NCBI GenBank assembly: GCA_904063045.1
Contig: CAJFCJ010000022.1
Coordinates: forward strand, 558,001 to 622,000
DNA from: Dimorphilus gyrociliatus
Lineage: Eukaryota; Animalia; Annelida
Direction of reading: 5' to 3'
DNA length: 64,000 nucleotides
In this document: in pieces, positions 1 through 64,000 of the stretch
Numbering within the stretch: position 1 is the stretch's first letter
How the letters are laid out: the number at the start of each line of letters is the position of its first letter
Program-made: the position numbers and the translations under genes
The notes under the pieces: generated by a model
Database searches by the model: none
What the model was told of the DNA's origin: nothing
What the model saw: only the letters and a program-made list of their open reading frames with translations

Positions 1-1
1 T

Positions 2-2214
2 AATTATACTGGAACTTCACCTGCACATGTTGGATGCCAGATATTTTCGTGTTATATCCTTAGGTATAACTCTCATTACACGAAACTCTATGTAAACTCA
101 TTGAATCACTATGTGCACTTATGTGAACTGGAAGTAACAATGCTTAATATGGCTATAGGAACAACAGTTACGGCCAAGATAAATGGTTCGACAGTATCAA
201 TACCGTATTATAGAGATCTAAATATTATAGTGGAGAAGTGTATAACAACTAATTTTAAACTTGGTCGCGATGTTTTCGTTCAAATTCTAATGACGAGAAT
301 CGATTGTAAGCGTTTCTTTTTATTTATTAATTTAATTATATATTCACTGGTTTATTCATTTAATTATTTTTCGCTTTAAAGGTTCTGGAAGTCTTTGTTC
401 TGGACATTTTCGGTTTAGGGCAATTATGGATAAGGGGGAAAAAAACTACTGTCCTTCACTTACAACCAAACCAAATAGTCTCGAATGGATTGTTTGGCCG
501 TGTTTCGGAATTACTTCTCACATTATTTTAGTTAACGATTTAACTACTACACGCATAATTAGTATAGAGATTTATGGATCGGAGGTATCTACTTCTACAG
601 CTCTACTTAACCTGCTACCTTCGACAGATTGCTCTATTATGGGTGCAAATTCAAATATAATATGCGGACAATTCTCCTATTGGACTAGTAAATCAGAAGA
701 TAGTGCGCCAAACAATTACAATCCATTCCTAATATTGGACGATAGTCATACTACTTGTATAAGTAGCGAGATATTTAAGAATTTCTCGTGGATTTCCATA
801 CTTCCCGGTCAATACGATCTGGAGAAGCTTGTTATAATCACTAATTCAACACCTCCTCTACTAACGATACCAGTCAATTTCACATTTTGCGATGACAATG
901 GACTAGTTGAAGTTATTACAGAAAATATTAAATTTGGCGAAGGGTTATACACCTGTACATTTAATCTATCATTGTCCATTAAGCCGTCAAGTTTAAATAT
1001 AACAATAGACGAAGGATATTATGGAGAATTTTGCGAGTTTCAACTCTATGGATCAAAGATATCCTCGTCTAAAAATGCAATATCAGTATCGAATTTTCAA
1101 ATGTCTCTTAGCAATTCTTATAATTGTACAAGCCCTGGAGAAAAGCTGGAAGATTTTATCTGGCTTCCCTCTAGTGAATATTGTTATTCTATATACGGTA
1201 GAGTTAATGGTAAACCGTGGGTTAGAGTAAAATTTACTTATAGCTACCTAATAGAAACTGTACTAATATCGCATATGGACAACATATCGAGTGTAGATAT
1301 TGGTTTGGTGGGAACATGGAGAGGTGTTGAGTATTTAACGGAAAATGAATATCCTTTCAAAAGTCAGAGGAGGATCTGCGCTACTGAAATCAATTTGAAT
1401 AGGTTCAGTGAAAGGATTAACTGTCTTGAGAACGCTTATGGAAATTATTTATATGTTGGGTCGTTAAACTATAAAGCCACAATTAGAATATGCGAGTTAG
1501 GCTTTTTTGGCTATAGATTCGATTATCTTGAGAATGAACATCTATTACGAATGGTTGATAAAGTGTCGACCAGCTCATTAATACATTTTGATGGAAATTC
1601 AAATGTTACTTCCCTGTCAATTTCACCAATGTTTAATGGAGAAGGTGAATTGATTATTTACGGCCTACCTAGGAATTATCCTATTCAATTCCTAAACGAG
1701 TCTAACATTCTGTTGCGTTTAAATGAACCATTCGTAAAGAATAACGATATACTTTATGACGTTCAGCAAAGTTCAATAGAAAGTTTACTTTTCGAAGGAG
1801 ATTTTACAGCAGAGCTATTTGTAAGAATTTTTGGAATTTTTAAAAGAGGAGGTTGACATTGATACATATATATATATTTAAATTCGATATTCTTTTACTT
1901 TATTTATCGTTTCAGTCTACTCTAAACCTATTGTGAACGATGCTAAACTCTATCAAGGAACCTCAAAACTATTTAACACTTTTCAATTGTGCAGTAGCGA
2001 ATGTCTAAAAGACTCAAATTGCTGGGCATATTCATGGTCGAAAGATTCGTGTAAATTTTCATATTCTCCGAAAACAAGTGGACAAATTATAGATTTCTAT
2101 AAGTATTACGATCAAGACCAGTATCAAGTTCGATATGAAAAAACCGGAAGCGCAATTTTTTCAATTTGCGTTCAAAATATAACGAACGAACTAAATGAAC
2201 GGTGTCCCAATTGA
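2..2214 (+). CDS. Multi-domain extracellular protein with degenerate fucolectin/F5-8 type C-like repeats and a C-terminal PAN/apple-like domain; 5' end is outside the window
   Basis: The frame is open from position 2 into ORF 101-379 (YVHLCELEV). It continues after an acceptor near 380 into 426-1851. A phase-1 intron 1852-1915 (gttgac...tttcag) joins ORF 1933-2214. Repeated LCELEV / FCEFQLYG / ICELGFFG and KPWVRVKF motifs resemble FTP/F5-8 strands. CSSECLKDSNCWAYSW...C resembles PAN. Confidence 0.55.
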
Positions 2215-3077
2215 AACAGATGACATTGATTATAAAATATATGTCAAATAATCTATATAAAGGAAAGGCGAGTGCCATAAGTATTCATATCATCTCTTCT
2301 TCTAACTAAGGAAATAAAGATTTATTCAAAATTAATTTTTTGATGATTTCTCTTCTCTTTCCATTCATATATTAAAAGGGAAATATGAAGGTAAAGAATG
2401 GGGAACAGATTAATTTTCCTTGTATATCTCATCATTATCATTTTGAATATAAAACAAAAGATATCGACAAATATATATTTATGTATATTCAGAATTTTTT
2501 GCAAGTGCATAACAAAGAGAATTTCCTACTAATTATATTCTTCAAGCTTAGCATTCAAACCTCTAATCTCTTTTGGAAAAGAGAACAAAAGGGAACAAAG
2601 TATTCATTTTCGGAAAATACGAATTGCTCTATTTCTTTTATTTCAAAAGTATCTAAAATAATATACTTTATTGTAAACTTTACTTACATTATAACTAACT
2701 CGTGAATGTTTTACTTTTTCTTCTCACTTTTCTTACATTTTAAATAGAATAACGCAAATTATAGACAAACCAAAGAAAAAGACATACAAGGAGGAAGTTC
2801 CTTTTTAAAAAGTTTACACTAGGGTAAATAGGGAAGATAAACGAAAGAGGAGGAAACTGTACGTTAATGTTATAATTTATATCTTTCTTTTTTTTTAAAA
2901 AAAAAATTGAAAAGAATGAGGAAACAACTAAAACATTTCTAAATTGCCGCCTTCTATCGGATATTTTAGAAAATACATTATACTTTTTATGGTAAAGTAG
3001 CAATTTCAAAACTAGATTAAATAAGGATAATATCTAATTATACTATTCTACGGCATGTACAACTCTGCGATTGTCCA

Positions 3078-4022
3078 TCATCTACTATAAGAGATCACTT
3101 CTTTCCTTTTGAACAGCAACTTTAGTAAACCATCTCTGAACTGCTTGCCTGTTGCGCAGTATAGATAAAAATTCAGCACTGAATTTAAATGAAAGAGAAA
3201 CCACGATACATCGTAAAAGATCTGAGCGCCTTCTTTTCCAAAGTTTTCATCTATTACTTTGTAACTATACGATATAATCATAAAAGGAGAAGTTAATACT
3301 AGAAATATCAAAGATATGGCCAATAGCATAAATGTTAAAGATTTCGCTTTGTCTTCGTCGTCTTTCTTTCTACCTGTTAGACTACTTTGAATTCCCTTCG
3401 ATCTCGTAATACTTATCAAGATGGCGATATTTCCAAAAAGGATTAATATAAAAGGTAGAAAACTTCCAACAATCCCTTGTAACCATTTCCTTATTTCGAA
3501 ATGAATTGGTTCTTTATCAGAGCAAACTTTTCCGCTTGTTCCTTCAACAATAGCAATCGACGTCAAGTAATAAGAATTGACAATGATCATTGCTAAAAGA
3601 ACAACTATTATAGATATCCATTCCGCACGAATTGTAATCCAAATTTTCGATTTAAGTGGGAATAGAATCCCTAAAACTCTCCATCCAGTTAAAAGAACCA
3701 ATAGCCAAGAGGATGTCTTTACAATAGTGTATTTTACATAGACGGCTGCTTTGCAAAGAGAATTACTATGTAGCCTTACATTGCTATAGAAAACAAATTT
3801 AAGATACATTCTGAGTACCGATTCAATCAAATTAAGAGTATCAACAACAGCTAAAACAATAAGAATTTTCGTCAGCGAAGCTCTTTGAAAATATTTCGAA
3901 GAGAGCAATACTATTGAAAGAATATTGCCAACAACACCAAACACAAACAGTATTGGTGTAGAAACTTTATAGAATAGCTCCGTATTCCAGGAGAAAGAGG
4001 ACGATAGCGTATCGTTTGTCAT
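3078..4022 (-). CDS. Intronless class A (rhodopsin-like) orphan GPCR, peptide-receptor-like (GPCR1)
   Basis: 314-aa ORF with 7 hydrophobic segments. Motifs: GxxGN in TM1, LAxxD in TM2, Cys at the top of TM3 and in ECL2, LPF in TM5, NFYLY...FR (NPxxY/helix 8 variant). Confidence 0.93.
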   Translation of the reverse strand: MTNDTLSSSFSWNTELFYKVSTPILFVFGVVGNILSIVLLSSKYFQRASLTKILIVLAVVDTLNLIESVLRMYLKFVFYSNVRLHSNSLCKAAVYVKYTIVKTSSWLLVLLTGWRVLGILFPLKSKIWITIRAEWISIIVVLLAMIIVNSYYLTSIAIVEGTSGKVCSDKEPIHFEIRKWLQGIVGSFLPFILILFGNIAILISITRSKGIQSSLTGRKKDDEDKAKSLTFMLLAISLIFLVLTSPFMIISYSYKVIDENFGKEGAQIFYDVSWFLFHLNSVLNFYLYCATGKQFRDGLLKLLFKRKEVISYSR

Positions 4023-5611
4023 TATTTATTAAGATATCTTAGCAAAATGATTCTGTGTTTTCACAACACATCTTAACAGAAATGTGTTTAATCCGACTAT
4101 ATAAGCAAATATTAATAATGAATACTAATGGAATAGTTGAAATCAATGAGATTATTCTTATAATTCATCTTAATAATCAGCACGTTCTTTGGCTTTACCC
4201 TTGTATCGTAAAGATGATAGATAATCTCATATGTAAACGATACAAAGAACTACGTAGATTCTGAGAGACTATTATATCTTTTAAGCCATCATTTTTGTCT
4301 AAAGTTTTTGAACAATAAAAGATTAGAGAGCTTTAACGCATAACAATTCTTTACGAAATGGTCAGTAAATGGTGAAATTGTATTTCAACATAAAAACAGA
4401 GTCTAATGACAGTTTTATTGTTAAATGCTGGCTTAGTTGACAACCTTATTATTCTATTATTTTTAACTGTACAAAGTTACAGTAAATTCCCTTTCATCTT
4501 ATAACGCTAATTATACTTGTAACACTTTCATAAAGAACTAAAGGAAAACAGTGAAAAACTACATACAATACCAAAAGTTTTAAGGAGTTCTATTCAATTA
4601 CAAAATAGGTTTCAATTGAATGTAAATAACTTATACGAATGCTTCATTCAATATCACAAAAGTGTTGTTTTTCTATATAGAAGAATTATACAATCAGAAT
4701 TCGTGTGAGATATTTTATATCCATATTTGGGAATTTGATCCATTATTTCATTCTATTTCAAAATGGCGTAATTCAGTAAACGTAGTGGTTTCATTATGAA
4801 TTGTGTCACCAAAACAAATAAATGATGTACGTGTTGGTCGTTTCACCTAGTTATGACACAACTAAATAAAAATCATGAATAATTACCACAATTCATCTAC
4901 TATTTAACTAAATAGAAAACTATAATTGTACACTATTTTTATATATATATATATATATTTATATTTGTTAATTAAAAGAAAAGCAGTTAAAGTACTTAAA
5001 AGTATAGAGTTGATTACGTAATAAATTACATTACATTTCATTACAATTTATAAACATAACGATGAATATTCTATTGACTATTTATATCAGATGAGTAATA
5101 AAAGCATACTCTTGCAAAGTGACTTTGTATTTTACTACAAAGTTTATCGTTTACTATTAATTTTCTATTATTTAAAATATAAAAGAAATGGTGGTCTTAT
5201 CGAATGTTTTGCTGTTGTCTCTTCGGAACAGCTCTGAAATGATAAGAGGAACAAAGCGAACAGACTAATCTATTAAATCTATCGGAATAAGTTGTGCATT
5301 TTATGATTAAACATGCATGTATAGTTTATTTACAAACATAAAAGACATATGAATATTTAAAGCTACAAAATATCTTTCCAATTAAAACAATAAACGATTA
5401 TTAAGATTTCATTGAAAAAACTGTAAACTTTTCTCTACTCTAACAATTAAGAGAGATTGATAAATAAAGTACTAAACATAGTTCTTAAATCTTAACAATT
5501 CCAACTTTGACAAACCAACTACAAACACTTAACAACAACGTGTAAACGGTATTTAAGTAGATACTGTATACTATATTATTATACATTGATTTCTATGCAT
5601 AATAAAGAAAA

Positions 5612-6616
5612 TTAGTATTTTGTTAAATGCTGAATAGACACTTCATCAGTTAATATTGTTCTATTGGAGGATATCGACTGCCTCTTTAGTTGTCTCTTCT
5701 TACAAAACAATCTACTGAATCCTTCTCTAAATTGTTTACCTGTAGAACAGTAAAGATAAAAATTTAAAACCGAATTCATATGATAAAGTATCCAAGAGAT
5801 ATCGTTAAATATCTGCGCATTCCTCTCTCCCAAATATTTCTTTAGAGTTTTCCAAAAGAATGCCGTAATCATGAAAGGAGAAGTAGCCAATAAGAATATC
5901 AAAGATATAGCCAACAACATAAATGTTAAAGATTTCGCTTTGTCTTCGTCGTCTTTCTTTCTACCTGTTAGACTACTTTGAATTCCCTTCGATCTCGTAA
6001 TACTTATCAAGATGGCGATATTTCCAAAAAGGATTAATATAAAAGGTAGAAAACTTCCAACAATTCCTTGTAACCATTTCCTTATTTCGAAATGAATTGG
6101 TTCTTTATCAGAACATGCTTTTCCACTCGTTCTTTGAACAATAGTAATCGACGTCAAGTAATAAGAATTGACAATGATCATTGCTAAAAGAACAACTATT
6201 ATAGATATCCATTCCGAACGACTTGTAATCCAAACTTTCGATTTAAGTGGGAATAGAATCCCTAAAACTCTCCATCCAGTTAAAAGAACCAATAGCCAAG
6301 AGGAGGTTTTTAAAAGAATATACTTTAAATATACGATCGTCTTACATAAGAAATCGCTATAAATCCTTAAATCGAAATCGAATATGAAATCTACGTAAAC
6401 CCTAAGAAAGGCTGCGATTAAAATAAGAGAGTCGACAATTGCCAATACAATAAGGATTCTTGTTAAAGAGACTTTTCGAAAGAAGTTTGACGAAAGAATT
6501 ATGATTGAAAGAGTATTACCGACAATTCCAAGAATGAGTATTAAAGGGCATGATAGCCTATAGAAAAGATTCCTATCCCAAAAGAAATCCGGTAAAGATG
6601 ATGTATCGTTTGACAT
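5612..6616 (-). CDS. Intronless class A orphan GPCR (GPCR2), close paralog of GPCR1
   Basis: Same 7TM motifs as GPCR1. The true ATG is at 6616 (MSNDTSS); the ORF-track start at 6631 is TTG. Confidence 0.93.
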   Translation of the reverse strand: MSNDTSSLPDFFWDRNLFYRLSCPLILILGIVGNTLSIIILSSNFFRKVSLTRILIVLAIVDSLILIAAFLRVYVDFIFDFDLRIYSDFLCKTIVYLKYILLKTSSWLLVLLTGWRVLGILFPLKSKVWITSRSEWISIIVVLLAMIIVNSYYLTSITIVQRTSGKACSDKEPIHFEIRKWLQGIVGSFLPFILILFGNIAILISITRSKGIQSSLTGRKKDDEDKAKSLTFMLLAISLIFLLATSPFMITAFFWKTLKKYLGERNAQIFNDISWILYHMNSVLNFYLYCSTGKQFREGFSRLFCKKRQLKRQSISSNRTILTDEVSIQHLTKY

Positions 6617-7009
6617 GTTGTTAATCGTCAATCAATTAGCCCGGAGTGAATATCTTCTGCTGTTTTTTACCGTTAAGAAAGAAATGTCATATTCAAATTA
6701 CCTTCGCCTAATACATATTAATACGTTATACATAGAATAATTAATAGGAAATCGGTTGAGTTTGTTTATATTTAGTAATTATAAATATTCATATTGTTGT
6801 TATTGGATACTTACTCTACTTTATTTATTTACGACAAATCGTGAATAATTACTACAAATTTCGCATCATAGCAGAAATATAATAAAACTAGTCTAATAGA
6901 ACATAACTACAATGAAATTAGAATCAATTCATTCATTTTGGTATAGTATTCTATTTTACAGTCTTGTCTTCCATCATCTCCCCTGTTCATTGGACAGAAT
7001 TGAGGCATT

Positions 7010-8008
7010 TTACGGTATGGTATCGGTTGAAGACTTCTTAGTTTTACTCTTTTCGATTGATTGAAGGATTTCCATTGGTGCAAGTAATTTGAAAGTAGCA
7101 ATTCTAAATGATCTTCCAGATAGGCAATATAGATAGAAATTAAGAACGAAATTGGCATAGAAAACAAGCTGGAAAGAATGCCAGAGTATATTCTCCTTTT
7201 CAATACCAATAGCGGCTTTAATATTATCACTTTCTCTTAATAAAATCAGTGTTGGTGCTGTTGTGATCAGGAAAGTAAAGCTGATGAAAATAAACATTAC
7301 TGTTGTCGATAGAAAGTTGTCTCCCTCCGAAGTATTGTTGGTTAGAGAAGAGCGTTGTTTCGAAAATCGATTGTATTGAATAATGATCAAAATGTTACCA
7401 ACAAATATAAGAGCGAATGGTAGAAAACTTCCTATAACTTCATCAATGATCTTTTTTGAATCTAGGTATTTTTGACTCTTTGCGTAGCAGGTAACAGTAC
7501 CTTGGAATGATCCTTTGGTTATTCCCACGAGGAGGAAAGCGTTAAGACAGAATGAAAATAAGAAAACTACACCCACTGCAATCCTCTCTGCCTTCTTCGT
7601 CATCCACAATTTTGCCTTTAAGGGATATAGTAAGCTTAGAGCTCTCATCCAAGTTATAAGTACAATTAACCAAGCAGATGATTGTAAGAACCAATACAGC
7701 AAGAAAACGTTTATCTTGCACATGGCTGACGAACTGGTACGAATGTCTTTCCCAGAAATTGATATTGCAAGCTGCCTTAGACCACCTATAAGCAAAGCTA
7801 AAAGGTCCGATGCCGCCAAGGAAGTCATTGCTATCGATGTTGGTACTTCTCTGAAGAAACGAGATCTCCAAACGTACATAGAAAGAGAATTTCCAACCAA
7901 ACCAAAGAATATAAGGAAAGAAAATCCCATCATGTAAACTACGTTTAACTTCCATGTCAAACTTGAATAGTCAATAGCTGGACAAGAACTGGAACTGTTG
8001 TCTGACAT
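7010..8008 (-). CDS. Intronless class A orphan GPCR (GPCR3), more divergent paralog
   Basis: 332-aa 7TM ORF with GLVGN, LAASD, SSAWLIV, GSFLPF and NFVLNFYLYC..G..FR, shared with GPCR1/2. Confidence 0.92.
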   Translation of the reverse strand: MSDNSSSSCPAIDYSSLTWKLNVVYMMGFSFLIFFGLVGNSLSMYVWRSRFFREVPTSIAMTSLAASDLLALLIGGLRQLAISISGKDIRTSSSAMCKINVFLLYWFLQSSAWLIVLITWMRALSLLYPLKAKLWMTKKAERIAVGVVFLFSFCLNAFLLVGITKGSFQGTVTCYAKSQKYLDSKKIIDEVIGSFLPFALIFVGNILIIIQYNRFSKQRSSLTNNTSEGDNFLSTTVMFIFISFTFLITTAPTLILLRESDNIKAAIGIEKENILWHSFQLVFYANFVLNFYLYCLSGRSFRIATFKLLAPMEILQSIEKSKTKKSSTDTIP

Positions 8009-9900
8009 GATTTACGTTTTACGAATGCAATGGCCGAGCAAACAGTTATATACCATCAACTCTGGAAAGATGATCCTTCCACAAAGCCTATATGTCAAAT
8101 GAATAATCTGCTTACGCTCCATTGTTTAAAATACAATCATTAATACTGAATACGTGCACTTTTGAACTTCTTGTGAACTTTTTCACCATATTTACCACTA
8201 AAAACGTTGCTTGATAATAAAGTGCTGTTCAATAATTAACATTTCTCAATTATCTTTCATCATATTTTAATAAGTAACAACAACAAAAAATAGAATTAAT
8301 AGCGTACGTGCATGTTATATCGTACAGTATGATTTATATGTAAGACCTGCTAAATATGGAAATAATCAATAATTTGCATATTTAGACATTTAGATACTAT
8401 AAAGTCTTTATTTTTTTATTAATATTTATATTTTATTAATTGATATTCAAACTAAATTGTTTTCTAGTATTCTATAGAAGTCAGCTCTTCCTTTGGCATC
8501 TCTCAATGCAATATAATTGGGTAAATTAGACATAACCTCTCATATTTAAATTAAATCTTTTTCCTTAGAATGTTCTCGCTAAAGTTACAAATTGTTGCGC
8601 AATCGCTTTTCTAAATCTTTTGGGCAGCAAATTTTGGAAATTTTGGCCAAGTTTGTAAACTTTTCAGCTTTTCAACAGTCAATTACCAAACTCTTTTCAA
8701 CAGTAGGTATTTTATCAACCATTTTTGTGAAAACTCCTTAGTATAGTTGAAAGCGATAGCAGTATATGAATATGTAAATTAGCTTTTTTCGGAAAAAAGA
8801 TGAGCGACCAAAATCTAAACATCTAAAATAGCAATTTTAAGGTGACCTACTATAAGAGGTCTATAGTGTATACCATTAGTATTTACTCGTATCCATATAT
8901 TTATATAGAGTATATCCTGTATATATACTAATATAAATTTATATACATATATATGTTACTTATCTTTTTTCTAGGGTAATGTATTCATAATTCTCAATGA
9001 ATGTAAACTTGATTATCTCCATCGTAAACATAACCAAGACAAATGAAAAGAGAAAGAAATAATTTCTAATCTTCTTAACTTTTTTCATCTTATACCGACA
9101 TAAGAAAAAATGGAATAATTGCAAAATTATTATCTTTCTAAATATAGAAATAAATAGAAAAATATAGAAATATTAATGAGAATATCTGTGCCTTATTAAT
9201 ATAAATACTAAATATTTGAAGAGTATAAATAGAAAAGAAAGAAGCAAATAGAATATATTATTTTTAAATTAATAAACAATAGTAGGAGTTTCAAAGTATT
9301 GATTTCGCAAAATAAGCAATATTTTAATACTTTTGAATGAAATATTAATATTGCATATGCAAAATATAATACTCTATAACCCGCCAATCGTTTTATTCTC
9401 TATATTATATTATCATTTCATTGACGTATAGTGAAAGTGATCAAATAGCCAAAATTAACAATGTAACAATAGATTAGGGATAAAATTGTTTTACATGGAA
9501 AAACCTGGTTGAAAAACCTGGTTCAAGAGATAAGCGAAAATTGATGATTAAAGTATCATTAAAAAATGCTGACGTTACAGTTCAATAAACTTGTTTCTAT
9601 TGTTCCTCTTTTCATTTAGATTGTGTTAATTTAGTAAACAGCCAGAGGGAGAGAGGGAGGGAGGGAGAGTGAACAGAGTCGAAAAGAAAATATGAGAATG
9701 TTATTTAACGAATTAACGAATGATCCAGTGCTCTAATAAATGAATGTATTAATGACTATGGAAAAGGAGAAGAGGATCAAGTGCAATTGGAATTTTATTG
9801 CAAGAGTAGATAACATTACAACAATATTATAAAGACAGATTGTGCGATAGTTTAGTCAATCATTTTAAGTAAGTGCAATCACACTTTCGTCTATATCATT

Positions 9901-12900
9901 TCAAATTTCCTTTTTCTTTGGTTCATTCCCTTGTTCATCAATTTTCTGCAAGAGCCAGTAAGTTGTCATCTCTCCTTTGCCCTATTTTATCATTTATCAA
10001 CAGAGGCCATTATTTTATACGCTTTCTTCAAATTTAATAACTTATATACAACTCTTTTCGTCTATTTAATACCTTTATGGGAATACTTCCTCGTTCTTCT
10101 ATCTTGTACCCTCCTCCCGCTACCTTTTCTAGAGCGTCTTTTGTAAAAGGACTCAGGTGAACTTTTGATGGTTTTCCGTTACTTTCCATAATATTTGCAG
10201 TAATAACTGTATCTCCGAATAAACAATATCTACGAACGAAAAGGTCGTCAAATATTTCAAGGTTGACAGTTTTTTCCAGACTTACCTGGGCATTGTTTGG
10301 CCAACAACTCCAGCTGCGCAAGGGCCGGTATGAATACCTATTCTTAAATGTATTGTCAAATCTGGTTTGTGCCTGACTTGAAAACTTCCGACGCTTTTCG
10401 ACAAGTGTAGGGCAACGTCGGCTATTTCTATCACGTGTTTCATTCCATTTCGACGCGGGGCGCCCGACACTACCTGCAATGATTTTGTTTGTTATGGTGT
10501 CATAATGGAAAGCCTACTTAGATTATATAAAGAAAAAAACATACAACATACGCATCTCCAATCGTTTCAACTTTATAAACGTCATACAAACTTAAAATGT
10601 CATCAAACAGGGTATATAAATCGTTAAGGAGATCAACAACTTGCATTGGAGAACTTTGCGAGCTAAGAGAAGTAAATCCAACAACATCGGAAAAGAATAT
10701 CGTAACTAAATCGAATATTTCTGCTTCAACTGCACAGCCACTTTTAAGTTTTTCAGCAACCATTCTATATAATATACAATTGTCTATAGTCTATTTAATT
10801 ACTAAATTACTGCTAAGCCATCTTACGGAGGTAACATTCTGTATAGGAGAGAATCGGTTTTCTTCTTTTCTTCTATAAGCATTTTAGTTCTATTCTCGAC
10901 GATTTCCTCCAAATTATTAGCATACTTTTCCAGTTTAGTTATCATTGTATCCATAATATTCGAATCCCTTTTTTATTGAATAGTTAACAATGCAATATGC
11001 TTTGCCATACATATTTATACAGTGCATATAGACAATATATATATAAGTATACATTGTGTATATTGTATATTTGCCATTTTAGTGGTTATTTAATTAACGA
11101 GCTACTTACTTTCCAATATTTATTTTGCGTACAGATTTTGTAATTTTCTCAAAATTAGGCCTATCGTGGGGATTTTCATTCCAACACTCTTTCATTAATT
11201 CTATGTATTTATCATCATCTTCGTCCAACTTTAAATCTTCTGGCTTTGTAGGTCTAAGCGGCGGTTTTTCACCATTTTTTACTCTTGTTATCAATTCTAT
11301 ATTGACATTGAGAGAAATTCAAAAGTAGATAATATAATAATAATACTATTATCTCTAGATTAAATTAATTACCTTTAGGCGAGAGAAATGTATTGAAATA
11401 TGGAAGTCCCCTAAATAGAATTTCGCTAAGAACCATAGCGAAACTATAGACGTCTCCTTCTTGATTACCTATAGGTAACGTTCCATCTTGAATAGTTAAG
11501 GGTTGAGAACGAAGAATTTCGGGGGCACACCAAAGCAGTTTTTTATAAATTTGATATTCCGCGACTCCCTCTTTTTTTAAATTTGATTGAAATTGTAAAT
11601 TCCTTAGTTGATACATTCCGTAAGAGCCAATCCTTAACACCCATCTACTATCTATAAGACAACAGCCGCTTGTCAAACTTCCGTGATATTTTAAAATTGA
11701 CGAATGAAGAAAATTCATTCCTGCAACAATGGTGAAAAGATTCAATACAATATATTTTTAATAGTCTCTCTTGAAAAACCTGATATTAAATCTTTTATTA
11801 AGGATCTCTTGAATGAACTATCCAATGTTAGATCATCATTTTCCAATATATCTTGTAGACTACCTCTTGAACAGTACATCCATAGAATGTGTGCTTTTGG
11901 AGGTTCAAGACTTAGACCAATAAAGGGATTAACATTTTCGTGATTCATCTCTTTCATCTATGTAAAAATTATATAAATATTAAAGGGTTTAGGTGAAATA
12001 CAATTGACTGTAATTTACTAATCAACTACCTCTTTAAGTTCTCTTAATCTTTCTCTTGTTAAGTTAATGGTAGCATTCTCCAGAGGAAATATTCTTACCG
12101 AGACCGTTGTACCTTTATATAACGCTAATCTGGAATAAATTTGCCCAACTGATTTTACAGATGCATTAGACGGTTGAGAAGAATTTGAATGGATACTTTT
12201 AGCACTTAAATTCACCTTTCATTGAATATACGAAGGAAAACAATGAATATTATTTTTTAAAAAAATGTTTCTTTTTACCGCGCTAAATGCCCCTTTATTA
12301 ATTAATTCGACGTCTTCGACGTTAATTTTCCAAATCATTTGATATATATCCGCTTCTAACTTTTTTCTCCTGTTAAAACAAAAGTTTTTATTTGTTTTTT
12401 TAAAAAAACAAAACTATAGATTAATAAATGTTTACCTGAAATAGATGGATATCGCTATCGATACGAGTATTAAAACTAAACATGCTACCCCAATGCTTAT
12501 ATATAGTGCATTGTTATCTGTTGAAAGATTATAATGTTATTTCAGACAGAAAGTGTTAAAAGTTAACCTGTGGGAGGAGAAGGGCAAAATTCATTGGAAA
12601 AACCACATTTAGGAACGTCGGGTGGAGGAAGGCCAGTTTCTGTCTGCCAATTGGTTTCTGAATACACTGTAATTTCACTTCCATTGCCTGATCTACCAGT
12701 TAAAATTACTTCCAACCAGGGAGTGTACTCATTCTTATCTCCGTCGAAATGCCAAACCCAATAGTCTGGTAACCTATCAGCTTTTGAATCTACTTCAATC
12801 CTACCAAATTTTGAACGTATATATCTACTTTTTGACTTTTCCATCATCCAATCAATATCTCTAACTGATTTATTAGCCTGAATGGTTTCATTCATCACAT

Positions 12901-14552
12901 TACACAGAAAATACGTCGTTTCATAAACAAATATAGCTTCGACACCAGCTGTCCAGTTATTGTTTAAATAAATGGGACTGAAGAATGGGGCTTTTGCAGT
13001 TTCAATGGGAACATCGTCCCTAAGGAATGTTTGAATACGAGATCCAGCCAATGAGCTTAGAGTTATATGTATAAGAGGCGCAAAATATTTTTTGTTTTCA
13101 ATGGAATCTCCCCAAGGTTTTGTGGTGAAGCTAGTCGGGACGCCGGAATAGTAAATGAAGGCGTAATCTTTTGCAGTCATTTTTAACTTTGCGGCAGTAT
13201 ACATCATAATTCCGATTTGTTCGGTTGAAAAGCAACAAATGACAACTAAAAGAGAGGATAGATAATGATAAAGAAAAGAGCTGAAGAAATTGTTTATTAC
13301 TAACTTCTAGCTCCAACCGCAATTCTCTTTAGATATACTTCCATCTCCTTTTCTTTTTCGTAACTATTAACAATAATCTTATCAGTAACTTTTAAATCCG
13401 ATCTTTCGTTAACCATTCGCTCAATGGATTGCGAAACCGAATTGCAGAATGACGTATGCGATATCATTAACGCAACCCTTTTCCATTTCAGATAATCTAA
13501 TAAATGGATTATTGTTGGACTCATTGTATCTAAACTCGGCAAACCGGGTCTAACAAGGTTTTTATAGATGGATTTTGTATTCAAAGTTGAATCATCCGAT
13601 CCGCTACTGTAGAGCATAATGTTTCTATAAGCTGCGTAAATTGCGGACACTTGTGTTACTTGAAAGAAAAAGTAAACAAAGGATATTATTATAAATTTAA
13701 TTAATTTATTAATTATTAATAATCATACCAGTTGAACAGAAAAATCCAAGAAGAATGTCTATATTGTCTTTATCAATCATTTGGAATACTGCTCTTGATC
13801 CTAATTGGCGAGCGCACATATCATTTGTCCACACAAGGCTAAATTAGTGATAAAGGAGATTTATTACGAATAGTAACTATTCAATATTCAATTATTTAAT
13901 CCCTTGTTCCACTCCTCTAATACATATAGCTTCTTCATTATTTCAGACTAAGGAAATTGAAGAGTTATGTAAGAAGCTCATAAGGAAAATACTTAGTGAA
14001 ACATGTTGGACAGCCGCAGAGAATTTATCTTGACTAAAGACGATAATGGTCGCATATCTGTCTTAAAGTCTGAAAGGTAATAGAGCAAAAGCATCGACAG
14101 TAAATGATTATAGAGAAGGTATTATACCTTCTGCAAAGTCAATGAAGGTTATTTTATGCTTAAATCTTAACAAAAGAATGTTGATTTAGTAAGAAAAAAT
14201 TAATTAAGATAGCATTTATGTAATAAGATAGTGTGAGATTAACGTCTAAACATCCTAAGTATACAATGTTTCCTGCGTAATATACAAAAAGTGGAGTCGT
14301 TGATTTAAAATTTCTTATACAAAATACTATTGGCAATAAATAAAATGAATTGAATTACCTTATATCCGAGTCATTACCAATTAAACCTTCTTCTCTACAA
14401 TCTTTTATTGCGACATTTATTGCACCGCCAACTGATTGAGCCGACAATGGATTGACGCCACTTGGATTGTCGAGTAGGCTAATACCTATTCTGAAGTTTT
14501 TTATAGAGAAACAATAGGGAAGAAGACAGAGGCTGAAGAATATTTTACTCAT
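9901..14552 (-). CDS. Receptor guanylyl cyclase rGC1 (natriuretic-peptide-receptor-like architecture); catalytic Asn/Arg replaced
   Basis: Spliced gene. Signal peptide [11 protein letters not shown]..., ANF-receptor-type ectodomain, juxtamembrane [12 protein letters not shown] exon near 12440-12520, kinase-homology domain ([15 protein letters not shown]), coiled coil, cyclase ([39 protein letters not shown]). Last exon [10 protein letters not shown]...KKEI*, stop at 9901-9903. Confidence 0.92.
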
Positions 14553-15449
14553 ATTCTATCAATTCTTAAAAAAAGAAATGGAACTTTTCCATCTATCAAT
14601 ATTTTTAAAGCGACATCTATGCGGAATTAATTGGGTAACTTTGAGTGGAAGGAGAGTTAAGGAAGAAAAAGAAAGGGGAAGAAGCACGATATTAGAGATA
14701 TGAAAAGGCTATTCTGATAAAGTTAATCAAGAGAAAGGTTAAAATTTCATTTTAAGACAGATATACAATTAACTAATCTGGTGAAAGGCTAATAGAAAGT
14801 TGTAAAGCAAATAATTTGGTAAACAGTAGTTGTCAAGTAGGCCAGAAAGATATATATAGTCAGTTAGCTAATTAAGCGTCTCTATTCCAAAAGCTATAAC
14901 ATTCTACAAAGTTACATTACTTTTGATTCACCAAAGAATTATCGAAGAGAGACGAAATCTATATTAAGATGTTCAAATAATAGAGACGGGAAAAAGTTCT
15001 AAAACTCTATTTTATTCTTTTATCCTTTTGAGATGAAAGAAAAAAAGATTGAAAGGAAGAGAAGAGTTAAGAAAATATTCATTTTTAACCCTTTCTTAAC
15101 GAGTATAAATTTTCTATTGCTTTTCATTTGTGAATATTGTAAATAATAAAAAAAGTAAAAAATGCTTTTGGCTTGATACACTTGAAAAAAAAAGTCCTTT
15201 GTTCCTTTACATTTAATTGGTAGTACCGAATTTTTCCTTTTGTTGAATATGTATTATATAAGTTGGTTAATTGCTTGACTGCTAACACCATCTTTTATTA
15301 ATAAGAATGAATAACAGGTACAAAAAAAACGAAGTAAATTTACAATTTTGAATATTAATGTATGAAGTCGTCTTGTTCTCCTTCTTTTAAGGCTAATCCT
15401 TGTCTTTTTTTATCAAACAATTTGGCCAGATTGTAGGCAATTGTTGTCT

Positions 15450-15614
15450 AGGTGTTTCATATCTGTTCTGCTTGTGTATTAATTATGAGTAGACCGCATT
15501 CCTTAAGTATTCGTTCAATATATTGTATAACAATAGAGAGACGAGTCTCATTAAAAGACAATACGTAACTTAACCAAAATAATTAAGGTAATCCAGAACA
15601 GATATGAAACATCT
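15450..15614. repeat. 21-bp inverted repeat pair (1 mismatch) enclosing about 120 bp; MITE-like or hairpin
   Basis: AGGTGTTTCATATCTGTTCTG (15450-15470) versus CAGAACAGATATGAAACATCT (15594-15614). No clear target-site duplication. Confidence 0.6.
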
Positions 15615-15778
15615 GCAAAAATATATGAATATAGTTATATATACAGTAAATACATTTGTATCTCTTTTACAAGAAATATAGCAAAAACAGTAGATCAGAA
15701 CAAAAGTTACAGCTATTTAAAAACATTATCTTAACAGATACAAGAGATGATCAAAGAAATTTTTCTCATCTTTCAGTT

Positions 15779-17135
15779 CTAACCAATCAACCAATAAGTC
15801 TCCATTTCACCTTTACCCTGTTATTAGATACAAACAATTATTCTGGTTATTACGAAAATTACCAAGATCAAATCACATTACTTTCACTAGAATAGATCCT
15901 CTTTTTTCAATAGTATAATCGTCTTTTGCAACCTTCTTTAAACAGTCTACGAAGTAAGAGCTAACGTGAATTTTGAATGGTTCGCCTGTACTTTCCATCC
16001 TACTTGCCGTATTAACTGTGTCGCCGAATAGGCAATACCTATTCAGGTTATTTTAAGCAATTGTTGTTTAAGCAATTATTATATATATATAGAGTATATT
16101 TAAATAATGATAATGATAGTAATAAGGAAACCTTGGCATACTGAGACCAACAACACCTGCTGCGCATGGACCAGAATGTATACCAATTCGTAAGTTCAAT
16201 TGTCTTTCTGGGGCGTGTCTAATTTGAAAACCAAGGACGCTTTTCAGCAAATGTAACGCCACTTTTGCTATTTCTCTTCCGTGGTTCATACCATTTTTTC
16301 TAGGTACACCAGAAACCACCTTTTTAAACGAAAACAAAAAAACACGTGTGCTTTTAGCTGGATAAAAAAGATAGACAAATAACAAATAAATACCATATAA
16401 GCGTCCCCTATAGTTTCAACTTTGTAAACATCGTACAAACTCAAGATATTGTCAAACAAACTATACAAATCGTTCAGAAGATTAACAATTTGTATAGGTG
16501 TACTTTCAGAGCTTAATTTTGTAAAGCCAACAACATCTGAAAAGAAGATTGTTGAAGATTCAAACATTTCAGCTTCTATTATTTCACCAGATTTTAGTTT
16601 TTCGGCTATTGTTCTATTTTCAACAATTTTAAGAATTCACCAATTTACATCTACAATTTCAAATCTTTAATTGTGTCACTTACAATGGTAGCATTCTATA
16701 CAAAAGACTGTCAGTCTTTTTCTTTTCTTCTATCAGTTCGCAAGTTCTATGTTCGACAATTTCTTCCAGATTATTAGCATATCTTTCCAGTCTTTCTATC
16801 ATAATATCCATAATATTTCTACTGTATTTTGTAAATGGTAATTAAAAATTAGCAGCTTGTAATAACCTTCATTGTTTTTTAATTGTTTATTTGCTTACTT
16901 TTCTCTAGAAAATTTTTTGATTTTTCTCAAAATAAGCTTAAAATCTGGTCGTTCTTCAGTATTCTCCGCCCAACAATCAACCATTAAACTCTCCATTAGT
17001 CTCTCTTCGTCTTTCTTTACAGAATTATCATTTGCTGTTGGTCTAAATGGTTCACCACTTACTCCTATTATTCTTTCAACGATTTCTGTGTGATATTTAA
17101 CTTCTTAGTTCTTCCAATAATAGTCATTCTCTTTA

Positions 17136-17170
<35 letters not shown>

Positions 17171-20100
17171 TTTTATTATAGTTTACTTACCTTTCGGAGT
17201 TAATTCGCAATTGAAAAATGGCATTCCTCTATGAATAATTTCCCAAAGTATAATTCCAAAACTATAAACATCTCCCCCCTGACTTCCCATAGGTAGAGTA
17301 AGTTCAGTGTAATTTGTCAAATGTTCCCTTAGTAATTCTGGCGCGTGCCATAAAAGTTTCCTATAAGCTTCGTATTCTCCCGTTGTACTATCCCGAATGT
17401 TTGATTGAAATCGAATATTCTTTAAATCGTATAGGCCAAATGAACTGATTTTCAATGTCCATCGACTATCAATTAAACAACATCCACTCGACAGATTCCC
17501 ATGAAATTTCAAAGAAGATGAATGAATATAATTCATTCCTGTAAATATTCACAATCGTAAATATTGAAAAGACAATTGCAGATATTGCAGATAGTTTATA
17601 TATATATATTGAAATTGAACATTATAGTTTATTAGTATGCTGTAGCGGGGAATGGAAAGACATACCTGACGCCAGATCAGAAATTAAAGACTTTTTGAAA
17701 AGATTATCGAGAGCAATATCATCGTTTTCGAGAATATCTTGAAGACTTCCCTTAGAACAATAAGTCCACAATATATGCATCTTATTACTTTCAAGACATA
17801 TACCAACAAACGAATTGAGATTAACGTGTCGAATTTCAACCATCTTGATTTTATTGAAAAGATAAAGATAGGCATAAAAGTGAGCAAGAAGAAAAGGAGA
17901 GAGAAAAACCTCTTTTAATTCAATCAACTTTTGTCGATTAAAAGGAAACGCAGTATTATGATTAGTATTAATTTCTTTAACTGCGACTGTTGATCCTTTA
18001 TAAGTCGCAATTCTTGTGTAGACCTGTTTCTCCAAATTCATTATCTTTGAACGTTGCGAGTAGTCAGAGCGTAGACTTTTAGCGCTGAGGCTCAACTATA
18101 AATATAGCGTTTGTTAGAATAAAGTGTTTGCTATCAATTTAAAGATGGAAGTATTTTATATAAAGATGTTAAAACAGTGTAAACGCAGAAAAGTAACTTT
18201 CGTATAAAGAATAATTGTTAAATTTCGTCCAAAATCTGAAAGTTAAGTTTATTCTGCGTATACTACTGTACTCTTAAGTTTGTTTATACAGAGCTTATAG
18301 CTCCTCTTTGAAGATTTCGTATATCTTTGATATCAATTTTCCATCTCATTTGCTGCAGTTCAATTTCTTTCCTCTTCCTTCTGTTTTATTATTTATTATT
18401 GTTATTTTTCGTTTTGTTTTTCTTTCTTCTCCTTTATTTCGAAAGAGAAATAGAAGAGTAGAAAGAATAATTTAACTTCCCTACCTAAAGATAAACAAGG
18501 CTACAACAAAGGAAATAACCAGGAATATGATAACTGAAGATGCAGCAATATATATAGGCCTATTATCTGCAAGAATGTGAAAGAATTCATTAAATAGTAA
18601 AGAAATCTATAAATCATAATTGTGTCATCTTTATTGAACCTTTAGGCGTTGGCGGGCATAATTCGTGTTTAAAGCCGCAAAGAGGAATATCAGGGGGAGG
18701 TAGCTGGTTCTTTGTTGACCACTTGTGGTTATAAATAGTATTTATTTCGGACCTGTTTGAGTGAATTTCCGTATTAAAGGTAATATTCAGCCATTGACGA
18801 TACGATCCCGTAGTTGTATCGTATCTCCAAAGCAAATAATTGGGCAATCTATCGCCATTAGAGTCGATAGTACCATCTCCAAATTTTGTTTTGAACTTTC
18901 TATTTTTGGTAATACTCATCATCCAATCAATATCTTTAACGCTTTTCCCTTGAGAAACAGTTTCGTTTATGATATTACAGAGTAAATAGGTGACTTCGTA
19001 GGCAAACACCGAATAACCAGTTACTGTCCAATTTTTCTCCAAATATTCCCTCTTATAGAATGGATACTTGGATGACTCGAGCGGAATTCTGCTTAGAAAC
19101 TTATCAACTGTCGGTCCGGCTAGAGAACTAAGAGTTAATTGTATTAATGATTCAAAGCCGTCTTTAATCTTTTTTTCTTCATTATTCTTAATAATATTGC
19201 CCCAAGGTCTGACCGTAAACTCATCTGGAACTAGAGTAAAATAGAGAAAAATGTACTGATTAGCCGACATTCCGAGCTTATTAGCGATCTGGATCATTTC
19301 CCTTATCTGAATTTGTCTCAAACAGACAACGACAACTGATAAAGGAGAATAAGTTTTAGGTTTCTAAAGTTTGATTGAAAAGAAGGAGCTTACTTCTGGA
19401 AGTCATGGAAATTTTACGTAGCGCTGATTCTAAGGCATCTTTTGAATCGTTCAGTTTCATTAAAAAAGTCTCTGCCAAGCGGAAATCTTTACGATTTCTG
19501 ATGATATTCTCTACAGATTTTATACCCAAACCACAATAATTTTCCGATACACTCATAATTGATACTGTCTTCCAATTGAAGTGTTCTAATACCTTAACAA
19601 CACTGAAGCCAATTGTATCGATATTCGGAGCTCCGGCTCTAACAAGATTAGCGTAGATAGTTTTGTTTTGTAAATCTCGATCAGCAGAAGACATACTATA
19701 AACCATGATATTTTTATATAGAGCATAAGGTGCTGTGAGTTTGGTAACTAGAGAAAAAGATAAGGTAATTAGTGTTTCATAGGAAGAAATCTACGTCATT
19801 TTCTATTTAAAACAAATTGCTAACCCCAAGAACAAACAGTTCCTAATAGTATATCAACTTTCTCTTGCTCTATAAGATCAAAGTGTACCTTCGGTCCATT
19901 TCTCGAATCGCAAAAGTCATTTACCCAAACCAGACTAACAGAAATTACAAATAAATTCTCTTCTATTCTCCTTAGTAATAAATCAATGTTTCTACTATAA
20001 ATCAGAAATAGTTTACCTTAATTTGTAGGTTCGATTCACTAGGTCATTTCGTCTACAATCTTCCAATGCAATATTGATAGCTCCTCCAAAAGTTTGCACG

Positions 20101-20258
20101 GTAAGTGGAGACTGACTAAAAGAATCATCCAACAAAGCCGCTCCCACCTTTATTTCCACTGAACAGATACAACCCCTGAAAAGAAAGATTGCAGAGAAGA
20201 AGAGAAACATGCTCGTATTGTTTATCAGTCGAAATAAACTCGAAAATGGCCGTTCCAT
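15779..20258 (-). CDS. Receptor guanylyl cyclase rGC2
   Basis: Same exon architecture as rGC1. ATG at 20258 or 20210. Cyclase motif [16 protein letters not shown] is intact (about 15990-16050). Last exon [12 protein letters not shown]. Confidence 0.93.
17118..17777. repeat. 660-bp tract in rGC2 identical to 22126-22785 in rGC3
   Basis: Base-by-base reading found no mismatch. The offset is a constant 5008 at both ends. The tract includes intron sequence and a (CT)12 microsatellite. Confidence 0.9.
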
Positions 20259-20655
20259 TACGAACACCGTCTGACGTTGTTTGTTATGGACATATGTGAA
20301 TATTTAATGATTGACAAGTAATTTTTCTTTGTCAGGTAACATCATATTTTTCCGGTTCTATTATATACTCCTTTTATTTTCTCACCGGGAATAATTCTAC
20401 GCGTCACAAGACCAAAAGTTCTCGTAATTTTATTAAAACTTTACAGAAGTATAGTGTTATTCTTAAGGAAACCTTTTATTTCATTAGCTAATGCATAGAT
20501 ATCTATGGGATTTATATAATAAAATACTATACACCTTTAAAGACTTTAAAAGGTTATCATTAATTCTACAGCATTACTCATCATTTTATTAATTTATAAT
20601 TTTATTTACTAAATGAACATTTAATTAGTTTATTAAAGTAAAAGGTGACGAATTG

Positions 20656-21831
20656 TTATTGTCTTCTTTTTCTTCTTCCTTGTCTCTTTATTTTTCTCTC
20701 TTCTCAATTAGCCAGAAAGTTTGCATATCACCTTTACCCTGCATTTATTAATAATAATAGTGTTATTTTTTGTTTATAATTTTCTATACTGCTATGTTTT
20801 AATTTACCTTTACAAATACGGTTCCTCGACTTTCCATTTCATATGAATTTGGAGCCGCCAGTTCCAAATGCTCTTTGAAATACGTACTTACATGGATTTT
20901 AAATGCTTCACCTGTAGTCTCCATTCTACTTGCAGTATTTACAGTATCTCCAAAAAGACAATACCTGTATATTTCATTATTTCGGTTGTATATACAGTAT
21001 GTATACTATGTTCGTTATTATTGTTATTATTGTCTTTAGTATCAATATTGTTATTGTTTCTTTTACCTGGGCATTATGAGTCCAACAACTCCAGCTGCAC
21101 AAGAACCCGTATGAACTCCGATACGAAGTTGGAGCTTAAGATCTTGTCTATGCTTTATCTTAAAAGTATAAACACTGCCAAGCAATGCCAATGCCATATT
21201 TGCAATTTCGATAGAGTGTTTGTTTCCGTTTTTTCTTGGAATGCCAGACACAACCTGTTGTATATTGATATATGGTTATACTACATGTATACCGTTATAT
21301 ACTGTTACCATATAAGCGTCTCCAATCGTTTCCACTTTATATACATCGTATTGATTCAATATCCCATCAAAAAGGCTGTAGAGATCGTTAAGCAAAGTAA
21401 CAATTTCCATTGGCGTACTTTCGGAGCTAAGAGAGGTAAACCCGACAACATCAGAGAAGAATACAGTTGCCGATTGGAATATTTCCGCTTCTATTGCTTC
21501 GCCCATCTTTAATTTTTCTGCTACAGTCCTATAATGATTTATCATTTAGCATTTTTTCTTGAGAACACAACAATCATTTCAAAGTATCTAATTAAAGCAC
21601 ATCTTGTCTATAGATTGAAATAAAATAATATTTACGATGGTAGCATCCTATAGAGCAGCGAGTCAGTTTTCTTCTTCTCTTCAACCAATTCTTTTGTTCT
21701 TGACGTAACTATCTCCTCAAGATTATTAGCATACTTCTCAAGCCTTTGTAGCATAACATCCATAATGTTGCTACCTCTGCAAACAATTAGCACAGTTATT
21801 AATAAAATGATACGGTAACTTTGCAAAAGCA

Positions 21832-21867
<36 letters not shown>

Positions 21868-22143
21868 TTCCAAATTTATTTGAAGGTACTAACTTTCCAC
21901 CAAGTATTGATTTTACTCTTTTCGCAATTTTACCGCAATGTGGTCTTGAATGCGCATTTTCATTCCAACAATCAATCATTAAACTTGAAAATTTAACTTC
22001 ATCATCTTGTAATTCTATTCCTTTTGGAGATACAGGCCGAAAAGGTTCGCCATTTTCTGCTTTAATTTTCTCAACAATTTCTGTGTTAATCATCTCAATT
22101 ACACACAAATATTATTTATGTTCATTAATAGTCATTCTCTTTA

Positions 22144-22178
<35 letters not shown>

Positions 22179-25100
22179 TTTTATTATAGTTTACTTACCT
22201 TTCGGAGTTAATTCGCAATTGAAAAATGGCATTCCTCTATGAATAATTTCCCAAAGTATAATTCCAAAACTATAAACATCTCCCCCCTGACTTCCCATAG
22301 GTAGAGTAAGTTCAGTGTAATTTGTCAAATGTTCCCTTAGTAATTCTGGCGCGTGCCATAAAAGTTTCCTATAAGCTTCGTATTCTCCCGTTGTACTATC
22401 CCGAATGTTTGATTGAAATCGAATATTCTTTAAATCGTATAGGCCAAATGAACTGATTTTCAATGTCCATCGACTATCAATTAAACAACATCCACTCGAC
22501 AGATTCCCATGAAATTTCAAAGAAGATGAATGAATATAATTCATTCCTGTAAATATTCACAATCGTAAATATTGAAAAGACAATTGCAGATATTGCAGAT
22601 AGTTTATATATATATATTGAAATTGAACATTATAGTTTATTAGTATGCTGTAGCGGGGAATGGAAAGACATACCTGACGCCAGATCAGAAATTAAAGACT
22701 TTTTGAAAAGATTATCGAGAGCAATATCATCGTTTTCGAGAATATCTTGAAGACTTCCCTTAGAACAATAAGTCCACAATATATGGGCCTTATTGTTCTC
22801 AAAGGATAACCCAACAAATGAGTTGATATTGCCATGATTCATTTCTTTCATCTAGAAAAGATTTTAATGAAGAGTTAAATAGATAAGAAACGAAGACTTA
22901 AGAATAAGTTTGTTACTTGTTTCAATTCCATCAATTTGAAACGATTCAAGTTTAAGGAACTTTTGGGAAAATCAATGGTCTTGACAGATACCGTAAGATT
23001 TTTATACACTCCAACTTTAGTATAGACTTGTTTCGTCATTGTGATTTTTGAAACGTCTGACACTTCCGATTTGAAGCTTTTCATACTCAGATTTAACTAT
23101 AATAGTAGTTTAATAAAACAAAGAAATTTGTACATTGTGTTTTTAATCTTTGCAAAAGCCAATAAGGAGTTATGCTATACTCACATTAAGAGTGCGTTAT
23201 CTATATATAGATATATAAAAGAATGCTATTTAAAATATTACTTACGAGACTAAAGGCTCCGTGGTTAGACATTTGAACGTCTTTTATGTCAATTTTCCAT
23301 AGCATCTGCTGAAGTTCTGCCTCTAGTTTCTTCTTTCTATAGCATGTAATAAATTACTTTATGACTTTGGCAATGTCAAAAACAAGATCTGTTATTAAGA
23401 ACTAGGACTTACTTATATATAAGAACCGATATGATAACTATTACCAATATAATTATTAAGGAAGCAACGACTGCAACGAAAACTGCTATGTTATCTAAAA
23501 GATAAAAAGCAATAGAAGATGTAAATGAAATGATAAAGTTATGCTGCGTTTGGTAACTTTACTGGTTGATTCTGGTGGACAAAATTCATTCCGAAAACCG
23601 CATTTGGGAGCATCAAGAGGGGGAATATTATCTTTTGTAGGCCAAAGTATTTTCTGTTGTTCTACAATTCGAACTGATTTTCCATTGCTAGTTGTTAGTA
23701 TAATGTCCATTATTGGCTTATACTCATCATCACCACTTACATAGTACCAAAATGTGTAATCGGGTATACGATCGCCTTGAGAATCCATTGCCAAGCTTCC
23801 GAATCTTGTAGAAAATACTTTGTTGCTTGACACTTTCATCATCCAGTCGATATCTCGATAACTCTCTCCCAATGCGATAGTTTCGTTAAGCACGTGGCAA
23901 AGAGTATAAGCAACGTCATAGCCGAAAATACTATTTTTAATCGCTCTCCAACTATTATTTAAGTACAACGTTTCATAAAATGGTGATTGAGCCGACAATT
24001 TGGGAACCTCTGTTCTGAAATGATCAACTTCTGGTCCAGATAAATCGCGAGTGGTAATTTGAACAAAAGAAACAAAATTATCTTTTAATTCCTTTTGATT
24101 ATCTCTTCCTGTGATATTTCCCCAAGGAGTTGTCGTAAAACTACTCGACGTACGATCATAGTAGAGAAATACATATTTATCCGCTGTCATACCTAAGATC
24201 CTAGCTTTTTCCATCGAAGTTCTCATTTGTCCTTGAGATAGACAAATAATGATAACTTTGAAAAAAAAGATAATTATAGCTTTTCAGAATAGCAAACATT
24301 AAAATTTTTAGCTTTACTTCTAGCTCTTTGTTTTATCCTTCTCAAAAACGTTTCAATATCATCTGCAGTATCACTTGATAGTACAGATATTTTCTCGACG
24401 AGAATCAAGTCTCTTCTCTCCCGTAGAATACTTTCCAAGGATTTTACGCCATAACCGCATAGTGCGCTATCTCTGACTAATAGAGATACCTTCGACCATT
24501 TAAAATGATCCAAAACTCCAATAATAGCTTTACCGAATGTATTAAAAGTTGGTAAACCTGCCCTTATTAGGTTTGTGTAAATACTCTTATCGTCCAGTAG
24601 GGGGTCGGCGGAAGAGACGGTGAAAATTGTTACATTTCTATAGCCGGCATAAATTGATGAAATACCAGTAACTAGGTAGATGAGGGGAGAAAGAAATTAT
24701 TATAATTATTATACGCAAAGATTGATAGAGCAAATTAATGGAACAGGTGGATAGATAGACAAATGTAACCATATAGAGAGATCTATTAGAAAATAGTAAA
24801 AAGTAAAGCTTGGATAAGACCTGTTGAACAAACAGTTCCAAAAATAATGTCTACGTCTGCGTCTTCAATCATTTTGAATTGGTTAATTGATCCTGAGAGA
24901 GGGCTGCATGTATCTCTAGAATAGTAGAGACTAATCCAAATTGAAAAGAAAGAAAGTTGAAAATAAAGTAGAGAAAAAGCATTTCAAGGTAAGATAAAAA
25001 GTGAAAAAGTTACCTTATGTTGTAAGTTTTTCCGAGAAGATTGTTTTGTCTGCAGTCATTAAAAGCCAACTTGATTGCACCCGCTAAGGCTTCAATGGAA

Positions 25101-25234
25101 TACGACCAAAGTGATCGGGAACGTGTTAAAGCAACTCCAATTTTTACATCTTTTTCCAAAGAAAAACTTTGAAATAAATAGAAGAAGACGAAAAGAATTA
25201 ATCTTGCCATTTTCCTCCATAGAATGCCAGTCAT
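20656..25234 (-). CDS. Receptor guanylyl cyclase rGC3
   Basis: ATG at 25234 or 25210 followed by a signal peptide, ectodomain, TM, kinase-homology domain and an intact [16 protein letters not shown]. Last exon [10 protein letters not shown]...RRQ*. Confidence 0.93.
21834..21864. repeat. (TA)n microsatellite in an rGC3 intron
   Basis: About 31 bp of uninterrupted TA repeat. Confidence 0.9.
22126..22785. repeat. 660-bp tract in rGC3 identical to 17118-17777 in rGC2
   Basis: Second copy of the tract above. ORFs 17183-17536 and 22191-22544 translate identically. Confidence 0.9.
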
Positions 25235-25996
25235 CAAGTGAATTGACGCCCTCTGTCGTATAGTTATTAGAAAATAGTTCAATAGTCTAAATAGGTAAAA
25301 GTCCTCAGAAAAAATTTTTATTGAAGATCAAACGATTAGACTGTAGGAAGAAAGCAACGATTTGCTGCAAGGTGTAAATAAACCGATTTTCTAACGAAAT
25401 AAACTCGATAGTATGCTATATAAGATATATTTATTAGGTCTTACATTTATATATTATACTTCTATTACAAAACTGTTATCAAGCCAAGAATAGGAAACGA
25501 ATCTATTTTAACGAAGATACATTTAGGGAAAGAAGAAGAGACGTGAATAATTGAATACGAAAATTAATAGTTAGAATTAATGGTTCTCAGTAGTTAAACG
25601 ATAGGATAAATACTTGACTGTAGGGATACGTGCAACGAAGGTGAGTTTTTTTCATTTTGTATAGACTTTATAAGCATAACAATGGTTTTGTGAGGCGTTT
25701 CGTCAAATCTATACATTCTGTCACGCAATATATACTTTCAAATTGATGAAAAGGCTATATTTATATATTAGTATATTCAAATACATATTATATATATTAT
25801 GCATATTTTCACTACTTTAAAACGAAATCAAACGACACCGATACTCTCGAAAATTTCTCCTCTCGCCTCTCAATCTCTCTTCCTAGGCAAAATATCTCGA
25901 CTTTTCTAATCTTTTCTTTTAGTCATGAAATATAATTACATAACAACATGTAAACGCTATCCTTTTGTTAGACCTTCTCTCGCTCAATTACCAGCT

Positions 25997-28900
25997 CTAG
26001 GTAGTCTTGTTAATCAGCCAATATGTCGTGATTTCTCCTTTTCCCTGTTTAAGCAATGCATGTGTTTTAATTTGAATCTATAATAAAAAAAAACAGCTTT
26101 TTATTATAACCTTGACATTGATATTCCCACGAAGCTTAATTTCATAGTTTCCTTGAGCTACGGTTTCAAGGGTCTGTTTACAATAACTCGACATGTGTAT
26201 CTTCAATGGTTCGCCAGTACTTTCCATTCTGCTCGCCGTGTTCACTGTATCACCAAACAAACAATATCTTGGCATTTTTAAGCCCACAACCCCAGCCGCA
26301 CAAGGTCCAGTGTGAATACCAATTCTAAGATTTAACTTTAAACCTGGTTTATGGCGAACTTCAAACGTAAGAACGCTTTCCAATAAATGAAGAGCGACAT
26401 TAGAGATTTCTACAACATGCTGCAAGTCATTCCGTGAAGGAATTCCAGAAACAACCTAAAGGTAAAACCATCGAAGATAATTTATTATAATCATATAATA
26501 ATGGCATATAGCTATAATATTTATACCATATATGCATCGCCGATAGTTTCAACTTTATAGACATCGTACAAATTCAATATACCATCAAAAAGCGTATATA
26601 AATCATTCAATAGATTCACAATCTCAATTGGCGAACTTTCCGAGCTGAGTGCAGTAAATCCAACAACATCCGAAAAGAATATTGTGGCCGAATCGTACAT
26701 TTCAGCTTCTATGATTTGTCCTCTTTTCAGCCGATCAGCAATAGTACTGAATATAACACAAACAAATAGTATAACATGCATAGTATTATCTTAAGTATAC
26801 GAATAAACTGCAAAATAAAAAATAGAACATAATGAGCAATAATTCCACTCTCTCTCTCTCTCTCTCCTAATACGGATTGTAATGGTAAAATAGTCTGGAT
26901 GAAAACTCTACACTTACGGTGGTAGCATGCGATATAGTAAACTGTCGGTTTTCTTCTTCTCTTCTACTAATTCGTTTGTTCGTGTTTCGACGATTTCCTC
27001 CAAATTGTTCGCGTACTTTTCTAACTTTTTTATCATTATGTCCATCAAATTTTGAGTTCTAGAGTAGATTGTTGAAAAATTACAATTATTAGTTATATTA
27101 GACAACAGATGGCGTTCTGGTGCGGAGAGTTCAAGTATACTCTTACTTTCCTGAGGAAAATCCCCTTATATTCTTTGAAATTTTAGAAAAACTAGGTCGA
27201 TCTTCCGGATTTTCGTTCCAGCACTCTTTCATGAGTTCTTCTATTTTGTGCCCTTCCTCATTCGATTGAAAATCTTTCGGGCACGTAGGTCTAAATGGAG
27301 GATTACTATTCTCTATTACTTTAGCAACTATCTCTGTAGAGATGAGAGTTAGAAGATAATTAATTGTAAAGGTAAAAGGTGGGAATATCGTATTGAAACC
27401 TTTAGGTGATAAATATGTCATAAAGAACGGTAATCCTCTGTATAAAATTTCACTTAGAATCAAGCCAAAAGCATAAACATCTGCTTCTTTAGAACCAAGT
27501 GGCAGGGATAATTGTTTGAAGTCTTGACAGCATTCTTTTAGTATCTCCGGTGGAAACCAGAGAAATTTTTTAAATATTTCATAATCTCCTCTGTCTTCCT
27601 CCTTTAAAGCTTCTTTCAATAGCAAAGCCTCCAAGTCATGACATCCGTACCAGCTTATTTTTAAAGACCATCTACTATCAATTAAACAGCACGAGCTGGT
27701 TAAATGTCCGTGAAATTTTAAGATTGACGAATGCAAAAAGTTCATTCCTGAAGAGATAAATTATCAATTGAATAGTTATTGTTCAAGCTTATCGTTATTA
27801 AATACCCGCAGCCAAATCGCTAATAAGAGATGTCTTGAAGAAACTGTCCAATTGAATATCCCCATTTTCTAGAATATCTTGCAGACTTCCCTTTGAACAA
27901 TATTTCCAGAGTATGTAGATGCGAGTTGGTGTTATACTAAGACCGATAAAACTGTTTAAATTTCCGTGATTCATTTCTTTCATCTATTCAAAAGTGAAGA
28001 GAACTGTTATCTTTACATGTTGGAATTGAAAACTATCTTTTTTGTATATAACCTCTTTTAATTCCTTTAATCTATTCATATGAAAGCTGATATTCGGTCC
28101 GGAAACAGCAACTGACTTAATTGCAACAGTTAAACTTTTGTAAAGACCAATCTTGGTATAAATTTGATTTTCGCCAATGCCATCTTCAGTCGAACGAAAG
28201 ATATCCGATATATTCGACTTGAAACTTTTCATACTTGACATAACCTATTTATTAGAGTGGAAACGAGGCTGATATTTTGAAAAGAATAATAAAATTACGC
28301 TATGGGTAGCCTTGTTCATGATTTGAACATCATTCATATCAATTTTCCATACTTTTTGACGTATTTCAAATTCAATTTTCTTTCTCCTAAACAAGTTGTA
28401 TTTATACGAAATAATCGTGAACAGTGAACATTTAAGAAGGAGAAAGGAAGATAAAAGTTTTACCTAAAGTAGATGAAAATTGACAAAGATATCGAAATAA
28501 CAATGATCGCAACCAGAGTAGAAGCAATTGGAATCAATACTTTACTGGAATCTGTTTGGGAGTTAGAAATTAACGCTCTAGGCATGCGAATCTTTTTTAT
28601 AGAGAAGGAAAAATTAGATGTTTTGCTTAATAACAATAAATATAAAAGTCTATTTTAAGATGAACATAAACGAATGTACTTTACGTACTTTTTCTACATT
28701 TGATAATCTATTTCTTTGAGCGTAAATTTGATATTAGACTGTTAGGATTGTTCATACAAACTTAAACATACTAGATTACTCTACCTGTGGTTTCTTGTTC
28801 GCATTTTTCTCCTCTAAAACCGCAAAGAGGTGTATCTCTGACAGGTAAACCATCTTTTGTCATCCATGGAAGGTAATTTTGCTCCTTTACTAATGTTGTA

Positions 28901-30435
28901 TTTCCCAAGCCTTTTGTTAAACTTACGTTCAACCAATGTTGAAATTCTGATTTTTCTCTATTATAACGCCATACCCAATAACCAGGAAGTCGGTCGGCGT
29001 TAGAATCCAATTCTATTCGCCCGAATCTTCCAGTAACATAACGGTTCTTTGATTGACTTATCATCCATTCAATGTCGTGTACATCTCGATTATTCTCCAC
29101 AGATTCGTTTAACAAATGACAGAGAAAGTATGTAGTGTCATACGCAAAAATACTATAAATCGAAGCCGTTCGATTCATATCTTGATAATCCGATATAAAA
29201 AATGGAGATTTAGCCGTCTGTTTTGGCACTTCTCCTAGAAAATAGTCAACATATGGTCCAGCCAACGAAGATAGACTTATAAAGAGTAGAGACTCGTAGG
29301 CATTCTTTATTTCTTGAGCATTCGGTTGATCATCAACTTCGCTTCCCCAAGGAGTCTTTATGAAATTACTTGGAAATGCCATAAAAAATAGGAATACGTA
29401 TTCCGTTTCGTCCATATTCAATATCTTTGTTAGATGAAAAAGTGACCTTAATTGGTCAGTAGTCAAGCAAACGTAAATAACTGAAAATAGAGAAGATAAA
29501 CTATAAAATGAAAAAGAGAAATCATCTTAACGAATACTTCTCGCTCTTTCGGATATTCTCTTTAACGCCTCCTTTATGTCGTTTTCACCAGAATTTACAC
29601 CAAGAATAATTCTATCCGATAAAAGTAAATCATTTCTCTCAAGGAAAACACGATTGATAGAACTAAGACTAAATTCGCAACCTCCCAGTTCTAGAGTTAC
29701 CATAGCCATTCTCCTCCAGTTGAAATTATCCATTATTCGGGCGATAGTATCCCCTATAGTATAGTAGCTTGGTACACCAGGTCTTACTAAGTTATTATAA
29801 ACATTTTTATCATCCAACTTTACATCAGAAGACGAGGAGCTCAATAATAGAACGTTTTTGTAGCTTGCGTATACAGACGATATTAGCGTTACTGAAAAGA
29901 CACAACAGTTACGGTAATTAAATCGTAGTCAAGTAAATCTTAGTCAGGGTAGCCAATCTTCTCTTTCAAATATTATTCTATATTAGTTTTCAGTAGAAAA
30001 GACTGAAAGAAAGTAAAGGTACAAGAAATACCTCTAGAGCATAGACTTCCTATTATAACATCAACATTTTCGTTGTCAATCAATTCGTATTGGGCCTCTG
30101 GTCCTAATCTAGAATCGCACTTGTCATCTGTCCATATTAGGCTGCGGAAGGTGTGAATATAGAAAAAAGTTTACTGTTTCTTAATAAACGATTTTGTTAG
30201 CTTTGCCGTATTGTCTTTACCTTATATTGATCTTATCAAGTAGGCCCTCAGCTCTACAATCCGACAAAGCAATTGTAAAGGCTCCTCCAATTGAATCGAC
30301 GGAAAGAAATTTTACAAATCCAGGTGAATTCAATTCTGATTTTGCCAAACTCATCCCAATTTTGAATGAGGTCATGGTAGAAACCATAACAAAGTTGAGA
30401 GAAATTATTAATAATATCAACAGAAAGCGAGGCAT
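25997..30435 (-). CDS. Receptor guanylyl cyclase rGC4
   Basis: ATG at 30435 ([11 protein letters not shown]), same architecture, intact [16 protein letters not shown]. Last exon [15 protein letters not shown]. Confidence 0.93.
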
Positions 30436-30950
30436 CTTTGTCTCCCCGTCAAACTCTCGCCACTTTATAAAGAAGAATAACAATACTATATTTTTTTTAC
30501 CTTATTTATGTTTAATAAAATCGCAAGATGTCTCTGTCAGATGAAAATAAGTAAAGAGAGATAAATAGAAAAGCTTAAAGCTGGCAGGAAGTAGACGCGA
30601 ATCTCAATTTACAAATGGATGTGATAGACATATTTTATATTTTGTAATAAAAAACTTTCTACGACTTTGGTATAAGAGACGTTATAATAGATTCACTCTT
30701 CAAAGGAATTAATTATAATCAATGCCAAAATGCAATTTTTCATACTCTGATCTGAAAGGGAATCCTTTTTTGATTTAGATTCGTCCTTTAAAGGCGGTTA
30801 TGGTGAGGTGTTTTAATTATCTTAAGAGAGCGGAATAGGATTATATGAACTTTTGTGGCAAATATTTTTTTATTTGGTTCAAATAAAATTGAAAATTAGA
30901 TAAGTATAAAAACAATAATAAATAACAAACAGTGGCTAGTCTCGGTTCAA

Positions 30951-32369
30951 CTATTCCCTATCAAGAGTTTGATTTGTTTTATCGGTACAATCTACGACAC
31001 GGGGTTCGTTTACTTCCAAAGGTAGAGTATGAACTTGTAGGCCTGTTAAGAAGGAAGATACTTCCCATAGCTTTTTCGCCACTGATAAACTCTTTGCCTG
31101 AATACTTTCTCTTGCGAGTGAACACTTTTCAAAATATCTACCCGTGATTGTCTTAACTCTATCGTCGACGGCCGCATAGACTATTGTTTGAGCAGCAGCA
31201 TTTGCGTCAATTAACACTGGTTTAACCATCATTCGGATTAGAAAACAAAACCACGGCGGCCATTTGTAAGCCATTCCTTTCCAAAGTTCGGTATCGACAC
31301 CTCCAGGATGAACAGCGTTGGCCGATACTCCAAACTGAGCGAGTCTCCGTGCCAATTCTTTCGCGTGCAATATATTAGCTAATTTACTGATTTCATATCC
31401 GGATAAATGAGGATAGAGAGTATCTTCGTCGCCTTTATCGAATCTAATTAAGGAAACAATATATACTTTTATAAGAGCATCGACACCTTTCCTACGCCTA
31501 CATTATTAGCCTGAGTTAGATATAGTAAAGTCACAAATATGTAGTGCGTAGCTTTCTATACTATTTTCACTTTATTAAAGGATTGATAAGGAGATTGCAG
31601 ATAAGAGTAGTAGTAGTATATTAGTACATCATACCTTAATGGTCCCGGTACGAGTATATGTGCCAATGAAGAAACTATAACGATTCGAGCTGGAGCAGAT
31701 CTTTTTAAATGATTAACCAATAATTCAGTCAACAGAAAATGACCCAAGTGATTTGTGCCAAAGCACAAATCATACCCGTCAACCGTCTTTTCGACGTTAC
31801 TATAGGCAATAGCGGCGTTGTTTATTAGAATATCGAGTCGTTGTTCGCAAGAAGTAAACCAGATGGCAAACTGTCTTACTGAAGATAAATCGGATAAGTT
31901 TAACTTTTTCCAGAAGACACTTGAATTTTTTGATAAATCTGAATAAACACGCGATAAAATATTAATTGATAAAGAAGTTAAAGTTAATTAAGTCAGCATA
32001 ATTTTAAGAATAGGCCTACTTTTAATATAATTAACACTTTCGAGTCCTTTTTCTTCATCTCTACTAGCAGTGATAACTCTCGCCCCCCTCTTTGCCATAT
32101 CTAGTGCAACCTCTCTTCCGATACCCGAAGAGGCTCCTACGGAAACAAAGGATGAAGAAACACATAACATCAAACTATTTAACATGAGCGATATTTAGGA
32201 TTGTAAGAAAATGATCGAACTTCTCCTTACCAGTAATTAAAACAGTTCTTCCATCTAATCTATTCATACTGGAACAATAGACTTTTCTTCCGAAATGGAA
32301 ATAGGCAACTGCATAAGCTATAATTATACCACAAATTAAGGGAAGGCATATCACTAAGAGAATGTTCAT
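30951..32369 (-). CDS. Retinol dehydrogenase 11/12/13-like short-chain dehydrogenase/reductase
   Basis: N-terminal membrane anchor, spliced TG|ASSGIG Rossmann motif, LDILINNAA, FGTNHLGHFLLT, catalytic YEISK (YxxxK), VHPGGVDT. Confidence 0.93.
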
Positions 32370-33057
32370 CGTAAACAAAAAAAAAATTAAGACAGTAGGA
32401 GGCGCTTCTGTACCCGGTCAATAAATAATCATAACGAACGATATGTTCAGACAAATATCTTTCTTTCTCTTTACTATGGCTCCATCTACAGGACATTTAC
32501 GTTACGAACCGTTTGTGTTACACGGGAAATGTTTGCAGTAGATGTTTTACGGATTGATGACGGCCGCTCTATATTCGATATGAATATGATATCCGGAAAT
32601 TTGAAGCGGCAGCAATATTAATTAGTAAGATGAGTTTTAGAGTAAATTTAATTGGTTTTAGTTTGTAATCTATTTCTTTTCCAGTTAGGTGTTGAGTGGT
32701 CAGTTTGTCGGCCGTCTGGCCAGTCATCCAGGGGTAGAAGAAGAAACGAATTTAAATAGACGCCCTAAATCCTAAAAGTATGATTTATAAGTCTTAAAGG
32801 AATATTTTCAAAGGAAATTGAAACAATGAAATAAACGTTATTCGTCAGTGATCTAATACAAATAAATTGATTTTTAGTATCGTTCGATTAAGGAAAAGAT
32901 TAAAAGCGTCTAAATTATAGTCGATAAAAAAAGACATCAAATGCTAAATGAGAAATTTATTACACCAACATCTTTCTAAGCTGAACACGCGAAAATCACT
33001 TCCGTCAGACTAATAATAATTTATTCCTCGTAAACTGCGTATCAAATAGAGCCAGTT

Positions 33058-33069
33058 GGTCATGTGACC
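33058..33069. promoter_or_regulatory. GGTCATGTGACC E-box (M-box/CLEAR-like bHLH-ZIP site) upstream of NHLH
   Basis: Near-palindromic 12-mer in non-coding DNA, about 440 bp upstream of a candidate 5'UTR splice donor at 33506 (CAG|GTGAGG). Confidence 0.3.
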
Positions 33070-34953
33070 CTGTTCTTAAACCAATCGCCGACTTTCTTTC
33101 CTTCTTCATTGCCTTAAGAGAAACTAACCTTTGAGCTGAGACTACAAGCAATAGTTCACTTTGGCATCTAAACTTACTCCTTTTTCCGAGCCAGAGGCGT
33201 TTCATTCGACGGTCGCGTGTTGGGCAGATCCGTGGGCGGAGACGTTGGAAACAAGAAAGAATTAATGAATGAACGCACCTGTACATGTTATGTGACGCCT
33301 ACGGACTGATCGAGGATTTTGAAAAGGCGTGTACTTTCTGAAGTGATTCGTAAAGCTGATTAAACACCCTTCCTTTCGGCCCAGGTGTAACTTTACTTCT
33401 TTGAGATCTGTGACAGACGTCGGACAGCATTTTGCGGGATTCTCTAAACAAAATCTCTATCTGCAATTTTTTCTTCAATTTTAAATATTAATTAAGAAAA
33501 TACAGGTGAGGCGTCTCTTTTATACTTTTTTTTACTAGCTTAATTTTCCCTCTTTTCATTTTGAGCGCCAACGTACCTTTCGTTTGTTTTTCCTTTTCTC
33601 TTACTCCTCTCCATCTCAGCGTTTTCTCGGTCCCTCTACTTTTCTGTTCTTTCTCGATTAATTATTAAAAGCAAAATTGGACGCCGAAAAATAAAGCCCT
33701 TTCTAAAGAATAAGCTTAAATAAAATTAGGAGAAAAGGATAATTATATGCACTCACCTTTTCTTTGAACAAGAACGAGTGAAATCTACGATAACGTCTCC
33801 CTTCCTTATCGGAGAATACAATCAATTTATAATTAATAAATCCAGGTAGAATCCGTTACGACTAAGTAGAAGGTATCGAAAGAACAAAAGAGAATTAAAG
33901 TATATTTTCGTTCAAGTGTTAATAAAATGAACGCTTGAAAAACCTTCATCATTCCGACAAATGAAAGTTCGTCCACCGTAACCAGAATGGAATGAGAGAA
34001 AGTATTACGTAATTAGCACCTTATCAAACATACGAATAACGGTACATGTGAGGTTTCAAAGACGCCTTACGTGACACAATCTCACTGCGTGACGCCCTAT
34101 CATTCAGCCGATCATTCAACGCACGTGCTAGCTATTTGTGCTTAATTTTCGGACGCCGAAGATGCTGTGACGCCTACTGCGTCCTGGACGTTTAGCTAAG
34201 TAAAGTGGCTAACTAATTGAATTTTACACGACGTTTGCGATGACGGTCGACTGTCAGCAATAAGTGACGTCGGGTGGGTCTCGACGTTGAAAGGTTATTG
34301 TCAAGCTGCCAAATAGCAAGAACAAGTTTTTCTTTCATGAAGATTAAGTTTTTATTTAATAGATAGAAGGGGAAAAGTAAATGAAATTAACCTCCTTTTT
34401 ACGTCTTTCACCCTTCGACCACCCACACAGCCCACCCCACTCATTAACGCTTTAAATCATATATACGTTTATAATTGGCAAGGATTCACTATTACTATTT
34501 ATGTTATTAGCAAAGATACTAATTCAATTCACCCCATATACACGCCTAGATCAACCACGAAGACGTGCGTTGACAAATGATGGCATCAAACTGGTGACAG
34601 ACAGGGCAAACACAATTGGCAATTGCAGCATCAAATCGAGTTTGTCCCGTTTGCGAAGGGGCGTCCATCTGCGCACTATTTTTTCTCTATAAATTTTTCT
34701 TAACAACAATCCGACACCTCTGTTGAATGGCGCCGTCCATTAAGATTTTTTTTATTTCTCCTGTAATTTGGGGATGATTTTAAGTAAATTCCCCAAAACG
34801 TTAAGCCCTCTTAATTCCCTTCGTCCTTCTACTTCTTCAGTTTATATCTTAATTCTCTGCTGAACGCTGTTAGATCGTCAGAGTAGATTTATTGAAGTTG
34901 GTGGGGACGAGCGTAAATTATTTATTTGTTTGCTTTTCTTTTCTCTGTAGGGC

Positions 34954-35220
34954 ATGCGAGTAGACAGAAAGAAAATGGAACAAGAGAATCTTAGCCGCGA
35001 AGAGCGAAGAAGGAGGAGGAGAGCGACTGAAAAGTATCGAACTGCTCACGCAACAAGAGAAAGAGTCAGAGTGGAGGCTTTCAACGTAGCCTTTAGCGAA
35101 CTGAGAAAGTTATTACCAACCTTACCACCGGATAAGAAACTGTCAAAGATTGAAATACTCCGTTTGGCCATTTGTTACATAAATTATCTCAATCACGTTC
35201 TAGAATTGAACAACGGTTAA
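34954..35220 (+). CDS. NHLH1: NSCL/HEN1-type bHLH transcription factor
   Basis: [65 protein letters not shown] is the diagnostic NSCL bHLH. The ATG lies 3 nt after a strong acceptor (ttttctctgtag|), implying an upstream exon, probably non-coding. Confidence 0.95.
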
Positions 35221-38200
35221 GTAAACTCTTCTTCATAAAGGAAGTAAACAAAATTACAAATGAAGAAACAAGAAGATAAACAAACAAGTAAACAAACAAA
35301 CAAACAAACAAACAAATAAATAAACATGTATACCAGCCTCGTATGTCTCAATGATAAATTATTAAAGGAAAACAAAAAAGGAATCACTCTAAATATAACA
35401 TTTTAACTGCATGTACACTCTGTTTGAATAGTTATATTATCATTATCATTATCGTTATCTTTGTTATATTATATACTTATATGTTTGTATTATGCTTATA
35501 TTTATTTATCTACTATAATTTTTAATACACATACTTTAGAGATCCTAATACTGTACGCTATTCGCCTTTCTATCACCTCTTCTTTAAACGCTGCACAATA
35601 CACTACTCAACTCTCCAATATCTCACTGAAAACTACGTAATGGCGTTACATAACTGGCATCCTATCCCCTCTAATAAGCTCATAAAAAGTATTGGTAAAA
35701 TTTTGTAAAATTTTAGACGCGTCTTCTTGATTTTAGCGCGTCGTGGGAAAAGATTAGCTAGTCGTTCAGAAGCAGTTTATCGCGCCTTCATCATCTGTTG
35801 CTATAAAAATCTCTTAAATCGTCCTTTTTGCCCGATAAACTACCGACCCGTAATGGGTTTAAGTTGATTTTCTGCTTGGATGGTGATCGAATTGCTATTA
35901 ACGAGTATTGAACCGACTATAAACGACGTTTGTGGTTGTCTAATTGAATTTCAGCAAGAAATATTGGCGGAACACACTAATTTATGCTAATTCGTTGTTC
36001 GGAAACATTGATGGGCGTCTGTTAGAAACGATTAGACGCTTCGTTTAAGTTTGCTTCGAAAAAAATCGCATCAAATTTATTCGATTCTTCCTATAATTAC
36101 GTAAAGAATAGGAAGAGGAAGGGGAGTGCCGGGGTGGAGAAGTCAGAATCGGAGTAGGAATCGTCCGAATAAAAGTCAAGGGAACATAAGATATTTATAC
36201 CAAGCATCGTCTGTATAAAGATGATGGAAAAGCGTCTATTTACTCTAGGAATTGGCTAGAAAGTTTCCAATATTCGCATTTTTACCCACCGTCACTTTGT
36301 TCCCAAAAGGCAGATGACCGAAATTTTTTCTATGTAAACATTCTATTGTCACATGATTAATTGGATTTGGCGTCTAAATATTGTCTCTTTTCAACGCCTT
36401 CTAGGGGAAGAGGGAAATATAAAAAGGAGGCTATTTATAGAAGAAAATTCAAGATTTGTACCTTTTTTGGCATCGTCTATGCTAATTATCTAATTTCCAT
36501 AATTAAGATAAAAAAAAATAATTAACTACCTTACGCTTCTTTCTTCCTAAGTAAATCGCATTAAGCGTTAAGACTATAATTTTCCCTTTGATCTTAACTA
36601 ACCTACCGAAATTGTTACCTAATTATGAAGCGTTTCAACGTCCTAATAAGGCCTAACTATTTTTATTCTTATATATAAAACTCCGTATCTCGATCTGAAT
36701 ACCTAATTAGGAGAAATGTCGCAGGTGTCCATCTCGATCTTTCAGAGTCTTTTAAAGCCGACTCGCCGGATTATCACCTGAGACTTGGCGACTGGCTCTT
36801 TACGTTCTATCAACTGTTATATTTATTAAACTTTAAACGGAACTCTGAACCTGATGAATATTGCGACAGAGCGTTCTTTAGGCGTCTATTTACGGTCTAG
36901 TAGTGAGTGAGCTGTGTAAATAGATGAATTAAATAAATTCCGACGAGTTCGCTACTATCGAGTGGTACTTGTGGGAATTAAATTGTTCTATTAGACGCTT
37001 CTGGGCGTAATTGAACTCTGTTACGACGTCATTCGCCAATTCGGGTGTTCTCTGTAGTAAAATTCCATCAGAATTATGAGTTTATACAAAGAGTTGACAA
37101 GGGTAAAAACAATTTGATCATTTTAGAGAAAAAAGAGAGATTGCCCTCTTATTTCTATCTAAAGCTTTAACGGTGGCCGACATGAAACGGAAGAAAAAAC
37201 CATTGAAATATAATAACTAAAAAAGCAAAGAGATTGAAAGAGGGAGGGAGGGAGAGATGGAGAGGGAGAGGAGGAGAAGAAAGAGGAAAGAAAGGTTATA
37301 ATAGGTAAGAATATATATGCATTATGAATATAAAAGTACTTTAGATATAACTTATAGATAGGTTTATACTATGCAGTTACACACTGTATCTATACAAAAA
37401 AATACGCTGTCAAATTTCACTACACTCTCTTTAATCTTAAATCCGCTTTCTTCCCTCCTTTCTTCCTTTCTTTCTTTCTTTCTTCTTTTCTTTTCTTCTT
37501 GTAGAGTTAATCAAGTTATACAAACCTCATACTCGAAAGTTTTTCCTCGTCGTAGAATTTAGATATTTCATTAAGTTTGGATGCTTTTCCAGTTGGCACT
37601 ATTCAGACAAAAAAATACGGTCACGTTCATATTTCTCATATAGAATTATGTATAATATTTCTATCTATCTTTTTAACCTTCTGCGATTGTAAGAGTCTCT
37701 GTTCTTTCCCCCTTCTTCATTCCATCTTACTGAATTAATCGAGTGGAAAGGCAACAAGAGTCCGCTCCCTCTAACCCGATATATCTCTTTTCAACGACAG
37801 TTATCATCTGGTTACATCAGTTTTACCCAATAGATGGAGGCACTCGACACGCCTTCAATGGATTGAACACTTAAAGGGCAATTGGTAAAAGGTGATGAAG
37901 CGAAAGTAGATGCGATGAATAGGAGAGACAAGGCTATTTATAAAACTTTGGTCCATTTAAATCTTGACCAATATTACTGAGTATCTTTAATAAGAGAATT
38001 AATACGAGTCATTCAGAAAGTGGCGGACAGATAATATTTAAACGTTAATTAATAGAAAGTAAAGAGACTATCTATTGGTAAACAAAACAGACTAATTGAT
38101 TGCCGTATTTCAGTCCACATAGTCCAATGGGGTAAAGTGAACGCTTTTAAATAATTGATTAAGATTGATTGTCTTCCCAGGACGCTGAAAGACAATCAGT

Positions 38201-38295
38201 TGAGCATTTTCTTTTGATTTATACGGAAGGTTTTCATTAAGAAAAGGAAGGAATTTTTTTCTTTTATCTTAAGTCTAATCCCAAATGAATTTATA

Positions 38296-39917
38296 ATGAA
38301 AAAACTATGGAGATTTACAAAGAGATTATCGATTTCAACTTTCTTACTGCTACTAATATGCCATCTACTAAGAATGAAACTATCTTCCTTCCTTAATGAA
38401 AGTACTACAAACTGCTCCAACGTTTGGCCTTTAATTGATAATAGAAAAACTAACGACGGCCATTTATACGACAATAACGAAAGGACTATCAACGATATTC
38501 TGGTATGTTTGAACAAATCTCAAGTCAACAATGTGTCGTTTTTCAGTAAAGAAGACGCCTTTATTAATCTATCTGATGTTGGTAGTAGTTTTAAACTATT
38601 AATACAATTAGATCCAAATCTAACGGTTGTATTTAAGCCAAAATGGTAAATTATATGTGAAATTTTCCAATCCGAAAAGAGTATAAGCCTTCTAATAATG
38701 TGACAGGTATAAAAAAAATAATTACGTAAAAGAATACTGGTATGAAGGTTTTGACGTTCCTCATTCGGAAGTAGCAGCATTTCACTTGGACAGGTAGGCA
38801 AGAGAGAGAAGAGAATGAATATTTTCACCTGTATAAACGTATAATTTAATTAAAATGTTGCAGATTATTAAATTTTAGAAAATCTCCTTTCGTAATTATG
38901 AGAAAATTTCACTTGTTTAATGAAATCATATCGAAATCCTCGAAATTCGTTCGAAAGAACGTAATTTTCAATTTAAAACGTAAATATATTGTTATATAGT
39001 TAAAGAAAAGGCGGCAATCTATATCATTTACATTTCAATCTTTTCTCCTTCCTTAATCAACTTTTAATCGAAATTATTAGTATACAGTATTATAAACAGT
39101 GATATATTAGACTATTTATCGTTGTTTCTTTAGAGAATCGCTGGTGTCTTACTTCTAAGTGCTACTTTTGCGAAGATGTCCTTGAGTCTTGCGCAGACTC
39201 TAATGGTTATATTGAAGGTTCTATTTCTGTATTTTTTCATAATATCAACTTGCTACCTAATCATCCGTGGACATATGAAAATTACTTCCGGTTCGTATAT
39301 ATTACGTTCTATGAGAACAACAATTAGCAATTAAATATATATATATATACTGTAATACATGATATTTATAGATATCCTTCACGTAATTGCGTTCAAATCA
39401 TTCAAAAGAAATATCCCCTCTTTGGAGAGAAAATTGCATTGAAATTTCTTCTAGATTTGGTCGATTTAGCTATTTTTGATTTTTTATCAGGTCACTTTGA
39501 CTCGAAAGTTTATATCGAGAGATCGGAACGAAATAGCAACGACTACAATACATTTGTCCATATAGATAGAGGAAGAGCGTAAGTTGATATCCAAAATCAA
39601 AGAACATAATAGACGCTTAAAGCAATTCTTTCGACTATTTCCATAGATTTAATGAGGTCGGAAACGTATCTAGATTGCTCTCAGGCATTAACGCAATTGT
39701 TCTTAGAAGTTGTTGTACTTTTCGAAGATCGACGTTTAATCTTATCAATCTTCTTTCAAAATCACCTCAAATGTTCGTAAAGAAATTTCGCACAATTCTC
39801 ATATCGAATCAACTCTATCTGCACGAAGAAACGTTTACAATATTAAATATGGCGATAATGAAACTATTCGAAAGGATGAGGGAATGCCCTCAAAGAGAGA
39901 TTTACGAAATTAACTAA
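38296..39917 (+). CDS. Divergent FAM20-family (Golgi/secretory-pathway) kinase
   Basis: Type II signal anchor. Spliced motifs VVFKPK, HSEVAAFHLDR, EGS, HPW, DLAIFDFLSGHFD, HIDRGR and CCTFRRST align with the FAM20 pattern. Confidence 0.82.
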
Positions 39918-40306
39918 CACCGTAGTTAACGCACTTTTTGTTTCTCCCCCGCTCTCTCTTTCTTTTTACGACTGCAAAATGAATGTGAGTGTAATGGAGA
40001 GAAAAAAGATATTCTAATTATCTTTCAAGAGTACACAGGACTCCTCGGAACAAGAATTGGTCGAATTATAAATCTCTAGATCTCTCTCTTTCTCTCTTAA
40101 ATTTTATTTGATATTTTATGTTTATTATAAAAATATATCAGGGTAATAAATATTTAATCAACTATATCATAATTATTAGTATTTCAATTATACTGTAGCG
40201 TCTATATAGCGGCGTTAGTTTAGTTGAAATTGTCAGTAGAGCTAACCTATCTGCGCTTTGATTGGCAAAAGAATTGAAAAGAGTGTAAAATTCCTTGTTT
40301 ACAATC

Positions 40307-42187
40307 ATGTTAGAGTTTCGTGTCCTTGCTGTTATTATTTTTGGATGTTTTGAGGTTCTACTCGGAGGTTTGGGCTTAGGTTGGCCAAGTTTAGTGTATA
40401 TGCTGAAGCACGAAGGTTTCTTTATCGAAAAATGCTCTAGTAACTCGACCATTCTTGAAGTCAATTGCAAAGAACGCGATACGGCCTTTAATCTCGTATT
40501 CTCCGTATCAATGGGATTAGCAGGATTTGGAGGACTTTTTTCTGGTTTTATTCTCGATAAATTTGGTTTATTCTGGTCGAGAATTAGTCAATTGTAAGAG
40601 TTTATTTACATTTTCGTTAAATCATATTTATTTCATACTTAATCAAAGTATTATATCATCTCTTTCAGTCTTCCGCTTTTATTGTGTTACGGTCTTCTCA
40701 GTTCCAGAATAGGTAGTTACATTCTTCAGTTACTCTTCCTTACTTTTTTAGTAGATGTATTCTTCAACAGTCAACGGCTCCCTTCTCTTTATAAGCATCA
40801 TTTCGTTGAATTTCTCTAATATACAAATTTTGAACAATTCTACCGTTTTGGCTAATCTCGTTCCACAATATAAAAGTATAATAATTTCAATATTCTCTTG
40901 TATGTTCAACACGTCGATTGCGGTTGCGGACGTAATAAAGGTTATATTATGTAATTTACCTATGTAAATGATACAAATACCGCTATAAACATATTTTAGA
41001 TTATCTACGAAAGAGGAATTGAAATGTACAAGATATTTTTGTTTCTTTCCGGTATTACGGTTATCCAATTAACGGCAAGCGGACTTTTGATGCCTTACAA
41101 TAAACCTTTGGATGAAAATTTTGAAACTTTAATTGAAAAGTTTCAGAAGAAAAAGGACAGTGTTCCAGATTTGGCGATAGGTATGCGTCAAGCGTGCCAA
41201 TCTACTCTGGAGATAGGTAATTACTATTTATTCTAAAAAAAGTATGACCTACTTATAAGAGAGATGTACAGTATATTAAATTGCCTTTTTACAGTTTCAG
41301 TAACTGCCGTGAAGAAAGATAAATTTTTGGATTTTAGAAACTTTTTACAACATTTCAAGAAACAAAAGAAGAAATTAAGAGAAACTTTAAGCAATAAATT
41401 ATATTTACTTACAGTCATGTTCGAAGCTGTAAATCATTTGAATGTAATCTATTATATAAGCTCTTTGAACTCGGTTATTGAAGATATGGCAGATAACAAT
41501 TCAGAATTAGGTAGGTTCTAAGCAATCTCTGCTTTATTCAAAACTTGACTCTTGCCTCTTAATAAAACTATTCTATTCCATCTTACTTTCAATCACAGTT
41601 AGCTGGCATATATCACTCTTCTCCTATATTCAATACGCTAATGTAATAGTTGCCTTGTTCATTGGATGGATTATAGAAAAAGCCGACAAATCGAACAATA
41701 GATTCGCTTTTTCGTTGATGACACTCGTCTGCATAATTTCTGGATCTTCAATTGTATTAATTGTAACAATTAAGGTACTAAACCTGCAGGTTGTCGGATA
41801 TTTTGGTTTTCTTTTAGCGCGTATATTGACCTATTCATTGCCACCAGTTATCTTCCTTAGATGGTTTGTATTGTATCTTTTGCCTGCCTTTTAACTTAGC
41901 TTTTATTCGATATTTCTAATAAAAAACTTAGGTTGGACAATGAACATTTTGGTATGGCTATGGGCTCTTGTCAAGTTATACTGAGTGCCTTCGGTCTGAT
42001 GGCTAATCCCTTGTATCGGCTCAACGTCGAAGTATTTCGAAAGAATAACTTGTATTCTACTCTTGCAATGCTTGGAATTTTATCGTTTTCCCTACCTCTG
42101 CCTTTCTATCTCATTTATAGAAAGAAAAGAGAAGTTAACGAAGATTATAACTTTGGAAAGGAGGTCAAGCCTTCTTATTCAAATTGA
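40307..42187 (+). CDS. SLC43-family (LAT3/LAT4/SLC43A3-like) MFS transporter
   Basis: GWPSLVYMLKHEGFF...C...FNLVF...G.ILDKFG N-terminal pattern, multiple TM exons, HFGMAMG near the C-terminus. ATG at 40307. Confidence 0.85.
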
Positions 42188-42667
42188 TCACGACTTTTGA
42201 ATGAGTAAAGAGATTGAAAACGACATGTGTACTTATATGAACGCAGCAGAATGTATAGAATGGAATATATAGAATAAAATAATTATTCAAATAAACGCCT
42301 TTAATTTGACTTCTTTCCATGAATAAATTATGATTAATTAACTTCCTTTATTACTCTCTTCTTTCTATTTTATCATTTCCGCTCTGTTTATCTAAAAGCG
42401 CTGAAAAAGTCATTTCTTTTTTTCAACTTTGAATTTTATAGATCAATGACTTGAAAAGAAAACGTATTTGTTTATTGTTCAAACTATATATAGATATACA
42501 CGAAACTTGATGGCCACTTTCAACGTTACATATAGTCACATCAACAATTTCATTAAACATGGGAGAAAACAGAAGTTTTAATGAGAATAAAACATCTGTA
42601 AGAGCGCAAAGTCTAATTTAGATTTTAAATAAAACTGGCAAACAGGCTTCTCATTCGAGAAACAACC

Positions 42668-44485
42668 ATGAAAATTCGTATTGTTCTGCTGGTTATTTCC
42701 TTAATCTCCTTTTCGTATGGAGAAAGGAAATCGTACAAGGGGTATAGTTAATTCTAATAGTTTTATTTGACACCTTGACAAACTGTCTTCTCTTTATAAA
42801 TTTCTAGTTATAAAATAGTTAAGGTTATTCCAAGCGATCAGCAACATCTAGAATGGTTAAAGGATGTTTACAAACAGGAAAAGGTTAATTGAAAAAGCAA
42901 CAAATAAACAAAAAATAAAAAATAAGATATCAGAATCAAATATTTTTCTTTCTCTTCGAAAGGTTGATTTCCTAATTGAACCTTCGGTTAAAGGTGTCCC
43001 ATGCGAAGTTCTGTTGTCGCCTCAACAACAAATTCCCTTCGAAAGAAGCTTGAACACTTTCAACTTTCAGTACGAAGAATCTAATGCAGATGTTGAAAGG
43101 TAAACAAAACTCGCCTATATTTATTCATCCTTCTATTGGTTGTGACCTATATTTTTAGCCCATTTCTTGTTATTCTTTAATTAAATAGCGACCTCCAGAC
43201 TCTTTGGTCTCGTTTGGATAATAATAAAAATTTTAATTTGGACGATTTCAACGACTTTGACACAATTATGGACGGTTTAGATGAAATGCAGTCCAGATGT
43301 CCAAATGGTGCTTCTTGTAGTATTAGAAGCATTGGTAATTCGCATGAAGGAAGGCTGCAAAAAGTTTTCGAGGTATCTAAATCTCTTTTCATTTTAATCA
43401 CTTAATTCCTTTTATTAAAACTCTTTCCTAACGTCAACTACTAGTTGACCAAAGAAGGCAATGGTAGAAAAATTATCTGGATTGATTCTGCTATTCATGC
43501 TCGTGAATGGCTCTCTGCCGCAACTGTTCTCAATATTTTAAATACCGTAAACTCTACAATAATCATCTATATTTTTCTTTATACTTAAACTCTGTTAACC
43601 TATCCGACAGTTGATTGAACAAAGCGATCAAGATGCTATTAACTTGTTCAACAAATACGACTTTTACTTTCTTCCAGTTGTAAATCCTGATGGGTACCAA
43701 TATACTTTCGACTATGTCTGTTGACCTTTACCTTACAAAACTTTTGCAAAATATTTTTTCTTATTATTGAAATTAAAGGATAGATTCTGGAGAAAAAATC
43801 GTCGCCAAAATCCTGGAGGATGCTTCGGAATAGATTTAAATAGAAATTACGATAGTAGATGGGGTACCGATGGCGTCTCCACCAACCCTTGTTCCCAAAC
43901 TTACCCTGGAGCTTCTGTAGCCTCCGAGAGGGAAACCGTTAATGTTCAGAATGAAGCTCTAAGAATTGGTTCAAATACTTTAGCTTGGATCACAACTCAT
44001 ACATTTGGACAGATGGTCTTAACTCCATTTTCATATACCGAAGATGGAATTTGCTACAGATCCGACGATTATGCTGAATTGGTTGGTATTAGTATTTACT
44101 TTACGTATAAAATGTCTACAATTTATCGACTATCATGATAAACATTATAGAAAAGGTCAGCTGACGCCTTTGCTAACGGAATTGAGGAAGTCTACGGAAC
44201 AAGTTGGGTTAGAGGATCGTTTTGCGAAGTTCTATGTAAGATTCAAAGACAATTTTCAATTGATAAAGCCAACTACTTTTGCTATCGATCGTTTTAGATC
44301 CTGGATCTGGTACCCTTGTAGACTACGTTAAGGAAAAAGCAGGTGTAAAATATTCCTACACACCAGAGTTGAGGGGTCCCGGTTTTGATCCATCTAGAGA
44401 TCAAATTCAACCAAGTTATAATGAATTTTGGAATGGCTTCAAGAAACTGATTGCTGAAATCGAAGCAATTGAAGGACTTAATTGA
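42668..44485 (+). CDS. M14A metallocarboxypeptidase (CPA-like), prepro-enzyme
   Basis: Signal peptide MKIRIVLLVISL, pro-domain, DSAIHAREW, NPDGY, WRKNRR, DLNRNY, THTFGQ, SGTLVDY (Val at the 255-equivalent position), YTPELRG. Confidence 0.93.
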
Positions 44486-44733
44486 GGATTCGAGATATTC
44501 AAATTAAACAAGAGCTTAATTCCTACATCCGTCTAATATTCTTTAATTTTAAATATAAATTGAACTTAAAACAACAAAATTTGAAATAAAAAAAAAAGGA
44601 ATTCTCAGCTCAATAAATTCCTTATCAACAGTAAACAAATAAACAGTCATAGTTTAAAAATTATTCTCTCTTTATCAAAAATAGAGCCGACTGGACTAGT
44701 ATATCACGCTCCGAGAAAAATCTCAGAACTAAA

Positions 44734-47634
44734 TTACCATAATTCGGGATGGATCTCACGTTCTTCACTGTCATCTGCATCAAATGAGGTGCTAGCATTA
44801 TGCGGTCCCGAAGTACTGTTGTCAATTAAATTATTCGATTTAAATAGCAGAAAATAACAAATAGATTTTAAGATTTAGCAAGCATTTTTAAAAATTTTAG
44901 AAAGCATTTAGTTTTAATGAAATTATTAACCTAGATATTCAACAACTTACTTAAAAATTAATTTCAATAAATCAGGATCAAAATTCTTTCCTGCAGTACA
45001 AATGTCAACACTAGCCGTTTGACTATCAGTTTCTTTCTCGATGATACCCGCTCCTCTTACTCTCTCAAACAGTGTTAAATCATTATGCGTCTTTTTGTAG
45101 ATTTTTTCATCAATTGTTTCAACAACATAATTTTTTTTAGGGAGTTTTTGAGATATAAATCCTTCTTTCCAAATAAACTTTCCATCGTCTTTACAACTTA
45201 TCCACACAGATTCATAAAGCTGAAAAGATCTTCTATGAATTCGTTTACTTGCTTTCGATTTGGGAGAAGAGGAATTATTTAACACAGGTGATTCTTTCTT
45301 TTTTCTCTCCGAAATTGGCTATTGTGTAAACAACGATAATTGATCACCTATAGTTAATAAGTAAACTTTAATTTTTAGCTTACATTGGTCTTTATTTTTC
45401 TCTCAACTTTAATTTTTGAAATCTCGCATCTTCCATTGAGTTTAATGGGACTTTTGACTGTTTCAAAATTGTGATTGTTATTTTAACCAAACCCTTCATA
45501 ACAAATAAATTTTAGGCACCTTTAAGTTTGTCTTTCTTTATCTTTTCTGGGCTTTTCTTATTCAGGATTTGAATTGCTTTCTTTAATTTTAAGGCAGGTT
45601 TAGATAATGAGGCCTTCTTTAATAAGGTAGGACTGTTAGATTTTTTCACTGGAGATTTAATTGTCTTTTCCTAAAACATAATAAAATTTTATAAAATGTT
45701 GAAATCTTACTTTACTTTCAAATTTACTTAATGATATAACTTAAAACTTACGTGAGCCGTTTCTCCGTTAATAAATTGTTTCCTTTTCTTCTGATGTTCT
45801 TTTTGAAACTATTCATATAATATATATTTACATTAGTAAATGATTATTCTTTTATTATGACTGTCTAATACCTTCTTTAACAAAGATATTTGTTCCTTCT
45901 ATTTAAGAAAAAAAGGAATATTAATAAAAATAAATCCAACTCAAAAAAAAGTTATTCCTACCTCGCAAAATTCGTTAAGTTGGCGAAATCTTTTAGGAGG
46001 CTAAAAGAAGAAGTTTTCGTTTTTATTTCAATAAATTAAAGAGAAAGTAATTATAACATATATTTTTAATATCCAAATAATCTATACAAGTATATATATA
46101 CTGTATATATACACAACACATACAAACCAATGTATAGATTGCTGATATACAACCAATAATTTTAGGTTTAACTTACTAGGATATTGCGTCTATATCTTGA
46201 AGTCTTTGACGGATCCAAAAGCTGTTTGAAAACATTACATAATAAAGTTGTAAAAATAATGTGCTAATTATAATTAAATAATTTGCCAGATAAAGAGTTT
46301 TACCTTAGATCCTTTTCTCGGTGATCTTTCATTTTTTAAACGAACATTCTTATGCTTTACTATGAGATCACTAATTTGACTTTTTAATTCTTTACTTTTG
46401 ACCACTCTTCTCTTTTTAACATTTGATGTTTTAAACTCTGTTTTAAAATTGTTTTCTTCCCTTTTTCGTTTTAGAAGTGTTTTCTTCAGCCTGTTGTCCT
46501 TAAGGAGGTCGGAATGATTAATTTTCATATTTAGATTTATTCGCTTTTTATTCACAGTCTCTAATCTTTTATTTCGATGCTTAAGCAAAATTTCTTTATT
46601 TTTTTCACCTTCTAATTTTAAGGGACTTTTCTTTGGGGATTTGTCTGAATTTAAATTTAAGTCTTTCTTTTTTGCTTTATAAGCTTTAGTGGTGTTTAAT
46701 GGCTTTTTTGTTGTATTATTATTGGATTTCCTCTTTCTGTTGTTACCATCTTTTTCATTAGACTGTCCTTTATTATCTTCTATAACCGTTTCTGTCTCTT
46801 TAGCTTCTTTGCGACGTCGAGGTCCTCTTCTCGTTATTTCATTTTCGCTATTCGCATTCGAGCATTTCGAATTCACTACATCTTTATCCGGCTTACTCTT
46901 AGTAACGGTCTTGTTCTCCTTATTAAATTCTTTCTTTGATCCATTTACAAGCTTTTTCCTACCCCTTTTCGCTGGTTTTATCGAATCAGTATTGTTTAAT
47001 CGCGAAGTTTTATTATTAGTGGTTTTCTTTTGACGTTTATTCTTATCAGGGTTAGCTTCTATTTTATTTTTCACGTTCTTTTTGGAATGTTTATTTTTCT
47101 CTTTCGCAAAATTGCTCTCTCGAACAGGTTTTATTGATTTTACAGTTTCCTGTACGTGAAATTGATATTTTAATTTCAATTTTATTGCAAAATTTAAAAA
47201 AACAAAATTCTAAATTCATCTATTGAAATAAATAATTAAAGATTTCTCTATTATTTGTAAAATATTAGTTAAATTAATTTTAACTCCAAAAATATAGAAG
47301 AGAATCCGAAATAATTGAATAATTTTTGTAAAACGCATTGAAAATACTATAGGGTGCATTATATATTTTTAAAGAATAGTTTTGTAAAAAACAACAAGTT
47401 TAATTTAGAATTTTTAAGAGAATAACAAATGCTTAAGATATAAAGAAAACAATATTTACATTCTTCTTGGCGATTTTGCTTCTTTGAGTCCCCTTTGAAA
47501 TTTTACTGTCACCGTTCTATTCCAGCAGAAAGAGCGATAATGTAAGAGAAAAGTAACTGCTAATGGAAGAAAATACGTACCGATATGGGTTTCCGAGTCG
47601 TGGTTTTAAGACGCGGCTTCTTTTTAGCTGTCAT
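44734..47634 (-). CDS. About 599-aa lysine-rich basic protein with a C-terminal SH3/Tudor-like beta-barrel; function unknown
   Basis: Hand-built 11-exon model with all GT-AG junctions in frame: 47634-47581, 47516-47460, 47149-46304, 46221-46177, 46000-45962, 45898-45872, 45808-45752, 45670-45520, 45457-45384, 45318-44951, 44815-44734 (1800 nt). Confidence 0.75.
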
Positions 47635-48826
47635 TAATTTTGAGAGTATTTTTTCGTCGCCAAATTTCACCGGTGAATGGATCTTTTAAAGATTTTCTTG
47701 GAAAAATCAAAGCCGCTCTAGCGCGGAGAACATTCCTCTACCGGATACGGATACATTATGAATTAGCTACCAGTTTATATTTTTTTTTGTTAAAAAAATG
47801 GTGGCAACTTTAAACGGTCAGAGACTATTTTACAAAACTCAATAGATAAAATTGCTTCTTACGCAGTTAAATACAATACACATATGATATAAATACACAA
47901 TTTTTAAAAATGGATTAGATTTTGAAAGATTTTAGTTTATATCTCATTTAAAAATTTGTATAAACATATTATATAATCTTAATCAATATAAATATACAGT
48001 ATATTGCTATTACTATACACTGTTCTATATTTCATTAGATAACGGATCAATATTTCCAGTGCATATTTTGATATAGGATTATATTTGTCTACAATTGGAC
48101 ATTTGTGTGAATCTCTGGTCATTAGAAGAGCCATTAGTTCCCGATTTAACTACAGAGGGCGCTCACTTAAAAAAGCTCCGATTCTCTTGAGATTGGTTGA
48201 AAGGAGATAAATTCGCATGAATATTAATACAAAAAAGCAATATAGGGCATTTGATTGTTTGATGAGTATTTCATAGAGTTTCATTAAATAGGGTTGACTA
48301 GAAAAGAAGAAGGATGATTCATGTCCAGATAGGGATGAGAACGAGGGAGATGGATGGAGATAAAGAGAAAATATTTTAGTGTTACATTTGGCCGTTTATT
48401 GTAAAGAGAGAAAAAAACATAGAGGAATGTTAATTATTATCCATTTAAGCTTTATTTCAATCCGAATTCCCAATACACACGAGTCTTAAGCAATATAATA
48501 AAAAAGCAATCTTATTTCAGCGGCAGTTGGTGTGAACACAAGACAATATCAAAAATGTCACTAATCTATCATCTGGATATGCGGGTAGCATTTTTTTCTA
48601 ACTCTTCATTTCCTCCATCAGCAAATCACTAAGGATTTTGATATTTATTTGCTATTTGGTAATAGGGTTGGGGCAGTGATTTTGTTTTACTCATACTTAC
48701 GAAACGTTTAGTCAAAGCGATATTGACTTTCTTTTCTATCAATTTCGTCGTTTGAATTGAAATAATGAATTCAGAATACAATCGAAGAAAGGGAATGGAG
48801 GAGAAAGGAAGAGGGGAGAGGAGAGG

Positions 48827-48827
<1 letters not shown>

Positions 48828-48861
<34 letters not shown>

Positions 48862-48863
48862 AA
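48828..48863. repeat. (GAAA)9 microsatellite
   Basis: Nine perfect GAAA units within a purine-rich tract. Confidence 0.9.
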
Positions 48864-49568
48864 AGAAGAGAGAAAAAAATGAGGGGAAAATTAGCATATC
48901 CCTAAACGATGCTTAGGTGAGATATTTTACGTTTATAAAACATCAATAAATTAATCGCATACTGGCTAATTACGCGTGTATTAATTTAACGAAATTCTCT
49001 GCGTATCTATCTAATAAAAAACAAGCTGTTCCCTATTTTAAGTAGAATCTAAGGATAAATGTAACGAATAGTTTGTTTTAGCAAGATTTTTATTACCCAA
49101 CGTTAATTTTTCTTTTCTAACGTAGATTCTTTAAATATTTATAATTTTCAAGATTAAGGATATAGTTGATCGGTTTTCAACGGGTTATCTGCTAGAAACA
49201 TAATAAATAAGCCTATTCACTCAACCTTTAACCTAGAACGCTTTATAAAGTATCCTAGTTAGTGATGAATATGTTAAAGAATTCTTTCCTTCCATGTATT
49301 ACAGAAAGATGGAGAGATTTGTAGTAGAAGATAGAGTCTTTTTTCGCATGAATTACCCTAATTTCGCCGTCAAGTAAACACATTAACTACTTCCTTATTC
49401 TCTTAATAATATGAACTCTTTTTCCGCTCAGATTAACATCTCTTAGGCATATAGCCAAGAATTTCGCGTTTTACTCGCCAAAGTATACAAAATCTTCCTT
49501 CTAAAGTTTATTTGGATAGGTGTAAACATCTTTTTCGCCATCTCATTTACATAACAATCATAAATCAA

Positions 49569-49629
49569 CCAATGAACATTTGTCGCTGACATTTGACAAA
49601 CGGTGATTGGTTCGTAAGAGTCACGTGAC
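49569..49629 (+). promoter_or_regulatory. Putative APCDD1 proximal promoter: CCAAT (49569), inverted CCAAT (49606), palindromic GTCACGTGAC E-box (49620-49629)
   Basis: The motifs cluster 25-90 nt upstream of the inferred ATG at 49655. Confidence 0.45.
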
Positions 49630-49654
49630 TCACTTCAAGAGTTTCACTCGAGCA

Positions 49655-52600
49655 ATGGATTTTATGCGTTTGGTATTATTCTTAGGTGAGTTTGAAAAGT
49701 TTATAAACGTAGAAGGATTAATACTGTAATGTGGTATATTCCTCTGAAGAGAATACGTCTGGTTTTTGTTATAACAAAATTTGTACTTTGTCGATAGAAT
49801 TTATCAACAATTTTTTTTTAAATTCACTTTGAAAGAAGAAGAAAATTCTGTAATAACGAAATAATATAACTATTCAGAGAATACATTTAATGTCCCTCTC
49901 TCTCTCTGGTTTCCTTTTCCTCTTATTTCAATTGAAAAGATATATTTATGTATGGAAGATTATTCGTTGTTTTTTTAAGAATAAGCGGGAAAAGAGCAAC
50001 CGAGATAGATAGAGAGAGAGAGAAAACAAGAACATTATAGTTACTTTTACTAATAAATATATAATGTAGAGTAGACTCTATTTAGTAGACATTTTTATCT
50101 CCTTTAATATTATTAAATATGTCAGTAAACACGTTTTAATTCTATAATAAATATTCTTTATCGAAAAGAAAATAAGCTAATGATCTATTCTGTACGGACA
50201 TTTATGAAGTTTTTTTTAGTTGTTACAAGCTGTAGGAAAGTGATAAAGAAATAAAAAACAAGCTCTTTATAAATAAATAGACATAATTATTGATATTTTT
50301 TCTATAAGCGAATAGATACGTTTTTGAAAAGCACCTCTATATGGTATTTATATACACAATAGGAATCTTTTATAATATTGAATTAATGTTAAAAAGTAAC
50401 TTACTAGGAGGTGTGGGTGACTGGGTTGATAACTGGGTGGGTGGTTTATTATTATTGCAATTATTATATAATAGACGTGTTTTAAATGAGCTACCAAAGT
50501 CTTAAACGAGCAGGAAGAAGGAAGAAATTCATTATACGCATCGCCAAATATTTTAACAAGTTGCCGATGATAGAGAAAATCGTAATTTTTAATTGAAAAG
50601 CAAATCTGTTAATAATTCTTTGACAGTAAGATGTTTACGTTTCATTATCTTGGTCAACTTGTGAAATTCAATGTATTCAACGGTTTAAATTATGTAATTA
50701 TTAAGAGTTTGAGAAAAACTCTTATATTAAAAGCTCAACGGGTATGGGGAATGACACTTGTATTAGATCTACTAGGGTAGACAATAATACGTAATTGGTT
50801 ACATACCCGCATTCATTACTCTTAGGGCGTGCGTGCGTGTACGTGCTTGATTGAATAGTCTTTTGATAAATTGTTACAATGTATAGTATTGAATTTATAT
50901 ACTTTAATTTAATTGATTAGATCTGTACGCAAAGTTGTAATAATGTTGTTAATAATCTATTCTTTTTCTCTTCTTTCCCCTTCCGGTTCAAACAACAAAC
51001 AGTATGCTTTTTTACGGCTCCGTTGACGGCTAAAAAAGATGCGTGCTCACCGATTCTCAACAGAATTTATCACGGAAACATAGAAGAGGTGACAAAAACC
51101 GCACTCGAAGGAGAATGGACGTCGGACAGGTATTATTCTCACCCCCCATATTCGTTCTCTCTACGCCTCCGTTCTTCCTTTTAGCAATATAACCGATCAT
51201 TAGTTAGACCCCTCTATTCAAGAGAAGTGGTTTTTTTCTCTCTTTTTCTTAATTTATCATAAAACTGGTTAAACTTTGGTGTCGGAATAGAAAAAAGGCT
51301 TTGAAAAAAACCTATAATTTACCCTAAACTTCCATAATCATTGAACGATTTAAAGTTTTTTATTCCTCTAAACGACGTTAAAATCGCCCTTTGCTAAATT
51401 AAGAATACAATAAAAAAGTATTGAGCGCATTCTTGAAAGCGTTCCATTAGAGGATATAATATTTAGAAGACTTGTAGCTTTCAATGCACCCGCATCGAGT
51501 CGTAAATTGACTTTGACGTTTCGAAGGCGATTCGAACGGAATAGCAAGCATGCGGAAGAATGGATAAGATACGGATTAGAGATAAGAAGGAATCGATTTT
51601 GTTTACACGAAATACTGTTAGAACCATTTCTGAGAGATTTCATCCAAACACAGATAAAATAAATGCAAATTGTTAAGGTAAGATAGTATTTCCCTATCCC
51701 TGTGGGCCAAACTTTCCCAGATCCTTCTTCGCCCTCTTTGATAAAACAAACCTAATCCAAGGAACGAGAAGAGTTTTTAGCAAATTTGTATAGGAATTTG
51801 TTACTTTTACAACCGATAAAAGGGTTTTTCAACACCATATATAATCAGGCGTAATAACCGTTAGATCTATTCATTTGGATCTCAATTTAACCATTGATCT
51901 TTCGTTTAGTTTTCACTCAATAGATTTTATATATATATAGTATATAACAGTCTCCAGGATACAGCTATTGATAGATATATACTTTCTTTTAGTGGTTAGA
52001 ATTTAAAAGTATAAAAAATAAATAAATAAACAGTGTGAAATATCAATCACAATCTGTTTTGGCACTTCAAAGGAAATTTCGTACGGCAAGGCGTCCACGG
52101 AACGATGAATCTCCGATAAGATAAAAAAATATTTTACTGTTACTTAATGTAACTGATATTTATTCCTTTTTTAAAACTCAATCAATTTAAAAAAAAGGGA
52201 ACAGGAAGAGAGCAAGAGGCTGTCTCCGTTATCTTTGTTCAAGCGTAATTCATCTTCATACCCCAGATTTTCAAACAGAGAGCTCTCTTCAAGCATGAGG
52301 TTAAAGTTCATTGAACAATTAGGACAGTGAATGAAACGGATCGAAATTAATTTGAAATGTTTTCAGTTTATCTCGGTGAAAATGAGGTAATAAATCAGAA
52401 AATAGCAAATTATTTGCTAGAGGGCAATGACACCAGAGGGAGATATTTTCCAACTAGCTTTTCCTTTGACTAATTTTGCGTAAGGGTTAAAAGAAATAAA
52501 GAGGAGAGTAGGAGGAGAGAGAGAGAGAGAGAAGGATAGAGAGAAGAAACGAGTGAACAAATAGAGAACGAAAAAAAGTTAATTATCGTAAAAATAATAA

Positions 52601-55289
52601 CTTTTATTCTAATTTCTGTATTTCTCTTTTCTTTCTATCTATCCATCTCCTTCTTTTGGCAGGATATTAATTTGCATTGTAATTATTAATTATTGACGAA
52701 TTTGTATTACGTGACTATTAATTAACGGATACGGTATTTTACAGATGCGAAGTTCGTCCCGGTCCAGAATATCTAATGAGGAAGTATACTATATACCATG
52801 GTAACATTTTCACGGCAACCCAATTCTACTACGGCGACGTCTTTTGTACGCATCCTTTATTTAGTATTTCCGCTCAAGGATTCTTAAAAATATCAAAAAA
52901 GCAAATGATCTTAATCCCGGGAGCCTACAAGGGCATTTATCATTTAACCAAGGTCTCCGTTACTCCATTTACCGATGAGGTAGCAAAAAAGCTCTTTGAA
53001 ATTGTTGATAGAACGTGCGACGAGAAGAGATGGCAATACTCAGATTGGCAAAGAGGCAAAACTATTGATATTCAAAGTCATCTAAAATACCATAATGAAA
53101 TTTTGGATTTTGATTGTACTCACTCGTTCGACTTTTCTCTGAACGAATTGCAGCTCGTACGCATAGAAGAAGAGGTCAGAAAGCATAGAGTCTACCGTCG
53201 CCTTATGCTTGGAGAAATTCACACGGATAGGAATCAAAGAATAACTCATAGGCCTAGTGCATTTCAGATTGAACTCGTGCCTTCCGATGTAAGTATTAAC
53301 TTTTCGTACATTTGCATTTATCTTCATAAATTAAAGTATAAAATTCTTTTCGACACTTACAAAATTCTAAATTCGAACCAAATAATCGCGAAAAATAGCA
53401 TCAAAGAACCGCCAAACTCTGGCCTAGGTTTGCTTTGATCAGGCGCGTGCAATGCGATTTAATGATTGCCAGATTTAGCACGCGTTGTTTGTCCTGTTCT
53501 GGTGTTGGTTTAATGCTAATTAACTTGCGATTGATAACGGATTGAGGTTTCCTAGAGCCGTTGGATGTTTTTGTACAGCGTAATTTTCAGGTGTTTGTTT
53601 TCCCCTAACAGACCGGTCCTAGTCAAGATCATTAAATCTTTTATTGATTTTATCTTATTACATCTTCTAATAATAATACCAATAATAATTACATATAAAT
53701 AATCATTGTTTATAAAATTTCAATTGGTGGATAGCGGGGTAAATGGACCATGAATTAGCGTACAAGTTTATATATCTCTTACGAATTCTCTCTCTCTCTC
53801 TCTCTCTCTCATTTTCGATTGCGTGATTCATAAACGAAAGAGTCTGGTTCCGTTTCTTGTTAGTGAGAAATTTTTTTCTTACTTCTTTTTTCTTTTAAAA
53901 AAAAGAAAAAACAAGTAAACGAGGAAGTACCATTGGTATTGTGTTTTTCTATCAAACTCTTTCTCGTATATGCTGGCAATTAACCGTTATAACTGGCCGT
54001 TATAGCTTAGCTTGGATAGGGGATAGAGTATTTAAGATGACCCCCTCCCCGCCTCCCGCCTTCTTTTCCTCAGTATTTGAGGTCGTCGGTACAACGCTTC
54101 GGAATTGCCTAGACTAATTAAAAATAATTTTTTATTTATAAAAAAGACCATTCAAGAGAGTGTCACCTGCCGCTTTTCTTTATTAGAATTCTATTAGACT
54201 AGGAATGATTTAATGGCAATAATAGGAAAGAAAATATGTTTACTACAATATAATTGGTCGGTTGACGCCTCCGACGAAAAAGGGAATAAGGAGAAATATG
54301 CAAAATACATTAAGTGAGAATACTCTCTTTAATCCTTTTACTGTTTTATTCAACACGTGCAAACATTTTACACCAAACATGGTGCCGACATACAATGAAT
54401 CAAACTCTACCTGACCCCTAATGACCCAAGCGAACCGGGCGTGATTTTTATACGAAATCTTTACTTTTTATCTACTGCTTTACCTATCTATCTACCACAA
54501 GTTTTAACTTTAAATTTCTTGCAGACACACAAATGCGGAATTTGTAAAATGATTGCTAAATCAACAACTTTGAATCCTCCGTCCTTGCACTATCATATTA
54601 TCAACACGGAAACTAATATACCATTAAAAGGAGAATGGTTTAGCGAAAGATGCGAATCCATGTCCTCATCTCATTTTTTAACAAGACGAATGATACTCAA
54701 GGATAATCAAAACTGGGAATCTTATTATCACTATTACTCAGATATCCTTTGTAGAGATGCGCTCTATACGATAACGACAAGTGGTACGTGGAAAGATAAT
54801 GGCCCACACAAGCATATGACTGGAACAAGAAACTTGGTTTTTCACGCTAAACAAGCTACACTTAAGGTCGAAGATAAGAGAATTTGTAACAATCTGAATA
54901 GTGTGGCAGCGCCACCTTGCGGAATCCGCGGATCCTGGTTCGTTGGTAAAGAGCAAAAGTTAACCGAATCGAATGGTTGCCCAGCATTAGGTATTGTTCT
55001 ACCGTATACTGTACACGAGATAGCGAGAATAAACCACAATAATCGACAAGTTCAATTGTTGTTTGGGGCTAGAAGAACAGATTTAGCAACGGAAAAGGAG
55101 GCTGATTATTTGCCAACTTCTTTTCAATCCCCTTTGGCCTTTTGCGGTCATTACATTCCCCGAATGGTAGATTCTCCTAATTCAGCGTTAAAAAAGTATA
55201 AATGGAAAGGTTTTGGAGTTGGTTCAACCTTAAAAATATCGTTTTCGATATTGACAATTTCCATCCTATTTTCAATTATAAACTTGTAA
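49655..55289 (+). CDS. APCDD1: APCDD1 (Wnt/BMP inhibitor) homolog
   Basis: Exons 49655-49685, 51003-51129, 52744-53288 and 54525-55289 splice in frame. They give signal peptide MDFMRLVLFLVCFFTAPLTA, then GEWTSD|RCEVRPGPEYLMRKY and a second repeat GEWFSERCE...FLTRR, typical of the two APCDD1 domains. Confidence 0.9.
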
Positions 55290-56958
55290 AAACAAAGCGA
55301 AAAAAAAAACAAATTACAACAACAAATCAACAAATAAATATATAAATAAACAAACAAACAATTAATCAATCAATCATCAGTCAATCGAATGATTTAACAG
55401 AAGAAAACTTAACTTAAAGACTATAAAAGAAGAAGAAAAAGGAAAAAATAGCACCTTGTCTCAATTTTTTGTGTGTGTTGTTTGATATACTTTTTGCTAT
55501 TAATAGTTGTTTAGAACAAAGATAAAACAAACTAAAAGAATTCTCTTCTCTTTATTATCTTTCATCCTAATTTTGTCTTAACTTTAATTTACATTAGCCT
55601 CTCTCTCTCTATCTCTCTCTTTCTTTCCTTCCTTCTCTGCTTTCCATCTTTCAATGGTACTCTCAAGTAATCTATAGTTGAATATTGTTACAATCTATCA
55701 ACTTAATTAATCTAATCAATTAATTAATTACACACTTCTCTTTGCCACTCTAAACGATCTTAACTAAGCACGGGGAAGGCTTTGTTTGGGATAGAGGTTT
55801 GGTGGGTTTTTCTCCATTTAAAAAATAAACTGACAACAGATGGCGCAAAAAATATACGTTAATATTTTCCTCTTGTAAGGATCAGAAAGTAAGACGTTTG
55901 CAGTGATAGAGCGTGATTTATCGAAAAAACTCTCTTATAACGTCATTAAGCAGATAGTTGTTCGATAATGTAAATATTTCAAGCCTATGAACGGAAAACG
56001 ATAGCACGCAGTCAGATCAAGAGCGCCCATATTCCTGTATTAATGCAATTTCTTGATAAATGGAGTCTTTAATCACCTTTAGTCTGTACGGTGTGAAAGA
56101 GTAAAATACTCACCCCGCAAGAATATTCTATATATTCAATAGAAAGAAAAATATCTTTGATATGCTTTCAAAAAGCACCTCATAGACCTCTGAAAGTATT
56201 CTCTTCCTCATTTCTCTAAGTAGAAGGGCGAATCTTTATACATTTCACAACCAAACAAAACTAAAAGTTACTAATAAAAAGAAGAGTGAAATTACCATTC
56301 ATTCTTTGATTATTACAGTTTTATTTCCATTTTTAGATAGGAAGAGTAGGGAAGGGAGGGGAATACGAAGAAGAGAAGACTCGTGTAAATAAGAAGTAAT
56401 GAGAATGGAAACAATTTCTTTTTAACTAGTTAAAATTTGGTGAAAAGTAGAAGAGAAAGGAAAGAGATAAGAAAGTATTGTATAAGAAATTGCCTATATA
56501 TAATATTTATTATCCTCTCTTCTTCTTGTTTATTTTCTTTTATCTATATCTAAATAAAATAAAAAATATAAAAAAAAGGTGCTTGGATTTTCTTTTTACT
56601 TATTTATTGTAATTAATTCATTTTCTTATCTCTCTCTCTCTTTTTCTTTCTATCTCCATCACTCTCTACAACATTACATTTCATTTATTAAGTGTAATTC
56701 GTCTACTTTCTTGACCTTTCCCTTGTTTAAATGCAGAAATGTAATGTTCACTTCAGATGAGGAAGGAAGCTAAATTTAAACAAATTATGTATTACTTTAG
56801 CGCCACCTGTTACTGAAAACACTCGTTTTTTCTCAGGTTGATAACATTGTGTCTTAGATAATGGTTTGAAATTCGCTCTAAATAGAGATGCATGTATAAA
56901 TAGACTGAACATTATTTTTGCCGATTCATACTTCAATAAAGGAGAGAAAGGGAACAAG

Positions 56959-59559
56959 ATGAAAATTGTTTATTTCATTAGTTTTGCCCTTTTCGCTGCT
57001 GTTTACTCAACAGTGGATGAGAACTTGGCAAGGTATGAACATTATTTCATTCCAATTTCCCTTCCCTTAAAGATTCATATTATTCAATACAAAATTAACT
57101 AAAAAGCCTATTAATAGAAATTATGCTTGCGTAACTTTTGTAACGATGTCACTACATTAGTAAAATATATTGAATATTCATAAGATTATACTATACTAGG
57201 CAATTTTAATGAAATTTATGTATTTACATCTTTTTTTGACTGTAGCTTGATTCATTCCATTATTCTGTTTTATAGTTTCAGCTATAATAAACTTTTAATA
57301 TCAGTTTCAAGCATAAAATCTACAATTTTTCACTGTAAAAGGCAATAATATCTATATAATATGCCAAAATGAATCTAGTAGTCTTCCTAAACTTAATGGA
57401 AGCTAAAGAAATCGAAGGATAAAGAGAGTAGAGTTTCTGTTATCTATTTGTGTCCTGTTTTAATTTACGACGCACAAATGCTATAAATGAATAATTTACT
57501 ATTAAGAAATCTGATAAATCTGATAATGAAAGATCAAATGTGCTAAGAAGAAACTAGCAAAATAAATGGATTGGAGAAAAACAGAAAAGAGACGCCTCAG
57601 CGTCTACTGCCATTATATTTTTTATTTAAATATGACAAAAATATTAACAATAACAATGACAGTAGTAGAATGAAAATAGTCTGTATTGGTCATACTATTT
57701 AATAACGACATGTTATAACTAATAAAGAAGAGCGATATACGGGCAAAAGTTTTGCATCAGATGTTTAAAACTCATTTAGCCCATTAAAAAGTATTAAGAG
57801 TCAGGCACGCTTTTGTTTACCTCCAAATTACCTTAATAGGCCAACAGAAAATAGCGTACTGTCATAACTGATACTCTTCAATTTCTTTCTTAGTCATCAC
57901 ATTCTGAAAATTATTCCATCTTCGGAAGATCATCTTCATTTTCTACGCCAATTAAAGGATGAGGCTGACTTTTGGAATGATGTTGGAAAAGTTGGACAAC
58001 CAGTTCTCCTTCATGTCAATCCCGAAAATGAAAAAATTCTTTCAGAAATGCTAACACAGATGGAAGTTCCTTTTTCCATTGACGAAGAAACTGTAGAAAT
58101 GAAGCTCAAATCCTTTTTTAAGAGTCATCACGCTTCTAGAACTACCGAAAATGTGAAGGATTACGATTTTGATAGATATTTAGAATACGACGAGGTTTGA
58201 ATACAAATTGATCATAATTAGAAAAGTATATACTTATACTCTGTAACAAATAATTCAACAGATTGAACAGTGGTTGGTCAACACTGTGGCAAAATGTACT
58301 AATAATCTGGCTTGTAGCCTTGTCAATATTGGAAAAACTTACGAAAATAGAGATATGTGGGTTTTAAAAGTCAGTATATTTATCGCTGATACTCTTATAA
58401 TAGATAATCATTCTTCTACCGTCGTCCTTTTCGTAATTCTAGGTAGGAAAGACTGTTCCAAATGAGAAAAAGATATGGATTGATGGTGGAATTCATGCTA
58501 GAGAATGGGTTGCCCCTTCAACCGTTATATATACTATTAATGAGTTAATTGATGGTTACTTGAATAATGATCAAGACACTTTAAAGATATTTGAAAAATA
58601 TGACTTTTACTTTCTACCCGTTGTTAATCCTGACGGTTACGTTCACTCTCATTCATCGGTTGGTATTTTTAGAAATTGATGGTCTACAAGTTTTAGCATA
58701 TAATATACATATATACAATACAATGTATATAGTGGAATGTTTCGTCGTTTATACTTATTAGTTTATTTAATAATTTTAGCCGCTGGAGCGTTTATGGAGA
58801 AAAAATCGGAAACCTATTGCAGGTTCCACTTGCGTTGGAGTTGATCTTAACCGAAATTTTAACCACATGTGGGGTAAGTAACAAATTGAGCCCCTCTTTC
58901 TCATTTCTAAATCGTTCATTAATCATGTTTAAAGGAGAATTTGGCTGCTCTCTGAATCCTTGCAGTCAAACCTTTTGTGGCACGGGACCACTATCAGAAA
59001 TTGAAGCCAAAAATTTGAATGATTATATAATGGGATTAGGCGGTGGAAGTATTTTTGATGTATTCATTACCATGCATTCCTATAGCCAGTTATGGATGAG
59101 TCCTTGGGGATATACAGTTGACATACCAGAAGATCACGACGACTTGGTTAGTATTTTTTCCATTTTCCAGCGAAAAATTTTTTATCTCGTATTGGTAATT
59201 GATTTACAGATCGAAGCGGGAAATATAGCAGCCGCCGCCCTCTTTGATGTTCATGGAACAGTATATACAGTTGGACCAGCATCGCACATCTTATGTAAGT
59301 TTTAGTATCAAAGTTGATACCATTGTAGTTGTTGTATAAACGTACGATAAACATCCTAGATACATCAAGTGGTACTTCGCGTGATTGGGCAAAGGGTATA
59401 CCAAAAATAAAATACGTCTACACAATAGAACTCAGAGATAGGGGAACCCACGGATTTCTCCTTCCCCCAGAGCAAATCCTTCCAACAGGTGAAGAAACTT
59501 GGGCTGGTTTGAAAGCTATGTTCTTGCATATCATTGAAAAACAAGGAAATAAGAGTTAA
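56959..59559 (+). CDS. M14A metallocarboxypeptidase with Arg at the specificity position (CPO-like)
   Basis: Signal exon 56959-57031, pro-domain exon about 57895-58194, [46 protein letters not shown]. Confidence 0.93.
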
Positions 59560-59676
59560 ATTTGTAAAAAAAAAAAAAATACACAAAGAAACGAAATTTA
59601 CGTTTTTCGAGTCAAGTTGAATGTTGTAAAAATGAAAACAAGAAAAAAAACACAATCAAACAAGTCAGATAATACC

Positions 59677-59680
<4 letters not shown>

Positions 59681-59712
<32 letters not shown>
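59681..59712. repeat. (CT)16 microsatellite
   Basis: Direct reading; it lies downstream of the CPO-like gene. Confidence 0.9.
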
Positions 59713-59714
<2 letters not shown>

Positions 59715-61728
59715 CGCCCACTCCTCCCTGTTCGCTCCCTCCCCCTCCCTTCAAAAAGCAAAATATTCCCATATACGTTTAAATACATACCAAGTGAATA
59801 TTTTTGTTGTTTAACTTATAAATAAATAAATAAATAGAAAAATAAATAAATAACAAAGCAAGCAAATGCCATCAATTAAAGTTGGATTGGTAACTGCTCT
59901 AATTGTTCAACAGTTTATTGTAGGATGCATTCATTGGTTCATTTCAGTAGGAAAAGTTTAGCAGAACAAATGATGAGTCAGCAGAATCATATATGAAATG
60001 TATAATGTAAATAATTATAATTCCAGACAGTCTTATCCTTTGAATTAAGTATTGTTAAATTAAGGAAATGAAAATCGGAGAGAAAGAGAAGAGAATGAAA
60101 TGAATGAAGGAGGCAAAGAGTTTTCCACTAGAGTCGCATGAAAGAAAATACAACAGAAAGGATGAAAAGAATATTTGTAATGTAGAGTATATAAATAAGT
60201 CGTAAAGTTTCGTCTCCTAATTACTTTGCCAGGCGGTGAAAGTTTCGTCTTGGGTGCCAACATTTGTGGTTAGACGAGCTCAGTGAAAAGTTTGTTAAAT
60301 CGTTCAAATTGAATTGGTAACGTTTCGAAAACGTTTCTGCACATCAATTACGTAATTTACTTGGCGATAAGTTAAAAATGATGTTGGCAAAATAGGAAAA
60401 CAGTCTGTAAAAAGAATAGATGTAAAAAACAGTTTTAATTTTCCCCTCTACTCAGACAATAAACGTTGAATAGATTACAAACAATTCTAATTGAATTAGA
60501 ACAGTATTTTAGCCAATTCCATATTTTTTATTATATAATATTGCAGTATTACAGTAGATTATTTATTTATTTTTTGCAGTCTATTGAAAAATACTATTTA
60601 TATTTAAAAATATATAAAAATTCTTTTTATAAAAAAATCAATCCATCTCTTCCATTTCTCGTTTCTATTATTTTAAATATTTTGGTCACGACTGACACGT
60701 CCGACATTCCGTCACTTTTAATGATATCTATCTCTCTTCCTTCTTCCTATCTATTGCCTACTAGTCCAATTAGCAAATTGTATTTACCTATTGGAAAAAG
60801 AACAGAAAGGTAAATTCTATCGGCTGTATAGCCATTTGTTTCTAATTGACAAAAATGATAGGAAAGAGGCCTGTATGGCGTTAGGTCGGATAGTTGTTTT
60901 TTCTCTTTAGGTAAGCTTTTCGCCAATTGTCTATGTCAGCGGAAAGATAACCGCACTTGACTGACTATGGGATCCTCTCCGTTATTCTGACAATACGTGT
61001 GTTGCCATCTATCCCCCCGAAAAGGAATTAAATATAGACGCTTTAGTTTGAAAAGGTGACAGGAAAGGTAGATATTTTACGCTACAGTTTGAACTATCAT
61101 TAAAGGGCAAGTAAAAAGGGGGGAGGGAAAGGCGTCTGTTTCGTTTAATCATTCAATTTCCTTGATATATCTGATCATTAAAGACATAAAGGATAGTTTT
61201 CTTTCGATAGTCTATTATTATTGTAGCGGAATTGCGCTATTTATAGTGAATTCAACAATAAAAGTGCGATTATGGCTATTTGTACAAAACGACTTTAGCG
61301 AGAATCGCCCTCGTAAAATAGAGATAGGTTAAACTAGAACGAATATAACTGTTTTCTTTTCTTCTCTTATGTTATTACAGCTGTATATATGCCTTATTTA
61401 GCCGTTTATACCTTATGAATATTAATAATATTCATAGTTAATTTGAATATTAATTTGAATGAGAATAACTGAATAAAGTAAATTGAAAAGAGGAAAAGAA
61501 AATTACTGCGAATATAAAAGATAAAGAGAAGTTTTTCGAAAGAAAATAAAGAATAATTTAAACGATATAAGAATGAAAATCAACTGCTCACTAGGCCTAC
61601 CGAAACAATCCATAGCAACTTTATAAACAAATCGATAAGCAGAGAAATGAGAGTATAAGACTAGAACTAATTATTTATCAATTGTTCCCCAACCGATTCC
61701 CTTGTCGTCGTTCAACAGTTAAACAATA

Positions 61729-63505
61729 ATGGAACTAAACGTTTTAGATCGTTTGAAAGAGGATGATGACATTGTTCAAAATTTAAAGGTTAAAACGTTC
61801 AATAAATCAGAAATCCGACTGAAAAAGGAGGTAAATGGAGCTGATAGCATTGGCAATTTATTGTTTTTAGCAACTTCAAACGGGTGCTCTGTTTACAGGT
61901 GAAGTTTTAATTTCTAATTAGATTAACCGATTTAAGATAATCCATAATAAAGTACAGTTGTTGAACATTTTCATTTAATGCAAACTCTGCATTATCCAAT
62001 AATAATCGTATAGGCGTCTGTATTACTTGTATTTATATACTTTTTATATTAATATTCAGACACGTTTCTCTATTTAAATAGTGGAATGAGAATGAGAATG
62101 AATGTAGAATAATAAATTTTCACTTTTTTAGGTATGATAAAGACTCTCTATACGAATTTATAACGTTAGAAAGGGATAAAAAATGCTTGGACGCGATTTG
62201 CTGCACTAATTATCTCGTTATAGTGATAATGGTAATAGATAATAATTGAATAATAATAATAATATCCAACTAATAGATCCATTGAAAATATCAGTACATT
62301 TACATATCTCTGTTTTGCAGCTAAACGAAGCGCTAAGTCTGCAATTTTATAGGATAGAAGATATCTTGAATAAAATTGTTACAAAGTCATATAGCAGCAT
62401 TGAAATTGCTAAGACTGGTCCACTGGCTATAGACGATAAGAACGATAGGGTTTTTATAGGTAAATATTAATTCTTTGACGCATAACAGGTAAAATAAATT
62501 GGATAGTAGAAGAGTAACCGAGTAAATACGTTTTTGTAAATATAAAGTATTACGGCAAAAAGGAATTATTCAACTTTACTTAAAGTAGTTAGTCGAGACA
62601 CGCTTAGAGCAAAGAGGTTAGCGGGTATTCTTTCACTTTTGTGTATTTAGTATAGAAAAAACATTTGTTCGATAGTATCTCATGAATATTCTAATAAACA
62701 CATTTACTTTGGTTTTATTAGATAAGTGGGCAAGGTTTCTTTTATATCTGATTAATTATTGAATAGAAAGTACACGTGTGCGTGTCTGTTTATGCGTCAA
62801 GTTACTCTGATACAATTACTCTACCTCTAATAATTATCCATAGCTGGAACTTTATGGAGCGGCTCGTGGTCTTCTAACGAACGCAATTCGACGTCCAACG
62901 AGTGCTTGGAGAGGCTGGTAAGAGTTTATAGGATTGAAACAATGGAGTTGGAAGAAAAGTTTGAAGCAGTTAAAAATAGAATAAAACTGTTAAGAATCGA
63001 TGGCAATCAAATTGCCATTGCAGATAATTTGCACGGTGTTAGAATATTTTGCACAAATTCGTTAAAGTTATTATACGAAATTGAAGTTGATGAAATAAGA
63101 AATATCATTCTTGTAGGAGATTATTTAGCCGTCTTCCATAAATTCGAATCAAACGTTTCATTATGGAATTCGCAGGAAAAAAAGACTATACTTTGTCTTA
63201 ACATACAAGATCAAGTTAAAGAGCTGCTTGACGACGACGATGCCGATATTCTCCTTGATGAGGATACGGAGACGAGCGTTATAAATTTACCGTACGAGGA
63301 TAGCGGTCTATTACTATACGCTACGAGAACTGGTAACGTTTTCGGAATGATTGTTAATAGTAGATATAAATTATTTAGCATATCGAGTCCATTTTCGGAA
63401 GAAGAAGAGAAATATGGATTAAAAACCTTATGTTACATTCACCCTGGTTTGATTGTGCTTGTCTCCAAGAGTTTAGTTGTACTCGATTTTAATCTCCCAA
63501 AATAA
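61729..63505 (+). CDS. Putative beta-propeller (WD40/YVTN-like) protein
   Basis: Four exons splice in frame (starts 61729, about 62132, about 62321, 62844). Repeated short beta-strand units such as IAIADNLHGVRIF, LAVFHK.ESNVSLWN and LLLYATRTGNVF. No canonical WD signature was confirmed. Confidence 0.5.
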
Positions 63506-63645
63506 AGACAAAAGATAAAGAACAAATAGTTTTTTTTTATAAATCCTTTACAATTATATCCTTTTCTTATTTGATCTGTTTTGTTTGTTGTTTGTTTTTT
63601 GTTTGTTTGTTTGTTTGTTTGTTTATTTCCTTAATTCATTTTATT

Positions 63646-64000
63646 TTAATACTTTTTTATTGAATCTAACAAATTTTGCACCGCAGATTTCCTATGATTC
63701 TCCCAGTTTATTTCAACTTGTAGGTTTGCTTGTAAACGATCGTTGGAAGGATATGGTCTTATTTGCTCCCTTAAATATCTCTTTATGTGCTCGTCCATGT
63801 GCTTTTGAAAAAAGTGACGCCCTATCATAATTAATTCCGCTCCGTTGCTCACCAAAGTTACAGACACCTTGGGGTCGTCTGTCCTTTGTTCATTTTCCAA
63901 TTCAATATTCTCCAAACCCTATTCGACGCAAATTCAAAACATTTGTTTTAACCTTTGTTCACTATTAGTTATTAAAGAATACTAACAAAGGCGTCTCCTG
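63646..64000 (-). CDS. 3' end of a cyclic-nucleotide-binding-domain (CNBD-like) protein; gene continues beyond the window
   Basis: Exon 64000-63987 (GDAF) splices through a 68-nt GT-AG intron to 63918 (GLENI...VSVTLVSNGAELIMIGRHFF). This gives a GDxFG cassette plus terminal strands and a hinge helix like a cNMP fold. Confidence 0.55.

Follow-up and report, generated by a model that had tools for sequence, protein, structure and literature searches.

Receptor guanylyl cyclases (GCs) are, to our knowledge, generally treated as homodimers, apart from the nematode pair ODR-1/DAF-11. The locus described here, from the tiny marine annelid Dimorphilus gyrociliatus, raises the question of what becomes of such a receptor when the Asn and Arg of its catalytic NxxxR motif are lost while the remainder of the gene stays intact. 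A six-frame motif scan of the window (the whole 64,000-nucleotide stretch of DNA that was analysed) revealed four cyclase domains, all on the minus strand, belonging to the degenerate gene, rGC1, and to three canonical paralogues, rGC2, rGC3 and rGC4. Over rGC1, the window is identical to NCBI contig CAJFCJ010000022.1 (GCA_904063045.1).

Gene models were built by enumerating GT..AG junctions with frame continuity and picking those common to the paralogues. The resulting rGC1 model (14552..9901, minus strand) encodes 1064 aa in 15 exons (exons 1-5: 14552-14359, 13838-13729, 13658-13305, 13245-12568 and 12517-12436; exons 6-10: 12369-12279, 12215-12030, 11957-11780, 11720-11373 and 11296-11110; exons 11-15: 10967-10827, 10764-10545, 10473-10286, 10229-10073 and 9981-9901), with every intron GT..AG and no internal stop. 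The NCBI annotation gives a 949-aa product, identical to our model from Met116 on; exons 3-15 are thus agreed by an independent annotation pipeline, and exons 1-2, absent from the public annotation, are added here as a correction of the public gene models at this locus. Pfam matches were found for ANF_receptor (PF01094, exon 3, E 1.2e-09; also given for the annotated 949-aa product), PK_Tyr_Ser-Thr (PF07714, the kinase-homology domain, exon 9, E 9.6e-08) and Guanylate_cyc (PF00211, exons 12, 13 and 14), and a putative single transmembrane helix, read by eye from the sequence, consists of a 22-residue hydrophobic stretch followed by RRKK. The order of domains is therefore an ANF-receptor-type ectodomain, a transmembrane helix, a kinase-homology domain and a class III cyclase domain that keeps the guanine-specifying Glu/Cys, and as judged from this sequence rGC1 is an animal receptor GC by descent and architecture, and not a canonical enzyme.

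The departure from the canonical enzyme lies in a degenerate 16-residue NxxxR segment (10181..10228, minus strand), which was aligned to human GC-A (9bcl), GC-C (8fx4) and Chlamydomonas Cyg12 (3et6), where the segment is canonical at the aligned positions, as it is in rGC2-4. The minus-strand codons 10228..10181 of rGC1 read tat tgt tta ttc gga gat aca gtt att act gca aat att atg gaa agt, with Ile995 (10204-10202) in place of the ribose Asn, Asn998 (10195-10193) in place of Ser and Ile999 (10192-10190) in place of the phosphate/transition-state Arg. The three codons, ATT, AAT and ATT against the canonical AAT/AAC, AGT/AGC and AGG/AGA of the paralogues, amount to four base changes.

The other residues of the site are kept, all on the minus strand: the metal-binding Asp876 (FFSDVVGF, 10686..10688; Asp486 of soluble GC (sGC) alpha, PMC6005667 Table 1) and Asp920 (ETIGDAY, 10554..10556), the base-specifying Glu916 four residues ahead of Asp920 (10568-10566), the phosphate Arg967 (LRIGIH, 10342..10344; Arg574 of sGC alpha and Arg484 of adenylyl cyclase (AC) C1, PMC6005667 Table 1) and the phosphate Lys1040 of the beta/C2 half (KGKGEM, 9976..9978). 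Cys988 is also kept, and Glu916 and Cys988 align with the same pair in GC-A and the paralogues, so that the eight key positions are D876, E916, D920, R967, C988, I995, I999 and K1040. Class III cyclases draw two Asp and one Arg from the metal half, represented by AC C1 and sGC alpha, and from the C2 or sGC beta half the base-specifying pair together with the ribose Asn, a phosphate Arg and the Lys (PMC6005667 Table 1). The metal half of rGC1 (D876, D920 and R967, as supplied by sGC alpha and AC C1) is accordingly complete and the loss is confined to the NxxxR pair, leaving one chain without the full catalytic set of two Asp, Arg, Asn, Arg and Lys. The first-pass annotation, made from the window alone, had read the three codons as Asn to Ile, Ser to Asn and Arg to Ile, had counted about four base changes and hence no single read error, had described the metal Asp pair, the guanine-specifying Glu/Cys and the rest of the open reading frame as intact, and had identified the missing residues as those of the class III active site; re-reading of the codons, the gene model and the published residue table bear out each of these statements.

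The three neighbouring genes, rGC2 (15779..20258, 1071 aa, NxxxR segment at 16.0 kb), rGC3 (20688..25210, 1058 aa, NxxxR segment at 20.9 kb) and rGC4 (25997..30435, 1069 aa in 14 exons, NxxxR segment at 26.25 kb), all on the minus strand, carry the full catalytic set and are free of internal stops, with every intron GT..AG; rGC4 has no intron between MPR and YCLFG, and residues 17-467 of rGC2 are 100% identical to the annotated DgyrCDS12963. None of the three is defective in the complementary metal half, as a partner of the ODR-1/DAF-11 type would be. In the four-paralogue comparison rGC1 has not evolved faster than its neighbours (62 private substitutions vs 43-65 in the paralogues), and the pN of its cyclase domain against the paralogues (0.18-0.23) is the same as that between canonical copies; dS among the four is saturated and paralogue dN/dS is uninformative. 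Most of the 17 rGC1-private changes in the cyclase domain are conservative, and their clustering around the NxxxR motif was not significant (P about 0.09).

An orthologue was found in a second species. An exhaustive representative search with ectodomain exon 4 of rGC1 returned a 214-aa open reading frame with 70% identity in the Logan assemblies, and a word search that used exon 12 as the query yielded a 93% match. The whole orthologue (orthB) lies on a 6.65-kb contig (L005), the contigs of five runs being 100% identical where they overlap, and encodes 1053 aa in 15 exons, with all introns GT..AG and intron positions matching those of rGC1. Every one of its exons resembles rGC1 more closely than rGC2-4, and orthB and rGC1 form one clade with 100/100 support in the tree. 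The orthologue has the same Ile/Asn/Ile residues (ITANIME), and the equivalents of D876, D920 and R967 together with the P-loop FFSDVVGFT are unchanged between the species. Across the 12 motif codons there are five synonymous and no nonsynonymous differences, the first Ile being ATT in one and ATA in the other. Whether orthB is a true orthologue or an old paralogue is immaterial because the derived state is present in both genes. A Tara metagenome sequence (P0091, contig L010) considered as a third member of the rGC1 lineage was ruled out, being canonical and differing in its intron positions.

Because both genes carry Ile/Asn/Ile, all of the divergence between them post-dates the loss. Overall, pS is 0.71 (synonymous sites are saturated), pN is 0.148 and pN/pS is 0.21, whereas the cyclase domain is 89.1% identical with pN 0.076 and pN/pS 0.10; identity is 90% in the coiled-coil region, 77% in the transmembrane and kinase-homology region and 64% in the ectodomain, for which dN/dS is about 0.13 (a rough value, as dS is saturated). 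We relied on raw pN/pS and a matched control because saturated dS makes dN/dS rough. The control was canonical rGC2 against its second-species orthologue (L007, with a canonical motif, on a contig that has no overlap with that of the rGC1 orthologue), which across exons 12-15 showed 83.8% identity and a pN/pS of 0.107, and for exon 14 the identity between species was 86.5% for rGC1 vs 69% for rGC2. From pN/pS and identity alike, the degenerate cyclase domain has therefore been selected at least as strongly as the intact one. rGC1 has been under strong purifying selection since the NxxxR loss and is not evolving neutrally, although the conservation of individual residues is weakly sampled because only two sequences carry the Ile/Asn/Ile state. 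Its survival over a very long divergence is good evidence that the half-site state is probably functional, and not merely tolerated.

The reading that we prefer, with a probability of roughly 0.6, is that rGC1 is a functional, ligand-sensing receptor GC subunit of the alpha/C1 half-site type that would need an NxxxR-bearing partner. Its cyclase domain would give the two metal Asp and the phosphate Arg to an active site at the subunit interface, and would be unable to contribute the ribose Asn or the transition-state Arg. A homodimer of rGC1 would be expected to form little or no cGMP, because NxxxR is not supplied; this expectation comes from family knowledge, namely the essential role reported for both NxxxR residues (Yan et al. 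1997, cited in both PMC12264004 and PMC6005667) and the example of NeoR, which also lacks NxxxR. With an NxxxR-bearing partner, one competent site could be assembled from the Asp residues of rGC1 and the Glu, Cys, Asn, Arg and Lys of the partner, and the second, degenerate site would be left non-catalytic, possibly as an allosteric pocket. We infer heterodimerisation from the residue pattern, and rGC2-4 next door are candidate partners; pairing with them is not forced, because they are complete enzymes without need of rGC1. The constraint on the ectodomain suggests that rGC1 probably still binds a ligand. Against the half-site reading stands the retention of Glu916, Cys988 and Lys1040, for which a pure subunit of the alpha/C1 type would have no use; sGC alpha likewise keeps Glu and Cys.

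The conserved sequence might alternatively belong to a non-catalytic pseudo-enzyme, with rGC1 acting as a ligand sink, a scaffold or a dominant-negative subunit that lowers the output of its paralogues, and we consider this unlikely. It would account for the loss of NxxxR; it agrees with the self-sufficiency of rGC2-4, whose competent sites would be halved by pairing with rGC1; and a regulatory subunit, too, would be conserved over its whole length. However, the cyclase domain is taken as the best-conserved part of rGC1 (89%), and a decoy would have no need of the metal Asp pair, FFSDVVGFT and Arg967 that both species retain unchanged. This counterpoint draws on two sequences, and the metal-half motifs may also be structural. 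Sequence alone thus tells the pseudo-enzyme only with difficulty from the half-site subunit, though the unchanged metal-half residues suit it less well.

The closest parallel to the half-site reading in residue pattern is provided by sGC alpha1 (human GUCY1A1, 4ni2_A, 3uvj_A and 6jt0_A; Manduca, 6pas_A), which, like rGC1, has the metal Asp pair and the phosphate Arg without the NxxxR pair. The human and Manduca alpha1 sequences in the PDB read YCLFG(N/H)NVTLANKFES (Asn to Thr, Ser to Asn, Arg to Lys), so that the Ser to Asn change is common to sGC alpha1 and rGC1, and both proteins retain the Glu and Cys, though in sGC alpha1 these do not serve the active site. The two differ in that the substitutions are Ile/Ile in rGC1 and Thr/Lys in sGC alpha, that the phosphate Lys is kept in rGC1 and absent from sGC alpha, and that sGC alpha is cytosolic with H-NOX/PAS domains and a beta partner that is itself degenerate, whereas rGC1 is a receptor that crosses the membrane once and combines an ANF-receptor ectodomain with a kinase-homology domain. 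The NxxxR loss in rGC1 arose independently of sGC alpha, inside the receptor-GC clade. The C1 domain of transmembrane AC (tmAC) similarly supplies Asp396, Asp440 and Arg484 without the Asn and Arg, and also lacks the Lys (PMC6005667 Table 1); unlike rGC1, C1 and C2 are on one polypeptide and the enzyme is ATP-specific. The degenerate second site of tmAC binds forskolin (PMC6005667 Table 1; PMC12264004).

The comparison with sGC alpha also bears on the suggestion that rGC1 cyclises GTP alone, at a lower rate or with substitute residues such as Asn998 for ribose binding. The Ser to Asn change puts an Asn three residues (one helical turn) past the lost one, and Glu916, Cys988 and Lys1040 of the beta/C2 half are available in the same chain. 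The same Ser to Asn change is, however, present in sGC alpha (TLANK), which needs the beta subunit; the Arg is replaced by the apolar Ile999 and not by a basic residue; NeoR catalytic domains without NxxxR are inactive (PMC12264004); and the lost Asn and Arg are those reported as essential by Yan et al. (1997), as cited above. Activity of rGC1 on its own is for these reasons improbable.

Membrane receptors provide two further precedents for a half-site subunit. Chytrid NeoR, like rGC1, is a membrane receptor-cyclase without NxxxR (T455/K459) (PMC12264004). Its metal Asp serve a single active site, to which the partner RGC1 or RGC2 brings the base-discriminating residues and NxxxR, and the degenerate site is allosteric (PMC12264004). 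NeoR is a fungal rhodopsin sensor for which heterodimerisation and asymmetry were demonstrated experimentally, whereas for D. gyrociliatus rGC1 both are deduced by us from the residue pattern. In Caenorhabditis elegans, ODR-1 and DAF-11 form a receptor GC that is an obligate heterodimer (PMC5225109 and PMC8045692, citing Morton 2004), several receptor GCs are short of key residues for GTP binding or Mg coordination, and the combinatorial binding of ligands has been discussed explicitly (PMC8045692). ODR-1/DAF-11 shares with rGC1 the arrangement of ectodomain, transmembrane helix, kinase-homology domain and cyclase, and has subunits without key catalytic residues that a complementary partner provides; it belongs to a separate nematode lineage, and both partners are incomplete by published description, whereas the neighbours of rGC1 are complete.

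Half-site defects also occur among distant relatives of rGC1. Of eight full-length proteins distantly related to its ectodomain, three show degeneration: the Saccoglossus kowalevskii receptor GC XP_077863909.1 carries Ile for Arg and retains the Asp residues and Asn, a second receptor GC of that species, XP_006819914.1, carries Asn in place of the first metal Asp and retains Asn and Arg, and in Branchiostoma XP_019626200.1 the metal half is degenerate. Half-site receptor GCs thus recur in animals. The Saccoglossus proteins, which come from a hemichordate, share half-site defects with rGC1 and are kin at the family level only, with about 25% identity in the ectodomain exon. A literature search found no studies of XP_077863909.1 or XP_006819914.1, and no paper linking D. 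gyrociliatus with guanylyl cyclases.

These comparisons decide which parts of the first-pass interpretation stand. Its statement that sGC alpha reads NVTLANKFES and has the same deficit was seen in the PDB sequences, and purifying selection on an rGC1 orthologue, which it had proposed to check, was found (pN/pS 0.10 in the cyclase domain, not neutral). The half-site interpretation itself fits the residue pattern, the intact gene and the selection, and loses the novelty implied for it: a membrane-receptor analogue of the sGC alpha/beta system was already known from ODR-1/DAF-11, for which combinatorial ligand sensing had also been put forward (PMC5225109, PMC8045692), and, by experiment, from NeoR/RGC1 (PMC12264004). 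With these, sGC alpha/beta and tmAC C1/C2, the heteromeric half-site cyclase is an established idea, and rGC1 opens no new principle. What it offers is a natural case of a degenerate receptor subunit in which selection, equal in strength to that on an intact enzyme, has preserved the half-site state, and complementation tests of receptor-GC heteromerisation and of a possible allosteric dead site would be practical outside nematodes because rGC1 adjoins three complete paralogues in a compact, culturable annelid.

A wider proposal, which we put forward as doubtful, is that dinophilid annelids independently evolved a heteromeric receptor-GC system, in which rGC1 would pair either with several of its complete neighbours or with a receptor GC deficient in the metal half. 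In the first case ligands would be read combinatorially and the dead site would serve as an allosteric pocket, as it does in NeoR/RGC1; in the second, the outcome would be a true obligate pair and a spiralian re-invention of ODR-1/DAF-11. With the complementary defects seen in Saccoglossus, the heteromeric receptor GC would then be a recurrent solution across animals.

That rGC1 is instead a recently inactivated gene becoming a pseudogene is very improbable. Two catalytic residues are lost and the first two exons are missing from the public annotation, as such a history might produce, yet 15 exons in an AT-rich genome contain no stops or frameshifts, the private substitutions are no more numerous than in the paralogues, and the loss is common to species whose synonymous sites are saturated, with a cyclase pN/pS equal to that of the canonical control; the orthologue and the rGC2 control together have effectively refuted this reading already. 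An assembly or sequencing artefact in the Ile/Asn/Ile codons has next to no probability and is excluded in practice, because four separate base changes would be required in a window identical to the NCBI contig and the same three residues occur in an independently sequenced species, from five runs and with a synonymously different first Ile codon.

A word-index search with the exon 14 region of rGC1 gave no match, and exact look-ups of the D. gyrociliatus exon-14 and exon-4 open reading frames gave neither a match nor an independent contig of the species. Six sequencing runs are listed, none of the six being on record as RNA. In one of them (X2) the fraction of sampled words present is 0.66, the same as the exon share of the 4801-base stretch sampled (3195/4801 bases), and we would guess from this share that the run may be a transcriptome. 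A GPCR gene adjoins on the same contig record, CAJFCJ010000022.1.

The receptor guanylyl cyclase rGC1, in which the NxxxR motif (ribose-binding Asn and phosphate/transition-state Arg) is lost, carries an Asn at residue 998 (window 10195-10193), at the Ser position preceding the lost Arg (TANI). An Asn also occupies the equivalent Ser position in the soluble guanylyl cyclase subunit sGC alpha1 of human (PDB 4ni2_A) and Manduca (6pas_A), which reads LANK. The two proteins are alike in lacking NxxxR and in having Asn for Ser directly before the lost Arg, independently acquired, and Asn at this position may be a convergent trait of degenerate sites. Two receptor guanylyl cyclases within one hemichordate genome, that of Saccoglossus kowalevskii, show complementary defects: the NxxxR Arg is replaced by Ile in XP_077863909.1 (P0032), and the first metal Asp by Asn in XP_006819914.1 (P0044). 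On their sequences, these two proteins are a candidate obligate pair beyond nematodes.

Among the clustered paralogues, the repeat finder, run on the window, detected 100% identity over 300 nt between rGC2 (17115-17414) and rGC3 (22123-22422), and translated fragments showed that the peptide identity continues further upstream, through the exon 8-9 region. Because the proteins are only about 57% identical outside the shared stretch, this points to recent gene conversion between the two genes. Judged by gene structure, rGC4 is the single paralogue with loss of the intron separating ...MPR from YCLFG..., which is absent from its exon 13 (26111-26455) and present in rGC1-3 and in the orthologues of rGC1 and rGC2 from another species' sequencing runs.

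The public models of rGC1 and rGC2 do not span the whole genes (window 13617-14552 for rGC1, 15779-20258 for rGC2). For rGC1, the annotation gives a 949-aa product that begins at Met116 and leaves out exons 1-2, which encode the signal peptide. For rGC2, the 459-aa model DgyrCDS12963 is confined to the ectodomain. A putative short-chain dehydrogenase/reductase gene upstream of rGC4 (about 30950-32420, minus strand) is suggested by pieces of reading frame that show a GASSGIG...NNAA... pattern. Immediately downstream of the cluster, and on its strand (minus), lie two intronless rhodopsin-family GPCR genes (Pfam 7tm_1; 5615-6631, 339 aa, and 7013-8008, 332 aa), the first of which is also Srw-like by Pfam.
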